64,000 nucleotides of DNA from positions 256,001 to 320,000 of the forward strand of contig OZ223264.1 of NCBI GenBank assembly GCA_965140585.1. The letters run 5' to 3'. The stretch is from Spirochaetia bacterium. GTDB taxonomy: Bacteria; Spirochaetota; Spirochaetia; UBA9216. Of the stretch, positions 1-64,000 are shown one piece after another. The notes under the pieces were generated by a model. The model ran no database searches, had not been told where the DNA came from, and was given only the letters and a program-made list of their open reading frames with translations. The translations under genes were made by a program, and so were the position numbers. Positions within the stretch are counted from its first letter, which is position 1, and every line of letters starts with the position of its first letter.

Positions 1-652
1 TTACCGGCTCATGGGGAGACATGATGAAGCTGAAGATCTTTTCCGGCAGACTATCAGTCTGTATGAGAAAACAATAGGCCGGGATCATTACCTGTATGCC
101 AGCAGTCTTAATAATCTTGGCCTTCTGTACCAAGATATGAAACGTTTTGATGAGGCTGTGATTCTGCATGAGGAAGCTCTTGAGATAATCAGGAGGCATG
201 AGGAACACAGAATTGCGTATGCAACAAGTCTTAACAACCTGTCCGGTGTGTACAGGCAGCTGAACAGACTTAAAGAGGCTGAAACTTCTGTTGTCGAAGC
301 ATTGCAGTGCTGCCGCAGTATTCTTGGTCCGGAACATCCGCTATATGCTGCAGGTCTTAATACTTATGCCGCCCTTTATTTTGAATTAAATAATTTTAAA
401 AAGGCGGAAGAGTGCTACATAGAGGCTGCAGGAATCTGCCGCAGACATTACGGAAAAGAGCAGTATGAATATCTTTCAGTTGTAGAAAACCTGTGCAGGC
501 TGTATGAGAGAACCGGAGATGATGAGAAAGCTCTGCCTTTGCTGCAGGAGCTTGTTTCCGGGTATGGAAAGATATTAGGTGGGGAACACAGGAAAACCCG
601 GGCTGCTGCTGCAGCTCTGGCAGCGCTTGAAAAAGAGTCTGAAACAAAATAA
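1..652 (+). CDS. Tetratricopeptide repeat protein (TPR_12/kinesin light chain-like), 5' end outside window
   Basis: Tandem 42-aa repeats such as 'YASSLNNLGLLY' and 'YATSLNNLSGVY'; frame is open to the window edge. Confidence 0.85.
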   Translation, partial: YRLMGRHDEAEDLFRQTISLYEKTIGRDHYLYASSLNNLGLLYQDMKRFDEAVILHEEALEIIRRHEEHRIAYATSLNNLSGVYRQLNRLKEAETSVVEALQCCRSILGPEHPLYAAGLNTYAALYFELNNFKKAEECYIEAAGICRRHYGKEQYEYLSVVENLCRLYERTGDDEKALPLLQELVSGYGKILGGEHRKTRAAAAALAALEKESETK

Positions 653-658
653 TCCTGC

Positions 659-701
659 GGGGAAAAACTCCCCGAAAAACTACAGCGGGGAAATTTTCCC
701 C
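659..701. promoter_or_regulatory. Tandem palindromic upstream activator sites for a sigma-54 activator
   Basis: GGGGAAAAACTCCCC (659-673) and GGGGAAATTTTCCCC (687-701), about 125-165 bp upstream of a -24/-12 promoter. Confidence 0.7.
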
Positions 702-822
702 ATGTTTGAACTCCAGCTTTATAAAATTGTTATCAAATCTCATGAAATTAAGGTGTTTTAGAGCAAAAATTCCCTTTTTTTGCTGAAATCATTTAATTAA
801 ACAGTCTATATAATTTTTTTCT

Positions 823-837
823 TGGCACGCTAATAGC
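823..837 (+). promoter_or_regulatory. Sigma-54 (-24/-12) promoter
   Basis: TGGCAC-GCTAA-TAGC with exact GG-N10-GC spacing; an NtrC-family regulator gene is linked. Confidence 0.8.
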
Positions 838-872
838 TTTAATGCATATAACCAAGATTAAAGGAGTATGCT

Positions 873-1472
873 ATGAAAAAGGCATTAGTGGTTTTAATTA
901 TGTTAAGTGTGGCTGCAGGTGTTTTTGCAACCGGAGCACAGGAGGCTGATGAGGATGGAATTGTCAGACTCGACCCCAGGGATGTCGCCAGAAACAGTGT
1001 GCTGGACGACTATGAAAAAGTTTCAGTAAAGGGCACAATAAAGTTTGAGAGTGTGGTGCCTGAACTGTCTGCCGGGGGAAAGGAATATGCTCTTACCGCA
1101 CCCGGAGCGAATATGCTTGCATCTTATCTTACAGAAGGTCAGAAGGTAACAGTCAACGGTTATATTGTTGATGAAGATTCCTTTTACGGTCCGCGCGGGA
1201 TGGGGCCTGGAATGATGAATTTTTTAAACCCGGAAGCTTTGAACAACGACATAACACTGTTGGTTGAGTCTGTCGAGATTGATGGACAGCTTTACATGCT
1301 GCCATGGGTTGAAGATGGTTTCGGAACAATGATGCAGGGAAGAAACTTTTCAGATGATTCCAGATTTGGAAATATGCGCGGCGGAACCAGTTCCAGAGGC
1401 GGTTTCTCAAGAAACAACAGCGGTTCATATAACCGACCGTACATGAACTCTGATTTCTGCCCCGTTTACTGA
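873..1472 (+). CDS. Exported protein, probable OB-fold, with Gly/Met-rich segments
   Basis: AAGGAG RBS; signal peptide ending 'FATGAQEA'; 'GPRGMGPGMM' and 'GTMMQG' motifs. Confidence 0.75.
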   Translation: MKKALVVLIMLSVAAGVFATGAQEADEDGIVRLDPRDVARNSVLDDYEKVSVKGTIKFESVVPELSAGGKEYALTAPGANMLASYLTEGQKVTVNGYIVDEDSFYGPRGMGPGMMNFLNPEALNNDITLLVESVEIDGQLYMLPWVEDGFGTMMQGRNFSDDSRFGNMRGGTSSRGGFSRNNSGSYNRPYMNSDFCPVY

Positions 1473-1489
1473 TTAAATAGGAAAATCTG

Positions 1490-1525
1490 AAGAAAGCCGG
1501 CAATTAGAATTGCTGGCTTTCTTTT
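1490..1525 (+). terminator. Intrinsic terminator
   Basis: AAGAAAGCCGGCAATT/AATTGCTGGCTTTCTT stem followed by T-run. Confidence 0.75.
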
Positions 1526-1540
1526 ATCCTTTATAGTATT

Positions 1541-2896
1541 GTGATAATAATGATGAACCGAAAGGGTCTAATTGCCATACCTTTTACCGCGCTTATCCTG
1601 CTTTTTACTGTTCTTATATTTCTTCTTATCGATCAGAAACAGAACAGTAATGCTATTATGCTCGAGTACCGGGCCTCAAGAACAATAAACCTGCTGATTG
1701 ATTTATATTTTCAGGAAGATATGCCCAGTCCGGATGAGATCGACAGTGATATCATCGGTTTTGGATTATATGGAATTGATGGAAAGCTGCTCTACCATTA
1801 TGGAACCGCGCCTCAGGATTTTACAGATCTGAACCGGCATGCCGATGTCTACCTCAAAGATTATCTTCCGGCACCCCAGCTTAGAAATATTGATCTTCAG
1901 GGCGGTAGGGTTCTGTTTAATGGCAATGAAAGTATTGCTGTGATCAGACCCCTGATTGGAGATCAGACAAACATGCCTATGGGTTCGATGATGCAGCAGA
2001 TGCCTCCAGCCATAACTGAGCGTGCCCGTGAGTTTCGCCGTCAGGGCGGTGGCATGCCTCAAATGGGAATGAATTCCCAGTTCAGAACTGCGGGTGCGGG
2101 AGTGTATCTCGAATACCGTAACGGAGCCTATTTAAAGCAGCGGAATCTTAATATAGCAATTGTCTCGTTGTCTCTTGCTGTTTTTGCAGTATCGGTGCTT
2201 TTAATTATTTCGTTATACCTTAAAAATAGAAAACTGGAACTTAAATCGGAAAAGGACCGGCAGCTCATTCAGCTTGGTGAGGCTGCCAGAGTTCTTGCTC
2301 ATGAAATCAGGAATCCGCTGGGAGTACTGAAGATACAGCGGGATCTGCTTGTAAAAAAGCTGGGTGAGGGCTACTCGGGAAATCTCGATGTGATAGACCG
2401 TGAACTGAAGCGGCTTAACACTCTGGTGGAGAAAGTCGGTGACTTTCTGAGAAATCCTGCAGGTACAGGGGCTGATATTGATGTTGGAAGCTATCTGAAC
2501 GGTTTATACGGTGACAGGGACAGCATCAATCTGAATGGAATAAACCCCGGAGAATGTTTTATAAGTTTCGATCCTGAACGCTTAAGAACGGTGTTTGACA
2601 ATGTAATTAACAACGCTGTAGAAAGCGGGGGAACAGCTGAACTTGATATTTTTTCTTCCGCCGATTCCGTTGCTGTTGAAATAAAAGATTACGGACGCGG
2701 ATTTTCTTCTGATAATCTGTCGATGGTTTTTGAACCTTTTTTTACAACCAAGACCAGCGGAATGGGGCTTGGACTTTCTGTTGTTAAGAAGTTTATGGAA
2801 GCTTCAGGAGGCCGGGTTATGATTGGTAATCATGAAGCAGGCGGATATGTGCGGCTTGAATTCCGCAGGGGACATGGTCCGGGGAGTACAGGATGA
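1541..2896 (+). CDS. Membrane sensor histidine kinase (ZraS/AtoS-like)
   Basis: Two TM segments; H-box 'LAHEIRNPL'; N, G1, F and G2 boxes ('FFTTKTSGMGLGL'). Confidence 0.92.
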   Translation: MIIMMNRKGLIAIPFTALILLFTVLIFLLIDQKQNSNAIMLEYRASRTINLLIDLYFQEDMPSPDEIDSDIIGFGLYGIDGKLLYHYGTAPQDFTDLNRHADVYLKDYLPAPQLRNIDLQGGRVLFNGNESIAVIRPLIGDQTNMPMGSMMQQMPPAITERAREFRRQGGGMPQMGMNSQFRTAGAGVYLEYRNGAYLKQRNLNIAIVSLSLAVFAVSVLLIISLYLKNRKLELKSEKDRQLIQLGEAARVLAHEIRNPLGVLKIQRDLLVKKLGEGYSGNLDVIDRELKRLNTLVEKVGDFLRNPAGTGADIDVGSYLNGLYGDRDSINLNGINPGECFISFDPERLRTVFDNVINNAVESGGTAELDIFSSADSVAVEIKDYGRGFSSDNLSMVFEPFFTTKTSGMGLGLSVVKKFMEASGGRVMIGNHEAGGYVRLEFRRGHGPGSTG

Positions 2897-4206
2897 GGGT
2901 TCTTGTTGCTGATGATGAAAAGGGGTTCAGGGAATCCATTGCCGAATACCTTGAACTTGAAGATATTGAGGTGGATGTAGCTGAAAACGGACTCTCTGCA
3001 ATCAGACGGCTTGAAGATGAAGAATTCGATACTGTTGTTCTTGACTTGAAGATGCCCGGAGCAGATGGGCTGGAAGTCCTGAAATGGATGAAGGAGAATA
3101 CTCCTGGTATACCGGCGCTGATGATATCAGCATTCGGTGAGGTTTCCGATGCTGTAGCCGCAATCAAGCTTGGTGCTGAAGACTATCTGGTAAAGCCCTT
3201 TGAAACTGAAGAACTGCTACTCAAAATACGAAAAGCCGGTGAAAAACGCAAGCTTCAGAGAGAAGTAGAATATCTGAGGAGTACCGGTGCCGTAAGGTTT
3301 AATCTGAAAAGCGGGAGTCCGGCTATGAAGCCGGTAATGGAGCTTGTTCATAAGGCGGCACCCTCTCCGGCAAATATCCTTATTACCGGTGAAAGCGGTA
3401 CAGGAAAAGAGGTTTTTGCCAGATACATACACAGCCTTTCCGGCCGGTCTTCTCAGCCCTTTGTTGCTGTTAATGTGGGAGGTGTTCCCGAAAGTCTTCT
3501 TGAGAGTGAGCTTTTCGGTTATGAGAAAGGAGCTTTTACCGGCGCGGACAGGATGAAAAGCGGACTATTTGAGACAGCATCAGGCGGAACTCTTTTTCTT
3601 GATGAAATAGGCGATATGCCCCTCCATTTGCAGGTAAAGCTGCTTCGGGCCATTCAGGAAAGAAAGATCCAGAGGCTGGGTGCTGTAAGGCAGATAAATC
3701 TTGATGTGCGTATAATTGCAGCTACAAATCGGGATCTTGAAAAATCTGTACAGGAAGGCCTTTTCCGTGAAGATCTTTTTTACAGGCTGAATGTTGTGCG
3801 TGTTCATCTGCCGCCTTTGAGAGAAAGAAAAGAGGATATTCCTGTTTTATGCGCCGGGTTTCTTAAGAATATCAATCATAAGATGGGCCGCAGTATTGAA
3901 GGACTTTCATCGGAGGCTATTGAGCTTTTAAATTCCTACCGTTTTCCGGGTAATATCAGGGAGCTTGAGAATATGCTGGAAAGGGCGGTTATTCTTGCCG
4001 GCGGAACTGAACTGACACCGGAGGACTTCAGTATTGCACCTTCGTCTGTGAAACATAAAGCTCAGGGGACTTTGAAAGATATAGAACGTCTGGCAATAAT
4101 TGATTCACTTGCCAGATGGGAAGGCAGAAAAACCAGAGTCGCAGAAGAACTTGGTATCGATCGAAAGACTCTTTTCAATAAGATAAAAGAATACGGTCTG
4201 GAATAA
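2893..4206 (+). CDS. Sigma-54-dependent response regulator (NtrC/AtoC/ZraR family)
   Basis: REC domain; Walker A GESGTGKE; GAFTGA loop; C-terminal Fis HTH; ATGA overlap with the kinase. Confidence 0.96.
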   Translation: MRVLVADDEKGFRESIAEYLELEDIEVDVAENGLSAIRRLEDEEFDTVVLDLKMPGADGLEVLKWMKENTPGIPALMISAFGEVSDAVAAIKLGAEDYLVKPFETEELLLKIRKAGEKRKLQREVEYLRSTGAVRFNLKSGSPAMKPVMELVHKAAPSPANILITGESGTGKEVFARYIHSLSGRSSQPFVAVNVGGVPESLLESELFGYEKGAFTGADRMKSGLFETASGGTLFLDEIGDMPLHLQVKLLRAIQERKIQRLGAVRQINLDVRIIAATNRDLEKSVQEGLFREDLFYRLNVVRVHLPPLRERKEDIPVLCAGFLKNINHKMGRSIEGLSSEAIELLNSYRFPGNIRELENMLERAVILAGGTELTPEDFSIAPSSVKHKAQGTLKDIERLAIIDSLARWEGRKTRVAEELGIDRKTLFNKIKEYGLE

Positions 4207-4273
4207 AAACAAAATTTGGATTACAGCCTCAGCTTTATTATTATATAATCATACATATATAGGAGATTCGTAA

Positions 4274-5617
4274 ATGAAGTATGTAATAATCGGTGGTGAT
4301 GCTGCAGGTATGAGTGCCGCATCAAGACTTAAAAGAAGAGAACCTGAATCCGAGGTTATTGTTTTCGAAAAGACGATGGATGTTTCGTACAGTGCCTGCG
4401 GAATGCCGTATAATATAGCAAAACCGGAAGCTGCAATTGAAAGGCTGGTTGTGAGATCTGCTGAGGCTTTCAGAGACTCGCAGGGAATAGATCTCAGAAC
4501 CGGTCATGAAGTTACGGCTATCAACCGGAAAGATAAGATTGTATCGGGGAAAAACCATGAATCAGGAGATTTTGAATGCAGCTATGACAAACTGCTGATT
4601 GCAACCGGAGCAAGGGCTGCAATGCTTCCTGTTGAAGGTATAGATCTTGAAGGAGTCTTCAAACTTAAAACCCTTCAGGATGCAAGGGATATTAAATCTT
4701 ATCTTGCGGACGTTGAGGTTAAGACAGCCGTTCTTATAGGAATGGGGTATATAGCTCTTGAGATGGCAGAAGCTCTGCATGCACGAGGTATAAAGGTTGT
4801 TATGGTTAAACGCCGCGAGGGCCTGCTTCCCTGGATGCTCCCTGAACTTTCGGATGTATTAAGAAAATCGCTTACAGAAAAGGGCGTCGAGCTTAATGAC
4901 GGATATCCTGTTGAAAAAATAAGCGGGGAGCGCGGCCGTCTGACAGTTCATGCAGGGGGAAAGTCTTTCAGCGGTGAGATGGTTCTTGTCGCGATCGGAG
5001 TGGTTCCTGAGGCCGAACTTGCGAAGGCTGCCGGTTTGGAACTTGGAGCAGAAGGTGCTGTTTCAATCAATAAGAATATGCAGACCTCGGATCCTGATAT
5101 TTATTCTGCCGGAGACTGTGCAGACTGTCTCAGCATTGTAACAGGAAAGAAGATCTGGCTTCCTCTTGCACTTACTGCAAACAGGGGTGGACGTCTTGCT
5201 GCCGACAATATAATGGGAGAGGATGCTCCTTTTAACGGAATTGCAGGCACTGCGGTTTTTAAGGTCTTTGACTACGAGGTGGCAAAAACCGGAATTACTG
5301 TGGAGCAGGCGAAGGCTGCCGGTTATGATCCGGTTTATAAAGCAATTGTAGCAAAATCAAAGGCTCATGTTTTTGAAGGTGCGGCTGCGATTCATGTGGC
5401 TGTGATTGCCGATAAAGCCAGCGGTAAGATGCTTGGGGCTCAGATGACCGGAACTGATGGTGTAGCCAGACGTATAAACGCTGCTGCTGTTGCGGTGCAG
5501 GCGGGCCTTTCGGTCGCTGAATTTTATGAATCAGACCTTGCCTATGCTCCCCCTTTCAGCCCGGTATGGGATCCGCTGCTTACCGCAGCAAGTATGCTGC
5601 TCAAGAAAAAAGGTTAA
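4274..5617 (+). CDS. CoA-disulfide reductase / NADH oxidase family flavoprotein
   Basis: GGDAAG FAD motif; single redox Cys in 'SYSACGMPY'; C-terminal 'LAYAPPFSPVWDP'. Confidence 0.9.
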   Translation: MKYVIIGGDAAGMSAASRLKRREPESEVIVFEKTMDVSYSACGMPYNIAKPEAAIERLVVRSAEAFRDSQGIDLRTGHEVTAINRKDKIVSGKNHESGDFECSYDKLLIATGARAAMLPVEGIDLEGVFKLKTLQDARDIKSYLADVEVKTAVLIGMGYIALEMAEALHARGIKVVMVKRREGLLPWMLPELSDVLRKSLTEKGVELNDGYPVEKISGERGRLTVHAGGKSFSGEMVLVAIGVVPEAELAKAAGLELGAEGAVSINKNMQTSDPDIYSAGDCADCLSIVTGKKIWLPLALTANRGGRLAADNIMGEDAPFNGIAGTAVFKVFDYEVAKTGITVEQAKAAGYDPVYKAIVAKSKAHVFEGAAAIHVAVIADKASGKMLGAQMTGTDGVARRINAAAVAVQAGLSVAEFYESDLAYAPPFSPVWDPLLTAASMLLKKKG

Positions 5618-5623
5618 AAACTA

Positions 5624-7129
5624 TTAAATGTTGAAGAACAGCGTTACCGATGTTTCATCCAGGAACAGCTGTCCCTGGAGCTGGTCGGTTAATGCTGTAA
5701 TGATAATGCCGGATTGATCATCCTCGATGATCTTCCGGCAGTGATTGAGAATGTTTCTTGACGTGCGGATTTTCAACTGGGCAATATTATCATTAAGTAA
5801 AAATGTTGTGGATACCGGGCTTGTTTCGCAGCTTAGTTCGTTCTGAATCTTGAGAATTATGGTCAGCAGTTCATTTATCAGCATCGAAACGGCAATGGCC
5901 ACATCTGTATCGAGGTATATATAATCACAGTGTACCTCTATCTTTTGTGCCCAGGGATTTGCTGAATAAGAACTTGTTAAGTGTTTGATAATATCATCCA
6001 GATATGTCTGCATCTTTATCTTGTTTTTACTGTCGATTTTAACCATATTCTGATAAACCAGTGACAGTGTGTAGATCTGAATCTGTATTTCATTCATTAC
6101 AGAGGCAGCCGTTGCATCCTCTGTTGATCCCTGTTTGAGCGAAATAAGACTTGAGAGCATCTGCAGCTTGTTGTTTATCAGATGCTGTACTTCCTGATGT
6201 GCCAGAGCCTTCTCTTCTTCTATGTTGTCTCCTGATGGTTCAAGGCAGTTCTCTTTATTCTTTACAGTGTTTCTTTCTCTGATTATCCCCGCTGATCCCA
6301 GATTCTCAAATCCCGAGTCATTATTCTCCCATGAATGTCCGACTGCCGCCAGTTCGCCGTAGGAGGTAAGAGATACCTCAATACCACCCCCAATAGGAGC
6401 CTTCCTTTTCAGTCTTATTTGAAGGTCCTTTGTCATCCTGGGGCCGGTTCTTCTTTCATCAAACAGCTTGGGGGCTCTGTCATGGCCGGTAACCCGTCCT
6501 CTGAGAATAGGGAGGACCATATCTCTTGATACTTTTGAGACGTCATCAACAAAAAGGATTTCGGAGAAGTGCTTTCCTATCAGTTCCTGAGGCTCCCAGC
6601 CAAGGATCCTTACGGCATTATTTATGAAAGTAAAATTTCCTTCAGAATTAAGCACATATATAATATCGGGAAGGGCCTGTACTAGATGCATGTACTGCTT
6701 TTCGGTATTCTGAAGAAAGTAATTCTGCCGTTCAAGGCTTTCCCTGATGTTCAGTACCTTTTTAACCATGCTCATCAGGTAGCTGGTAAAGCCCGGTGAT
6801 CCGTTTCTAAGTATGAAGGTACTCGATTCATCTGTTATAACGTCATCAACAGGAAACAGATCTTCGGAATCGATCATGAGGATAAATGGTGTCGGCCACA
6901 GGGTGAGCCAGTCTACGAGGCTTCCGTTCTGATAACTGTAATCAGTTATAATAAGGGCAATCGGATATGTTGTGGTCAGTTCATCGAGTTCTTTCAGGCT
7001 CCTGGGGGTGAAAATGCGGTAGGGGAGATGGTTCTTCTCGATATATTCCCGTACTTCGTCCTGTTCTTTTTCAATTGAAGTGGCTAGTATCAGGTTCCTT
7101 TTCTGTTTTGTATCATCTATTTCAAGCAT
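5624..7129 (-). CDS. PAS-domain protein with degenerate REC and HisKA_2/HATPase domains
   Basis: PAS 'LVQALPDIIYVLNSEGNFTFIN'; HisKA_2-like 'EVQHLINNKLQMLSSLI'; ATP-binding boxes not recognisable. Confidence 0.75.
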   Translation of the reverse strand: MLEIDDTKQKRNLILATSIEKEQDEVREYIEKNHLPYRIFTPRSLKELDELTTTYPIALIITDYSYQNGSLVDWLTLWPTPFILMIDSEDLFPVDDVITDESSTFILRNGSPGFTSYLMSMVKKVLNIRESLERQNYFLQNTEKQYMHLVQALPDIIYVLNSEGNFTFINNAVRILGWEPQELIGKHFSEILFVDDVSKVSRDMVLPILRGRVTGHDRAPKLFDERRTGPRMTKDLQIRLKRKAPIGGGIEVSLTSYGELAAVGHSWENNDSGFENLGSAGIIRERNTVKNKENCLEPSGDNIEEEKALAHQEVQHLINNKLQMLSSLISLKQGSTEDATAASVMNEIQIQIYTLSLVYQNMVKIDSKNKIKMQTYLDDIIKHLTSSYSANPWAQKIEVHCDYIYLDTDVAIAVSMLINELLTIILKIQNELSCETSPVSTTFLLNDNIAQLKIRTSRNILNHCRKIIEDDQSGIIITALTDQLQGQLFLDETSVTLFFNI

Positions 7130-7176
7130 TCTGCTTAAATTATCTACAATCAGGAACCCGATATCAATTTATTCAA

Positions 7177-8382
7177 TCAATAAATATAACTAATTCCTGT
7201 ACTTACTGCGATTCTGCTGTATGTTTCGCCGGCTTCTGCAGTGAGCGCCCTGTCCCTTTCCCAGCTGAAGGTATCATCTCCGTCACCGGCGTTACTCAAC
7301 AGGTAGGCGAAGAGGGTAAATCCTTCAAAAACATTCCATCCGACTCCTGCTGTTATTTCTGCTGAGAGGTCTGCAGGGGAGAATACTGATCTGGCTGATA
7401 TGCTTAGAGTATCGCTTGGTGCATACACGATTTCCGGGTAGAGATAGACACCGTAAGCAGGTGCATCAGAGCCTGTTTCCCAGGGGGTCTCTTCAAAGTC
7501 ACCAAAGGGAGAGTAGAGTCCTTCAAGCCGGAAAGTTACAGTACTTATTGAGTTTATCTGCTGCATGTAGAAGATTCCGCCGCTCAAACTGAGGTTGTCT
7601 TTAAAGCTTTCGGTAAGTTCATCGCCTTCAACATCGGAAGATACTGCACTTCCGGCCGTCAGGTACCAGTCGGTGAACAGATTTCCCTGAAAGGAGACGT
7701 AAAACCGGTGTGCAGCATCTGTACTGCTTCCGCTGTAAAGATACCCGGCTTCAGTTTTGATATCCAGTACCTTCGTGTATATTCTGCCTCCGGCGGAAGC
7801 TGCCGCAATATCGCCGTAACTTATTCCGGCAACCGCTCCGGACACAGGATTTGTTATGAGGGAAGTTTCCGGCGTCAGGGCGACAGCTTCAATGAACGAG
7901 AAGCGGCCCAGCGGGACATTGACTGCTGTAAGCCAGGTTGTTTCAGTTCTGAGTTCATCGGCAGTCAAATCGACCGAAGTTCCGGTACTGCCGAACAGAA
8001 GATCTCCGGAATTGAACATGAAACCCTCACCCCAGCTGAGCCGGGTTTTCCCGGCTGTTATTCTGAACAGGGGGAAGCGTGCCTTCACGTAAGCTTTGTC
8101 GAGTGTAACAATCGGAAGGCTGTAGCCGAGGGTTGCCGCAAGCTCAGGGTAGTTGAAACTGAACTGCAGTTCAGACTTAACGTTGCGGTTGCCTTCCGAT
8201 TCAAATGAAAAGCCTCCGGCTCCGCTTGTCATCCAGGCCCAGTAATAATCATCCTCTGCTGCCGTGTCAGGAGTTCTGAATATGAGGTTGTTCACAGCCA
8301 TATCCAGTGTAAGGCTGCCCTCGGCGAAGATTGCCGCGGGCAGTACTAATATCAGAATAATGAAAACTGTTTTTTTTACCAT
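7177..8382 (-). CDS. Probable outer-membrane beta-barrel protein
   Basis: Signal peptide; 'LDKAYV...ITAGKTRLSWG' barrel-like segment; C-terminal aromatic strand 'GISYIY'. Confidence 0.65.
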   Translation of the reverse strand: MVKKTVFIILILVLPAAIFAEGSLTLDMAVNNLIFRTPDTAAEDDYYWAWMTSGAGGFSFESEGNRNVKSELQFSFNYPELAATLGYSLPIVTLDKAYVKARFPLFRITAGKTRLSWGEGFMFNSGDLLFGSTGTSVDLTADELRTETTWLTAVNVPLGRFSFIEAVALTPETSLITNPVSGAVAGISYGDIAAASAGGRIYTKVLDIKTEAGYLYSGSSTDAAHRFYVSFQGNLFTDWYLTAGSAVSSDVEGDELTESFKDNLSLSGGIFYMQQINSISTVTFRLEGLYSPFGDFEETPWETGSDAPAYGVYLYPEIVYAPSDTLSISARSVFSPADLSAEITAGVGWNVFEGFTLFAYLLSNAGDGDDTFSWERDRALTAEAGETYSRIAVSTGISYIY

Positions 8383-9119
8383 GAAAGTTCATCCAGTGAA
8401 AAAAGAGCCTGGTCGATATCAACATTAATTCTTATATCGCTTATGCTCATTATCGTTTCTGAATCGCTTTTCATCTTGTCCGAGATTCTTGAGCTGGATA
8501 CTATTTCGCGGCCGCCGACAATTATTGTTTCAAGCACTTCCATTTCCTTGAGCAGACGGCCTGATTTTGTTGAATATTCTCCCTTTCTGACAATATAATT
8601 TGACTTGTCAATCCATATCTTTTCTTTGGGGTAGGGGACTGTCCGGGTTTTCGCCTCAAGGCTTAGAATCCAGCATTTGTGTCCGTTCAGGGTCTCTTCG
8701 CCGATAATAGAGGTTTCGTACTGGGACAGCCGGTCGTTTCCGCCTGTCATATCCTCATAGGAGATGTCAGAACCCATCATCGACTGTCTGAGTGCGGACC
8801 CCTGCATTCTGATTATTTCCTCAGCATCCGGGTAATAGAGATATATTGAATCTTCGGTCTTCAGAATCTTCTGTCCCCGCTCTGCTGTGCTTGTAAACTC
8901 AAGAAGGGTTTCATCTGCACCGTTGGACCAGGCGTTAAAGGTGCTGACCTTTGTTCCGAAGCGGTCCCTTACCTGAATTTCGCCGGACGATACTGAACTT
9001 TCAAATACCTGCCTCCGGTCGGATTCCGCCAGTATTTCATCAGCAGTCTGTGCATAGAGGGCTGAAGAACTTAAGATTATGAATATCAATATAAAAGGTT
9101 TAATAATATTTCTCATCAT
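8376..9119 (-). CDS. Outer membrane lipoprotein-sorting protein (LolA-like)
   Basis: Signal peptide; 'MMGSDISYEDM' motif; adjacent to LolC/E-like permeases. Confidence 0.85.
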   Translation of the reverse strand: MMRNIIKPFILIFIILSSSALYAQTADEILAESDRRQVFESSVSSGEIQVRDRFGTKVSTFNAWSNGADETLLEFTSTAERGQKILKTEDSIYLYYPDAEEIIRMQGSALRQSMMGSDISYEDMTGGNDRLSQYETSIIGEETLNGHKCWILSLEAKTRTVPYPKEKIWIDKSNYIVRKGEYSTKSGRLLKEMEVLETIIVGGREIVSSSRISDKMKSDSETIMSISDIRINVDIDQALFSLDELSW

Positions 9120-9140
9120 TTCCTCCTGTAAATAGAGTAT

Positions 9141-10367
9141 TTAAATATACCTGAGTGCTTCCACAGGTTCGATTCTTGCTGCCTTTCTTGATGGAATAAA
9201 AGTGGCAAGGGCCGCGATTACTACAGCATAGAAATATACGAATATAGTTTTAGGTATGCTGAGGACCGGATACAGTACCGAGGATATTTCGAAATCCATT
9301 CCGGACATTGCATCGGTAAAATCAATACCGACCTTCTTGAGGTACAGAGTGACGACTACACCCAGCAGCACACCGACTGCAGACCCTATTGCACTTATGA
9401 ATGTCCCCTCAAGAAAGAATAGCCTGATAAGTTCATTGCCATGCATGCCCATTGCCGACATAGTTCCGATCTCACGCATCCTTTCAAATATAACCATCAT
9501 TGTAGTGTTTATTATTACGGTGCTTCCGAGTAGAAAGAATATGAATGCCATGATGTTGTACACATTCTCAGCCAGCTTAAGAAATCCGTACATATCATTC
9601 ATTTCCAGAAGCGGGCTTATCTCAAAGTCCATTCCGTTCGATTTGTATTGCTGTATAAGTTCTGCCGTTTTTTTCTTCGGGTCAATTCCGTCTTTGAGTT
9701 TTATGATGATATCAAGGCTGTTATGGGGCATCCTAAGAAAATACTGGGCGCGGTCAAGCGGCATCCAGAAATACTTGGCATTCATAGTTGCTACAGGGAA
9801 GGTCGCAATTCCTGTAACTTTCAGTGTAATTGCGTTTGTTCCCCGTGCGGCGGTTGTTGTCATAAGGGTGACCTTGTCGCCGATTTTCAGTTTCATATCG
9901 CGGGCAAGGACCGCGCCTATTATCATTTCATTTTTACCGTATTCCGGAAGGCGTCCCTCATGAACAATAGAGTTGATGTTAAGGTAGTCTTTTTCACGTT
10001 CGAGATCTACGCCTACACCGACTGCTCCGAAGTTTGAGCCGTTGAATGCTGCCGGAAAAGTTGTCCGGGGAGTCCATGCCTGAATATCGGAATCAGCATT
10101 GAGGATATCCTTTACGTCATCTACGTTAACTGTAAGGTGAATCGGATTGTAGCGTTCAAATTCCGCAAAGTCCTTATTTCTGATTCTGATGTCGCCGGTG
10201 TAGAAGGATCTGAGGTTTTCAGACATGTCCGCACTCATTCCGCCTATGAAGGCGAATAATATGACTATACTCATTGCAGCGACAGCAATTGCTGTTCCTG
10301 ACAGTATTGAGCGCCGTTTGTTTCTGCTTATATTCCGGAAGGCTGTTTTTGCAAGTTTCTGATTCAT
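9141..10367 (-). CDS. ABC transporter permease (FtsX/LolE/MacB family)
   Basis: 'AFRNISRNKRRS'; 'NTTMMVIFERMREIGTM'; 'PVEALR'. Confidence 0.92.
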   Translation of the reverse strand: MNQKLAKTAFRNISRNKRRSILSGTAIAVAAMSIVILFAFIGGMSADMSENLRSFYTGDIRIRNKDFAEFERYNPIHLTVNVDDVKDILNADSDIQAWTPRTTFPAAFNGSNFGAVGVGVDLEREKDYLNINSIVHEGRLPEYGKNEMIIGAVLARDMKLKIGDKVTLMTTTAARGTNAITLKVTGIATFPVATMNAKYFWMPLDRAQYFLRMPHNSLDIIIKLKDGIDPKKKTAELIQQYKSNGMDFEISPLLEMNDMYGFLKLAENVYNIMAFIFFLLGSTVIINTTMMVIFERMREIGTMSAMGMHGNELIRLFFLEGTFISAIGSAVGVLLGVVVTLYLKKVGIDFTDAMSGMDFEISSVLYPVLSIPKTIFVYFYAVVIAALATFIPSRKAARIEPVEALRYI

Positions 10368-10379
10368 TTCTTCCTCCTT

Positions 10380-11627
10380 CTACTGATGTCTCAGACATGC
10401 GGGGATGTCCATCGACAGGGCCTTTCCGGTGGGAAAGAAGGCAACCAGTGTTGAGATGATTGTGCCTGCAAAGAAGGCTCCAACCATAGTCAGCGGATTC
10501 CAGACCCCCCTCATTACACTCTGAATACGGTAGCCGATATCCATGTCTCTGAGCAGAAATCCAAAGTCAAACCCTATTTCAACAACGTAGATATTCACCA
10601 GGATTCCCAGGATAATTCCGATTACAGAGCCGATAAGACCAATTCCTGCAGCCTCTGTCATGAATGTCATCCGTATTGCCTTGTCGCTCATGCCAAGAGC
10701 CCTCATCATTCCAAGCTCCCTGATGCGCTCAAAGATTGCCATCAGCATTGTGTTTGATATTCCAACAGCCGCTATTATAAATATCAGAAACAGAATCATT
10801 CCTGTTCCCCCTCGTTTGGCTTCGGCAATGGCAAGAAAATCAGCCGCCATCACTTCCCAGTTAAGGGCTGTGTTCCCGCTTCCGGCAATAAGCTGCTGAA
10901 TATCCTTTGTTGCCTGCGCAGTATCGGCATTATCAGGCAGTTTTATGTTGATCTCGGTCACGGCCCCTTCCATCTCAAGATAGTAGTCGGCGGTGGTAAT
11001 GGGCATCATGATGAGCGTGCGGTTTACATTGGGGTTGGGGCAGTTTAAAATTCCGACTATCTCAAGATCTATTGCCTCGTAGAAGCCGCCGTTTCCCCTT
11101 GTTACGATGGTAACCCAGCTGCCCACCTTTGCGTTGATATCTTCGGCAAACCAGGACCCCATAAGTATTGCATCCTCTCCCGGTTCAAGAAAGCGGCCCT
11201 CTACAAGGGTGTCGCTGTAATGAAAGACGTCGTAGTCGTGTTCCGGGTCAATTGCGGTAACCGTTGCCGGCATATTGCCGTCCTCTCCGAAATCCTGGGC
11301 ATTTAAAATCAGATCTCCTGAGAACACGGTCCTTGGTGATGCTGTATAACCTGCTTCATCAAGCTTTTGAAGTATTTCATCAGGGTCTTCTATACTTATA
11401 TCGAGCGGAAGCTGGAACCTGTCTTCCCAGTAATCTTCATCATAGATTCTTACAGAGGAAGTTTCATACCATTTCAGGTTTCGCACCGATTCATATTCCG
11501 CGCCTTTGAGCATTGAATCTACCATTATGAACATCATGATTCCGAATGCTATGGCGCCCGCTGTTATGAGTGTCCTTCTCTTGTATCTTGTAAGGTTTTT
11601 AAATGCGAGTGTTACTATAAAACGCAT
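10380..11627 (-). CDS. ABC transporter permease (FtsX/LolC/MacB family)
   Basis: 'AFKNLTRYKRRT'; 'NTMLMAIFERIRELGMMRALG'. Confidence 0.92.
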   Translation of the reverse strand: MRFIVTLAFKNLTRYKRRTLITAGAIAFGIMMFIMVDSMLKGAEYESVRNLKWYETSSVRIYDEDYWEDRFQLPLDISIEDPDEILQKLDEAGYTASPRTVFSGDLILNAQDFGEDGNMPATVTAIDPEHDYDVFHYSDTLVEGRFLEPGEDAILMGSWFAEDINAKVGSWVTIVTRGNGGFYEAIDLEIVGILNCPNPNVNRTLIMMPITTADYYLEMEGAVTEINIKLPDNADTAQATKDIQQLIAGSGNTALNWEVMAADFLAIAEAKRGGTGMILFLIFIIAAVGISNTMLMAIFERIRELGMMRALGMSDKAIRMTFMTEAAGIGLIGSVIGIILGILVNIYVVEIGFDFGFLLRDMDIGYRIQSVMRGVWNPLTMVGAFFAGTIISTLVAFFPTGKALSMDIPACLRHQ

Positions 11628-11630
11628 TTT

Positions 11631-12308
11631 TTACCTCCTTTCGTCGTTCTGAATCTGTCCGTCGTGCAGCAGTACAAGTCTTTTGGCATAATCCATAACC
11701 ATTCTGTCGTGGGTGGAAAAAATAAAGGTTGTATTATATTTCTGATTCATTTCCTGCATCAGTTTAAGAATGTCTTCACCTGTTTCTGAGTCCAGGTTTG
11801 CTGTTGGCTCGTCGGCTAGAATGATTTCAGGGTGTTTGACCAGGGCTCTGGCGATGGCGACACGCTGCTGCTGTCCGCCTGACAGCCGGTCGGGTCTGCG
11901 GTTTTCCATTCCCTTCAGGCCTACTTCTTTGAGAATCCCCATGCTGCGGGATCTAACCTCCTCTTCTTTCAGATCAAGAAGAGAGAGGGCAAAGGCTACA
12001 TTTTCATAGGCTGTCAGGACGGGTATCAGGTTATAGGTTTGAAAGATGAATCCAAGGTTTTTTCGCCGGAATTCGGTCTTTTCCTTCTTGCTCATCCTGG
12101 ATACAGGAACTCCCTTAATTGAGATTTCACCTGAATCGAGGGCGTCTATGCAGCCGATCAGGTTGAGAAGGGTTGTCTTTCCCGAGCCTGACGGGCCTGC
12201 TATTGATATAAATTCACCTGAGTCAATGTTCAGAGAAACGCCCTTAAGCGCCTGAACTTCTGTTTCTCCGGCTTTGTAGGTTCTTACGACTGAATCAATC
12301 TTTATCAT
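11631..12308 (-). CDS. ABC transporter ATP-binding protein (LolD-like)
   Basis: GPSGSGKT; LSGGQQQR; [11 protein letters not shown]. Confidence 0.95.
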
Positions 12309-13362
12309 TTAATTTCTCCTTACTAAGCGCTGCAGTGCCCATTACGGTTCCGAGGTTCATGCTGTCCAAAACCGATGACGGCATCAGCATCATTGAGCTG
12401 TTCTTTCTTAATCCCTCATAAACGATATTCATAGCCCTAAGCTGCAGGGCTTCCGGATTTTCCCTGTATTTTTCAGCAGCCTTCTCGTATCGTTCGGCTA
12501 CTTCGACCTCGGCTTCGGCCAGTATTACCCTTGATTTACGTTCCCTTTCAGCCTGTGCCTGCTTGCTGAGTGAGTCCTCAAGCTCTTTGGGTATGATTAT
12601 GTCGGTAATCTCAATGGATAAAATAGTTACACCCCATGGGTTGGTCTTGTTGTCCAGGATTTTCTGTATTTCCTTTCCAAGCTCATCCCGTTCAGAGAGC
12701 AGTGTTGCAAGATCGTATTTACCTATTGAGTCACGAAGAGCTGTCTGGGCTGACAGAATAACAGCTTCCAGGTAATTTTCCACTTCAAGGATGGCCTGTT
12801 TGGCATCCCAGATCATCCAGAAAGCCAGTGCATCAACGTGGACCGGCACAGTGTCTCTGGTGAGTGTTTTTTCCGCACTGAAGTCGGTGGCTCTGATTCT
12901 TGTATCAACAAAAGCTGCGGTCCGATCAAGCAGCGGCAGAAGCAGGAATAAGCCCGGTCCATGTACCTTCTGGAACCGTCCCATGCGCAGGATAACAACC
13001 TTATCCCACTGATATACAAGTTCTACGGATGCAGAAAGAAGCAGCCCTATGGAAGCTGCGGCGGCTATGGGGTAGAAGCTAATATCGTAAAATGCAATGA
13101 GTCCGATCCAATCTGCGCAAATTACAACTATCACCATTATCCACAGTGGTATAACGGCAATAACTACACCGCTTAAGAGTGCCGCGGATGCGATAAATAC
13201 AATATCCTGCATCAGGGCATCCGGAACTACTTTCAGCTGTATAAGCAGTCCCGCCGTAATTATTATGCCCAGTACCAGAAATGATACAGCACTGTAGCTG
13301 AAGTCTCTTGATATTACGGTTTTACTGAAGTTTTTAATTCGATCAAATTTGGGTTCAAACAT
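12295..13362 (-). CDS. SPFH/stomatin (slipin) family membrane protein with extra N-terminal TM helices
   Basis: Band-7 motifs 'AQTALRDSIG' and 'KQAQAERE'; start placed at ATG 13362 after a GGAGG RBS. Confidence 0.88.
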   Translation of the reverse strand: MFEPKFDRIKNFSKTVISRDFSYSAVSFLVLGIIITAGLLIQLKVVPDALMQDIVFIASAALLSGVVIAVIPLWIMVIVVICADWIGLIAFYDISFYPIAAAASIGLLLSASVELVYQWDKVVILRMGRFQKVHGPGLFLLLPLLDRTAAFVDTRIRATDFSAEKTLTRDTVPVHVDALAFWMIWDAKQAILEVENYLEAVILSAQTALRDSIGKYDLATLLSERDELGKEIQKILDNKTNPWGVTILSIEITDIIIPKELEDSLSKQAQAERERKSRVILAEAEVEVAERYEKAAEKYRENPEALQLRAMNIVYEGLRKNSSMMLMPSSVLDSMNLGTVMGTAALSKEKLNDKD

Positions 13363-13777
13363 GCTCACCCTCCTTCTCCTTGTTTCCAGCTTCATGAAGC
13401 TGAAGGTATTCAATTATTTCGTTTAATGTGAAGCCATAAGACCCGGCTTTGGATATGAATGATTTGACTATTGATGAAAGGACTTTTTCTCTTCTGATTT
13501 CGTCAAGCTCAACCTTTTTTCCGCTAATGAATGTTCCGGTTCCCTGCTGGGTAGTTACTATTCCCCTTATTTCAAGTTCATTATATGCCCTTGCAACTGT
13601 GTTGGGATTGATACGGAGCTCTACTGCAAGACTGCGTACTGTCGGAAGCTGTTCTCCGGTAACCAGCCTGCCGTCGGCTATTGCCATCTCGATCTGCAGG
13701 ATTACCTGTTTGTAGAACGGAACACCGCTTTTAGGATCAAGGCTGAATTTTATTTTATTAAAACCGCTATCTGCCAC
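13355..13777 (-). CDS. GntR family regulator, YtrA subfamily
   Basis: 'LPTVRSLAVELRINPNTVARAY' wHTH; short C-terminal domain; heads an ABC operon. Confidence 0.92.
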   Translation of the reverse strand: MADSGFNKIKFSLDPKSGVPFYKQVILQIEMAIADGRLVTGEQLPTVRSLAVELRINPNTVARAYNELEIRGIVTTQQGTGTFISGKKVELDEIRREKVLSSIVKSFISKAGSYGFTLNEIIEYLQLHEAGNKEKEGEHV

Positions 13778-13798
13778 CTTTATTCCCCGTTAGTAAAA

Positions 13799-13854
13799 AT
13801 TGTATTAAAACCTTAGTACAATAAAACTATAGTTCTTTCAAACATGTCTGTCAA
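13799..13854 (-). promoter_or_regulatory. Sigma-70 promoter and YtrA-type operator
   Basis: TTGACA-17-TATAGT on the minus strand, followed by palindrome ATTGTATTAA-AACC-TTAGTACAAT (13799-13822). Confidence 0.75.
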
Positions 13855-13906
13855 CAAATTTCAACGATATTTTGATTATCAGCAGTAAATAGGCTATAAT
13901 TCAGCC

Positions 13907-14248
13907 ATGTTATATACATTATTGGTTCCGATTGCGGGAATTTCCCTACTTGTTTTGATGGTTCTGACTGTCCTGTTCGGTCTGAGAGTTATCAAGGTTA
14001 AAATGAAGGTTCACCGGGCCACCGGCTATGCGGTGCTGGTTCTTGCGGCCTTTCATGGAGTTTTTGGATGGCTGACATTTTTTCCCTACTTCCTTCCTAA
14101 CATTATTTCAGGTACGGTTCTGTTTTTACTTATACTCACAAATATCCTTTTATGGAGAGCAAAAAAGATCAAGTTCAAGACTCACCGTCTTCTTGGTATT
14201 ATTTCAATGGTAATTGCTCTGCTGCATGGATTATTCGGAATCCTGTAG
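13907..14248 (+). CDS. Small 4-TM membrane protein with two H-x13-H helices (possible di-heme cytochrome b)
   Basis: Internal duplication 'VHR...FHG' / 'THR...LHG'. Confidence 0.65.
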   Translation: MLYTLLVPIAGISLLVLMVLTVLFGLRVIKVKMKVHRATGYAVLVLAAFHGVFGWLTFFPYFLPNIISGTVLFLLILTNILLWRAKKIKFKTHRLLGIISMVIALLHGLFGIL

Positions 14249-14298
14249 ATTTTTAGGCAGAAATTTAATAGCATAAACATATTTATTCAGGAGATTAT

Positions 14299-14784
14299 AT
14301 GAGCGGATGTCCCTGCGGAAGCGGAAAAAGCTACACAGCATGCTGTGAACCGTATATAAAAGGAAAGTCTTCAGCCCCTACGGCGGAAGCGCTGATGAGA
14401 GCAAGATATACTGCCTATGTTAAACAGGAAATTGATTTTATAGAGGCTACTCACAGCCAGGAGCGCCGAAACCGGCTTGATATTAAAGAAACTGAAAAAT
14501 GGGCCCGTGAGTCTGAATGGCTGGGGCTTGAGATTCTAAAAACTGAGCAGGGGCAGCCCGGTGATGAGACCGGTATTGTTGAGTTTATTGCTAAATTCAG
14601 ACAGGACGGCACTGACTACGATCATCATGAAGTGAGTACTTTTAACAGTGTTGACGGAAAATGGTTTTTCAATGACGGATATACCCCCTCTGCAACTGTT
14701 GTACGGGATTCTCCCAAAGTAGGCAGAAACGATCCCTGTCCCTGCGGCAGCGGAAAGAAATACAAGAAGTGCTGCGGCGCCTGA
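14299..14784 (+). CDS. ychJ: YchJ family protein with SEC-C motifs
   Basis: N-terminal CPCGSG; '[10 protein letters not shown]'; C-terminal '[19 protein letters not shown]'. Confidence 0.92.
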
Positions 14785-14829
14785 GCCCGGAATAAACACG
14801 GGTATGCCGGGCTGAATATTACTCTTTAT

Positions 14830-15144
14830 TTATAAGAAATTGAGCAGCATCATGTAAACTGCTGTTCCTCCGAAGATACTTACCAGCGGATGCCTGAACA
14901 GCAGGTGTAAAACGGTTACGGCCGCCGCACCGGCCCAGGGCGTCCAGCTGCCGCCTGACAGCATTCCGCTATTAATAGGGAGACTTGTCAGTACAAGAAC
15001 AGTCATTACGGCTCCCGGAATCAGTCTTGCTCCGGAAAGCAGCCACTGCGGAGGCTTCCGTTTTGAGAACAGAAGGAAGGGGAAGGCTCTTGTGAACTGG
15101 GTTGCCGCAGTCATCACAACAATTGCAATAATTATTCTATACAT
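14830..15144 (-). CDS. azlD: AzlD family branched-chain amino acid exporter, small subunit
   Basis: 'TRAFPFLLF'; 'SIFGGT'; follows azlC. Confidence 0.85.
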   Translation of the reverse strand: MYRIIIAIVVMTAATQFTRAFPFLLFSKRKPPQWLLSGARLIPGAVMTVLVLTSLPINSGMLSGGSWTPWAGAAAVTVLHLLFRHPLVSIFGGTAVYMMLLNFL

Positions 15145-15841
15145 CTGCGGCCTCTCTGCTTTTTTCAGGCTTTTTTTTCATAAAAAAGCATCCGACTGAG
15201 CTTGTGATAATTCCAAAAAGAAGTGCCTGATCCCTGAATCCCAGAACTATCAGCAGAATCACTGCAGCCCCTGCAAGGATAAATGGCTCCGGCCGCCTCA
15301 GTGTTTTTATCTGCTCTATCATCAGTACAATGAAAAGAGCGGTTAATGCAAAATCAAGTCCCGGAGCATTCCAGCTTATTACAGACCCGAAAGCCGCTCC
15401 CAGCAGTCCTCCGAGTGTCCAGTAGCCCTGGTTAAGCGCTGTTATATAGAAATCAAATCTCTCAGGATCGGTGCCTGCGGGCGGGGTTATTGTTGTGAAC
15501 AGTGCGTATGTTTCATCGGTGAGACCGAAAATAAGATACTTTTTAAATTTTTTAAAAGGGGCAAACCTTTCCAGCAGTGAGAAGCCGTACACCATATGCC
15601 GTGCATTCAGCAGGAATATTGCAAGGCCCATTTCAAAAAGTCCCGCTCCGCTTGTTATAAGGCTGATGGCCATGAACTGGGCGGCACCGGCGAAGATCGT
15701 AAGGCTCATGATAGGTGCCCAATACCACTGCAGCCCCGATTTTACAAGAAGAAAGCCGTATGCAAAGCCGATTGAAATGTATCCGAAGAATACAGGTGCC
15801 GAGGCTTTCAGTGCATGAGGAAAAGTTTTTAACGACTTCAT
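15137..15841 (-). CDS. azlC: AzlC family branched-chain amino acid exporter
   Basis: 'FAGAAQF'; 'NARHMVYG'; 'LTDETYA'. Confidence 0.92.
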   Translation of the reverse strand: MKSLKTFPHALKASAPVFFGYISIGFAYGFLLVKSGLQWYWAPIMSLTIFAGAAQFMAISLITSGAGLFEMGLAIFLLNARHMVYGFSLLERFAPFKKFKKYLIFGLTDETYALFTTITPPAGTDPERFDFYITALNQGYWTLGGLLGAAFGSVISWNAPGLDFALTALFIVLMIEQIKTLRRPEPFILAGAAVILLIVLGFRDQALLFGIITSSVGCFFMKKKPEKSREAADV

Positions 15842-15896
15842 TATTTACCGATAATACCCGAATTGGAATTGCGGGTAAAGGAGGGAATCCTTCGTT

Positions 15897-17123
15897 CTAT
15901 TCTATTCTTCTGAGTTCTTCCGCTTCGCCGGCAGCAAGGTTACTGCATTTTACTGAAGTAAACATATTTCTACCGTTTTCCTTGGAGTAGTAAAGAGCAG
16001 TGTCTGCCAGACTGATAATATTCTCAATCGCTGAGAAGTCCGCGGATGTATGCGGGTGTGCTGTAAATACTCCGCCTGAAATGGTAACATTAATGTTTTT
16101 GCCACCGGCATTAAAGGGTATCTCCGATATTTTTTCTCTTATCCGCTTTACGAAGTCTTTGATAAACTCCTCCCGGGTATGACGAAGAATCAGCATGAAC
16201 TCCTCTCCTCCCCAGCGTATCAGAATGTCATTCGACCTGATAATAGAAACTAATCTTTTGCTGAATTCCTGAAGAACAAGGTCTCCAATTTCATGACCGT
16301 AGGTATCGTTAACTTTCTTAAAGTGGTCGAGATCCAGAAGTAAAACTGCATAGCAGTCGTTTGCACAGCTGTCTGCAGTTCGCTGGACAGGCTCTGATCC
16401 TGCAGGACCTGTGAATTTAATAAAATCAATAATCTCCGGCTTGATTATACTGTCAAAGAAAAGCCTGTTTTTAAGACCTGTAAGATGATCGGTCAATGAT
16501 AATTCCTCAACCTTTTTATGACTCAGAAAGGTTTTTCTATTGGCTTCCTGAATTATGGCTGTTGCCAGGATGCCGATTAACAGCATTGTGACCAGATAGA
16601 TTATTTTGACAAGACTTCGGATCGGATCGTCAACAACGAAGACACTGTCCACAATTATTGCAGAGATTACAACAATCAAACCGGTTATTGTTGCCGGTTT
16701 GATAGGGATTTTTCCTGTTCCAAAAAAGAAAATAAGGATTTGAGTTATCCCGTAAAAGTAAAGTCCTGCATACTCGCTTTCCCGCGCTATGTATTCCATT
16801 GCAATGACAGCCCCGGATGAAATCAGAACTAATATTATAATCAGTAAAAGTGGATGATTCTTAAAATACACTATATAGGTTAGTAAATAGGCTGCCAGAC
16901 AATAAGGAAGGAATATTCCAAGGCGGATAATCAGAAATGATTTAAATAGATTTCCGAATAGCAGAAAATCCAGCGGCAGATATACTGTGAACAGAGCCGC
17001 TCCAATTATTATTATCATCCGTAACTGTTCCGGACTATTGAGCGAACGCCTGAATTCTGTTTCAGTTTTAATATCCTTGAAATGCAGTCCGGTTTTAAAT
17101 TGTTCGCTGAATATTTTCATCAT
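15897..17123 (-). CDS. Membrane-bound diguanylate cyclase
   Basis: About 6 TM helices; 'DHLTGLKNR'; RxxD I-site (RSND); GGEEF. Confidence 0.92.
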   Translation of the reverse strand: MMKIFSEQFKTGLHFKDIKTETEFRRSLNSPEQLRMIIIIGAALFTVYLPLDFLLFGNLFKSFLIIRLGIFLPYCLAAYLLTYIVYFKNHPLLLIIILVLISSGAVIAMEYIARESEYAGLYFYGITQILIFFFGTGKIPIKPATITGLIVVISAIIVDSVFVVDDPIRSLVKIIYLVTMLLIGILATAIIQEANRKTFLSHKKVEELSLTDHLTGLKNRLFFDSIIKPEIIDFIKFTGPAGSEPVQRTADSCANDCYAVLLLDLDHFKKVNDTYGHEIGDLVLQEFSKRLVSIIRSNDILIRWGGEEFMLILRHTREEFIKDFVKRIREKISEIPFNAGGKNINVTISGGVFTAHPHTSADFSAIENIISLADTALYYSKENGRNMFTSVKCSNLAAGEAEELRRIE

Positions 17124-17236
17124 TTAAGTATATATTAATTGTTCAGACTTTCAACGAAATCAAAATTTTCCATGACTAAAAATCCCTTAGGAGTTATAAT
17201 CAATAAAGAAATATCAGTATTGCAGCAGGTAAAGTA

Positions 17237-17800
17237 ATGGGAAAAGAACAACCGGAGCGGATCTTAGGCGCAAATATCCGCAAATTAAGGAAAAAACGCG
17301 GGATTTCGCTTCAGGATATTGCGGCCAATACCGGAGTATCAAAAAGTTTCATCTCCCAGGTTGAAAACGGAAAGACCCAGCCTTCACTCTCCACCTTGAT
17401 AAGTATAGCTGAATATCTGGATACAAGTATAAATACACTTCTTGATGATCACAGCCCTGAACCCGGCCCCATGGTTAAGGAAGATGAACAGAAAACAGTA
17501 ATATACGCCGACGGCATAGTCATGAATATGCTCACAAAATCAGAAACCTATAAGCAGATTCAGCCTATCCTGTATGAACTTGAGGCCGGGGCGAGCTCCG
17601 GAAAAAAACAGTATCAGCATTTCGGTCAGGAGTTTGTTTATATTATCGAAGGATGTCTTGAGATTGAACTCGGCGGTGAGATTTATAATCTGGAAAAAGG
17701 CGACAGCCTGTACTTCAATTCAACAGTTCCGCATAGTTTCAGAAACAAGTCCTGTGAACTTACCAAAGCTCTCTGGATAGATACCCCGGCAACCCTGTAG
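17237..17800 (+). CDS. XRE-family HTH regulator with cupin domain (PuuR-like)
   Basis: HTH_3 N-terminus; cupin 'HFGQEFVYIIEG...PHSFRN'. Confidence 0.9.
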   Translation: MGKEQPERILGANIRKLRKKRGISLQDIAANTGVSKSFISQVENGKTQPSLSTLISIAEYLDTSINTLLDDHSPEPGPMVKEDEQKTVIYADGIVMNMLTKSETYKQIQPILYELEAGASSGKKQYQHFGQEFVYIIEGCLEIELGGEIYNLEKGDSLYFNSTVPHSFRNKSCELTKALWIDTPATL

Positions 17801-17802
17801 TC

Positions 17803-18339
17803 TCAGGATTTAAGCGGTACCTCAGCGATAGGAATATAATTCAGTTTACCATCAACCTTTCGGCTTTCCATGAGATAAAGGGAAGTTATATTTTCGGAGG
17901 GCAGATCAAATCTTGTTTTCTTTAAAATTTTAAGAGTGCTGTAGCTGATCCGGCATCTTCGTATAAGTGTGATGTGCGGCTTCATTGGTTTAAAATCACC
18001 GACTGAACAGTTTTTCCGGATAAAATCGGATATGGATGTAAGCGAGTCTCGTCCGCTTTTAACTTTTACATAGATGAGATCCTCTTTTCCCTGCCTGAAA
18101 GAGCCGAATGAACTCAGGCGGATTGAAAAAGAAGGAAATATAAGGGCTGCTTTTTCAAGAACAGCTTTGAACTCCGGAATCTGCCCGGGTTCCGCCTCTC
18201 CTATGAAATGAAGGGTCAGATGCAGGTTTTCTATATCTGTGTATTTGCCCTGTGCTCGGTGCTCCCGAAGGCTGTTCTGGAGATCTGCGAGCTGGATGCC
18301 TATCACCGGACCCGGGTTAACCGCAAAGAAGAGTCTCAA
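17803..18339 (-). CDS. thpR: RNA 2',3'-cyclic phosphodiesterase (2H family)
   Basis: 'RLFFAV'; two HxT motifs (HLTL, HITL). Confidence 0.88.
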   Translation of the reverse strand: MRLFFAVNPGPVIGIQLADLQNSLREHRAQGKYTDIENLHLTLHFIGEAEPGQIPEFKAVLEKAALIFPSFSIRLSSFGSFRQGKEDLIYVKVKSGRDSLTSISDFIRKNCSVGDFKPMKPHITLIRRCRISYSTLKILKKTRFDLPSENITSLYLMESRKVDGKLNYIPIAEVPLKS

Positions 18340-18785
18340 ACCTCAGCCTCCGATAGTGACTGAATAAGTTTTAAGAGGGTTTGTTTCATTGATGCTATCT
18401 CTTCAAGCTGTATGTCTTCACTTCCAATATCGCCAACCAGTTTGGATGGAATATCAGCTGCTTTCTCGCGCAGAATTCTACCCTTTTCAGTGAGGCTTAC
18501 AATGACTTTTCGTTCATCTTCCGCTGAGCGCTTTCTTATCAAGAGTTCATTCTGCTCCATGCGTTTCAGCAGCGGGGTGATCGTATTAGTATTCAGAATT
18601 AGTTTTTCCGCAATATAGTTTACCGGAAGTCCGTCTGTTTCCCAGAGCACCATCATCACCAGATACTGTGGATAGGTAATTCCAAGAGCATCCAGATGCG
18701 GCTGGTATGCTCTTGTTATTAGTCTTGAAGCTGCATAAACCGGGAAGCAGATCTGGTTTTCAAGTTTTAGTTGTTCGAATGCCAT
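18336..18785 (-). CDS. ohrR: MarR family regulator, OhrR-like
   Basis: 'LENQICFPVYAASR' with the conserved Cys; 'ITYPQYLV'. Confidence 0.85.
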   Translation of the reverse strand: MAFEQLKLENQICFPVYAASRLITRAYQPHLDALGITYPQYLVMMVLWETDGLPVNYIAEKLILNTNTITPLLKRMEQNELLIRKRSAEDERKVIVSLTEKGRILREKAADIPSKLVGDIGSEDIQLEEIASMKQTLLKLIQSLSEAEV

Positions 18786-18824
18786 TAGACCAAAAATACT
18801 TTATTTTGAGCCGGCCTGCAATAC

Positions 18825-19316
18825 TCAGGCTGACTCGGCCAGAAGCGACTCTACTTTTCCCGCAAGTTTAAGAGGATCTGTAGTCGGAGAAAATCTTTTA
18901 ACGGGATTGCCGTTACGGTCTATCAGAAATTTGGTAAAATTCCATTTAACGCTGTCTCCGATAGCTCCCGGAAGCTGTTTTCGCAGATACTTGAAAACCG
19001 GATGGGCTTCCGCGCCATTCACATTTACCTTACTGAAAAGCGGAAAGTTAACGCCGAAATTCAGACTGCAGAACTGTTTGATGTCGTTATCATCTCCGGG
19101 TTCCTGATGTGCAAACTGATCACAGGGAAAGCCGAGGATTTCCAGTCCGGAATCCTTGTACTTGTCGTAGAGTTCCTGCAGTGATTTGTACTGCGGTGTA
19201 AATCCGCATTTGCTTGCAGTGTTTACTACAAGGACTACCTTGCCCCTGTATTCTTCAAGTACTTTTTCTTTTCCGTCTATGCTCTTTGCTTTAAGGCTGT
19301 AAAAATCGTTATTCAT
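18825..19316 (-). CDS. gpx: Glutathione peroxidase family (Cys-type)
   Basis: 'VNTASKCGFTPQY'; 'GFPCDQF'; 'KWNFTKF'. Confidence 0.95.
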   Translation of the reverse strand: MNNDFYSLKAKSIDGKEKVLEEYRGKVVLVVNTASKCGFTPQYKSLQELYDKYKDSGLEILGFPCDQFAHQEPGDDNDIKQFCSLNFGVNFPLFSKVNVNGAEAHPVFKYLRKQLPGAIGDSVKWNFTKFLIDRNGNPVKRFSPTTDPLKLAGKVESLLAESA

Positions 19317-19347
19317 AGTTTACTCCAGAAATATTGTATCTACTATG

Positions 19348-19376
19348 AATATATCGTGTGCGATATAAAAAGTCAA
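19348..19376 (-). promoter_or_regulatory. gpx promoter overlapped by an OhrR-type operator
   Basis: TTGACT-17-TATATT on the minus strand; palindrome TATATCG-TGTG-CGATATA (19350-19367). Confidence 0.65.
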
Positions 19377-19453
19377 GTATGAACAGAAAAATTATCAATA
19401 TTTCCAATCTTGACATCATAAAACAATGAAAGCATAGTTAACCGGGGGTATTA

Positions 19454-20083
19454 ATGAACAGAGAAAGGCTTGTTCTTGCACAGAATATTTTTTATTCAAG
19501 GTATCCTGAAGGATTTGATGATCAGAAAATGCAGGTCATTATGAAAAAGCATAACATTGAGAAAATGCAGGCCCGGGCTGCCGCTCTGCTGTCGGCTGAA
19601 GCCTTTGGTGATCGAAATAATGTTTTTGAATCTGTTAAAAAGATAATAATGCAGTCTTCTCTTGTTTCAGTCTTCGAAAAAATGCGGCTTAGAGATCTTC
19701 TTAAAGATATAAATGTGCACGAGGCCGCAGAACTCATTGACGGTATGTTTGAATATCTGCATGGAAAGCAGGATTCCGGGTTCAGGATTTTAAGCGGATT
19801 TCTGGAACGTTTCGGGCTGGCAAAATGGCCTATTGTGACGGTCTGCGGTCTTTACCATAATCCTGAGCGGGATGTTCTGATAAAACCGACAACTGTTAAG
19901 AGGGTTATCTCCTATTATAAGCTGGAGGAGCTGAAGTATGTCACTAAACCGGATTGGAATTTTTACGACAGTTACCGAAGCCGGTTCATCCAGATGAAAT
20001 CTTTGGTTTCTGCCGGGCTGCAAGTTGATAATGCCGTATTCAGCGGTTTTTTAATGATTGGCATGGAAACTCCGGATGAATAA
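19454..20083 (+). CDS. Hypothetical protein
   Basis: 209-aa ORF with plausible RBS; no function recognised. Confidence 0.7.
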   Translation: MNRERLVLAQNIFYSRYPEGFDDQKMQVIMKKHNIEKMQARAAALLSAEAFGDRNNVFESVKKIIMQSSLVSVFEKMRLRDLLKDINVHEAAELIDGMFEYLHGKQDSGFRILSGFLERFGLAKWPIVTVCGLYHNPERDVLIKPTTVKRVISYYKLEELKYVTKPDWNFYDSYRSRFIQMKSLVSAGLQVDNAVFSGFLMIGMETPDE

Positions 20084-20123
20084 GAATAAACTTATAGAAA
20101 GGAAAGGTTATAGGAGGATTGTA

Positions 20124-20510
20124 ATGAACATGAAAAAGCTGTCTCTGCTGCTGGCCCTGTCAGCTGTATTATTTTCATCCTGTACTACTTTCAGGTTCTC
20201 GGGCGCACAGGTTTCAAAAAATCTGCCCAGGTTTGATGTTCTTGGTGAATTTGAGGTTGAGGTCAAAGTTCTAGAACTTCTTGGCGCACCGGGAGGTGCG
20301 AATTTCGGAAACCTGTCGGCAACCAAAATGGATGATGCCATATATGATGCTGTTCTGGAGGAAATTGCATCCAGGAATGGAGATGCCGCTATTGATCTGT
20401 CCATAGAATATAAGGCTCAGCCGGCAGACATTCTGCTGGCGACAATAACGGGGAATATCATTTCTCCTGCTACTGCTTTTGTGTCGGGAACTGTTATATC
20501 TTTCAAATAA
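20124..20510 (+). CDS. Small lipoprotein
   Basis: AGGAGG RBS before ATG 20124; lipobox 'LFSSC'. Confidence 0.75.
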   Translation: MNMKKLSLLLALSAVLFSSCTTFRFSGAQVSKNLPRFDVLGEFEVEVKVLELLGAPGGANFGNLSATKMDDAIYDAVLEEIASRNGDAAIDLSIEYKAQPADILLATITGNIISPATAFVSGTVISFK

Positions 20511-20700
20511 AAAGTTGATTATCAAAGGCTTATGTCCGATACTCTAACAATCAGGGAATTTCACTTTTTGCACTGAAAAAATGGATTTTCGAAACTTAAT
20601 ACGTTATGATATTTATTATCAAAATGGTTCTTTTCTAATTAAATTTAAGTTTATTTGTTGACACTTTTTGCAATATGATTAACTTTGTAGATATTATTTT

Positions 20701-21189
20701 ATGTGGACATTTATGAATAAAAGAGTATTTTTGTTTCTTCTGCTTATGATAACAACTGTCAGCGTATACTCCTACGATTATAAGGAACGGGATCTCCTCG
20801 GCCTGGGGTGGACTTATACCTTTGCTCACAGTGAAGATCCAGGTATGTTCGGGCTCAGCCTTCTTTATGCTCCCATGGACTTTTTTACAGGCTTTTCAGC
20901 TCTTGTTCAGAGCGACTTCAAAACAACCGCAGAATTCGGACTTGGACTTGAAAGATATCTTATTCTTATTCCAAGTTCCGTTATAAATCAGAGGCTCTTT
21001 CACCTTTCGGTGGGAGCTCTCGGTACATATACTATTAATCAGGGCTTTGGGTATGACGTGTATTTGACCAGCGGAGTATCGTTCCCGCCTCTTCACGGGT
21101 TGGCGGTGACTCTGCTTTACAATCACATAGAATCCTTTGCATTACGTTTGGAATATTCGGGGGGCGTGTTCCTCGAAAAAAATAGATAG
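20701..21189 (+). CDS. Small exported protein, possible beta-barrel
   Basis: Signal peptide and alternating hydrophobic strands; start may be ATG 20713. Confidence 0.55.
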   Translation: MWTFMNKRVFLFLLLMITTVSVYSYDYKERDLLGLGWTYTFAHSEDPGMFGLSLLYAPMDFFTGFSALVQSDFKTTAEFGLGLERYLILIPSSVINQRLFHLSVGALGTYTINQGFGYDVYLTSGVSFPPLHGLAVTLLYNHIESFALRLEYSGGVFLEKNR

Positions 21190-21199
21190 GAGGATCTTA

Positions 21200-21556
21200 A
21201 TGAAAAAGATCGCATTAGTAGTACTTGCAGTTCTGGCAATCGTTATGATTTCAGGCTGTGCAACAACTTTCACAACAACAAACGGAAAACTCGCTTACGG
21301 TGACGTAAAGGGTACAGAAGTAGGAGAAGTTTCAGCTGAAGCTAGAATGGTTTACATTATCCACCCTTCACTTCTTTCACTCAAGGCTCCTAACGAAGAG
21401 CTCGACACAATCGTTGAACCTGCAATGGCCGAAGTTGGCGCAACTGCAGTAAAAGATGTAACAATCACAATGGAAAATGACATCATGGCTTTCCTTGCAA
21501 GCTACATCGGTTTCGGTTACCCGCTTGTAAAAGTTGATGGTATTGGCGTTAAATAA
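21200..21556 (+). CDS. Small lipoprotein, probably highly expressed
   Basis: AGGAGG RBS; lipobox 'MISGC'; visibly biased codon usage; own terminator. Confidence 0.8.
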   Translation: MKKIALVVLAVLAIVMISGCATTFTTTNGKLAYGDVKGTEVGEVSAEARMVYIIHPSLLSLKAPNEELDTIVEPAMAEVGATAVKDVTITMENDIMAFLASYIGFGYPLVKVDGIGVK

Positions 21557-21577
21557 GAATTAATTTCTTTTTAACTG

Positions 21578-21615
21578 AAGGGGTGCCGGCTGTATGGACG
21601 GTGCCCTTTTTTTTT
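21578..21615 (+). terminator. Intrinsic terminator
   Basis: AAGGGGTGCCG...CGGTGCCCTT followed by a long T-run. Confidence 0.6.
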
Positions 21616-21654
21616 CCTATAGTTTATATAAACCTTTATAGAATGGAGAAAACT

Positions 21655-21939
21655 ATGAAAATTTTATTAAAAGCTGTTGTTTTACTTTTGCTCGTCGGTG
21701 CACTTTTTTCCTGTGCAAGTCTTAATATGCCTGTAGGTGCAACTTCAAACGAAATCGGACCCCTTGTCGGTCAGTCTTCAGGAACAATCTGGTTTGGAAT
21801 GTTCGGAAATGTTGATGCAGGTGTAAGAGCCGCTGCACAGGACGGTAGAATTGTTAATATATCCACCGTTGATTTCGAAGCAAAATCTGTTCTTTTTGGT
21901 CTTGGAACCAAATTTACCTGTACTGTTACCGGAAAATAA
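21655..21939 (+). CDS. TRL-like small lipoprotein
   Basis: Lipobox 'LFSC'; 'DAGVRAAA...ISTVD...CTVTG' pattern; GGAG RBS. Confidence 0.7.
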   Translation: MKILLKAVVLLLLVGALFSCASLNMPVGATSNEIGPLVGQSSGTIWFGMFGNVDAGVRAAAQDGRIVNISTVDFEAKSVLFGLGTKFTCTVTGK

Positions 21940-21947
21940 ACAACAAA

Positions 21948-22493
21948 ATGCTCCGAAATAGACTTCTTGTCCTTGCTGTACTACCGTTAATTCTAATTTC
22001 TTGTGTTTCTGCGCCTAAGGACGATGTTGAAGTCTTTTTTCTGGGAAAAAATTCAGTACAGTACTTTTTTCCTGAAAGAGAATGGGGCTGTACTGAAGAT
22101 TATTTAAAAATAGATGCTGACTGGCTTTACCGGAATTTTGCGCTGGATGACGAACCCGGAAAACCAAGGACAATACTGAACTTTTCTCTATTTTACACAT
22201 CAGGTTTATTCAGAACTGTTCCACGGCAGATAGCATTAACGGCCGGTTCAGAAAAAATAATTATTCCTTCGGAACAAATCGAAATAATATACCGCGACAG
22301 GGGTAAAACCCGTTATACTGCCTGGCTTACTTCTCCGGAGGCTGAAAGCTTTATTAAGGGAGCTTCTGTAAATCAACCGAAACTGTCTCTTGAATATGAT
22401 AAGGCCTACGATTTTTATCCGGACGAAACCTTTAATCAGCATATCGATTATTTTCTCGAGGTTATTCTGGGACTTCCTGCATCTGAAGACTGA
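21948..22493 (+). CDS. Lipoprotein of unknown function
   Basis: Lipobox 'LISC'. Confidence 0.7.
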   Translation: MLRNRLLVLAVLPLILISCVSAPKDDVEVFFLGKNSVQYFFPEREWGCTEDYLKIDADWLYRNFALDDEPGKPRTILNFSLFYTSGLFRTVPRQIALTAGSEKIIIPSEQIEIIYRDRGKTRYTAWLTSPEAESFIKGASVNQPKLSLEYDKAYDFYPDETFNQHIDYFLEVILGLPASED

Positions 22494-22494
22494 G

Positions 22495-23379
22495 CTATGC
22501 CGGTGATGAAAAAAGAATATTCAGAAAAACAGCGCTGAGGCTGCTGAGATGCTCCTTATTCCATGCAACCAGAAATCGTGCCTGTTTAATCTCCGGCACC
22601 CTGATGAATTTAAAATTCGGATTATTCCAGATAGTGCTACCGTCATCAAGTGCAGATATTCCCATGCCTGCTTCAACCCAGAGTGCGGCCATTCTTAATG
22701 TGGGCGCCAGTCTGACTTTCGGTAAAAAACCCGCCTTTTTGCAGGAACTGTTAAGCAGATCAAGAATGTCATAACTCTCATCTTTTGAAATAGTTATGAA
22801 GGTTTCTTCTGCAAAATCTGCAAGGCTGAGCTTCTTTTCTTCCGCCTTTTTGTGATTTCCCGGAATTGCAAGATAGATTTGAATATTCTTCAATGTCTTG
22901 AAGCCTATCCGATTATGCCGGCTGATATCAAAATCCAGGGTGAATCCGATATCAAGCTGCCGGTTTTCCAGTTTTGTGAGCAGTTCTTTAAGGCCATAAT
23001 ACTCAAGACGTACATCAATATTAGGATATCTTCTGCTTATTTCAGATACTGCAGCTGCAGTTTCAGGACTTACAGTACGCTCCTCGAGATAACCGATCTT
23101 TAAAGTACCGGAAATACTCCGTTCCATCATTTTTGCTCTGTCGACAAGTTCTGTGTGGCTGCGTAATATCGATCTTAATCCCTCAAGATATAGTTTTCCC
23201 GGATCAGAGAGGTATATACGTTTTTTTATCCGCAAAAAAAGCTGAAAGCCAAGTTCTTCTTCCATGGCGGCTATCTGCCTGCTCAATGCCGATTGCGAAA
23301 GATTAAGGGCTTCGGCTGCTTCGGTGAAATTGAGCCGATCTGCCGCTTCAAGAAAGCAGTCTATCTGGGAATCTTTCAT
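22495..23379 (-). CDS. LysR family regulator
   Basis: 'LNFTEAAEALNLSQSALSRQI' HTH; divergent from an SDR gene. Confidence 0.95.
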   Translation of the reverse strand: MKDSQIDCFLEAADRLNFTEAAEALNLSQSALSRQIAAMEEELGFQLFLRIKKRIYLSDPGKLYLEGLRSILRSHTELVDRAKMMERSISGTLKIGYLEERTVSPETAAAVSEISRRYPNIDVRLEYYGLKELLTKLENRQLDIGFTLDFDISRHNRIGFKTLKNIQIYLAIPGNHKKAEEKKLSLADFAEETFITISKDESYDILDLLNSSCKKAGFLPKVRLAPTLRMAALWVEAGMGISALDDGSTIWNNPNFKFIRVPEIKQARFLVAWNKEHLSSLSAVFLNILFSSPA

Positions 23380-23422
23380 GTGCTTATTGTCCTTTTGTTT
23401 TCAGATTAAGTCAAGATTAGTT

Positions 23423-23437
23423 ATGCAAAAAATGCAT
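23423..23437. promoter_or_regulatory. LysR box
   Basis: ATGC-N7-GCAT (T-N11-A) in the lysR/SDR intergenic region. Confidence 0.6.
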
Positions 23438-23529
23438 GACCTTATCTGAAATCAATATTTCACAAGATTATCATGTGATGTTAAAATTCGCTGATTAAAT
23501 TATATCTAAATTAAAAGAGGATCTGAAAT

Positions 23530-24288
23530 ATGCGATTGAAAGATAAAGTAGCTATAATAACCGGCGGTAATTCCGGAATCGGTAAAGTGACAGCGGAAAT
23601 TTTCGCCAGGGAGGGTGCACTCCTTGTTCTTGCCGCAAGAAGAGAAAAAGAGCTTCAGGAGGTTGTTGATTCAATAAATGCTGCTGGAGGAAAGGCTGTG
23701 GGGGTGACAGGTGATGTAAGTCTGTATACCGATTGTTCAAAGATAGTGAAGGCTGCAGTTGATAATTACGGAAAGATTGACATTCTGGTAAATAACGCAG
23801 GTGTCGCGGATAAACACCGACCTATAACAAGAACTGATGCTGACTGGTGGGACCGTATTATAAAAATTAATCAGGATTCGGTTTTTTACATGTGCAAGGA
23901 AGTTCTTGAGTACATGGAACCTGCCGGAAGCGGCTCTATTATCAATATATCTTCTGTAGGTGCCGTGCGCAGCAACAGCGGAGTCTCATATACCGCTTCA
24001 AAAACTGCAGTCCTGGGAATGACAAAGAATATTGCAATTCAATTTGCCGGAAAAGGAATCAGGTGCAATGCCGTATGTCCCGGACCCACTCCGACTCCGC
24101 TTAATACGCCTGAGCAGATTGCCACATTTGACGGTGAATTTGCCGACCAGTGCAACCGTCATATGGATCTGTCTACTCCTTTTGTAACAGCAGAAGACCA
24201 GGCCATGGCTATCCTTTTCTTTGCTTCGGACGAGTCAAAAGGAATTAATGGTCAGGTCCTTACAGTTGATAACGGAATGAGTGTATAA
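23530..24288 (+). CDS. Short-chain dehydrogenase/reductase
   Basis: TGGNSGIG; NNAG; YTASK. Confidence 0.95.
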   Translation: MRLKDKVAIITGGNSGIGKVTAEIFAREGALLVLAARREKELQEVVDSINAAGGKAVGVTGDVSLYTDCSKIVKAAVDNYGKIDILVNNAGVADKHRPITRTDADWWDRIIKINQDSVFYMCKEVLEYMEPAGSGSIINISSVGAVRSNSGVSYTASKTAVLGMTKNIAIQFAGKGIRCNAVCPGPTPTPLNTPEQIATFDGEFADQCNRHMDLSTPFVTAEDQAMAILFFASDESKGINGQVLTVDNGMSV

Positions 24289-24296
24289 TACCATTC

Positions 24297-24866
24297 ATGG
24301 ATACCGTATTTTCGAAATATCAGTCAATTGTAGAAAATACGGCAACGATCTGCGATAAACTTTTTGAAAAATACAAAGAAGAAATAACCTGTTTTGCCGG
24401 CTGCGGATACTGCTGCAGCCGGCTGCATCTGCGGCCGGTTGAATTATGGGCGATAAAACGCAGGATGAAGCTTGATGGTTTTACCATACCGGATATGAAT
24501 GATTCAAAGGAATGTCCCTTCATGTCTGATGATTACAGCTGCGGGATCTACATGTACCGGCCTCTTATCTGCCGGATTCACGGTATCCCGATTAAATACA
24601 TGGTGATCGAATATGATATTGATGGAAACCGTGTAATCCATGATCCTCCCGAAATTGAAATTTATTACTGTGAACGAAACTTTGCTGAACGAACCGAGAA
24701 CGATGATTCATTTTTTTCGGTGGAAGGGAACTGTTTTGACATGGAGGCCCTGCAGGACGAGCTTGGCCAGCTGAATGAAGAATTTGTAAAAACCGCGGAA
24801 GGTTCCGAGTTCAGAAATCTCAATGACTGGGATCGTATTCTTCTTTCCGACTTTTTCAGGCCCTGA
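24297..24866 (+). CDS. YkgJ family cysteine cluster protein
   Basis: CxxGCxxCC; 'CPF...CGIY..RPLICR'. Confidence 0.88.
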   Translation: MDTVFSKYQSIVENTATICDKLFEKYKEEITCFAGCGYCCSRLHLRPVELWAIKRRMKLDGFTIPDMNDSKECPFMSDDYSCGIYMYRPLICRIHGIPIKYMVIEYDIDGNRVIHDPPEIEIYYCERNFAERTENDDSFFSVEGNCFDMEALQDELGQLNEEFVKTAEGSEFRNLNDWDRILLSDFFRP

Positions 24867-24968
24867 AAATACAAAAAACAGCAATATTACACTATCGATC
24901 CTGAAACTGCATGACTATAATTTAAATAGATAAAAAAAGGCTTTGAAAAAAAGGTAGATATAGATATA

Positions 24969-25775
24969 TTGCTATATATGAAATATTACAATAAATTGAC
25001 AATTCGGGACAGTGCGAGTAGCTCTATCTGGACAATATCAGGATACCTTCTTGTCCCGGTTGTCTGGATGGTTATATCCTTTTATAACAGAGAGTTTGCC
25101 GGAAAGCCTTTTCCCTATCCATGGGAGGCCGTCTTTGCAATATTCCATACCGATAAATCGGGAATCAATCTTTTTATTCATACCGGTGCCAGTCTTTTAA
25201 GGTGGGGCGCCGGTTTTGCACTTGCCGCACTCTCGGGTATCTTTTTGGGAATTCTTACTGCATATAACAGAAGATTTGATATTCTTCTTTCGCCGCTTGT
25301 TACCGTGATTCAGCTGATTCCCGGGCTTGCCTGGATTCCTATAGCACTCATCCTTTTCGGCCTTGGGAACTTTTCAACTATTTTCATGATTGCCGTAACC
25401 TCCCTTACCCCGGTGCTGATAAATACTAGAGGCGGGATAACACAGATTGATCCTGTGATAATTAAAGCTATACGGATGATGGAACTGAAGAAAACGGATG
25501 TATTTCGTAAAATTATCATACCGGGAGCTGCGCCTTCGGTGCTCAGCGGATTAAGAGTGGGCGCTGCAAATGGATTCAGGGTTCTTATTTCGGCTGAGAT
25601 GATAGTAGGCAGCGGTCTCGGGCTGGGGTTCAGTCTCTATCAATCGCGCTGGAGTCTTGATTATAATCTGTCTTTTGGGGCCCTTATTCTAATGGCAGCC
25701 ATCGGTCTGATTCTTGAGAGGGCTGTATTTAGCCCGATTGAAAGGCGTGTAAAACGATCACGGGGGCTTGAATAA
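24969..25775 (+). CDS. ABC permease, nitrate/sulfonate/taurine family
   Basis: 'IPGLAWIP'; 'LISAEMI'; exact start uncertain. Confidence 0.9.
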   Translation: MLYMKYYNKLTIRDSASSSIWTISGYLLVPVVWMVISFYNREFAGKPFPYPWEAVFAIFHTDKSGINLFIHTGASLLRWGAGFALAALSGIFLGILTAYNRRFDILLSPLVTVIQLIPGLAWIPIALILFGLGNFSTIFMIAVTSLTPVLINTRGGITQIDPVIIKAIRMMELKKTDVFRKIIIPGAAPSVLSGLRVGAANGFRVLISAEMIVGSGLGLGFSLYQSRWSLDYNLSFGALILMAAIGLILERAVFSPIERRVKRSRGLE

Positions 25776-26569
25776 TGCTTCAATTCAGAAATATCAGTCA
25801 CCGGTACAGCGGTAAAAATAATGTGGTTGAAGCACTGGATTGCGTAAATCTAAAAATTAATCAGGGGGAATTTGTTTGTATTCTGGGTCCCTCAGGTTGT
25901 GGAAAGACATCACTTTTAAATATGGCGGCAGGCTTTATAAAACCTTCAGAGGGAATGGTTATGTTCAAAGGAGATGAGGTTAAGGCGCCCGGACGTGACA
26001 GGGCGGTTATGTTTCAGGAATCAGCGCTTGTTCCATGGCTCACAGTCGGGCAGAATATCGAGATAGCCCTTGATGCTGAAAATGCTGTTGAGTCCGGTGA
26101 ATCAAAAACAAGGCTGGTTAATGCAGCACTCGAGACTGTCGGATTGAGAGGTTTCAACCGTGCGATGCCGCATGAACTTTCAGGCGGGATGAAGCAGAAA
26201 GCTGCAATTGCAAGAACCCTAGTCATAGGATCCGAGTTCCTACTGATGGATGAACCTTTTTCAAGTCTTGATGAACAGACAAGGCTCAGGTTGAATCGGG
26301 AACTTGTTGACATCTGGAGAAGCCGGGGTAAAACCGTATTATTTATCACACATTCTATTCAGGAGGCAGTTGTCATGTCGACAAGGATTGTTTTATTAAG
26401 TGCACGACCCGGTAGAATAACCGGAGAATGGGTTCCTGGAGATGACGGACTCAGCGGAAAGGACCGACAGAAAGCAAGGCTTGATTCGGAAAACTTTAAT
26501 CGAATGGCATCCGATATCAGAGGATCGATGGATCTGTGCTGTCCTCCGGAAGGAGAGTGCCGATGCTGA
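25775..26569 (+). CDS. ABC ATP-binding protein, NitT/TauT family
   Basis: GPSGCGKT; LSGGM; LLMDEPF. Confidence 0.93.
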   Translation: MLQFRNISHRYSGKNNVVEALDCVNLKINQGEFVCILGPSGCGKTSLLNMAAGFIKPSEGMVMFKGDEVKAPGRDRAVMFQESALVPWLTVGQNIEIALDAENAVESGESKTRLVNAALETVGLRGFNRAMPHELSGGMKQKAAIARTLVIGSEFLLMDEPFSSLDEQTRLRLNRELVDIWRSRGKTVLFITHSIQEAVVMSTRIVLLSARPGRITGEWVPGDDGLSGKDRQKARLDSENFNRMASDIRGSMDLCCPPEGECRC

Positions 26570-27501
26570 ACCGGAATAAAAAAATTCTATATTCGGCAAT
26601 TCTGCTGGTTTTTGCCGCTATTCCGGTCCTGGCATCAGGACAGAGTGATCTCCCTGTTTTTGCCTTCCAGGATCGTGTGGGTGATGCTTCGGCTATTCTG
26701 GCAGCTTCAGAGCTTGAGGCTGCCGGGGTTTTTAAAACTATTAGGTTTTCATCAGGAAACCTTTGTGCTGAAGCCCTCATTACCGCAAATGCGGATGCCG
26801 CCACCATGGGTGATGCGGTTGCGGTTAATCTTGCTTCAAGATATCCGAATATGGTTGTTATTCTTGGTGTGCACGGCGAAGGCTCGTCAAGGCACCGGCT
26901 TGTAAGCCATAATACCAATCCGGAAAAGATTGGCGTGAAATTCGGGACGAGTACCCATGCAGCTCTTCTTGCCTGGCTTGAAATAAAAGGGCTATCCGGC
27001 TCATCGCCTGATTACCCTGTCCTGATTGATATGTCTCCGTCTATTCAGATTTCTGCGCTTGAGTCGGGTGAAATTGAAGCCCTTGCAGCAAGTGAACCTA
27101 CGCCCAGCATTGCCGAAGATAAACTCTCGGAACCCGGAGGTCTTTCAGGATATTCCGCAGAGCCTCTGCAGTTGGAAGGGCGCCGCTTTCCGCTTGTTCT
27201 GGTTACTACAAGAAAATCCCTGCAAAGATATCCGGAACAGTTGGCAGAGCTTGAATCTGCGCTATTTTCAAATGGAAATCTTCTTAGCAGGAATTTGAAT
27301 GGGATTTCTTCTGCTCAGGTGGATATACTTCTATCGGTTACCGGGCTCAGCCGATCTCTTCTTGAAAAAACCCTTTCTTTCCATCAATTCGGTTTTTCCG
27401 AATTTTCCGGATACCAGCAGGAAATGTCTGCTCTGGCAGATTTCATGATGTCCGGTGGCAGTATCTCTACAGTACCTGACTGGACAAGGGTATCTGAATA
27501 A
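26563..27501 (+). CDS. ABC substrate-binding protein, SsuA/THI5-like
   Basis: Signal peptide; 'IGVKFGTSTH'; 'ASEP'; start at ATG 26563 after GGAG. Confidence 0.8.
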   Translation: MLNRNKKILYSAILLVFAAIPVLASGQSDLPVFAFQDRVGDASAILAASELEAAGVFKTIRFSSGNLCAEALITANADAATMGDAVAVNLASRYPNMVVILGVHGEGSSRHRLVSHNTNPEKIGVKFGTSTHAALLAWLEIKGLSGSSPDYPVLIDMSPSIQISALESGEIEALAASEPTPSIAEDKLSEPGGLSGYSAEPLQLEGRRFPLVLVTTRKSLQRYPEQLAELESALFSNGNLLSRNLNGISSAQVDILLSVTGLSRSLLEKTLSFHQFGFSEFSGYQQEMSALADFMMSGGSISTVPDWTRVSE

Positions 27502-27516
27502 TTCGATAATTGAATC

Positions 27517-28464
27517 ATGGAAAAAATTAAAATAGGAATAAGCAGCTGTCTTCTTGGAAATAAAGTCCGTTTTGACGGACAGCATAAACTGGACAGATTC
27601 ATAACCGGTACGCTTGGTAAATGGTGTGAATTCATCCCGGTCTGTCCCGAGGTTGAGTGCGGAATGTCAATTCCCAGAGAGAGTTTGAGGCTGGTTGGAG
27701 ATCCTGAAGATCCGCGGCTTCTAACAGGGAAGACCGGAGTTGATTTTACCCAACAAATGAAGACCTGGGCAGATGAAAGGCTGAAGAAGCTTGAATCTGA
27801 AGATCTTGTAGCCTTTATATTCAAGGCTAAAAGTCCTTCAAGCGGTCTCAGGGCTGTGAAGGTTTACGGAGAATCAGGTAATCCGGTCAGTTACCATGGG
27901 CAGGGTCTTTTTGCTGCCGCTTTTGTCGGGTATTTTCCCGATGTTCCTGTTGAAGATGAAGGGCGGCTTCATGACCCTGGCATCAGGGAGAACTTCATAG
28001 AAACTATCTTTATTCTGCAGCGGTGGCGTGAGCTTGTTGCAGGGGAAGGGCCTTCTGCCCTGGTTGATTTTCACAGCAGGCATAAATATATATTTATGGC
28101 CCACAGTCCGCAGAAACAGAAGGAAATGGGTAAGATTGTCGCCAGAGCGGGGAGCGGAAATCGTTCCGATATCCTTGATGAGTACAGGGCTGTACTTCTG
28201 AAAGCTCTTGAGATACAGAAAAACAGGAAGAAAAACTACAATGTCCTGCTGCACATGGCCGGGTATTTCCGAAAGCTCATCAGTGATGATGAACGTGCTG
28301 AGCTGCTTGAAGCTTCAGAACAGTATTATAACGAACTTGTTCCATTAATCGTTCCGCTGACATTATTCCGTCACTATGTACGAAAATACCGGGAGCCCTA
28401 TCTTGAACTGCAGTACTATCTTTATCCGCATCCGTTTGAAATGGGCCTCCTGAATCATGTCTGA
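27517..28464 (+). CDS. DUF523 + DUF1722 protein (YbgA / thiouracil desulfidase-like)
   Basis: 'SSCLLGNKVRFDG'; 'PVCPEVECG'; 'FHSRHKY..MAH'. Confidence 0.9.
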   Translation: MEKIKIGISSCLLGNKVRFDGQHKLDRFITGTLGKWCEFIPVCPEVECGMSIPRESLRLVGDPEDPRLLTGKTGVDFTQQMKTWADERLKKLESEDLVAFIFKAKSPSSGLRAVKVYGESGNPVSYHGQGLFAAAFVGYFPDVPVEDEGRLHDPGIRENFIETIFILQRWRELVAGEGPSALVDFHSRHKYIFMAHSPQKQKEMGKIVARAGSGNRSDILDEYRAVLLKALEIQKNRKKNYNVLLHMAGYFRKLISDDERAELLEASEQYYNELVPLIVPLTLFRHYVRKYREPYLELQYYLYPHPFEMGLLNHV

Positions 28465-28580
28465 AAAATAATATTTCCAGGGGTCATTCTGAAGCATTTA
28501 TACTGTTTAAGAAATATAAAATTCTTAAATCGGTAATCAGGGTTTATACTGCATTAACCGAAAGCTGCAGAGGAGCGGAG

Positions 28581-29342
28581 ATGACCGGAAATATTAAACA
28601 GTACAAAAGCAGAATCCCGAGGAAGCAGAAGGTCAGGCGGACGATTCTCTTGATCTCCTTTATGCTGTTTCCAGTTACAGTGTTTTACTTTTCACCATAT
28701 CTGATTATCATGGGTGCGGCTGAGGGGGCAGTTTCTTTCAGTTTTCTTCTGTTCACCGGGATGTTTGTCTTCTCGATGCTTTTGGGCAGGGGCTTCTGCG
28801 GATGGGTATGTCCTGCCGGCGGACTTCAGGATTGTGCTTCCGCCGGGATAGATAAGCCTGCAAGAGGCGGGAAGGCAAATTTAATCAAGTTTATTCTATG
28901 GGTTCCATGGCTTGCGGTTATTGTTCTTTTTTTTGTTAAAGCAGGCGGAATTAAAACACTTGATCCTTTCATAGGAACCGATTTCGGAATGTCTGTTACC
29001 AGACCGCAGGCTTACATCATCTACATTCCTGTTCTGCTTCTCATACTGATTCCGGCACTGACTGCCGGGAAAAGAAGTTTCTGTCATTATATATGCTGGA
29101 TGGCTCCTTTTATGATTCTGGGAAGGCGGCTGGGGCGGTTTATACGGATACCCTCTATTGGGCTGAAGTCTGATAAAGACTGCTGTGTCAAATGCGGACT
29201 TTGTTCCAGGGCCTGTCCTATGTCACTTGATGTTCTGGCCATGGTTCAGTCGCAGAATATGTTCAACGATGAATGTATACTCTGTGGTGAATGTACCGAT
29301 GTCTGCAATAAGGGAGCTCTCCGGTTTATTTTTAAACGGTAG
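28581..29342 (+). CDS. Membrane 4Fe-4S binding protein (NapH/YccM-like)
   Basis: 'FCGWVCPAG'; two CxxCxxCxxxC motifs. Confidence 0.88.
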   Translation: MTGNIKQYKSRIPRKQKVRRTILLISFMLFPVTVFYFSPYLIIMGAAEGAVSFSFLLFTGMFVFSMLLGRGFCGWVCPAGGLQDCASAGIDKPARGGKANLIKFILWVPWLAVIVLFFVKAGGIKTLDPFIGTDFGMSVTRPQAYIIYIPVLLLILIPALTAGKRSFCHYICWMAPFMILGRRLGRFIRIPSIGLKSDKDCCVKCGLCSRACPMSLDVLAMVQSQNMFNDECILCGECTDVCNKGALRFIFKR

Positions 29343-29454
29343 CCGCTCATATTATTGTATTTAAACATATTCCTTTCATAATTCATTTACATTTCCGCTG
29401 TAATAATTCTAATTTCAATTTGCAGCAGGAATAGCAGGCAGAGATTCCATATCA

Positions 29455-29637
29455 ATGATTGTGCTTTTTACCGCAGCCCTGATCGGAGGAGTCTTTTTCT
29501 GCGGCCGGCTTTGGTCAGCCGGTGTGAAAATTGCGGTACATAAGAATGTCCGGAATTTTCAGTGCATCAACTGTTTTAATTGTATAGAAGCATGCCCTGT
29601 GAAAGGCGCTTTAACATATGGTCCTGTTTTAATATGA
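29455..29637 (+). pseudogene. Internally deleted 4Fe-4S binding membrane protein remnant
   Basis: 'FFCG' segment joined almost directly to the terminal 'CINCFNCIEACP'. Confidence 0.6.
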
Positions 29638-29814
29638 AGGAGCAAAAAATGAAGAGTAAATTTTACGTTAGGGTCTTGGTTATTGGAATTGTAATGATGA
29701 GTCTTGTATCAACAAGTGTGTTTGCGTTCAGATCTAAAAACAATTACACCATTCCGGACAGGCTTTTTAGCGTAAATTCTCAAAAAAATATACATATATT
29801 AGATGATTATATTG

Positions 29815-29828
29815 TAGATAGCTATCTA
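29815..29828. promoter_or_regulatory. Palindromic operator upstream of the MFS/ArsR pair
   Basis: Perfect palindrome TAGATAGCTATCTA. Confidence 0.45.
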
Positions 29829-29846
29829 ATATAATATATTATTATC

Positions 29847-31070
29847 ATGAAAAATACAAATATGCTTATGTTTATCTACTCGTTAAACCAGGGAATTCAC
29901 TGGTTTGCAGTCGGTATTGTTGCCCCGGTAATGATTCTGGTGCTACTGGATATGGGTTTTAATATTGCCCAGGTTGGAACAATAATGGCAGTAATGGGAA
30001 CAACTGTAATGGTTCTGGAGCTTCCCACAGGTGGAGTAGCTGATTCAATCGGCAGAAAACGCATATACATGCTTGCTGTAGCGTTTTACATGACCGGATA
30101 TGCAGTGATTCTATTTGCGGAAAGTTTTTATCTGCTTTTTATTTCTGTCTTTCTGCTCGGGGCCGGGCGTGCACTGTCTTCCGGTTCAATGGAAGCCTGG
30201 TTTGTTGACGGATGTAAGCAGGAAGGCATGGATGATTCCTCACTTCAGAAGGCTCTTGCAAAAGCCGGTGTTGTTATACCTGCCGCACTAGGGGCCGGAA
30301 CTCTTGCAGGTGGGTTTATTCCGGATCTTACCGGTTCATACCGCTCGAATATTGCTGTTCTTGTTGGAATTTACGCCTTTCAGATTATACTTACAGGTAT
30401 TCTGGTGAAGGAAGACCGTTCACAATTTTCCGGCCGTGTTCTTGACGGTTTCAGAGCTTTTCCGCATGTTATCAGTTCAGCTGTTCAGTATGGTTTTAAA
30501 AGCAGGAACACTCTTATTATTTTAATCGCGACTTTCGGGCTTGGAATAGGCCTTTCCGGACTTGAACAGCTGTGGCAGCCGAAAATAAGGGCCCTGTCGC
30601 CTGAGTCTGGAAGTTGGCTGCTTGGTGTTGTTTCATCAGGATATTTTGTCTGCGCTGCAGGCGGAAGCGCACTTTCGGTATATATTGTAAAACTGTTTAA
30701 AAACAGGTACGCTCTTGTCTTGTTTGTTTCAAGACTGATCATGTCGGTTATGTATATAGCGCTCTCTTTCATGTTCAGTATTGAAGGTTTCATACCCCTG
30801 TATTTACTGATCATGCTTGCAAACGGAGTAAACGGATCTCCGGAAATGACAGTCTTTAACCGGGATATTCCTTCAGAGCGGCGTTCAACCCTGCTGTCCC
30901 TCAATTCGCTTTTTCTTCAGTCGGGAGGAGCGTTGGGTTCACTTTTAGCCGGTTTTCTTGCTTATAGATCCGGAATAGGAACATCCTGGCTGGTTGCCGG
31001 TTTTGCGCTTGCAGTTCTTTCATTTATTTATCTGTTTCTAAAGGAGAAGCCTGTTGAAGATAGAGTATAA
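29847..31070 (+). CDS. MFS transporter
   Basis: 'ELPTGGVADSIGRKR' motif A; about 12 TM helices. Confidence 0.92.
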   Translation: MKNTNMLMFIYSLNQGIHWFAVGIVAPVMILVLLDMGFNIAQVGTIMAVMGTTVMVLELPTGGVADSIGRKRIYMLAVAFYMTGYAVILFAESFYLLFISVFLLGAGRALSSGSMEAWFVDGCKQEGMDDSSLQKALAKAGVVIPAALGAGTLAGGFIPDLTGSYRSNIAVLVGIYAFQIILTGILVKEDRSQFSGRVLDGFRAFPHVISSAVQYGFKSRNTLIILIATFGLGIGLSGLEQLWQPKIRALSPESGSWLLGVVSSGYFVCAAGGSALSVYIVKLFKNRYALVLFVSRLIMSVMYIALSFMFSIEGFIPLYLLIMLANGVNGSPEMTVFNRDIPSERRSTLLSLNSLFLQSGGALGSLLAGFLAYRSGIGTSWLVAGFALAVLSFIYLFLKEKPVEDRV

Positions 31071-32061
31071 CTCCGCTGTAGATCTCTGCTGTGCTATGCT
31101 TCAGTTTGTTCACTGGGATGAGATAAAAGGTTTTGTCCCGGGATATACCTACAGTCCGGAACTTGATGCCTGGTACGAGGAAGTGAATAACGGACTTTCA
31201 GGGGTTATTAAGGCGGATCTGAATTATCTGATTCATGATTTTATCGGTCTGATTTTTCTTCCGGTTGATCTTGCTCTTAACGAGAATATTGTCGAGCCGA
31301 AACAATTGATTCAGAGGCTTGAATCTGCAGATCCTCAGCTGCTCACAGAAAGACTTTTTAATACCTATCTTACCGGAAGGGGCTTTGCTGAGGTAGCGGG
31401 AGATGACGATAAAATTCTCAGCGCTATCCGGCTGGCTGACGGAACAACCAAAAAAAATGAAGCTGAAAAGTTTCTTGATTACACCCGGTCTCCGGACGCC
31501 TACCGCAGCCGGCTTGCAGATACTATGCGGAAATTTCTTGAGGTTGCGTTTGAACCTTTTTCAGAGATTGTTCAGAATGAAATATTCAGACAGATAGAAG
31601 CTGATCAAATGCTGCTGGACTCGGATCCCGACAGATTTTTCAGCGGGTACTGCAGAACTAAGCCGGAAGACGGTCTGGAAACCAGCCGGCTGCTGATAAG
31701 TTTTTTTGATGAGCTGGATATAATCTACATTGATAATCCTTCGACTATAATCTACGGCCGGTGCAGGTTTCTGATGGAGGACAGCGGCAGTATTCCACTT
31801 GAGCAGATTTACAGCCTGCTTGCAGACGAAAGCCGTAGAACAATTCTGCAGATGCTCTGCAGGAAGCCCTGGTTTATCAGGGAGATAGCAGATGAACTGA
31901 ATATAACCTCTGCTACAGTTTCGTACCATATGAGTAAATTATCAGCCCTCGATCTTGTTAGTTATGAACAGGGTGAACGTAAGCGTATATACTATCGTGC
32001 CAACAGGGCAAATGTAGATAAGATGCTTGAGATGCTTAAAAAAGATATTACCGGTATATGA
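31054..32061 (+). CDS. ArsR/SmtB-type regulator with C-terminal HTH
   Basis: 'LADESRRTIL...EIADELNITSATVSYHM'. Confidence 0.85.
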   Translation: MKIEYNSAVDLCCAMLQFVHWDEIKGFVPGYTYSPELDAWYEEVNNGLSGVIKADLNYLIHDFIGLIFLPVDLALNENIVEPKQLIQRLESADPQLLTERLFNTYLTGRGFAEVAGDDDKILSAIRLADGTTKKNEAEKFLDYTRSPDAYRSRLADTMRKFLEVAFEPFSEIVQNEIFRQIEADQMLLDSDPDRFFSGYCRTKPEDGLETSRLLISFFDELDIIYIDNPSTIIYGRCRFLMEDSGSIPLEQIYSLLADESRRTILQMLCRKPWFIREIADELNITSATVSYHMSKLSALDLVSYEQGERKRIYYRANRANVDKMLEMLKKDITGI

Positions 32062-32073
32062 ACAAGCCCATAG

Positions 32074-32345
32074 TTTAATCTAATCGATAGTATCTGTAGT
32101 AAAACTTTCTATGGGTACATCAATTACCTTGTTATCAGATTTCTCGAACATAGTTTTTATCAGGATTCTGGCCAAGAGTAAAGTCGGCCATCTCTTCTTT
32201 CAGAAGCTTTATTTTGTCAGGAATAATATCATGGCATATGAGTTTGATTTTTCCTGTTTTTTCGGCCAGTTCAATGGCCTTTCCGACTCCTGCCGCGCCG
32301 CCTCCGGTGATTTATATGCCTCTTAAATCCGGAAATGCTTTCAGA
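32074..32345 (-). pseudogene. Remnant of a LacI-type sugar-binding domain
   Basis: Hand translation 'PDLRGI*ITGGGAAGVGKAI...KLICHD...ADFTLGQNP' with a stop and a frameshift; ends approximate. Confidence 0.6.
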
Positions 32346-32399
32346 TAACTCATCGTAATCTGAAAGGCTGTTTCAGTTTTATCCTGGTTTTCTTCTACC

Positions 32400-32616
32400 T
32401 GCACTATGTCAAGATCGGCATGAAAATCTTTGATTTTGTTGATGAGTTTAAAAAGCGGGATATGCATATTTCATGTCTGCGCTGTCACGGAAACCCTGTT
32501 CATCCGCAGAAGGTTATGATGGTGTTATCAGTATTGAGCATGAAGACTCATATATGTCAGTTGAGGAGGGGCTTAACAAGGCTGTTGCCAACATGAAGCA
32601 GACTTCTTATTTTTAA
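32400..32616 (+). pseudogene. Internally deleted sugar phosphate isomerase/epimerase remnant
   Basis: N-terminal 'ISCLRCHGNPVHP' joined out of frame at about 32510 to C-terminal 'GYDGVISIEHED'. Confidence 0.7.
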
Positions 32617-32697
32617 ACCTGCATCCAAGCCGAAGGCTTTTGATATAGATGAGAAGTTTCTGAAGTGAAAAGGAGTTCTTAGACCCAAGAACGTAAT

Positions 32698-33983
32698 TTA
32701 AAAAAGTTCCATCTGGCCGGTATCGGATTCGCTCCTAATCTTCCGGTTCCGGACGTAGTGTTTTTCATAATTATCTCCGGGTAATGCATCACCCATTACT
32801 GTTTTTCCACCCCACTTGTGAGAATTTTCCCATTCACGTTCAATAACTTTTTCAACATCTGCTGTAGGGGCTGTATGTTGTTCAATCCCATCTGGTAAAT
32901 CTGTCGAGGTTTTTAATTCCCCTGCAGACGGACATCATTTCCGGTCTTTGCATGACCGAGCGCTCTTTTTACAACAGAGATGCTGCGGTCGTATATATCC
33001 AGCGGAACAGGTGCCGGGTGGCCGTCCCTTTCCTCCATGTGCAAAGGAGAATCGTGCAGGATCAGAGAACCTTGACGGACCTCCGTAGATGATCTCACTG
33101 ACCAGTGCCAGAGACTGAACTGTCCGCGGTCCGACTCCTTCCATCAGAAGCGCTTCGCTGAAGTCAGAGAACTCCCTGGTCCCATGCTGCTGCAAGCGCA
33201 GCTCCAAGCCGTTTTGAAATTACATCTTCGGGCGCGAACTTCATGATGTGAAGGAAGTACTATTCGTCTTGACCGCATAAGAGCATCAAGTTCCCGTTTT
33301 TGTCTGTCAGGATGTTCCATCAGGAAGTCGAGTATCCCCTTCCGGTTCGCATCGGCCCGGGAATCGCTTAGATTCAGAAGTTCCCCCTGGTAGGGTCCGA
33401 CAAACTGCGGTATGAGGATCACTGAAGAACGATTTAATTTCAGATGAATGCCAGTGATATCGTCTGGCTTTTCCTGTGTCTTTGTTCATGCCCTGCTGGA
33501 CAATGGCCCAGTTGCCGTTTTCAGTGATAACAAAATTATGTAGATAGATCTGAAAACCGTCCTGAATAACAGGAATTGTCAATTTTAGCGGTAAGCCTGC
33601 TTGTCCGGGTGAGCTGTTCGCCGGACAGACCGGTTTTCATTGCATATTCGAGCAGTTCCGCCGGAGTATTTCGCGAATATTTTCCCCGGCCCCCCCAGCA
33701 CGGCAATACCAAGTTCGGAGCTGCGCGGATTCAGTCCACGCTGAATTGCCCTCATCACCGAGGTCGTAATTCCGGTATGAATGCCAGTCCATCCATCCCC
33801 AGCACAGCACCGAAGGCCTGGAACCAGAACGGATCTGATACCCTTCTTAGGACCCTCGTCGGTTCCTCCGTCTGTTATGATTGCTTCTATTATTGATGTT
33901 CCAAGAATCATCATACGGTCTGCAAGCCATTTCGGTACCGTTCCGTAATGAAGCGGCAAGTCGGCACTGCCTCCGCGTTTCAT
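32698..33983 (-). pseudogene. DUF763 domain protein, multiply frameshifted (real decay or sequence error)
   Basis: 'ADLPLHYG.VPKWL'; 'WAIVQQGMN...ARRYHW'; 'DPARFSFAHGGK'; reconstructed end 'GQMELF*' at 32698. Confidence 0.85.
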
Positions 33984-35126
33984 TTCCCGTAGGTTCCCTG
34001 CTGCCTGCGTTCTCTTTTTGCTATGTACATATTCTGGTCTGCGGCATGAAGGAATTCATGAAAGCTTCGGTGCTTATCGGGAGAATAAATGATGTAGCCG
34101 GCACTCAATGAAATATTATATGGTTTTTTATTTTTAGTGTTAACTTCAGAGATTTTATCGTATATACGCTGGATTACAGCATGAATCTCGGCCGGTGCAT
34201 TTGTCTCAAGCAGAAGCATAAACTCATCACCGCCGAATCTGGCAGCTCTGTCCATCCGTTTTATGGAGCTGTTGAGTAGGGCTGCAGTCTGGACAAGTAC
34301 GGCATCACCTTCGCTGTGACCGTAATCATCATTGATTTCTTTAAAGCCGTCCATATCCATCATTACGAGGGTGAAGGAGCCCTTCCTCTCATAATCCTTA
34401 ATTCTCAGCTGTATATATTCATCAATCTGCTGACGGTTAAGAAGTCCGGTAAGGTAATCCCGTATCTCCCTCTGTATTTCAAGGAATATGTAAACAAAGG
34501 TCACGGCAAGTGCGACTGAAGGCCATATAAGGGTTGTTCCATAAAATCTCATCTGTAAAATAGTGCCGGTCACAGGAAGTATACCGAAAAGGGCAACGCC
34601 TCTTATGATATCCTTAGAGACCGACCTTCTGTTTTGGATTACGAGAAAATATGAATATAACAGTGTCAGCAGCTGAATAAGTGCGACAAGAAAAAACTCC
34701 GGGACCTCTCTGATAGTTGTTGTCAGCATCAATATAAAATATAAACCCGGAGAATGTGGAATAGATTAAAATTAAGGCGGTAAGTATTAGTGGGTAAAGA
34801 TAGAAAAGCCTTTTTTTCAGCCTGATCTTAGAGTGGTTCAGCTGGTAGTCTATATAGCACAGCCATAACACCAGCGGAACCGGGCCGGACAATATCAGAA
34901 TGAAATTAAACAAAAACAGGAAAGTACGTGAGCCCTGTCCGGGCAGGCCGTCCATAATCCAGGGTAGTGCATCCAATACCAGCAGTACAATAACGCTCCA
35001 GCAGAGAAGCAGGAAAATCCTGGTAGTAACTGATTTAAAAGACTGTTTAAGCTGGATAACAGCAATAATCATAAAAAGAATTATGATCATAAAAATATCC
35101 AGATCAATTAACTGGTATTTCAGCAT
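33980..35126 (-). pseudogene. Membrane diguanylate cyclase split by one frameshift
   Basis: TM N-half and GGDEF C-half join if one base is removed from the A6 run at 34691-34696. Confidence 0.85.
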
Positions 35127-35189
35127 TCACTGATTTTATAGCCAAAACTAGTATTTTTCAATCAGGGTTTTATCATTGGAAATAATAGT

Positions 35190-37063
35190 TTGACCTCTCA
35201 GTATGAGGGGTTTATAATGATGAAAATGAAAAAAGTACGCAGTATGTTTTCTATCAGATTTATTCTGGTTTTTATGCTAGTACTGCAGTCTGTATTTGTA
35301 CTGTCGATTGCCGCCTATCTTTTCCGATTTAAAATTAATAATTCTGTAGAGAAGATGGCCGGCAATGTTTTCTATACCCTCTCAGAACATATTAATTCAC
35401 AGCTAACCGCATACTTCATGGTCCCGGAAGATATAAACAGGCTGAATCTGACACTTTATAAATCCGGTTATCTTAATAAATCTGATTTTTCATTTATGCA
35501 GAAGCATTTTTATAAGCAGTCCGAATTCTTCCCCTTTGTGAGCAGTATCTATTTTGGTTCAGCAGGCGGCGGTTTTGCAGGCGGCGGTGTTGATTTGCAC
35601 AATGAACTTTACTATATCATGGGCATTGAAGAAGGCGGTGACGGTAATTTTTATTTAAAAGAAATGGATTATTCAGAGGAGTTCACCGGTCTGGAATGGA
35701 CTGCTGAGAATATGTAGACGACCCGTCGGCCATGGTATGCCGGTGCTGTAGAAAACGGCGGAAATTTTTATTCTGAGCCCTATCTGCTACTGAAGATGAA
35801 TTGGGAATCTCTGTCAGTGTTCCTGTGTACGATGAGACCGGTGCTGACCTGGATGGCGTGTTTTGTACGACTCTCTTCCTGTCTGATATATCCGAATTCC
35901 TTGAAAAAATTTTTTACGGAAGCGAGCTTGTTGATGCGGTAAGGACGTTTTCGATTGTTATACCTGTTGACCTTTTTTTTATTCTTCTGACTTTATTCTA
36001 TATCAGAAAAACACTTCCTCCTATAAAGAAGATGATCGAAACAATGAATGCTTTTCCCGAAAAATTTGAAACTGGTTTTGAGGGGAGTCTGCTTAGGGAG
36101 TTTTGTGATATAGATCTTGCTTTCCGGCATATGGCCCAGAGACTACTTAAAACTCTGGGGAGTCTGAGGCATGAGCAGCAGTTTAATGATGTGATGCTCA
36201 ATTCCTCTCTGGATATATTTGTCGTTTTTGATTTACTTTCTGGAAAGACGCTGATATGGAACAGGAAATTCTGTGAGCTCTCCGGCTACACTGATGAAGA
36301 AATTAAAGAGTATGGTTCTCCGGAAATCTGGTATGATAAAGAAGACCTGTACAGATGGACAAACATCTCACTTCCCGAGCTGGTGGAAACAGGGACCAAT
36401 ACAACCACCATGCACCTTATTGCAAAGAGCGGAGAGCGGATTCCGGTAGAGTATAACTGTTCTGTAATCTATTTTAATGATGAAAAAGAAAGGCCCGTAC
36501 TTGCTGTAGATCGTGATATGCGTGAAAAACTGGCTGTCGAACATAAACTTAAAGATTCTGTCAGTGAGAAAGAAGTCCTGCTAAAAGAGCTGTATCACCG
36601 TACAAAAAATAATATAAATGTAATTCTTTCCATGATTAATCTTCAGATGGGGTTTATTCATGATAAGAAATACAATGCTCTTCTGCGGGAGCTTTCGGAT
36701 AAAATTCAATCCATGTCGCTGGTTCATAAAAAGCTCTATGAATCTTCGAACTTGTCAAAGATTGATCTCGGTGAGTATCTGGCGGAATTGTCGAGACTTC
36801 TGATGTATTCATACCGTAATGATGACAGATTCCTGGCGCTCACCGCTGAAGTTGAAAAGATAAATGTATCGATAGATCTGGCTGTTCCCTGTGGACTTCT
36901 GCTGAGTGAACTTCTGTCCAATACTTTCAAGTATGCTTTTGTTGACTCTGCTTCCGGAAATGTTGAGTTTGAAATTGTAGAAACCGGGGGGCTTGGCTGT
37001 ATAATAAGATTCCCTGTGAGTTCGGGGAAGGAACGGAATATTGAAAAAAATACTAATCGTTGA
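35190..37063 (+). pseudogene. Cache/PAS/HisKA_2 sensor kinase, disrupted
   Basis: In-frame TAG at 35715 before 'RPWY'; frameshift near 35795; 'ELYHRTKNN' H-box; D/G boxes missing. Confidence 0.75.
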
Positions 37064-38247
37064 AGACGAGGCGTTTGCTGTTATGTCGTTAAAATACTAC
37101 CTTGAGGAGCAGGGCTTCTCATGCACTACCGCCGCTACAGAAGCTGAAGCCCTATCCGAATATTCCAGTTTCTGTCCTGACTTTATCCTGATGGATGTTT
37201 CGCTTGCTGACGGCAGTGACGGGATTTCTGCTGCAGAAAAAATAATACCTATAGTTTTTTTAGTGATAATTTCACTCTTTACAAATTGCACAACATCTAC
37301 ATTTACTGATAAGTCAAGTGATGAATTTATGGCGTATCTGAAAAATGAAATTACAAACAAAAGTGATGGGAATGCCGCATTGATTTTAGTTGAGAACGGT
37401 GAGATCTATGATTCATATTATTTTTCAAAAGGGAGTCCTGTAAATTCAGATACATTATTTCAAATTGCATCTATCAGTAAATTTGTAACAACTGTTGGTA
37501 TATTAAAACTTGTTGAACAAGGGCATATTGATTTAGATTTTCCTGTTTCAGAGTATTTAACAAGTTGGCAGCTTCCCGAAAGCAAATTTGATAATAATAA
37601 AGTGACTATAAGACGTCTATTGAGCCATACCGGCGGACTGATTGATGGTTTAGGGTATAAGGGGTTTTATGAAAATGAAGATGTTCAATCATTGGAGGAT
37701 TCGTTAACTTTCGCAAAGGATAGATTCTGGACAAAAGGAATCACCAAGGTTGGAATAGAACCCGGAACAAGATTTAAATATTCAGGTGGCGGATTCACGC
37801 TCCTGCAGCTCGTAATTGAAGAAGTAACAGATAAATCTTTTAACTCCTTCATGAAATCAGAAATTTTTGAACCACTGGATATGGACTCATCAACATTTAT
37901 AAAAGAAGATGCTGAAAAAATGAATTTGTCTGAATGTTTTACGAATACAGGTAAAATAGTTGAATATATGAAATTTACATCACTTTCTGCTGCTTCTTTG
38001 TTCATTAGCAGTGCTGATATGTATAAATTTATAAAACTGTTTTTGAAAAATTGAAATAAAGAACCTTATTACAATAATTTATTCGGAGCTGGATTCCGGA
38101 GATAAAATATTCGGACATGACGGCGGGAATTATACTGCCGTAAATACTACCGTAAGAATCAACCCTGACAGTAATGACGCTATAATTATTTTTTCAACAG
38201 GCGGACACGGCATTGCCAGTGCTCTGGGAAAAGCTTGGGTTAAATAG
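37041..38247 (+). pseudogene. Chimera of a REC N-terminus and a serine hydrolase (beta-lactamase family) lipoprotein
   Basis: REC 'KILIVEDE...FILMDVSL' fused near 37240 to 'IIPIVFLVIISLFTNC'; SISK and YSGG motifs; detached 'FGHDGG' tail at 38101-38247. Confidence 0.75.
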
Positions 38248-38283
38248 CAAAAAGGATAATAGTAGAGCTTCCTGATGTATTTT

Positions 38284-38559
38284 CTATTTCTTACCGGTTA
38301 ACTTGATAATATGGTATCCGAACTGGGTTCTTACCACATCGGATATGCTTCCGACACCCATGCGGCTGCATGCTCTTTCAAACTCGGGAACCATCTTTCC
38401 GGGGCCGAACCAGCCAAGATCTCCGCCCTTTGATTTGCTTGGACATGTTGAAAAATCACGTGCTATTGCTTCGAAATTTGCGCCCTGCTTGATCTTTCTC
38501 TGAAGTTCCTGGGCCTGACTCTGGCTTTTAACCAGTATATGACTTGCTTTCCATTCCAT
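38284..38559 (-). CDS. ppiC: Parvulin peptidyl-prolyl isomerase
   Basis: 'ASHILVK'; 'STCPS...GGDLGWF'; 'TQFGYHII'. Confidence 0.93.
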   Translation of the reverse strand: MEWKASHILVKSQSQAQELQRKIKQGANFEAIARDFSTCPSKSKGGDLGWFGPGKMVPEFERACSRMGVGSISDVVRTQFGYHIIKLTGKK

Positions 38560-38632
38560 AATAGTGATATTAAACAAAAAAAATACAATTTTCAAGTTAG
38601 GAGATATGGAAGAAAATTGTTATATTAATAGC

Positions 38633-39481
38633 ATGAGCAGGAATTACATCGGAACACATGTCTCTACATACGGAGGGGTTGAAAACGCACCGCTTCATGC
38701 CGAACGGATAGGCGCGGAAGGCTTTGCGTTATTTACCCGCAATCAGCGGAGGTGGGAATCTCCTGCTCTTACAGAGGAAAGTATAAGCCTATTTAAACAG
38801 AGAATGAAGGAAGGCGGATTCACTCCGGATGTTGTTCTGCCTCACAATTCCTACCTGATAAACCTGGCATCTCCTGATCCCGAAAAGTCAAAAAAGTCTT
38901 TTGATTCATATATTGATGAGCTCAACCGCGTTAATCTGCTTGGCCTTAAATATCTCAACATTCATCCGGGCAGTACTACGGGCCTTATCAGCTTTGAGCA
39001 GGGTATTGAAAACATCAGTACAGCGGTAAACCGGGCCAATAAAATGGTTCCCGATGTAATTACCGTACTTGAGACGACATCAGGACAGAAGAATAAGATC
39101 GGCGGACGCTTTGAAGAGATTGCTGCAATAATGGACAGGATTAAACAGCCGGATCGCGTTGCTATCTGCATAGATACCTGTCATGTCTACGGCGCCGGCT
39201 ATGACGTTTCAACTGAAGAGGGCTGTAATGATATGCTTGAGCAGTTTGACAGGCTGCTTGGACTCTCCAACCTGAAGGGAATGCATCTAAATGATTCTAA
39301 AAGAGGTCTTGGTGAGCATATCGACCGGCATGAAAACATAGGGAAGGGCTGCATAGGTGAAACCGGATTCAGGTATCTTCTGAACGACAAGCGTTTAAAA
39401 GGCCTTCCGATGATTCTTGAAACGCCGAATCCGAAGGAGTGGGAGGCTGAAATAGCACTTCTGCATTCATTTCTTGAATGA
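38633..39481 (+). CDS. nfo: Endonuclease IV
   Basis: 'IGTHVS'; 'PHNSYLINL'; 'CIDTCH'; 'HLNDS'; 'DRHE'; 'ILETP'. Confidence 0.95.
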   Translation: MSRNYIGTHVSTYGGVENAPLHAERIGAEGFALFTRNQRRWESPALTEESISLFKQRMKEGGFTPDVVLPHNSYLINLASPDPEKSKKSFDSYIDELNRVNLLGLKYLNIHPGSTTGLISFEQGIENISTAVNRANKMVPDVITVLETTSGQKNKIGGRFEEIAAIMDRIKQPDRVAICIDTCHVYGAGYDVSTEEGCNDMLEQFDRLLGLSNLKGMHLNDSKRGLGEHIDRHENIGKGCIGETGFRYLLNDKRLKGLPMILETPNPKEWEAEIALLHSFLE

Positions 39482-39538
39482 CTCGTCCATAAGTGGTAAA
39501 ATTAGTACAAACTGGGTGGGGAGAATATAAAAATCTCA

Positions 39539-41335
39539 ATGGCAAAACAAAAGAAATCCGCATACGATGAAAGCAAGATAAAAACGCTAAGCTCTCTTGA
39601 GCACATCCGTCTGCGTACCGGTATGTATATCGGACGACTAGGAGACGGTTCAAACCTTGATGACGGTATATACGTCCTTTTGAAGGAAGTTGTTGACAAC
39701 AGTATTGATGAGTTCATCATGGGCAACGGTAAGAAAATAGTAATCAAGGTTGAGGACAACAAGGTTGTAGTTCGTGACTACGGCCGGGGTATTCCGCTTG
39801 GAAAGGTTATTGATTGTGTTTCAATTATAAATACAGGTGCAAAATACAACGACGACGTATTTCAGTTTTCGGTCGGTCTTAACGGTGTCGGTACCAAGGC
39901 GGTAAACGCGCTTTCCATAAACTTCAGAGTCGTTTCATTCCGTGACGGCAAGTTCTTCGAGGCAATCTTTGAAAGAGGTATCCTGCAGAAGAAACGCGAA
40001 GGAAAGAAGGCCGGCGAGCCCGACGGAACCTACGTTGAGTTTATTCCGGACAAGGAAATCTTCGGAGAGTACACATTCAACCATGAATACATTGATCAGC
40101 GTATCTGGAATTACGCATACCTGAACAGCGGGTTGACGCTTTATTTTAACAAGAAAAAATATGAATCTCAGAACGGGCTTCTTGATCTTCTCTCGGCTGA
40201 AGTAGGAAATACCACCATTTATGATATCGGCTACTACAAGGGCGAACAGCTTGAGTTCTCCTTTGCTCACACAAATACCTACGGAGAAAACTACTTCTCC
40301 TTTGTAAACGGTCAGTACACCAGCGACGGCGGTACGCATCAGAGCGCTTTCCGCGAGGGCTTTCTAAAGGGGGTCAATGAGTTCTACAAGAAGAACTACA
40401 ACGGTGTGGATGCCCGTGAAGGGCTTGCCGGTGCTGTTTCAATAAAGCTGAAAAATCCGGTCTTTGAAAGCCAGACGAAGAATAAGCTTGGTAATACTGA
40501 AATCAGGGCCTGGGTTGTAAACGAAGTCCGGTCCGGTGTTGTTGATTATCTGCACAAAAATAAGGAAGCCGCCGACAAGCTTGAGAACAAGATTGTCAGC
40601 AATGAAAAGCTGCGGAAGGAACTTAATGAAGTAAAGAAGGAAGCCCGTGAGGCAGCCAAAAAAGTTGCGCTTAAGATTCCCAACCTGAAAGACTGTAAAT
40701 TTCATCTGGGTGACAAGAAGGGTGAAGAATCCATGATCTTCATCACCGAGGGTCAGTCTGCATCTGGCTCAATAGTCTCTGCCCGGGATGTCTACAGGCA
40801 GGCAGTTTTTTCACTTCGCGGTAAGCCGTTCAATGTATTCGGAAAGAAGCGGGCGGCAATCTATAAGAATGAAGAGCTTTACAATCTGATGATGGCCCTT
40901 GGAGTTGAGAATGAAATTGACAACCTCCGCTACGGCAAACTGATAATCGCAACTGATGCAGATAATGATGGTTTTCATATTCGGAATCTTCTGCTTACAT
41001 TCTTTCTCACCTTCTTTGAGGAACTTGCAACCGCAGGACGTATATATATCCTTGAGACACCGCTTTTCAGAGTAAGAAACAAGAAAGAGACCCACTACTG
41101 CTATAATATTGCAGAACGTGACGAGGCTATGGCCAAACTCGCGGGCCCCGAGGTTACCAGATTTAAGGGACTTGGTGAGATTTCTCCGAAAGAATTCGGA
41201 CAGTTCATCGGTGAGGATATGCGGCTGGTTAAAGTCGATGTGAAAACGATGAAAGATGTTCCGAATACACTTGAGTTTTTTATGGGTAAAAATACACCCC
41301 AGAGACGAAGCTTTATTATGGAGAACCTTATCTGA
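39539..41335 (+). CDS. parE: DNA topoisomerase IV subunit B
   Basis: GHKL 'EVVDNSIDE'; TOPRIM 'ITEGQSA' and 'TDADNDG'; 'RFKGLGE'; only 598 aa. Confidence 0.9.
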   Translation: MAKQKKSAYDESKIKTLSSLEHIRLRTGMYIGRLGDGSNLDDGIYVLLKEVVDNSIDEFIMGNGKKIVIKVEDNKVVVRDYGRGIPLGKVIDCVSIINTGAKYNDDVFQFSVGLNGVGTKAVNALSINFRVVSFRDGKFFEAIFERGILQKKREGKKAGEPDGTYVEFIPDKEIFGEYTFNHEYIDQRIWNYAYLNSGLTLYFNKKKYESQNGLLDLLSAEVGNTTIYDIGYYKGEQLEFSFAHTNTYGENYFSFVNGQYTSDGGTHQSAFREGFLKGVNEFYKKNYNGVDAREGLAGAVSIKLKNPVFESQTKNKLGNTEIRAWVVNEVRSGVVDYLHKNKEAADKLENKIVSNEKLRKELNEVKKEAREAAKKVALKIPNLKDCKFHLGDKKGEESMIFITEGQSASGSIVSARDVYRQAVFSLRGKPFNVFGKKRAAIYKNEELYNLMMALGVENEIDNLRYGKLIIATDADNDGFHIRNLLLTFFLTFFEELATAGRIYILETPLFRVRNKKETHYCYNIAERDEAMAKLAGPEVTRFKGLGEISPKEFGQFIGEDMRLVKVDVKTMKDVPNTLEFFMGKNTPQRRSFIMENLI

Positions 41336-43257
41336 TGTCATACGTAAAAAAACTTTTTAACGATAATTTTCTGGAATATGCATCTTACGTAATCAAGGAC
41401 AGGGCCATTCCCGATCTCCAGGACGGACTAAAACCTGTACAGAGGCGAATAATTCATTCGCTGTTTGAAATGGATGACGGTAAATTTCATAAGGTCGCAA
41501 ATGTTGTAGGCCACTGTATGAAATACCATCCCCATGGTGATGCTTCCATTTATTCAGCTCTGGTCGTTCTTGCCAACAAGGAACTGTTTGTAGACAAGCA
41601 GGGAAACTTCGGCAATATCCTCACCGGCGACCCGGCATCTGCTGCCAGGTATATTGAGTGCCGTGCTCTCCCCCTTGCAAAGAGGGTTCTCTATAATCCC
41701 GAAATTACAGAGTATACCGATTCCTATGATGGAAGAAACAAGGAGCCGATCGCTTTCAGGGCAAAGATTCCGGTAATTTTGATTCACGGTGCTGAAGGAA
41801 TTGCGGTAGGTATGTCCACTAAGATTCTGCCGCATAACTATGAAGAAGTTCTTGGCGCTGTAAAAACATGTCTTTTGGGAAAGGCCTTCAAGCTTTATCC
41901 TGATTTTCCCACCGGCGGCTATGTTGATGTCTCCAACTATGAAGACGGAAACGGAAAGGTTCTTGTCCGCGCCAAGCTTGATACTTCTGATGAGAAGCGC
42001 ATAGTTATCCGTGAGATTCCATTCGGAACAACAACCGAGTCGCTTATGAACTCGATTGAGACCGCCGCCAGACAGAACAAGATTAAGGTTTCAAGTATTA
42101 CCGACTTCACAACTGAGAAGGCCGAGATAGAAATCAAACTTGCCCGCGGAGTTCATACCGAAGAGGTCGTTGATTCACTTTATGCCTTTACCGACTGCGA
42201 AGTTTCAATATCTGTAAATCTCCTTGTTATCCGCAAGGGGCTTCCTGTAATAATGACTGTCACCGAGATTATCAAGTATTATGCCGCCCAGATTGTTGAA
42301 GTCCTCCGTGACGAGCTGAAGCTTGAGGAGCGCGGTCTTCTTGATAAGATACATGCAAGAACCCTTGAGAGAATCTTTATCGAGGAAAGAATCTACAAGC
42401 GGATAGAAACGATGAAAACCAGGGACGGTGTAATTAAAACCGTTATTACAGGTTTTGAACCGTATATGGATGAAATAAAGCGTGAAGTTACCGAGGATGA
42501 CGTTGAAAGACTTCTCAAGATTCCTATCAGAAGGATTTCTCTATACGACATCAATAAGGCCAGAGATGAAATGGCCCAGCTTCAGGCAAGGCTTAAGGAA
42601 GTGCGACATCACCTGCGTCACATTACTGAATACGCTGTGTCTTTTGTCGATGCGCTGCTTCAGGGAGTTGCCGAAGAGCAGAAACGCAAAACTGAGGTTA
42701 TTTCCTTTGACAAGGTCGATGTCCGGGAGGTTGCGCAGCGTAACCTGAGTCTGGCCTATGATGACAACACGGGTTACCTCGGCTACGATGTTAAATCGGG
42801 CAAAACTCTTTTTAATGTATCAAACTATGACCGTATACTGGTTATCAGGGCAAGCGGGGTGTATTCGGTAATTGATGTGCCTGACAAGCTCTTTGTAGAC
42901 AAAGGTATGCTCTTCTGCGGACTTGCCGACAAGGATGAGATGGCTGAAACAATCTTCAGCATCCTTTATAAAAACAATAAAACAGGCTATGCCCACCTCA
43001 AGCGCTGTAAGATTGAGAAGTTCATACTTGATAAATCATACGAACTGATTCCCGAGGGAAACAAGATAATCAAACTGACAACCAAAGAGGATATTGAGGC
43101 CGCTGTTACTTATAAAGAAAAGCCGAGATTGAAGGTTCTGGATGAAAGTTTCGACGTTTCGGGCTATCTTGTTAAGGGTGTTAAGGCTGCCGGAGTCAGA
43201 CTTTCCGCGAAAGAAATAAAGAGCGCCAAGTTTGTGAAAAAAAAGTCAAAAAAATAG
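41335..43257 (+). CDS. parC: DNA topoisomerase IV subunit A
   Basis: 'DGLKPVQRR'; 'YHPHGD'; active-site 'AARYIE'; 640 aa with no GyrA-box seen. Confidence 0.9.
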   Translation: MSYVKKLFNDNFLEYASYVIKDRAIPDLQDGLKPVQRRIIHSLFEMDDGKFHKVANVVGHCMKYHPHGDASIYSALVVLANKELFVDKQGNFGNILTGDPASAARYIECRALPLAKRVLYNPEITEYTDSYDGRNKEPIAFRAKIPVILIHGAEGIAVGMSTKILPHNYEEVLGAVKTCLLGKAFKLYPDFPTGGYVDVSNYEDGNGKVLVRAKLDTSDEKRIVIREIPFGTTTESLMNSIETAARQNKIKVSSITDFTTEKAEIEIKLARGVHTEEVVDSLYAFTDCEVSISVNLLVIRKGLPVIMTVTEIIKYYAAQIVEVLRDELKLEERGLLDKIHARTLERIFIEERIYKRIETMKTRDGVIKTVITGFEPYMDEIKREVTEDDVERLLKIPIRRISLYDINKARDEMAQLQARLKEVRHHLRHITEYAVSFVDALLQGVAEEQKRKTEVISFDKVDVREVAQRNLSLAYDDNTGYLGYDVKSGKTLFNVSNYDRILVIRASGVYSVIDVPDKLFVDKGMLFCGLADKDEMAETIFSILYKNNKTGYAHLKRCKIEKFILDKSYELIPEGNKIIKLTTKEDIEAAVTYKEKPRLKVLDESFDVSGYLVKGVKAAGVRLSAKEIKSAKFVKKKSKK

Positions 43258-43325
43258 TGAATCCGGTAACAGCACAGCCTTTTCATGGTGTTCAATAGAT
43301 AGACAATGGAAAGGGACGGATTTCA

Positions 43326-43802
43326 TTGAAGATTGACGTAGAACAATTTTACAGAAAATACGGTCCCATGGTGTTCAGGCGCTGCAAATCGCTTCTAAAT
43401 GATGAAGATCGCGCTCATGACGCCATGCAGGAAGTATTTGTGAAGGTACTCAGAAAAGCAGACTCACTTAACGACAGAGCTCCATCAAGCCTTCTGTATA
43501 CTATAGCAACAAATGTCTGTCTTAATGAACTCCGTAAAGTCAACCGTCTTGTAGACAGCGGTAATGAGATAATTGAAACCGTTGCAGGGACTGAAAGTCA
43601 TGAGAGAATAGTACTGACAAACCATTTTCTTGAACAGCTTTTCAGTCTTGAAAAAGAATCTACAAGAACAATGGCTGTGCTGCATTATGTTGAGGGTTAT
43701 ACCCTTGAAGAAACAGCACGTGTTATGAACATGTCCGTTTCCGGTGTCCGAAAAAGGCTAAGAGGCCTCCGTGAGAGGGGTCTTGCGCTTAAGGAGGAAT
43801 AA
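43326..43802 (+). CDS. ECF RNA polymerase sigma factor
   Basis: Region 2 'AHDAMQEVFVKV...LYTIATNVCLN'; region 4 'EGYTLEETA'; TTG start. Confidence 0.92.
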   Translation: MKIDVEQFYRKYGPMVFRRCKSLLNDEDRAHDAMQEVFVKVLRKADSLNDRAPSSLLYTIATNVCLNELRKVNRLVDSGNEIIETVAGTESHERIVLTNHFLEQLFSLEKESTRTMAVLHYVEGYTLEETARVMNMSVSGVRKRLRGLRERGLALKEE

Positions 43803-43805
43803 TCT

Positions 43806-44597
43806 ATGAAACCTGGAAAGCTGTTTCTTGAGCAATACAAACTGGGCGAACTGACAGATGAAGAAAAAAAGCAGTTCGAAGACAGTTTTGAAGATCCGAA
43901 TGAACTTGAAAGACTCCTGAGAGAACTGGATGACTCAGATAAAGATTTCTTTAAAAAATTTCCCGTAGATGAGACAGTCGATTCAATAAAGGAAAGAAGT
44001 GAACAAAGCAAAGGCTCAAAGATTCTGAAGTTTCCGGTTTTCCGGATTTCAGCCCTTGCAGCCGCTGCAGCGGTTGTTATATTCGGCTTCAGCTTCTTTT
44101 ACTCTCCTGTGAGCACAGGAGGCACAGGCTCGACTCCGGATGTAAATGCAACTGAAAGAATTAAGGGCATGAAGCCCTCTCTTAAAATATACCGGAGCCT
44201 CAGCGGTTCTGCTGAAATCCTTGAAAACAGGGATACCGTTGCCGAAAAGGATCTTCTGCAGATTGAATACATTGCCGGCGGCTACAGGTACGGCATGATT
44301 TTTTCAATTGACGGACGGGGTACTGTTACCATGCACTATCCCTCATACAGCGGAATAAAACCAGAGCTCGATAACAACGGGGCTGTTCTTCTACCGTATG
44401 CCTATGAGCTTGATGATGCTCCGGAATTTGAAAGATTCTTCTTTATAGCCGGAGGAGACTGGTTCAATGCCGATGAAGTTCTTGACGCAGCTTATGAGCT
44501 GGCTTCATCAAACAGTTCGGCAAGACGTAGTTTTCTTGATATCCCTGAAGAATACTACCAGACAACAATCTTATTAAAGAAGGGGGCTGAAAGATGA
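43806..44597 (+). CDS. Putative membrane anti-sigma factor with extracytoplasmic DUF4384-like domain
   Basis: N-terminal 'LEQYKLGEL' ASD-like helix without Zn ligands; one TM; 'SIDGRG...LHYP'-like and 'LDDAPEFERFF' domain. Confidence 0.7.
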   Translation: MKPGKLFLEQYKLGELTDEEKKQFEDSFEDPNELERLLRELDDSDKDFFKKFPVDETVDSIKERSEQSKGSKILKFPVFRISALAAAAAVVIFGFSFFYSPVSTGGTGSTPDVNATERIKGMKPSLKIYRSLSGSAEILENRDTVAEKDLLQIEYIAGGYRYGMIFSIDGRGTVTMHYPSYSGIKPELDNNGAVLLPYAYELDDAPEFERFFFIAGGDWFNADEVLDAAYELASSNSSARRSFLDIPEEYYQTTILLKKGAER

Positions 44598-47032
44598 AAA
44601 GCCTTGTAAAAGATGTCCTGAAGAAGATGCTTCTTCAGATAAGTATAATCGGATTTATATGCCTGCTTTTTCTTGTATCAGCGGCTGGCGCTTCTGCACA
44701 AACCTCAGTTATGAGAAGATACGCAGTTTATGTAGGCTCCAATTACGGCGGTCACGAAAGAGTAACCCTTTCATACGCTGTAACTGATGCAAGGGCTCTT
44801 TCTGATGTTATGCAGCGGCTCGGCGGTGTAATGCCTGCCGACGGTATTGTTTTAACAGATCCGTCACCGGCCCTGCTTAAAGATACAATTTCCACCCTTA
44901 AAAGAAATGTAAGCAATGATACAGAAGTAAAACGTTCAGAATTCTTCTTCTATTATTCAGGCCATTCAGATGAAAAGGGCCTTCTGCTCGGCGATTCGGT
45001 TATGAAGTATGAAGATCTTAAGGAACTTATTGATTCTGTCGGTGCTGATGTAAATATTGCAGTTCTCGACTCCTGCTCATCAGGAGCTTTCACCCGAATG
45101 AAGGGTGGTGTAAGAAGATCCCCCTTTCTATCCGATGAATCAGTGGACGCTTCAGGACACGCCTTCCTGACTTCAAGTTCGGAAGATGAAGCGGCTCAGG
45201 AATCTGATGATCTCGGTGCCTCTTTTTTCACACATTATTTAATCACTGCGCTCAGGGGCGCTGCCGACAGTACCTTTGACGGTACTGTAACTCTGAATGA
45301 AGCATACTCGTATGCCGCTTCTGAAACCCTGGCCAGAACAGAAGATACCCTTGCCGGCCCCCAGCATCCTTCATATGATATCCAGCTTGCCGGAACCGGA
45401 GAACTTATCCTTACCGATCTGCGGGAAGTTTCCGAGCAGATTATGTTTGAAAAAAACCTCCGCGGCCGGATTTTTGTCCGTGACAGCGCAGGACGCCTTG
45501 TTGTTGAGCTGAAAAAAATAGAGGGTGCTCCGCTTGCTGTTTCAATTGCACCAGGCCGATACTCAATGATTCTTGACGACGGCGATCAGCTGCTTTCCGC
45601 AGACCTGATGCTTTCCGGCGGAGCCAAGGTTATTGTACAGAAAGATGAGTTTTACCCGGTTCCGGGCAAGGTTACAACATCGCGCGGCGGAACTTTCGTA
45701 GCAGTTGATACCGTTCCCGCTCCGGCGTTGACTGAAGAACCTGCTTCTGTAAACGGTGAAGATGATATTTCCCGTACAGCCTCTGAGCTGGATGAAATTG
45801 CAGAACGTGCACGGAGAAGGGCGCTTGAAGCCGCCGGCATGAGTGAAAGCACCGGGGGAGCTTCCATTAACGATACAGAAGAAACCGTTTTAATTAACGT
45901 TCAGCGTGAAACCGGAGATGCTTATATTGCTGCATCAGACAGCTCCTCTACTGCTTCTTCTGACAGAGAAAAAGCCCCTGATTATGATCCTGCTAAATTT
46001 TCACTCGGCTTTGTTGCATCAGAGAAAGATGTATCAGGTATACAACTGGGGCTTATTGGTGCGACTACTGAAAAAAGCATGAAGGGCTTTCAGATTGGCG
46101 GAATATTTGCAGAGTCATCAGGAACTGTTGACGGTTTTCAAATAGGCGGCATATTCAGTTCCGCTGATGATAATGTGGACGGTTTTCAGATTTCAGGTAT
46201 ATGGAATGCCACAGAAATGGATGTAATGGGTGCACAGATATCCGGCATATGGAACTCTGCAAGGGATGTTGCCTTCCTGCAGGCTGCCGGAATCTTTAAT
46301 GTTGCAGAACGTGATGTCAGAGGTCTTCAGCTTTCAGGTATATTCAATATTGCAGAGGGCAATGTTTACGGAGCTCAGGGTGCAGGTATTTTCAACGTAG
46401 CTGAGAATGTCAATGGTTTTCAGGCAGGACTTTTCAACTTCGGCGGAAAGGTTTACGGGCTCCAGGTCGGTCTTGTCAATATCAGCGATGAGCTCTACGG
46501 ACTGCCCATAGGTCTTATAAATATCAGCGGAAACGGACTGAACGATGTTTCATTCTCCTGGGATGATCTTGGATTTGGAAACATCAGCTACCAGCTTGGA
46601 ACCTCTTCAGTTTATACATTTATGAACTTTGGATATCACAGTGAAACTCCCGAGCTTGCATCTACGCTAGGCCTTGGAATGGGACTGGAAATCGGCGGTG
46701 AAAGACTTTATTTTGACATGGACATCTATGCCAAGGCTGTAGGATACGGTATGGGCAGCGTAGAAAATAATGTTAAGAGTGTTTTTGAGGGTACTGCGGA
46801 CTATTATCCTGCAGCAAGATTAAGCGGCGGATTCAAGCTCTTTGGTTCAATGTCTATATTCGCCGGAGTGAACTGGGACTTTCATCTCTTCGGAAACGAA
46901 AGCGGTTACAGCTACGACCTCGGTTCAAGCATATCTTCATTCAATTCAGGCCAGCCTATGATGCAGGTTGATTTCGACAGCTATAATACAATGGAAGTTT
47001 TTCCATCCTTTTTTCTTGGGGTCAGGCTTTAG
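44594..47032 (+). CDS. Exported caspase-family (C14) protease with repeat region and C-terminal beta-barrel-like domain
   Basis: Signal peptide; catalytic His124 'YYSGH' and Cys161 'LDSC'; repeats; C-terminus 'FFLGVRL'. Confidence 0.88.
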   Translation: MKSLVKDVLKKMLLQISIIGFICLLFLVSAAGASAQTSVMRRYAVYVGSNYGGHERVTLSYAVTDARALSDVMQRLGGVMPADGIVLTDPSPALLKDTISTLKRNVSNDTEVKRSEFFFYYSGHSDEKGLLLGDSVMKYEDLKELIDSVGADVNIAVLDSCSSGAFTRMKGGVRRSPFLSDESVDASGHAFLTSSSEDEAAQESDDLGASFFTHYLITALRGAADSTFDGTVTLNEAYSYAASETLARTEDTLAGPQHPSYDIQLAGTGELILTDLREVSEQIMFEKNLRGRIFVRDSAGRLVVELKKIEGAPLAVSIAPGRYSMILDDGDQLLSADLMLSGGAKVIVQKDEFYPVPGKVTTSRGGTFVAVDTVPAPALTEEPASVNGEDDISRTASELDEIAERARRRALEAAGMSESTGGASINDTEETVLINVQRETGDAYIAASDSSSTASSDREKAPDYDPAKFSLGFVASEKDVSGIQLGLIGATTEKSMKGFQIGGIFAESSGTVDGFQIGGIFSSADDNVDGFQISGIWNATEMDVMGAQISGIWNSARDVAFLQAAGIFNVAERDVRGLQLSGIFNIAEGNVYGAQGAGIFNVAENVNGFQAGLFNFGGKVYGLQVGLVNISDELYGLPIGLINISGNGLNDVSFSWDDLGFGNISYQLGTSSVYTFMNFGYHSETPELASTLGLGMGLEIGGERLYFDMDIYAKAVGYGMGSVENNVKSVFEGTADYYPAARLSGGFKLFGSMSIFAGVNWDFHLFGNESGYSYDLGSSISSFNSGQPMMQVDFDSYNTMEVFPSFFLGVRL
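46031..46540 (+). repeat. About 11 tandem 14-16 aa G-x-Q-x-x-G-x-x-N repeats (LA_2272-like)
   Basis: GFQIGGIF, GFQISGIWN, GAQISGIWN, GLQLSGIFN, GLQVGLVN and similar. Confidence 0.8.
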
Positions 47033-47059
47033 TAAGCATCACTCAATCAGTTATTTATC

Positions 47060-47090
47060 AGGCTCCGCTATACCGGCGGAGCCTTTCTTT
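47060..47090 (+). terminator. Intrinsic terminator closing the ECF-caspase operon
   Basis: AGGCTCCGCT/GGCGGAGCCT stem plus TTCTTT. Confidence 0.75.
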
Positions 47091-47161
47091 ACTTCAAATT
47101 TACATAACTTTCTTTCCAAATCTGCTCATCCCGGTATAAAATCAAATATTGGAGAGTCAAA

Positions 47162-48484
47162 ATGTCTGAATTTAAACTTGGTTCAAGAGATAAAGTTACC
47201 CTGGGACTGATGGTCCTAATGTCCTTCTTCTTGCAATGCGATCTTTATATTACACCTGCCATCGTTCCCGAGCTTGCTGCAGAATACGGTGTTCCAAATG
47301 CCTCCATCAGTTATGTTGCTTCGGCTTTCACTTTACTCGGGGCGGCTCTGAGTATCATATTCGGATACTTTTCAGATAAATCTGCGAGAAAGCAGCTGCT
47401 TATGGCTGTTGTTCTTATAGGCGAGATTCCCTGCTTCCTGACCGGTATAAAGTTTTTCACTGCCAGCTTTCAGGGGTATGTAATAATGAGAATTCTTACC
47501 GGCATTGGTGTTGGGGGTATCTATCCTCTACTTTTCAGCCTCGTTTCAGATTACTTCACCGACAGGCACCGGGCAAAAGCTGTTGCATTTATTGATATAG
47601 CCTGGGGACTTGGAACAATGGTCGGCCCCATTATGGCAAATATAGGCCTGTCTTCCGGCTACGGCTGGCGGCTTGCGTTCATACTTGCAGCAGTCCCCAA
47701 CTTCCCGGTTGTGCTGCTATTCGGATTGATAGCCCGCTCTCCGGAACGCGGTTCATCTGAGAAGGCTCTGGCGGAAGCGCTTCATTCTGGTGCTGAATAC
47801 AACCATAAAATCAAGCTTTCTGATTTCAGGCATGTGCTTAAAAAGCGGACAAACCTTTTTCTGTTTCTACAGGGAATTCCAGGAACCATCCCCTGGGGAA
47901 TTCTTACCTTCTGGGTTATTACATTTTTCAGGGAGACTCAGGGAATGGGGCAGGCCGAAGCAACCCTCATATGGGAGCTGTTTGGTGTTGGCGTTGTAAC
48001 CGGAGGCCTTTTCTGGGCTTTTATCGGTGATAAGCTTTTTTCAAAAAAGCCTTCATACCTTCCGCTTCTGTGTACAATCGGAATAATGGCAGGAACTATT
48101 CCCTGCTTTATATTCTTCAATATTCCTTTTTCATCACCGGTTATTGTAATGGCTTTAAGTCTGCTGGGAGGAGCCTGTATTGCCACCGCTTCAAGCAATA
48201 ACAAGGCTATGCTGATGAATGTGAACCGACCTGAGCACCGCGGTTCGGTCTTTGCGGTTTTTAATCTTACAGATAATATTGGAAAGGGCTTCGGGCCTGC
48301 TATCGGCGGTGCGGTACTCGCCGCAACATCAAGCTACGGACTGATGGTGAATATGGCAATCAGTTTCTGGTTCCTCTGCAGCCTTCTTTTTATAGGTGTT
48401 ATTTTTTCCATTAACAAAGACCGGAAAGAGATGCTTGAGCTGATGGAAGAACGCGGCCGTGAGCTTAAGGCAGAATTGAAATAA
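47162..48484 (+). CDS. MFS transporter
   Basis: 'FGYFSDKSARK' motif A; about 12 TM helices. Confidence 0.9.
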   Translation: MSEFKLGSRDKVTLGLMVLMSFFLQCDLYITPAIVPELAAEYGVPNASISYVASAFTLLGAALSIIFGYFSDKSARKQLLMAVVLIGEIPCFLTGIKFFTASFQGYVIMRILTGIGVGGIYPLLFSLVSDYFTDRHRAKAVAFIDIAWGLGTMVGPIMANIGLSSGYGWRLAFILAAVPNFPVVLLFGLIARSPERGSSEKALAEALHSGAEYNHKIKLSDFRHVLKKRTNLFLFLQGIPGTIPWGILTFWVITFFRETQGMGQAEATLIWELFGVGVVTGGLFWAFIGDKLFSKKPSYLPLLCTIGIMAGTIPCFIFFNIPFSSPVIVMALSLLGGACIATASSNNKAMLMNVNRPEHRGSVFAVFNLTDNIGKGFGPAIGGAVLAATSSYGLMVNMAISFWFLCSLLFIGVIFSINKDRKEMLELMEERGRELKAELK

Positions 48485-49157
48485 TTAGCGGGGCAATCAG
48501 TACTGTAACCAGTCCCGCCATCCCGATTGCAAGGCTGCTCATTGCTCCCTCTGTTTCGCCCAGCTCCAGGGCTCTGGAGGTTCCTATAGCGTGAGCGGCC
48601 GTTCCCATTGCAATGCCCCTGGATGTCGCGTTTCTGATTTTAAGGATTCCAAGCAGACCGGGGCCTATGATTGCTCCCAGAATTCCTGTGATGATTACCG
48701 AGAGGGCTGTAATTGACGGCAGCCCCCCGATCCCTGCGGAGATTTCCACGGCAATCGGCGTTGTGACAGATTTGGGAACAAGTGAAAGCATCAGTTCTTC
48801 AGGCAGGCCAAACACTTTTGAAAGCAGAATTACGCTGAATATTGATGTTACTGAACCGGCAAATATGCCAGTAATAAGAATTACAGCATGTCTTTTTAGA
48901 ATATGAAACTGTCTGTACAGGGGCACTGCAAGTGATACTGTTGCTGGAATAAGCATGAAAGAAATTATTGTTCCGCCGCGCTGATAGTTTTCAAGCGATA
49001 TTCCTGTCAGAAACAGAAATATAATGATAAATGCAGAACCGGTTATGACCGGATGCAGAAAAGAGATAGAGAACTTAAGGTAGATTGCTCTGGCCAGGGT
49101 ATAGGCAGCAAGTGTTATTGTTATTCCGAAAAGCGGTGAAGAAAAAAATGCTTCCAT
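48465..49157 (-). CDS. lrgB: LrgB/CidB family protein
   Basis: 'PKSVTTPIA'; 'AAHAIGTSRA'. Confidence 0.92.
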   Translation of the reverse strand: MEAFFSSPLFGITITLAAYTLARAIYLKFSISFLHPVITGSAFIIIFLFLTGISLENYQRGGTIISFMLIPATVSLAVPLYRQFHILKRHAVILITGIFAGSVTSIFSVILLSKVFGLPEELMLSLVPKSVTTPIAVEISAGIGGLPSITALSVIITGILGAIIGPGLLGILKIRNATSRGIAMGTAAHAIGTSRALELGETEGAMSSLAIGMAGLVTVLIAPLIISILP

Positions 49158-49522
49158 CAGCTTTTATCCTTCTTGGCGGAAAGTCTGAAAAGCAGGCTGA
49201 CTGTAAGGGCTGTCACTGCCATGGTGAGTACAGTTGAAATAATCACAATCAGGCTGATCTTCAGTCCGTATTTTCCAAGTATCTCGGTTTCTTTCATAAG
49301 ATTGATGATAAGAGGTATAAAAAAAAGCGGAAGAGATGCCGTGAAAAAATCTGCTGCCCTATGAATCTTTTTAAGATCGAGAATCCCGGTAACAAGCAGA
49401 ACCGCCATTATCAGCATGCCGGCAACAGGTCCCGGAAATGGAAAGCCGGGGATTAGTGATGCAAGCATACCCGCAGCAGCGATAGTGAATATAATAAAAA
49501 TTTCTGTAAGGATGTTAAGCAT
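49157..49522 (-). CDS. cidA: CidA/LrgA family protein
   Basis: 'PFPGPVAGML'; 'LPLFFIP'; precedes lrgB. Confidence 0.85.
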   Translation of the reverse strand: MLNILTEIFIIFTIAAAGMLASLIPGFPFPGPVAGMLIMAVLLVTGILDLKKIHRAADFFTASLPLFFIPLIINLMKETEILGKYGLKISLIVIISTVLTMAVTALTVSLLFRLSAKKDKS

Positions 49523-49525
49523 TTT

Positions 49526-50305
49526 TTATTTTACCGCAACAGCTTCAACTATATAAGGCAGTACCTTTTTATTTGCAAAGATGTAGGTCTCCGATTCAAG
49601 CGACATTGGATTGCCCCGGTCGTCTGAACATAGAGCCCCGGCTTCAGAGGCTATCAGCAGTCCGGCCGCAAAGTCCCATGGTCCCAGCTTTAATTCAAAG
49701 TATGCATCAAGCCTTCCAGCGGCAACAGAACATATGTCAAGACAGGCTGCACCGTACCGGCGGATTCCCCTGATATTATTTTCAAAAAGGTAATCAATCG
49801 CATTAAGTGTACGCTTAACCATGTTGCCGCGTTCATAATAAAAGCCAGTTGAAATTATCGCTTCTTCAATTCCCCTGTCCGAGGCTTCAATTTTATTTCC
49901 GTTTACATATGCACCCTTCCCAAGCTCCGCTGTAAACAGTTCTTCATGAACGGGATCAAATATGCAGCCTATTTTAACAGTTCCTTTTTCTGCGTATGCT
50001 ATGGATACTCCGAATTGTGTAAGTCCGTGCGCGTAGTTGTTGGTCCCGTCAAGCGGGTCTACAATCCACAGATTTTCAGCATGCAGATCAAGAACCCCGC
50101 CTTCCTCCTCACCGAGGATTTTATGTTCCGGGAAGGCTTCAAGTATAATTTCTCTAATAGCTTTCTCTGCACTCAGATCCGCCTCGGTAACAAGATTATT
50201 GCTTGCCTTCTGGTGGATCTGCACATTCCTGAAGGCAGTGAGAATTATCTCTCCTGCCTTTCTTGCGGCTTTTTCCGCTGTGAATATTATATTGTCGGAT
50301 TTCAT
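49526..50305 (-). CDS. suhB: Inositol monophosphatase family protein
   Basis: 'WIVDPLDGTNNY'; 'PWDFAAG'. Confidence 0.9.
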   Translation of the reverse strand: MKSDNIIFTAEKAARKAGEIILTAFRNVQIHQKASNNLVTEADLSAEKAIREIILEAFPEHKILGEEEGGVLDLHAENLWIVDPLDGTNNYAHGLTQFGVSIAYAEKGTVKIGCIFDPVHEELFTAELGKGAYVNGNKIEASDRGIEEAIISTGFYYERGNMVKRTLNAIDYLFENNIRGIRRYGAACLDICSVAAGRLDAYFELKLGPWDFAAGLLIASEAGALCSDDRGNPMSLESETYIFANKKVLPYIVEAVAVK

Positions 50306-50308
50306 TGT

Positions 50309-50788
50309 TCAGTTTCCGTTGATAAGTTCTTTTAGTTTTGCAGTTTCAAACAGTTCAAAGAAGTAGGTATTTCCGTCATTGAAACGGATCTCCCATGCAG
50401 TTGAACCGAAAAGGCTGCCCAGTCTGCTTACTGGTCTGGCTTCTTCGGTTTCTCCGTGAATACAGGCGATGGCGCTGTTCTCTGAAACTTTTCTTATTGA
50501 AGCTGCTTCGGAAAGAAGAAAATTCATTGTGAACTTTTCATAATTCCTTTTCTTCTTTGACAGCATGTCAAGAAATGATGTTTTCTCAAAATCTTCAAAA
50601 TAAACCCGGTCATCGGTTGAGTAGAGCAGACCGCTTAAGTTTGTCAGACCTTTTCCAGCCTCACCTATAAATCTGGCAAAGCTTTTAAATAGTATCTGCT
50701 TGCCCGTTTCCTGCTCTTTTTCCTGCCAGAATTCCCTGCTTTCCTGAGTTTCATCCATAATATAACTGTATAACACAGATTTAGTCAA
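50309..50788 (-). CDS. Hypothetical protein
   Basis: ORF directly upstream of suhB; start may be ATG 50758. Confidence 0.7.
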   Translation of the reverse strand: MTKSVLYSYIMDETQESREFWQEKEQETGKQILFKSFARFIGEAGKGLTNLSGLLYSTDDRVYFEDFEKTSFLDMLSKKKRNYEKFTMNFLLSEAASIRKVSENSAIACIHGETEEARPVSRLGSLFGSTAWEIRFNDGNTYFFELFETAKLKELINGN

Positions 50789-50842
50789 AATGGTACCTTA
50801 AAATACTGTTAATGCTTCTTTTTATGATCGATAATGTAATAG

Positions 50843-51610
50843 ATGGAACACTATCCTGTTCATGAAAATAAGATAGAAGAGATGACTCCTGCAGAACTGG
50901 CTGAATATGCCGCCGATTTGAAAACTATTCTAAACAGAGTTTTCACCATAACTTCCCATGATCTCCGCAGTCCTTTCAGCGGACTTCTTGGTTTGTCAGG
51001 GATGCTGCTGAATGATTTAGATAACATCTGTACCGGCAATGGAAAGTTGTATGTTGAGAATATTCATGAATCAATTAATAATACATACAGACTGCTTGAG
51101 ACTCTGTTTGAATGGGGAAAGATAGAACGCGGAAAGGTGAATGACGTCATTGAACTGATTCCGCTGCGGACACTCATGTATGATGTTGAATCAGATCTTA
51201 AATCATGGACAGAGAAAAAGGATATATCTCTTGAACACCTTTATTCAGAGGATGTTCTGGTTTACACTAATTCTGAAATGCTTGAGTTTGTTCTTAAAAA
51301 TTATATTACAAACGCTGTTAAATATTCACCCAGGGGAGCTTCGATTAAAATAGAATGCCTGGGAGAGGGAGGAACAAAGAGGGTTAGCGTGAGTGACAGC
51401 GGAATCGGAATCTCTGAAGAAAACATAGCCAAACTGTTCAGGCCGGAAATTATCTGGCGGCACATGGGCACAGAAGACGAACCCGGCACCGGTATCGGAC
51501 TAATAGCCTCACACCGTTATGCCGGGTTGTTCGGAGCCTCGCTTCATGTCGCAAGCGGGGTTGGAACCGGAAGCACTTTCAGTATTATTTTGCCTGAGCG
51601 CCCCGTTTAA
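50843..51610 (+). CDS. Cytoplasmic histidine kinase with no obvious sensor domain
   Basis: 'SHDLRSPF'; 'NAVKYS'; 'DSGIG'; 'GTGIGL'. Confidence 0.88.
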   Translation: MEHYPVHENKIEEMTPAELAEYAADLKTILNRVFTITSHDLRSPFSGLLGLSGMLLNDLDNICTGNGKLYVENIHESINNTYRLLETLFEWGKIERGKVNDVIELIPLRTLMYDVESDLKSWTEKKDISLEHLYSEDVLVYTNSEMLEFVLKNYITNAVKYSPRGASIKIECLGEGGTKRVSVSDSGIGISEENIAKLFRPEIIWRHMGTEDEPGTGIGLIASHRYAGLFGASLHVASGVGTGSTFSIILPERPV

Positions 51611-52073
51611 GAGCCAGCTTTCCGGTCCGGATAGATTCAATAATATTGTAATCACTCAGCAGGTTGAATGCATTGTTTACCGCGTTGGTATCACCGGTAA
51701 TTTCAAGCACCCATACCAGTTCATTTGAGTCGATTATGCGGGCCTGAATTGCTGTTATTATCTGCAGCAGCTCGCTTCTGATTTCAGGCTTAACTTCAAT
51801 CTTTACCAGAGCATGTTCACGCTCAACAGCCTCGGTTTTCTTGATATCCCAGACCTTTATCACGTGTACCAGTTTATGAAGCTGTTTTCTAACCTGTTCA
51901 AGCACATTGTCGTCGCCCTGGACAACTATGGTGAAACGGCTCTTCCCCGGAATCTCGGTATGTCCGACTGAGAGGCTTTCGATATTAAAACCTCGGCGTG
52001 AAAAAAGGCCTGATATTCTTGTCATTACACCCGGCTGGTCATCACATAGAATTGCAATTGTATGATTCATCAT
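51585..52073 (-). CDS. ilvN: Acetolactate synthase small subunit
   Basis: 'PGVMTRISGLFSRRGFNIESLSVG' ACT domain. Confidence 0.95.
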   Translation of the reverse strand: MMNHTIAILCDDQPGVMTRISGLFSRRGFNIESLSVGHTEIPGKSRFTIVVQGDDNVLEQVRKQLHKLVHVIKVWDIKKTEAVEREHALVKIEVKPEIRSELLQIITAIQARIIDSNELVWVLEITGDTNAVNNAFNLLSDYNIIESIRTGKLALKRGAQAK

Positions 52074-52082
52074 TATCTCCTT

Positions 52083-53795
52083 TTAGTCCTCTTCGATGAA
52101 ATCCAGAAGGCTGTCACCGGTTACCATCGGATATGTGTTAAGTTTCTGCGCAAGCATGTATTCAATTACGACCGGCTTGTTCGCTGCCAGGGCTTTTTCA
52201 ATTGCAGGTCTGATTTCAGAGGGTTCAGTTACCCTGATTCCAATTCCGCCCATGGCTTCAGATATGGCTGCGTAATTTACCGATGAACCGAGGTCGCAGC
52301 TTTTGTATCTTTCGGAATAAAATGTGTTTTGAAGCTGGCTGATCATTCCAAGCCTCTGGTCATTCATTACCATCGCAATTACCGGAAAGTTCTCTTCTAC
52401 GGCTGTTACAATTTCCTGAATACACATGAGAAACGAGCCGTCTCCGCTTATTGAAATTACGGTTTCATCGGGTCTTCCCGCCTTTGCACCAATAGCCGCC
52501 GGCAGTCCGAAGCCCATGGTTCCAAGACCTCCGGAAGTGATGAATGAATTCTTTTTATCAACAGGAAAATAATGAGCCGCGAACATCTGGTGGCGGCCTA
52601 CGTCGGTTGTGATAATTGCATCGGGAACCATTTCTTTAACCGTTTCAAGAATGCATGGAATATTCAGGCTGGAATAGTCAGTCGGCTTTGTGTGTTTTTC
52701 CCTGATGCCGTGCAGAAAACTAACCCATTCTTTGCGTGCAGCCGACTCTGCGGCCTTCTTTTTATCATGAAGCAGATCGTTAAGTGCTTCAAGTATTTTA
52801 CCCGCATCACCAACTATAGGAAGAAAAGAGGGGATGTTCTTGCTTATCTCGGCCGGATCTATGTCGATGTGAATAATATCAGCTTTTGCCGCATATGTAG
52901 CAACCGGTCCTGTCGAGCGGTCGCCGAAACGGGTTCCAACTGCTATGATAACATCGGCATTCTGAATTGCGTTGTTAGCCGCTGCTGTCCCGTGATACCC
53001 TGAAAGTCCAAGATACTGAGGGTCCGAGTTGGGAAATCCGTTTTTCCCCATCAGGGTTGAAACAACCGGAATTTCTGTACTTCTGGCAAACTCGGTAAAG
53101 ATATCTTCTGCATTGGAACTGACTACACCGCCGCCGGAGATAAGAAGCGGTTTTTCTGCCTTGCTGATAAGCGCTGCAGCTTTTTTCATCTGTCCCGAAT
53201 GCCCCTTGATAACTGGGTTATAGCCTTCAAGATTGGATGGCTGAAATTTATTGGTTTTTGATGTGTCAATTTCGGTTGCTAGCACATCCTTAGGTATATC
53301 GACAAGAATAGGCCCCTTTCTGCCTGTTGATGCCAGGTAAAAGGCCTCACTTACTGTATATTCAAGGTCTTCAGGTTCTGACACCAGGTAATTGTGCTTG
53401 GTTACCGGAATTGTAATTCCGGTAATATCGACTTCCTGGAATGCATCGTTTCCAATCATAGTTTTTGGAACCTGCCCGGTAATTGCCACAACCGGAGCTG
53501 AATCCATGAAGGCTGTTGCCAGTCCGGTAACCAGGTTTGTTGCTCCCGGTCCACTGGTTGCCATACATAATCCGGGCTTTCCCGTTGCCCTGGCATATCC
53601 GTCTGCCATGTGTGCTCCACCCTGTTCATGCCGGCAAAGGACATGCCTTATACTGGAATGATCCAGTTCGTCATAAATTGGAAGAGTTGCGCCTCCGGGG
53701 TACCCGAAAATTATTTCAGCCCCTTCTTTCTCAAGAGCCTTTAAAACTGCTCCGGCGCCCGTTTTATGATGCTTCTTTTTCTTTTCATTATCCAA
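52083..53795 (-). CDS. ilvB: Acetolactate synthase large subunit
   Basis: 'FGYPGG'; 'RHEQG'; 'TSGPGATN'; TPP motif 'GDGSFLM'. Confidence 0.96.
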   Translation of the reverse strand: MDNEKKKKHHKTGAGAVLKALEKEGAEIIFGYPGGATLPIYDELDHSSIRHVLCRHEQGGAHMADGYARATGKPGLCMATSGPGATNLVTGLATAFMDSAPVVAITGQVPKTMIGNDAFQEVDITGITIPVTKHNYLVSEPEDLEYTVSEAFYLASTGRKGPILVDIPKDVLATEIDTSKTNKFQPSNLEGYNPVIKGHSGQMKKAAALISKAEKPLLISGGGVVSSNAEDIFTEFARSTEIPVVSTLMGKNGFPNSDPQYLGLSGYHGTAAANNAIQNADVIIAVGTRFGDRSTGPVATYAAKADIIHIDIDPAEISKNIPSFLPIVGDAGKILEALNDLLHDKKKAAESAARKEWVSFLHGIREKHTKPTDYSSLNIPCILETVKEMVPDAIITTDVGRHQMFAAHYFPVDKKNSFITSGGLGTMGFGLPAAIGAKAGRPDETVISISGDGSFLMCIQEIVTAVEENFPVIAMVMNDQRLGMISQLQNTFYSERYKSCDLGSSVNYAAISEAMGGIGIRVTEPSEIRPAIEKALAANKPVVIEYMLAQKLNTYPMVTGDSLLDFIEED

Positions 53796-53855
53796 ATCAA
53801 TTTACCTCCGGCTTTGTTTTACAGAAATTGTCAGAATTTCCGAATCAATTTCGGC

Positions 53856-53892
53856 AAAAAAAAAGCCTGCTGACCGACCGTCAACAGGCTTG
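53856..53892 (-). terminator. Attenuator terminator upstream of ilvB
   Basis: AGCCTGTTGAC/GTCAGCAGGCT stem followed by U9. Confidence 0.85.
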
Positions 53893-53909
53893 TATTTGCT
53901 AAATAGCTT

Positions 53910-54035
53910 CTAACAGCTGCTTCCGGCTCTAAATGAGTTTCTGACGACCACACTGACCACGACGACGTTAACTAGAACGTTAATGAGTACGTTTAGGACT
54001 GTGACCGCTGAAACGGCAGCTTTTACCGGATTCAT
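53910..54035 (-). CDS. ilv leader peptide (41 aa; not in ORF track)
   Basis: MNPVKAAVSAVTVLNVLINVLVNVVVVSVVVRNSFRAGSSC: 14 Val, 3 Leu, 1 Ile; directly before the terminator. Confidence 0.85.
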   Translation of the reverse strand: MNPVKAAVSAVTVLNVLINVLVNVVVVSVVVRNSFRAGSSC

Positions 54036-54056
54036 ATCTCTGTTATCCTGATAAAA

Positions 54057-54085
54057 AGACTAACCGCTTTTTTATTATCGGTCAA
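54057..54085 (-). promoter_or_regulatory. Sigma-70 promoter for the ilv leader
   Basis: TTGACC-17-TAGTCT on the minus strand. Confidence 0.55.
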
Positions 54086-54146
54086 TAGGCGAAAAGTGCA
54101 GGATTGCAGAATTCGAATTGAATCAGCTTCTTTTTAGTGTTATCAT

Positions 54147-54656
54147 TTGAATATGAAGAAGAGAATTATACTTATATTAACTGCTGTAATCTTTATTGCT
54201 GCCGCGGCACCGGTCTTTTCTGCCGAAACAGGCGAACAGGCCCCGGCCTTTGTTCTGCCGGATATTAATAAGAATTATGCTTTTTCAAAGAAGATCTATT
54301 TCACAGGCTGGGTTCTTGTTGATTTTTATGCAACATGGTGTGAAAACTGTAATGAAGAACTGCCTCATATAGAAGAATTATATAACGAATATTCGGACAG
54401 AGACTTTAAGGTGATTCTTATGGCAACCGACAAGGAAGGACTCGATATTGTTAAGCCTTTCTTTGCAGAACGTCCTACCCCTGTAACTGTGCTGATTGAC
54501 AAGTATCAGAAATCGGTTCAGGCATTCGGTGTTGAAGCTCTGCCTACCTTGTTTCTTATTAATCCCGAAGGGGAAATTGTATTTAAAACTGTGGGTTATC
54601 ATGAAGAGGATGTTGAAACTTTACGGAGTATACTCAGTGAAGCGCTTGACGGTTAG
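54147..54656 (+). CDS. TlpA/ResA-like exported thioredoxin
   Basis: Signal peptide; 'FYATWCENC'; 'LPTLFLI'; start may be ATG 54153. Confidence 0.9.
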   Translation: MNMKKRIILILTAVIFIAAAAPVFSAETGEQAPAFVLPDINKNYAFSKKIYFTGWVLVDFYATWCENCNEELPHIEELYNEYSDRDFKVILMATDKEGLDIVKPFFAERPTPVTVLIDKYQKSVQAFGVEALPTLFLINPEGEIVFKTVGYHEEDVETLRSILSEALDG

Positions 54657-55545
54657 AAAACCGCTTAAAACCTCTCTTTTTATTCTGATACTGGTTTCGG
54701 GCTTTTTGTCGGTACCGGTATTTGCAGAAACTGTCTCTGTGTTCTTTACAGCATCATTAAACGGCAATCTGATCGGCTGTGAATGCAAGGGGGTTCCGAA
54801 GGGCGGATTGTCATCATCTGCGACTCTTCTGAGGACAATAGATCATTCAAATTCAGTTGTTGTTGATCTTGGTGATGTTCTTGATGCCAGGGTTGATAAC
54901 CTGCTTTCTGCAACGATGATGAAACTATATAAGGATATAGGCTATGATCTGGTTGCTGCCGGTGATCAGGAGTTTGCTTCCGGAGTTGATTTTTTCAAAC
55001 AGAACTCCCGAACAACAGACTATATTTCCAACAATATAGTTCTCGACGGGAGAATGATAACTCCGGAACCAGTGATTTATAACCGTAAGGGTGTAAAAAT
55101 CGGAATAGCTTCGGTGACTTCTTCTTCTGTTTTCTACTTCTATCCTGATGAAGTAAAATCAAGGCTTAAAATAAACGATCCTGCAGAAACAGCAGCTGTT
55201 ATGCAGGAAATGATGGATGATGCTGATATTAAAATCCTGCTTTACCACGGACATATAGATGATGCCGAGGCTCTCTTTAATATACAGAACGGCTGGGACG
55301 CGGTTCTTGCTGCCCATGATCAGATGCTTTATGAGAAGGCCGACGGTAACCGTATGCTTCTGTCTCCGGGAGAAGAGGGCAACAGGGTCGGCCGTATTGA
55401 TTTCGATGTCCGGTTTGGAAAAATCAGATCTACTGAACACAGCTTCAGATATTTTAATTATAAAGTGGATCCTCAGGATCCGGGTGTTGAAAAAGCATTT
55501 GATGAATATAAAAAAGAACTGATTAAGAATCTCAAAAATGGCTGA
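54637..55545 (+). CDS. Exported UshA/5'-nucleotidase-like metallophosphoesterase-fold protein with CxC motif
   Basis: 'GNLIGCECKGVPKGG'; 'VDLGD'; 'GDQEF'; GTG start after GGAG. Confidence 0.7.
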   Translation: MKRLTVRKPLKTSLFILILVSGFLSVPVFAETVSVFFTASLNGNLIGCECKGVPKGGLSSSATLLRTIDHSNSVVVDLGDVLDARVDNLLSATMMKLYKDIGYDLVAAGDQEFASGVDFFKQNSRTTDYISNNIVLDGRMITPEPVIYNRKGVKIGIASVTSSSVFYFYPDEVKSRLKINDPAETAAVMQEMMDDADIKILLYHGHIDDAEALFNIQNGWDAVLAAHDQMLYEKADGNRMLLSPGEEGNRVGRIDFDVRFGKIRSTEHSFRYFNYKVDPQDPGVEKAFDEYKKELIKNLKNG

Positions 55546-56992
55546 AATTTCCTTTAAGAAACTTATTATTACTCTCGTTTTTACCGCATTTGCTGCAGTG
55601 TTTTCTGTATTTGCGGACAGCGGTCTGGAGTTCAGTATTACAGAATGGAACACAGGTGAGCTCGAAGCCGGAATTGTTACAGAAAAAACGGTCGAGGTTT
55701 TAAATAAATCAGGGACTGCTGTGGAAGTCGAATTAATCAGTACCTGCAGCTGTGTTTCGATAGCTCCTGACTTCCTTGAGATTGCACCGGAGATTACAGC
55801 TTCGTTCACAATATATTTTGACAGTTCAGATGATTCCGGGGAGTTTGAAAAGCTGATTATTGTAAGGACGAATCTGCCTGAACTTCCAAAAGGTTTTTTT
55901 GTTGTCTCGGGTTCTGTCGCAGGGGTCGGGGCTGAGGTTTCCGCCTCTGAATCAGAAGCGGTAATTGATCCGGAACCCTCAGATGCTGAACTTCCGGTTT
56001 ATTTTTATACCGCCGGATGCAGGAGCTGTAACAAGTTTATTTCTGAATCTGAAATTCCAATTACGCTCCGTGATATCACAGGTGCTGAGAATTATGAACT
56101 GATGTCGCAGCTGCTGGATGATTACGGCGTCCGGCTTGATGCAGTTCCGGTACTTATTTCGGTTAACGGCGTTTTTCAGGGGGAGGATGCAATACGGGAA
56201 GAGTATGCCAGACTGGTTTCAGGCGACTTTTCCGGGGACCCTGTAGCGGTCCCCTCCGGTGAGAAGAGGTCTGCATCTGCATCAGAGGGGATAACCCTAG
56301 TCGCGGTATTCGCCGCAGGGCTTCTTGACGGGGTTAACCCCTGCGCTTTTACCACTTTAATTTTTCTGCTGAGCGCGCTGAGTGTTGCCGGCCGAAGCCG
56401 TAAGGAAACCCTTTTGATAGGGCTTTTCTTTACTCTCGCTGTTTTTGTTACATATTATCTTATAGGTCTTGGATTTTTCAGAGTAATCCGGATTGCAGGG
56501 TCCTTCTCTGTTATCAGTACAATAATCAGGTGGCTTCTGCTTGCTGTTCTTATTGTCTTTGCGGGCTTAAGTTTTTATGATTACTCGGTTATAAAAAGAG
56601 GGAAATCAAAGGATATCATTCTTCAGCTCCCTGATTATATGAAAAAGAAAATACACTCATCGATAAGGACGTATTCAAAATCAGCCGCAATAGCCGGAAG
56701 TTCCATCCTTATGGGAATGCTCGTTTCAGTCTTTGAACTTGGTTGTACGGGGCAAATCTATTTTCCAACCATCACTTATATGATTCAGACCGGAAACGCT
56801 CATGAAGGCTGGGGACTGCTTGCTGTTTATAATATTGCTTTTATTATTCCGCTTGCCGCTGTTTTTGCTGTTGTTTATATAGGTGTTACATCAAAAAAAA
56901 TAACAGGTATTTTTCAGGCACACCTTGGAACTGTAAAACTGCTGACTGGAATAATGTTTATCGGCTTTGCTCTTATGATTTTATTTTTTTGA
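55538..56992 (+). CDS. DUF1573-like Ig + glutaredoxin-like + CcdA/DsbD-type membrane protein
   Basis: 'STCSC'; 'CRSC'; 'GLLDGVNPCAF'; 'FELGCTGQIY'. Confidence 0.8.
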   Translation: MAEISFKKLIITLVFTAFAAVFSVFADSGLEFSITEWNTGELEAGIVTEKTVEVLNKSGTAVEVELISTCSCVSIAPDFLEIAPEITASFTIYFDSSDDSGEFEKLIIVRTNLPELPKGFFVVSGSVAGVGAEVSASESEAVIDPEPSDAELPVYFYTAGCRSCNKFISESEIPITLRDITGAENYELMSQLLDDYGVRLDAVPVLISVNGVFQGEDAIREEYARLVSGDFSGDPVAVPSGEKRSASASEGITLVAVFAAGLLDGVNPCAFTTLIFLLSALSVAGRSRKETLLIGLFFTLAVFVTYYLIGLGFFRVIRIAGSFSVISTIIRWLLLAVLIVFAGLSFYDYSVIKRGKSKDIILQLPDYMKKKIHSSIRTYSKSAAIAGSSILMGMLVSVFELGCTGQIYFPTITYMIQTGNAHEGWGLLAVYNIAFIIPLAAVFAVVYIGVTSKKITGIFQAHLGTVKLLTGIMFIGFALMILFF

Positions 56993-58031
56993 TTGAGTAA
57001 AAAGCTCCGTCAGTTCCGCTGAACTCCATTTCAGCATTGAGCTGAAGCACAAGTGAAGATATCAAAGCTGTTCCCAATGTCCCGGAACTTTCCATGCTGA
57101 AGTCTGCTGGGAATGGGATTCCATTGTTCTGAAAGGTTATTTCGAGTTCATTTCCGTTATTTTTAAGATGAATTTCAATTCTCCCTTTCTTTCTGTCAGG
57201 AAATGCATGCTTGAATGAATTGGTAATCATTTCATTAAGCATTAATCCAAGTGGAATAGCATTATCTACAGAAACACCGATGTCATCTACATCAAGAAAC
57301 ATTTCAACATTTGACGCGCTTCCGGGAATAGTACTTCTGATAGATTCAGTAAGAGAGTGAATGTATTCAGGCATATTTATACGGTTCATATCATCAGAAA
57401 TATAAAGCTGTTCGTGTACCAATGCCATGGAAAGGATTCGAGTCCTGAGATCGTTTATGAACTGTTCCATTTCTTCATTGTGATTTTGTGACTGATCCTG
57501 AAGATTGATGAGGCTGTTTACAAGCTGCAGATTGTTTTTTACGCGATGATGTACTTCCTTGAGAAGAACGTTTTTTTCATCAAGCGACTGTTTAAGCGCC
57601 ATAAGAAGCTGTTCTTTTTCTGTCACATCGTGCATTATCAGTACTGTATAATCCCTGTTTTCAAAGTTTACTTTTCTGCATGATATGTCAAGGTAGAGGT
57701 CTTTTGATAATTTTTTTGGATGATAACTGATGCTGTATGAAGTATAGTCGTTTTTTAGAGCCTGAATAAGTTCTGGTTTATCTTTGAAAAGTTCAAAGAT
57801 TGTTTTTATTTCTGTCTCAATCAGTGATTTGGAATATTCACGTGCGGTATCATTCATATCTATTATTCCGCCCTCAGGATGTGTCGCCAGAATAATTCCT
57901 TCTGAACTCTGATCCAGAAGAGCTCGGAAGCGTTTGAGCCCGGGGTAATAACTTTTTCTTATCGATGATGATCCCAGTCCTATGACAGAATTGAAAGATT
58001 CATCTCTTATTTCATCCAAAGGCCTGCTCAT
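56973..58031 (-). CDS. PAS / HisKA_2 histidine kinase with ErcS-like N-terminal motif
   Basis: 'IGLGSSSIRKSYYP'; 'EVHHRVKNNLQ'. Confidence 0.85.
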   Translation of the reverse strand: MSRPLDEIRDESFNSVIGLGSSSIRKSYYPGLKRFRALLDQSSEGIILATHPEGGIIDMNDTAREYSKSLIETEIKTIFELFKDKPELIQALKNDYTSYSISYHPKKLSKDLYLDISCRKVNFENRDYTVLIMHDVTEKEQLLMALKQSLDEKNVLLKEVHHRVKNNLQLVNSLINLQDQSQNHNEEMEQFINDLRTRILSMALVHEQLYISDDMNRINMPEYIHSLTESIRSTIPGSASNVEMFLDVDDIGVSVDNAIPLGLMLNEMITNSFKHAFPDRKKGRIEIHLKNNGNELEITFQNNGIPFPADFSMESSGTLGTALISSLVLQLNAEMEFSGTDGAFYSIKKIKS

Positions 58032-59169
58032 AAAGCTCCTTCAAATCAGTTTCGCTGCATTCTCTCGGGTTGGTGAGCAGGCATGGATCGTTTATGGCGC
58101 GAGAGGCCATACTTTCAATATCTGTCTCAGTTATGGTCTTAAAAGGTTCCTCATCCACAACAGCATCTTCTATCAACTTGTTGAGCGCGGTTGTGACTCC
58201 GGATGAGGATTTTTTGTCATTAATTAGAATTCCTGACATTTCCATCAGCCGGATATACCTCTCTGAGGCTTTCGGCCAGTTGTACTTTATTACCGTGGAT
58301 AAGAGTACAGCATTGCATTCGCCATGCGGAGCATTAAGGTAGCCTCCAAGGCTGTGTGCCAGGGCATGAACAGCGCCGAGGCTGGTGTTGGAGAAAGCCA
58401 GCCCTGCCTCCATACTTGCCCGCATCAGTCTGCTTCTAATCTCAATATCTTCAGGATTGTCAAGGCATGGTATAAGGTCTTTAAGAATTATTTTAACTGC
58501 TTCCGCAGCGTGAATGTCGGTGATTGGAGAATGTGCTTTGGAGACATATGCTTCAAAAGCATGGGTCAGTGCGTCGAGAACAGTTGCCGAAGTAAGAGAT
58601 TTATCCATTGAGATTGTTGTTTCAGGATCGATGAGGGCAACGTCAGGTACAAGCAGTTTGCTTACAAATGCAACTTTAACTCTTTTCTCGGTATCTGTAA
58701 GGATCGCAAACTGTGATACATCGGCAGATGATCCGGCTGTAGTTGGTATACATATCATCGGGGGGCCTGGGTCGGGTATTTGATCTATTCCCATATAGTC
58801 CATAGGATTGCCCGGATTAGCTGCCAGAAGCCCAATTATTTTAGCACAATCCATGGGACTTCCACCGCCGATTGCTATAATGCCCTCACAGCCTGTGCTG
58901 CGGTAGATTTCTGCTCCCTTGATCGCTTCGTGATCTTTCGGGTTCGGGGTGACATTCAGAAAAACTTCTGTTTCCACGCTTTCTTTGTTGAGCAGATTAA
59001 TGAGTTCGCTGGTCCACCCCGCTCTGGCTACGCCATGATCGCTTACAATGAGTACTTTTTTGAGTCCCAGGTTCTGTGTGTACTGTCCGGCCAGTTTTCT
59101 AGCTCCCGGACCGAAAACGATTTCGGGTGCAAGAAACTTGCGCAATGTCAAATCGGGATTTTGTTCCAT
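58012..59169 (-). CDS. ercA: Iron-containing alcohol dehydrogenase, ErcA-like regulatory type
   Basis: 'LRKFLAPEIVFG'; GGGS; 'DALTH'; 'HALAH'; overlaps the kinase gene. Confidence 0.75.
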   Translation of the reverse strand: MEQNPDLTLRKFLAPEIVFGPGARKLAGQYTQNLGLKKVLIVSDHGVARAGWTSELINLLNKESVETEVFLNVTPNPKDHEAIKGAEIYRSTGCEGIIAIGGGSPMDCAKIIGLLAANPGNPMDYMGIDQIPDPGPPMICIPTTAGSSADVSQFAILTDTEKRVKVAFVSKLLVPDVALIDPETTISMDKSLTSATVLDALTHAFEAYVSKAHSPITDIHAAEAVKIILKDLIPCLDNPEDIEIRSRLMRASMEAGLAFSNTSLGAVHALAHSLGGYLNAPHGECNAVLLSTVIKYNWPKASERYIRLMEMSGILINDKKSSSGVTTALNKLIEDAVVDEEPFKTITETDIESMASRAINDPCLLTNPRECSETDLKELYEQAFG

Positions 59170-59373
59170 CTTGGCCTCTACTTAAAATTATATAATAGTT
59201 TTTATATTGTTCAATAAAATAATCTGATAATTAATATAATGATATAGGTTTCTCGATGATAAGTTCATAGTTCCCCGGGATATCAAGTGAAAATATAAAA
59301 TTATTCCGGTGAAAAATAAAACATCACAAAATATTACAGTCTTTTTATTTAATTATGTAATTAAATATATATA

Positions 59374-59440
59374 CTTCAGGTGCCCGAGAGGGCTTAAAAG
59401 GGAACCGGGTGAGAATCCCGGACACCCCCAGGTACTGTAA
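59374..59440 (+). ncRNA. Cobalamin riboswitch, 5' half (3' B12 box not found)
   Basis: GGTGCCC-GAGA-GGGC-TTAAAAGGGAA-CCGGGTGAGAATCCCGG-AC..CCC..ACTGTAA. Confidence 0.8.
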
Positions 59441-59659
59441 GAGGAAAGGTTCTCAGATAGGGGTTAAGGTGCAATACCTTAATAAGAATGTCTTTAGACA
59501 TTCTTCCGGCACAAATACAATGGCGGAACCGTCCCGGATTCAAATCTGGTCCCTATTTAAGGCCGCCGAGCGGCTGCTGTGAACGGTTGTTGTTCAATTG
59601 TCTGAAGTTTATTATCAAACTTCTGCACCGTATATAACTAATACAGGAGGAAATTGTAA

Positions 59660-59896
59660 TTATTTTCCTTCCTTAAGTTTTGAAATTATAAGGTCATAAT
59701 TCTCAGGAATGTGGGGTTTGATGCAGTTTGTGCAGTCCTTGATTCCCCTGTCTGTTAGCTTGTAATTACCGCCGCAGTCTTTAATAAGGTAAAGTGGGCA
59801 GAAACAGAAGAGGCAGTTCATCTCTTCTATTCCCTTGTGGCATGGGTAGTATTTGCAATCCTTATTCGCAAAAAATTTATAGCTGTTGTCTGTCAT
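59660..59896 (-). CDS. Cysteine-rich small domain protein (cobalamin-locus associated)
   Basis: 'FFANKDCKYYPCH...NCLFCFCPLY...KDCTNCIKPH'. Confidence 0.85.
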   Translation of the reverse strand: MTDNSYKFFANKDCKYYPCHKGIEEMNCLFCFCPLYLIKDCGGNYKLTDRGIKDCTNCIKPHIPENYDLIISKLKEGK

Positions 59897-60021
59897 ACCT
59901 CATACCCTCTTGGTGTAATAAACCAGTTTCCTTTTATCGGGCTGCTGGAGTTCCAGAAGATTACAAGCGATGTCATTCCGATATCATCAAAAAAAGACTT
60001 AAATTCGGAAGGCCTGCATAG
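59893..60021 (-). pseudogene. cbiH: 3' remnant of precorrin-3B C17-methyltransferase (cbiH/cobJ)
   Basis: Hand translation 'DDIGMTSLVIFWNSSSPIKGNWFITPRGYEV*'; ATGA overlap with the Cys-rich gene. Confidence 0.7.
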
Positions 60022-60812
60022 TCAAGACGATTCTTTACAGAATCTTTAATTAGATCCCCTAAGCTCTTTAATAACATAATCAGGTCATATTGTAAGCTTC
60101 TTCTACTTTTTAATTTTTTAAAACATTTATTCAGCCATTTTAAAATAGTAATACTATTATTGTCTGTTTTTAAATTCAACAATACATGGTTTTTTGTAAA
60201 TATTGATATGCTGTTAAAATCATAAAAAGATATACTATATCTGTTATGGTTAAATAGTAAGAATATATATAGCTGTAGGTATCTATTTTTATATAACCCT
60301 GGCTTATTGATTTTGATTCTTTGAGTCATTTCTGTTTCTTTGCTCATTGAGTATTGGACGGTTCTTTCGTAGTTAAAATGTTCAAGCAATCTATCTATAC
60401 CCAAACTTTTACGTTGGGATCTATGTTTTTTAATTTCAATAATTCTTAAACTGATCTTTAGTCTTTTCTCTATAAATTTTAATTCATATGAAGAGTGTCG
60501 TTCTGGACTTGAAATATTTAATATGAGTCGAAGAATCATGAATACTAAGAAAATACCATTCACAATATATAGACTAAGGAAACCTAATGAATAGAAGTAA
60601 CATGGATAGGGGATAATAAATGTCATCCAAAGTAAGAAAGTAGTAATCAATAAATCTATGATTTTAGATATACTGATGTAGATACCCTTGCTGACTTTGT
60701 TTTTAAAATTAGCTAGCGTAATACTATAATTCCTGAAGAGGAAACTGAGATAAATTATTAAAAGAAATATAAAAGATTTCAGTATTATTCTATTTAATAA
60801 TGATTTCATCAC
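59973..60812 (-). CDS. Low-GC hypothetical membrane protein
   Basis: AT-rich ORF with about 3 TM helices; C-terminus runs into the cbiH remnant. Confidence 0.55.
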   Translation of the reverse strand: MMKSLLNRIILKSFIFLLIIYLSFLFRNYSITLANFKNKVSKGIYISISKIIDLLITTFLLWMTFIIPYPCYFYSLGFLSLYIVNGIFLVFMILRLILNISSPERHSSYELKFIEKRLKISLRIIEIKKHRSQRKSLGIDRLLEHFNYERTVQYSMSKETEMTQRIKINKPGLYKNRYLQLYIFLLFNHNRYSISFYDFNSISIFTKNHVLLNLKTDNNSITILKWLNKCFKKLKSRRSLQYDLIMLLKSLGDLIKDSVKNRLDYAGLPNLSLFLMISE

Positions 60813-60857
60813 TTCTCCATTTACTTCTCTGAATATTGAAATCCTTCCACATTACCG

Positions 60858-61439
60858 CTATTCATCCAGAAGAGAATGCGCTTCTTTAACTAACGCACTT
60901 CGTTCTTCTCCCGGAGGAGTTATTAGCAATTCATGATTGATTTCTATATGGCGCTTTAGAACTTTCTGAAATGAATCCGAGAAGTATTGCTCCTCAATCC
61001 AAGTCTTATCTTCAGTAGTGATAGCTTCAATAATTTCTGCTGGTACCCATTCAAGATATTCAGGATCTTCATCTGAACATGAATGCCACATATCGGCTTT
61101 TGCCATTCTACCGCCAAGAATATGGGGGAGTAAATATATATTAGAGAGCATTGTTTCTGCCAGTTTACGCTCTCCATCCTTTCCCCCTCTATGTAATATA
61201 AACGCCCAGCAGAGAAGTTGAGTTGGTTCATTGGCATCATCCGGGAATTCTTTCTCAAACCAGCGGATGTACTCAGAAGACCGGCGGTTATCACCCAGAA
61301 GGAAGTAGAGGTAGAATAGATAGTACCTGGCACCGCTTCCGTCATCTATGAAACCATATTCTCGTTTGAAGGATGAGAGCTGGGAGCGGATCTTGGTGAT
61401 TCTGGATGATAGGCCTTTCGGTGTTTTGGGGATGGTCAA
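60858..61439 (-). CDS. Hypothetical protein
   Basis: 193-aa ORF with AAGGAG RBS and TTG start. Confidence 0.7.
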   Translation of the reverse strand: MTIPKTPKGLSSRITKIRSQLSSFKREYGFIDDGSGARYYLFYLYFLLGDNRRSSEYIRWFEKEFPDDANEPTQLLCWAFILHRGGKDGERKLAETMLSNIYLLPHILGGRMAKADMWHSCSDEDPEYLEWVPAEIIEAITTEDKTWIEEQYFSDSFQKVLKRHIEINHELLITPPGEERSALVKEAHSLLDE

Positions 61440-61759
61440 ACAAGCTCCTTATTTTTAATATGGAAATATTACCACATTACTGCTCTGTAGGGAGTTAGTT
61501 TTAAGATTTTTTCTATCACATACGATAAGGATTATATTGATTATGAGCAGGGAGAGCTGTTCTTCCTGCTTTAACTGGTTACTCAACATCTTTAAGATAG
61601 GCTGTTTTAAGACATTATCCATCGATACGACAATTGTTGTTGCGTAGAAAGGGAAGAGGTTGATTCCATCTTCTTTCGCGGTACTGCAGGCATCAAAGTC
61701 GATAATCACTTTTCTGGCTCCATCATCTATAGATTCAGTTCCATATCGACGAGCGAGCT

Positions 61760-62412
61760 CAATAGTTTCTCGAAAGATTAAACATGGACAGCTACAGAAT
61801 TACATTATGCCAGAGTTTAGAAACACTCCTCTTAATGAGATTACACCAGTTCATTTTGAAGACTGGCGGTTGTCATTAAACATCTCCAACTCAACCCAAA
61901 ACGGAATTACCATTGTAATGAAGCAAATTCTTAATGAAGCTGTCCGTGTAGGTGAAATCCCTCTCAGTCCTTTGCAGAAGGTTGAATCTCTTAATAAGAA
62001 GCCTAAAAAACCACGTGATTAATTATCTGTAGCTGAAATAGCGAAACTTTTCCCCATAAAACTTGAAGATGCATTGGCGATATGGGATGAGCAGAGATAT
62101 CTTACTCTCATGTTCATGATGGTCTCATCCGGTATGCGTTCAGGGGAGTTAAGGGCTTTAAAATGGGGTGATGTTCTTTGGGAGGATAGAGGAATACTCA
62201 TTACCAAAGCTGTTAAAAACTCAGGTGAGATTGGTTCTGTCAAAGAGCAAAAAGAAAAAACTATTCGAGTACCTGAGAGGACAATAGAGTATTTAAGATT
62301 ATAGAAAGATGTGTCAAAAGCTTAGGATGATATAGACCATATCTTTTATGGCCAATATACTCAACGACCGATTGATAGAGGAACCATCCTCGATCTCTTC
62401 AGAAAGGGTTCT
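61760..62412 (+). pseudogene. Tyrosine recombinase/integrase remnant
   Basis: 'SGMRSGELRALKWGDV' box I; in-frame stops at 62020 and 62302; C-terminal HxxR/Tyr absent; ends approximate. Confidence 0.8.
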
Positions 62413-62829
62413 TCACAGCCATGGATTTAAAATCTGGATGGGAATGAAGTCAAAGTCTTTTGTATTTCTTGTGACAAGAATTGCGCCATGAATATATGCA
62501 GTTGCGGCAATCAACCCGTCTAAGGCAGGGAGGGCTATTCCTTTTTTTGAAACTGAAGCAGTTAACTCGCCCCATTTTAGAGCGATATTTGATTCGATAG
62601 GAAAAGTTTGATATTTGAAGGATTCTTCTACCTTGTTTAGCCACGTGATTAAGTCGTTTTTTCTTTTCCCTTCATCAAGTTTGTTTATTCCGCAATTTAT
62701 TTCACCCAGAGTAATTGAGGATATAAAGAGATGTTCTTCTGAGACAGAAGAGAACCAATCAAGGACCTGAATAGATGGGGAGGGTTTTCTTAACTCGGAA
62801 AGGACGTTTGTGTCAAGAAGGAACTTCAT
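62413..62829 (-). CDS. vapC: VapC PIN-domain toxin
   Basis: 'LLDTNVLSE'; 'DGLIAATA'; 'LVTRNTKDF'. Confidence 0.93.
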   Translation of the reverse strand: MKFLLDTNVLSELRKPSPSIQVLDWFSSVSEEHLFISSITLGEINCGINKLDEGKRKNDLITWLNKVEESFKYQTFPIESNIALKWGELTASVSKKGIALPALDGLIAATAYIHGAILVTRNTKDFDFIPIQILNPWL

Positions 62830-63068
62830 AATTCTATATCTCTCGGTAGATCTGAAGCCCGCTCAATATTGAGTTCGACATGTTTGTGTGGACTGGATAG
62901 TAGAACCTCCAGTATGGATTGTTTGTGCTCTCTTTCGTATGTTGCGGCTGAAACAATGTAAGCTATTGGTTTTCCGCTTCTGGTAATAAGCTGTGGAGAT
63001 TCACTTACTGCAAGGTTTATAACCTCGCTTAGTTTGCTTTTTGCTTCCTGCAGCTGCCAGGTTTTCAT
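62826..63068 (-). CDS. Phd/YefM family antitoxin
   Basis: 'WQLQEAKSKLSEVI...PQLITRSG'; ATG 63068 after GGAGG; overlaps vapC. Confidence 0.9.
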   Translation of the reverse strand: MKTWQLQEAKSKLSEVINLAVSESPQLITRSGKPIAYIVSAATYEREHKQSILEVLLSSPHKHVELNIERASDLPRDIEL

Positions 63069-63087
63069 GTCATCCTCCATTGGGAAA

Positions 63088-63104
63088 AACTAGTCTGACT
63101 AGTT
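63088..63104. promoter_or_regulatory. TA operator palindrome
   Basis: AACTAGTC-T-GACTAGTT directly upstream of the antitoxin. Confidence 0.65.
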
Positions 63105-63153
63105 AGAGTATACGTTGCTTATTAAAATAATTCAAGTGTGACTTTTTCTTAAA

Positions 63154-63183
63154 AATCGTACGGATTTATAAATCCGTACGATT
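63154..63183. repeat. Perfect 30-bp palindrome
   Basis: AATCGTACGGATTTATAAATCCGTACGATT. Confidence 0.9.
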
Positions 63184-63374
63184 AATTTCCGGGTTGACAT
63201 TAAATTTCCAGTAATGGTAAAAGTATTGGAGAAAAATAGGAAAAAACTATCTATCGTTTATTTGTGGTTATAATTATGCTCTGGACAGCGATGTTGTCGG
63301 AGAAATATCTGATGACAGGATAGTTTTAATAGTTTCTTATGACACTGTAATAACTTCATTGAAAGCAACTTTTT

Positions 63375-63501
63375 TGACAACAGGAGAAAAGGTTGTTGCT
63401 GGGTGGACAGATTAAAAGTTTCGGTGATACATCAAGAATATCATAAAGAAACACAAAATATTTATTGAGTCTATTTCAAACAGAATATAGTCTTGTATCA
63501 T
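63375..63501 (-). pseudogene. N-terminal remnant of a membrane sensor protein
   Basis: 'MIQDYILFEIDSINILCFFMIFLMYHRNF' resembles the start of the 35126 GGDEF protein; frameshifted near 63415. Confidence 0.45.
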
Positions 63502-64000
63502 GGGTAAATCTCTCATGATACAGGGCACCACATCAGACGCAGGCAAATCATTTCTTGTTGCGGCGCTTTGCCGAATTTTTGCCCGCCGCGGTGTGGATGT
63601 ATTTCCCTTTAAAAGCCAGAACATGGCTCTTAATTCCTTTGCTACGGCCGATGGTCATGAGATTGGCCGTGCTCAGGCTGTTCAGGCGGCAGCCTCATAT
63701 AAAGAGCCTTCGGTTCTGATGAACCCAGTGCTGCTAAAACCACAGTCTCATGGAGAATCCCAGGTTGTGCTTATGGGCAGGCCATGGAAGGTTCTGAAAG
63801 CCGGTGATTACTATGCGGCAAAGACTGTACTTTGGAACGAAGTCTCTTCGGTTATCGATCAAATATCATCCGCACACGATCTTTTAATTGCCGAAGGTGC
63901 GGGAAGTCCTGCCGAGATTAACCTGAAGCAGGATGAAATTGTTAACATGAGGGTAGCAGCATATCTTGATGCACCTGTTCTGCTTGCCGCAGATATTGAT
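63500..64000 (+). CDS. cobQ: Cobyric acid synthase, runs off window (not in ORF track)
   Basis: 'MIQGTTSDAGKS...PFKSQNMALNS...MNPVLLKP...EGAGSPAEINL'. Confidence 0.95.
   Translation, partial: MGKSLMIQGTTSDAGKSFLVAALCRIFARRGVDVFPFKSQNMALNSFATADGHEIGRAQAVQAAASYKEPSVLMNPVLLKPQSHGESQVVLMGRPWKVLKAGDYYAAKTVLWNEVSSVIDQISSAHDLLIAEGAGSPAEINLKQDEIVNMRVAAYLDAPVLLAADID

What the first reader, a model, noticed from the sequence alone, without database searches (positions are those of the whole stretch)
43326..47090. ECF sigma / anti-sigma / exported caspase operon: candidate protease-triggered signalling system
Seen: three coupled genes (3-bp gap, then ATGA overlap) closed by a terminator, encoding an ECF sigma, a single-TM protein with an ASD-like N-terminus and an extracytoplasmic domain, and a signal-peptide-bearing C14 protease with an intact His124/Cys161 dyad. 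Established: ECF sigmas are released by anti-sigma proteolysis, and a caspase-fold protease controls a sigma factor in type III-E CRISPR (Csx29/Csx30). Inference: a CRISPR-independent cascade in which an outer-membrane caspase senses a surface cue and cleaves the anti-sigma. I recall similar gene triads in myxobacteria but know of no mechanistic description.
Basis: partly seen in the sequence, partly recalled or inferred. Interest (0 to 1): 0.82.

Follow-up and report, generated by a model that had tools for sequence, protein, structure and literature searches.

The report
Sigma factor, anti-sigma, periplasmic caspase operon
This spirochete operon pairs a stress-type sigma factor and its membrane inhibitor with a caspase-like protease tethered to the outer membrane, and a short motif shared by inhibitor and protease suggests, without proof, that the protease cuts the inhibitor to switch the sigma factor on.

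Summary
Three coupled genes (3-bp gap, ATGA overlap, terminator) encode an ECF sigma, a single-pass anti-sigma-like protein with a DUF4384-like periplasmic beta-sandwich, and an 812-aa exported C14 protease with an invariant His124/Cys161 dyad.

The triad is strongly co-conserved. It stands in order in 69 of 80 genome loci found with the anti-sigma, across Spirochaetota, Myxococcota, Aminicenantes, Fermentibacteria and others. It also stands in 35 of 36 further loci. No fourth gene is conserved. A conserved ECF-type promoter, GT(A/G)ACA-N16-GTGTT, precedes the sigma gene.

The protease model has five parts: a metacaspase-like domain, an Ig-like domain, a roughly 100-residue disordered linker, a beta-helix and a C-terminal 8-stranded OmpA-like barrel. 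By barrel topology the caspase domain should face the periplasm, not the cell surface.

The anti-sigma carries T-R-x-K-G at the border between linker and domain, about 20 residues past the membrane helix. The protease carries T-R-x-K-G-G in the disordered loop after Cys161. K-G is kept in 106 of 107 anti-sigmas and 100 of 101 proteases. The single exception has R-G in both.

I read this as a dedicated site-1 protease. It is plausible and untested. I found no paper describing it. Earlier notes of this scan report the same triad on other genomes.

The parts
43266..43293 (+). ECF-type promoter, GTAACA-N16-GTGTTC, 32 nt upstream of the sigma start codon
   Evidence: Exact hit. A related motif, G[TG][AGT][ATC]C[AG]-N15-17-[GT]TGTT, occurs in the 150 nt upstream of sigma in 55 of 70 related loci. 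Controls: 9 of 70 for the reverse complement and 0 of 70 for a coding stretch. Use by this sigma is inferred.
43326..43802 (+). ECF (group 4) sigma-70 factor, 158 aa, TTG start conserved in close relatives
   Evidence: Pfam Sigma70_r2 1.7e-15 and r4_2 6.3e-7. TIGR02937 68.6 bits, cut-off 42.9. 57-97% identical orthologues lie upstream of the anti-sigma in related loci.
43806..44015 (+). Anti-sigma N-terminal helical domain (residues 1-70), cytoplasmic, with no Cys or His, so not zinc-binding
   Evidence: AF2 helices 5-70 at pLDDT 82-96. NCBIfam anti-sigma models match this region in 20 of 29 homologues (best E 1.8e-10) and in P0002 itself at E 8.6e-4, all below curated cut-offs.
44040..44093 (+). 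Single transmembrane helix of the anti-sigma (residues 79-96)
   Evidence: AF2 helix 79-96. The sequence is hydrophobic, FRISALAAAAAVVIFGFS.
44157..44168 (+). R118-I-K120-G121, candidate site-1 cleavage motif at the border between the disordered linker (99-118) and the folded periplasmic domain
   Evidence: K120 and G121 are invariant and R118 is at least 90% conserved in A1. K-G is kept in 106 of 107 unique loci; the one exception has R-G together with R-G in its caspase. Median distance from the membrane helix end to K is 20 residues. Linker pLDDT is below 50.
44166..44582 (+). Periplasmic beta-sandwich (residues 121-259), DUF4384-like
   Evidence: AF2 pLDDT 79-96. PF14326 matches 16 of 29 homologues, best 27.1 bits against a cut-off of 27, but not P0002 itself. 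The fold is Ig/macroglobulin-like at Z up to 9.4.
44594..44698 (+). Signal peptide of the protease (residues 1-35, cleavage predicted after A33-S34-A35)
   Evidence: Read from the sequence. AF2 helix 2-34. No dedicated predictor was run.
44705..45418 (+). Caspase/metacaspase (C14) domain, residues 38-275, with His124 (44963-44965) and Cys161 (45074-45076)
   Evidence: Pfam PF00656. VIA matches: Yca1 Z 14.3, AtMC4 Z 13.8, MALT1 Z 13.4. Foldseek: MALT1 at E 4.7e-4. The dyad aligns with AtMC4 His86/Cys139. The dyad is invariant.
45089..45109 (+). F-T-R168-M-K170-G-G loop motif, 5-11 residues after Cys161; candidate autoprocessing site
   Evidence: R168, K170, G171 and G172 are invariant in A3. 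The motif lies in a low-confidence loop, 163-196. K-G is kept in 100 of 101 caspases.
45437..45661 (+). Ig-like beta-sandwich following the caspase domain (residues 282-356); conserved with it in all phyla
   Evidence: AF2 strands 282-356 at pLDDT 91-94. The 'mid' HMM matches every full caspase ORF. Foldseek top hits are MALT1 caspase-Ig3 constructs.
45674..45979 (+). Variable, mostly disordered linker (residues 361-462) with one helix (391-413)
   Evidence: pLDDT 30-58. The region is poorly aligned among homologues.
45983..46534 (+). Beta-helix built of LA_2272-type G-x-Q-x-G-x-x-N repeats (residues 464-647)
   Evidence: NCBIfam NF047436 at 50.3 bits, cut-off 25. VIA: 3p4g Z 18.6, rmsd 1.9, 186 aligned; also TPS and autotransporter beta-helices.
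46535..47032 (+). C-terminal 8-stranded OmpA-like outer-membrane beta-barrel (residues 648-812) and stop codon; ends in F-F-L-G-V-R-L
   Evidence: VIA: OprF N-terminal barrel 4rlc Z 15.9, rmsd 2.3, 121 aligned. Also matches a designed 8-strand barrel, NspA, OmpW, PagL, OprH and OmpA. pLDDT 88-97.
47060..47094 (+). Intrinsic-terminator-like hairpin and T-rich tail closing the operon
   Evidence: 10 pairs, 7 G-C, loop 5. Sequence shown.

Best explanation
This is a self-contained, autoregulated envelope signalling module of three proteins.

Shown or strongly supported:
- The genes encode an ECF sigma and a single-pass anti-sigma. The anti-sigma has a cytoplasmic helical N-domain, a disordered juxtamembrane linker and a DUF4384-like periplasmic beta-sandwich.
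- The third gene encodes an exported metacaspase-like C14 protease with an intact His/Cys dyad.
- In this organism the protease is tethered to the outer membrane by a beta-helix and an 8-stranded barrel, through a linker of about 100 disordered residues.
- The three genes travel together across several phyla behind a conserved ECF-type promoter.

Inferred:
- The caspase domain lies in the periplasm.
- It is a zymogen that processes itself at T-R-x-K|G-G in the loop after Cys161, as type II metacaspases and orthocaspases do after Lys or Arg.
- Once active, it acts as the dedicated site-1 protease. It cuts the anti-sigma after Lys120 in the matching T/E-R-x-K|G motif, about 20 residues outside the membrane.
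- The shortened anti-sigma then becomes a substrate for the genome's RseP-type site-2 protease. The sigma is freed and transcribes its own operon, giving positive feedback, and possibly other genes.

Unknown: the activating signal. Candidates are envelope perturbation that changes how far the tethered protease reaches or how it clusters, or Ca2+. These are guesses.
For: 1. Co-conservation. All 15 class relatives with a caspase match and available upstream sequence have sigma and anti-sigma directly upstream. 69 of 80 genome-contig loci found with the anti-sigma hold all three in order, and 3 of the other 11 are cut by contig ends. 35 of 36 further loci hold all three. Only these three gene clusters recur around the locus.

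2. Shared motif. The anti-sigma consensus is T-R-[ILV]-K-G and the caspase loop consensus is T-R-x-K-G-G. K-G is kept in 106 of 107 and 100 of 101 unique loci. The only exception, L073, has R-G in both proteins. Five loci of one clade lack the P3 Arg in both.

3. Both motifs lie in predicted flexible segments: the anti-sigma linker 99-118 and the caspase loop 163-196, both at pLDDT below 50. The anti-sigma motif lies about 30 residues upstream of where the Pfam DUF4384 model starts to match in homologues.

4. Metacaspase character. The D-S-C-x-S-G and Y-S-G-H motifs align with AtMC4 Cys139 and His86. Fold matches include Yca1, AtMC4 and MALT1. From recall, these are Arg/Lys-specific enzymes.

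5. One RseP-type M50 protease is present in the genome.

6. DUF4384 is recurrently tied to caspases. It is the fifth most common accessory domain of cyanobacterial orthocaspases (Table 1 of PMC8283722). It also forms one group of Csx30 C-terminal domains, the substrate of the Csx29 protease.

7. Precedent. DdvA of M. xanthus is an anti-sigma with a periplasmic caspase-fold CHAT domain. It is proposed to cut its own linker before RseP acts (PMC11506125, passages).

8. The promoter motif is conserved in 55 of 70 loci.
Against: - No cleavage, binding or expression experiment exists.
- The K-to-R co-change is a single event, and L073 is among the more divergent caspases, with 6 deviations in 63 near-invariant columns.
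- The P3 Arg is not coupled overall. 10 loci keep it only in the caspase and 5 only in the anti-sigma.
- K-G could be structural in both proteins.
- Some Archangiaceae have sigma and anti-sigma followed by a TPR protein with no caspase (5 loci). Others have an anti-sigma-like protein plus caspase with no adjacent sigma (3 loci).
- One relative (L020) keeps sigma and anti-sigma beside a decayed caspase gene. So the pair can persist without the protease.
- The only robust promoter hit in the genome is the operon itself: 7 strict hits against 4 for the reversed control. That fits the protease being an output as well as it fits an input.
- The N-domain's anti-sigma assignment rests on sub-threshold family matches.
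Confidence: 0.5

Rival explanations
1. The caspase is mainly the output of the sigma, not its trigger. The DUF4384-like domain senses an envelope cue. General periplasmic proteases and RseP release the sigma. The sigma then raises production of an outer-membrane-tethered periplasmic protease that degrades damaged or foreign envelope proteins, much as sigmaE induces DegP.
For: The protease is co-transcribed from the sigma's own conserved promoter. A strict genome scan finds no other convincing target promoter: 7 hits against 4 control hits. Sigma/anti-sigma pairs of this family exist without a caspase.
Against: It does not explain why the anti-sigma carries the protease's own loop motif in an exposed linker. 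It does not explain the joint K-to-R change in L073. It does not explain why the protease stays glued to this anti-sigma family across phyla while its C-terminal anchor varies. It is also compatible with the main reading as a feedback loop.
Confidence: 0.25
2. The anti-sigma's periplasmic domain is a bound pseudo-substrate, inhibitor or monitor of the protease. It holds or reports on the caspase. Sigma release follows when the caspase is titrated away by real substrates or misfolds. This would be partner switching, not cleavage.
For: DUF4384 is often fused to caspase and other protease domains, which suggests a protease-interaction module. The shared motif could equally be a docking or pseudo-substrate element. 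The sandwich resembles macroglobulin-type domains only weakly, at Z about 8.
Against: There is no evidence of binding. Motifs in disordered segments with an invariant basic residue followed by Gly fit a scissile site better than a stable interface. The fold similarity lies within the range the tool calls common.
Confidence: 0.15
3. It is an anti-phage or programmed-death module like DdvS/DdvA or the CRISPR-linked caspase-sigma cascades, with the sigma switching on immune or suicide genes.
For: Caspase-fold proteases that control sigma factors are so far known from defence contexts.
Against: The flanking genes here are topoisomerase IV-like subunits, an MFS transporter, LrgAB and an inositol monophosphatase. 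No defence or cas genes flank the operon. No further gene is conserved next to the triad in 80 loci. The module sits in the envelope.
Confidence: 0.05

Closest known systems
[quoted passage not shown]
   Same: An ECF sigma is held by a single-pass anti-sigma. A periplasmic caspase-fold His/Cys protease faces a flexible juxtamembrane linker. Site-1-like cleavage followed by RseP is proposed but not yet shown.
   Different: Here the protease is a separate, exported C14 (metacaspase-like) protein, not a CHAT domain fused to the anti-sigma. There is no TPR scaffold and no zinc-binding N-domain. The anti-sigma sensor is a small DUF4384-like sandwich. There is no defence island. The protease is tethered to the outer membrane.
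E. coli sigmaE-RseA-DegS-RseP regulated intramembrane proteolysis (recalled textbook system; general RIP description read in PMC11506125)
   Same: A periplasmic site-1 protease cuts the anti-sigma outside the membrane. A site-2 M50 protease, present here, then frees the sigma. The stub length of about 20-24 residues is of the same order as RseA's (recalled).
   Different: The site-1 protease would be a cysteine protease of clan CD encoded in the sigma operon itself, not a PDZ serine protease. There is no RseB-like partner. The signal is unknown.
Type III-E Craspase (Cas7-11-Csx29 cleaving Csx30, which holds RpoE with Csx31) and the type III-B SAVED-CHAT to PCaspase to sigma cascade (bioRxiv 10.1101/2022.08.17.504292 and 10.1101/2023.06.23.546230, passages)
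   Same: A caspase-fold protease cuts a linker in a sigma-sequestering protein. One group of Csx30 C-terminal domains is DUF4384.
   Different: Those systems are cytoplasmic and are triggered by target RNA or cyclic oligoadenylate within CRISPR loci. This one is in the envelope, has a membrane anti-sigma, and has no CRISPR or cas genes nearby.
FecI/FecR/FecA-type cell-surface signalling (recalled; PMC11637429 seen in a search listing only)
   Same: A three-gene layout of sigma, single-pass anti-sigma and an outer-membrane protein that would talk to the anti-sigma's periplasmic domain.
   Different: The outer-membrane partner is an 8-stranded barrel carrying a protease, not a TonB-dependent transducer. 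The anti-sigma is not FecR-like.
Type II metacaspases and orthocaspases (AtMC4; Microcystis orthocaspase, recalled)
   Same: The same fold and dyad motifs. Lys/Arg-directed autoprocessing in a linker after the catalytic Cys would match the T-R-x-K-G-G loop.
   Different: This protein is exported, tethered to the outer membrane and genetically bound to a sigma/anti-sigma pair. Its specificity and autoprocessing have not been tested.

Membership tests
ECF (group 4) sigma-70 factors | Sigma-2 and sigma-4 regions only, small size | tested here: met
   PF04542 at 1.7e-15 over residues 8-74. PF08281 at 6.3e-7 over residues 118-146. TIGR02937 at 68.6 bits against a cut-off of 42.9. Length 158 aa.
Class I transmembrane anti-sigma factors | N-terminal helical anti-sigma domain that binds the cognate sigma | tested here: inconclusive
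   AF2 predicts helices at 5-70. NCBIfam NF052375 matches 20 of 29 homologues and PRK13920 matches 15 of 29, with best E values of 1.8e-10 and 1.6e-11. P0002 itself scores E 8.6e-4. All are far below the curated cut-offs. A profile of the N-domain found no solved relative. Binding was not tested.
Class I transmembrane anti-sigma factors | Single transmembrane helix, gene directly downstream of the sigma | tested here: met
   Helix 79-96. 3-bp gap after the sigma gene.
Zinc-binding anti-sigma (ZAS) | H-x3-C-x2-C zinc motif | tested here: not met
   Residues 1-78 contain no Cys or His. One of 29 homologues touches zf-HC2 at E 0.049.
DUF4384 (PF14326) | Match to the Pfam model at its gathering score | tested here: inconclusive
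   P0002 has no match at E up to 1. 16 of 29 homologues match, best E 4.5e-6. The one at 27.1 bits just reaches the cut-off of 27 and the others shown lie below it.
Peptidase C14 (caspase/metacaspase/orthocaspase) | Caspase-hemoglobinase fold with a catalytic His and Cys | tested here: met
   PF00656 at 34.6 bits against a cut-off of 21.4. Fold matches: Yca1 Z 14.3, AtMC4 Z 13.8, MALT1 Z 13.4. His124 and Cys161 align with AtMC4 His86 and Cys139. Both are invariant in 41 of 41 sequences.
Metacaspase/orthocaspase subtype | Cleavage after Arg/Lys and autoprocessing | not testable with these tools
   The D-S-C-x-S-G motif and the invariant basic loop motif are consistent with this. No assay was possible.
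OmpA-like 8-stranded outer-membrane beta-barrels | 8-stranded antiparallel barrel at a terminus, hydrophobic or aromatic C-terminal signal | tested here: met
   Model residues 647-812 against 4rlc: Z 15.9, rmsd 2.3, 121 aligned. Also matches OmpW, NspA, PagL, OprH and OmpA. C-termini end in L, I, F, V or Y in 11 homologues. Membrane insertion and topology were not testable.
Regulated intramembrane proteolysis systems | Site-2 (M50) protease available; signal-dependent site-1 cut | tested here: inconclusive
   One PF02163 gene is present at 176.9 bits. The site-1 cut is only inferred from the motif.
DdvA-type anti-sigma | TPR-CHAT domain fused to the anti-sigma | tested here: not met
   The periplasmic part is a beta-sandwich of about 140 residues. 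The protease is a separate gene.
CRISPR-associated caspase-sigma cascades (Craspase, SAVED-CHAT/PCaspase) | Location in a type III CRISPR-Cas locus, cytoplasmic proteins | tested here: not met
   Both partners are exported or membrane proteins. The eight flanking genes scanned are housekeeping or transport genes. The rest of the window was not scanned for cas genes.

The most novel reading that the evidence does not exclude
A widespread, CRISPR-independent bacterial caspase signalling pathway. A periplasmic metacaspase-like zymogen is tethered to the outer membrane by a long flexible leash in spirochetes and myxobacteria. It autoprocesses at T-R-x-K|G-G and then cuts an inner-membrane anti-sigma at the same motif. 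The distance or integrity between the two membranes, or clustering of the protease, is thereby converted into transcription. This would give bacterial C14 proteases their first defined physiological substrate and cleavage site.
Probability: 0.25. Interest if true: 0.85.

Novelty: new variant of a known kind. Interest (0 to 1): 0.68.

Why it matters
Bacterial caspase homologues are abundant, but almost none has a known substrate or role outside CRISPR-linked defence. This module offers a concrete, cheaply testable pair: one protease, one membrane substrate, one candidate scissile bond (Lys120-Gly121) and one reporter promoter. It occurs in thousands of sequences: at least 2,991 protein clusters at E up to 1e-10 among the 8,000 candidates scored. 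It spans several phyla.

If confirmed, it would add a cysteine-protease branch to anti-sigma proteolysis. It would support the still unproven DdvA model. It would also suggest that the caspase-sigma link seen in type III CRISPR systems was borrowed from, or shares ancestry with, a housekeeping envelope pathway.

Tried and rejected
- Complex prediction of caspase 38-372 with anti-sigma 97-263 gave no answer (score 0.00, mark 0.32). It counts neither for nor against binding.
- Foldseek of the anti-sigma model against the PDB found nothing at E up to 0.001.
- A sequence profile of the whole anti-sigma and one of its N-domain found no solved relative.
- phmmer of the protease against PDB sequences found nothing. 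Only the family profile reached metacaspases.
- Profile-profile comparison of the protease family with the anti-sigma family found no shared domain (probability 0.2). So the protease's Ig-like domain is not detectably a DUF4384.
- The search for longer, fused forms of the anti-sigma found none. The tool itself calls this weak evidence.
- Regulon prediction with the strict promoter pattern gave 7 genome hits against 4 for the reversed control. I therefore claim no target besides the operon.
- Coupling of the P3 Arg between the two motifs was rejected as general evidence: 81 loci have it in both, 5 in neither, 15 are discordant, and the 5 belong to one clade.
- RNA evidence is thin. One metatranscriptome run (X3) holds a 165-nt contig over 43732-43855, which crosses the sigma/anti-sigma junction but has 8 differences and so comes from a relative. 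It also holds a 231-nt contig over 46753-46982. DNA can be present in such libraries, so this shows neither transcription nor an operon transcript. Parts without cover mean nothing.
- Literature searches found no description of the triad. The main text of the ECF reclassification (PMC7826278) has 0 occurrences of caspase, C14, DUF4384 or peptidase. Its supplementary group descriptions could not be seen and may list this genomic context.
- The 'ActD' lead from an earlier scan note could not be checked. No paper in the listing shown has actD (0 occurrences in all 10 rows), and source names of homologues are only 'caspase family protein' or 'hypothetical'.

Full report
**Observation.** The window holds three same-strand ORFs at 43326-43802, 43806-44597 and 44594-47032. 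The sigma gene ends with TAA at 43800-43802 and the next gene starts at 43806 behind an AAGGAGGA ribosome site. The second and third genes overlap as ATGA. A 10-pair hairpin with a T-rich tail follows at 47060-47094.

The first product is an ECF sigma: Sigma70_r2 at 1.7e-15, r4_2 at 6.3e-7, and TIGR02937 above its cut-off. The third matches Peptidase_C14 above the Pfam cut-off. The second has no Pfam match of its own and only weak anti-sigma matches in NCBIfam, E 8.6e-4 over residues 8-98. Each of the two genes searched, the anti-sigma and the protease, is single-copy in the 4.85-Mb genome. The flanking genes are topoisomerase IV-like subunits, an MFS transporter, LrgAB and an inositol monophosphatase. 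No defence or cas genes flank the operon.

**Co-conservation.** Of 41 genomes of the same class, G000 included, 20 have a match to the protease, and 9 of 10 in the same family do. In all 15 fetched loci with a caspase-domain match and upstream sequence (L003-L014, L016-L018), sigma and anti-sigma homologues lie directly upstream in the same order.

A scan of species-representative genomes with the anti-sigma alignment found more than 513 relatives and kept 80 loci. These come from Spirochaetota (including Leptospirales and Treponemataceae), Myxococcota, Aminicenantes, Fermentibacteria, Chitinispirillaceae and MAGs labelled Eubacteriales or Clostridia. All three genes stand in order in 69 of the 80. 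The other 11 break down as follows:
- 3 are cut by contig ends (L031, L047, L049).
- 5 Archangium or Vitiosangium loci have sigma and anti-sigma followed by something other than a caspase. Pfam scanning of one of them, L086, shows a TPR protein.
- 3 loci (L085, L093, L095) have an anti-sigma-like gene plus caspase with no sigma upstream. In L085 the upstream gene is a divergent B12-binding protein gene.

A further sample of 401 genomes of the phylum of one myxobacterial hit gave 117 genomes with the anti-sigma. Of 36 loci fetched hold all three genes; five of these are places already seen. Clustering all flanking ORFs of the 80 loci shows that only the three genes recur. The next cluster consists of antisense shadow ORFs. 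One class relative (L020) keeps sigma and anti-sigma beside a decayed caspase gene.

**The anti-sigma.** AlphaFold2 with 29 homologues (mean pLDDT 83) gives:
- helices at 5-70;
- a membrane helix at 79-96;
- a disordered stretch at 99-118;
- a beta-sandwich at 121-259.

The N-domain matches NCBIfam anti-sigma models in 20 of 29 homologues, best E 1.8e-10 and below curated cut-offs. It has no Cys or His, so it is not a zinc-binding anti-sigma domain. The sandwich is DUF4384-like. 16 of 29 homologues match PF14326, and one just reaches the gathering score. One homologue is named a DUF4384 protein by UniRef. Its fold is a generic Ig/macroglobulin-type sandwich, Z up to 9.4.

**The protease.** AlphaFold2 with 41 homologues (mean pLDDT 81) and a fold search without Foldseek resolve these parts:
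- a signal-peptide helix;
- a caspase domain at 38-275 (Yca1 Z 14.3, AtMC4 Z 13.8, MALT1 Z 13.4);
- an Ig-like sandwich at 282-356;
- a disordered linker at 361-462;
- a beta-helix of LA_2272-type repeats at 464-647 (3p4g Z 18.6);
- an 8-stranded barrel at 648-812 (OprF N-domain Z 15.9, rmsd 2.3 over 121 residues; also OmpW, NspA, PagL, OprH and OmpA).

Foldseek's best hits are MALT1 caspase-Ig3 constructs, E 4.7e-4. A family profile aligns Y-S-G-H and D-S-C-x-S-G with His86 and Cys139 of Arabidopsis metacaspase-4. His124 and Cys161 are invariant.

In known outer-membrane proteins both ends of an 8-stranded barrel lie in the periplasm (established knowledge, recalled). The domains upstream of the barrel, the caspase included, should therefore be periplasmic. 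The beta-helix and barrel are missing from the shorter (510-670 aa) proteases of Aminicenantes and some other lineages, while the caspase and Ig-like domains are always present. The conserved core is therefore sigma, anti-sigma and an exported caspase-Ig protein.

**Shared motif.** The anti-sigma alignment has invariant Lys120 and Gly121 and nearly invariant Arg118 at the border between the disordered linker and the sandwich. The protease alignment has invariant Arg168, Lys170, Gly171 and Gly172 in the low-confidence loop that follows Cys161.

Across 107 unique loci the consensus is T-R-[ILV]-K-G in the anti-sigma and T-R-x-K-G-G in the protease. K-G is present in 106 of 107 anti-sigmas and 100 of 101 proteases. 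The one exception is the same locus, L073, with R-G in both. That genome has three paralogous systems, and only this one carries the change. The L073 protease also has unique changes at two other near-invariant positions, S210G and T249S. It is generally divergent, however, with 6 deviations in 63 near-invariant columns.

Loss of the P3 Arg coincides in five loci of one clade but is discordant in 15 others, so I do not count it. The Lys lies a median of 20 residues beyond the membrane helix. It also lies about 30 residues before the point where the Pfam DUF4384 model begins to match.

Metacaspases and orthocaspases cut after Lys or Arg and autoprocess in a linker after the catalytic Cys (recalled; reference titles seen). 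The simplest reading is that both motifs are substrates of the same active site.

**Promoter.** Upstream of the sigma gene lies GTAACA-N16-GTGTTC at 43266-43293. A degenerate form of this motif occurs upstream of sigma in 55 of 70 loci across phyla. It occurs in 9 of 70 reverse-complement controls and 0 of 70 coding controls. This fits ECF autoregulation. A strict scan of the genome gave 7 hits against 4 for the reversed control, so no further target is claimed. An RseP-type protease is present.

**Mechanism.** My best reading, at confidence about 0.5, has four steps:
1. An exported, periplasmic metacaspase-like zymogen is tethered to the outer membrane in this organism.
2. It autoprocesses at T-R-x-K|G-G.
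3. It then acts as a dedicated site-1 protease, cutting the anti-sigma after Lys120.
4. RseP then cuts the shortened anti-sigma. The released sigma then transcribes its own operon.

The gene content, domain architecture, conservation, motif statistics and promoter conservation are shown. The topology, the cleavage, the order of events and the trigger are inferred.

Rivals:
- The protease is mainly the sigma's output (0.25).
- The sandwich domain is a bound pseudo-substrate or monitor of the protease (0.15).
- It is a defence module (0.05).

Evidence against the main reading is listed in full in its own section. In short: there is a single joint change, natural sigma/anti-sigma pairs exist without the protease, and no experiment has been done.

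**Comparison with known systems.** The nearest system is DdvS/DdvA of M. xanthus. There a caspase-fold CHAT domain fused to the anti-sigma is proposed, not shown, to cut its own linker before RseP acts (PMC11506125, abstract and passages). Type III-E and III-B CRISPR cascades use caspase-fold proteases to free sigma factors in the cytoplasm, and some Csx30 substrates end in a DUF4384 domain. DUF4384 is also a frequent accessory domain of cyanobacterial orthocaspases. The present module differs in four ways: the protease is a separate C14 enzyme, it is periplasmic and tethered to the outer membrane, there is no link to CRISPR or a defence island, and the sensor domain is small.

**Novelty.** I found no paper describing it. 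Supplementary tables of the ECF reclassification could not be read and may list the genomic context. Earlier notes of this scan report the same triad, and in two cases the same shared motif, on at least 16 other genomes. I reached the motif before reading them, but they are not independent evidence. I class it as a new variant of a known kind. It is real, widespread, unstudied and directly testable.

Noticed in passing
L070, L074, L084, L086, L087 (about 4450-6600) and L085, L093, L095 (about 4900-8100): In Archangium and Vitiosangium the module occurs split. One locus type has sigma and DUF4384-type anti-sigma followed by a TPR protein, a small ORF and a second ECF sigma. Another has an anti-sigma-like gene plus caspase with no sigma; in L085 a divergent B12-binding protein gene lies upstream. 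This hints at cross-talk in trans.
   Followed up: partly
L020:1500-2000: A class relative keeps intact sigma and anti-sigma genes, with Y-R-I-K-G-G. The caspase gene is reduced to two short frames that match residues about 70-90 and the extreme C-terminus of the barrel. It looks like a decayed gene.
   Followed up: partly
L113, L114, L116 (one 12-Mb genome, G041): Three paralogous sigma/anti-sigma/caspase operons sit in one genome, each with its own motif pair: R-D-K-G with T-R-I-K-G-G, R-L-R-G with R-A-R-G-G, and R-V-K-s-G-G with T-R-V-K-G-A. This could be used to test insulation between paralogues.
   Followed up: partly
window 43266-43293 and related loci: The two promoter elements are partly reverse complements of each other: GTAACA(C) and (G)TGTTA(C), 16 nt apart. 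The conserved element could therefore also be read as an inverted repeat for a dimeric regulator. The 9 of 70 reverse-complement control hits come from this symmetry.
   Followed up: no
L033:7398-9527, L064:4941-5876, L066:8255-9355: Some loci carry extra downstream ORFs that match only the protease's Ig-like 'mid' domain (Aminicenantes) or only its repeat and barrel part (a Leptospirales MAG).
   Followed up: no
G000 loci L103 and L108: Two of the strict promoter-pattern hits elsewhere in the genome lie just upstream of genes. One is an 89-aa protein with two predicted membrane helices, 10 nt downstream. The other is a 481-aa exported protein, 55 nt downstream. They are not distinguishable from chance here.
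   Followed up: partly
G000 loci L146 and L147: The genome has two further Peptidase_C14 genes, one of them in an open frame of 1,101 aa. They are unrelated in context to this operon.
   Followed up: no
window 48465-49522 (- strand): An LrgA/LrgB (holin-like/antiholin-like) gene pair lies about 1.4 kb downstream on the opposite strand. It is conserved only in the closest relatives' loci, so it is probably unrelated.
   Followed up: no
L029:935-1413 and L076:5762-8123: In one locus the sigma gene, and in another the caspase gene, is split into two overlapping frames. This could be a frameshift or an assembly error.
   Followed up: no
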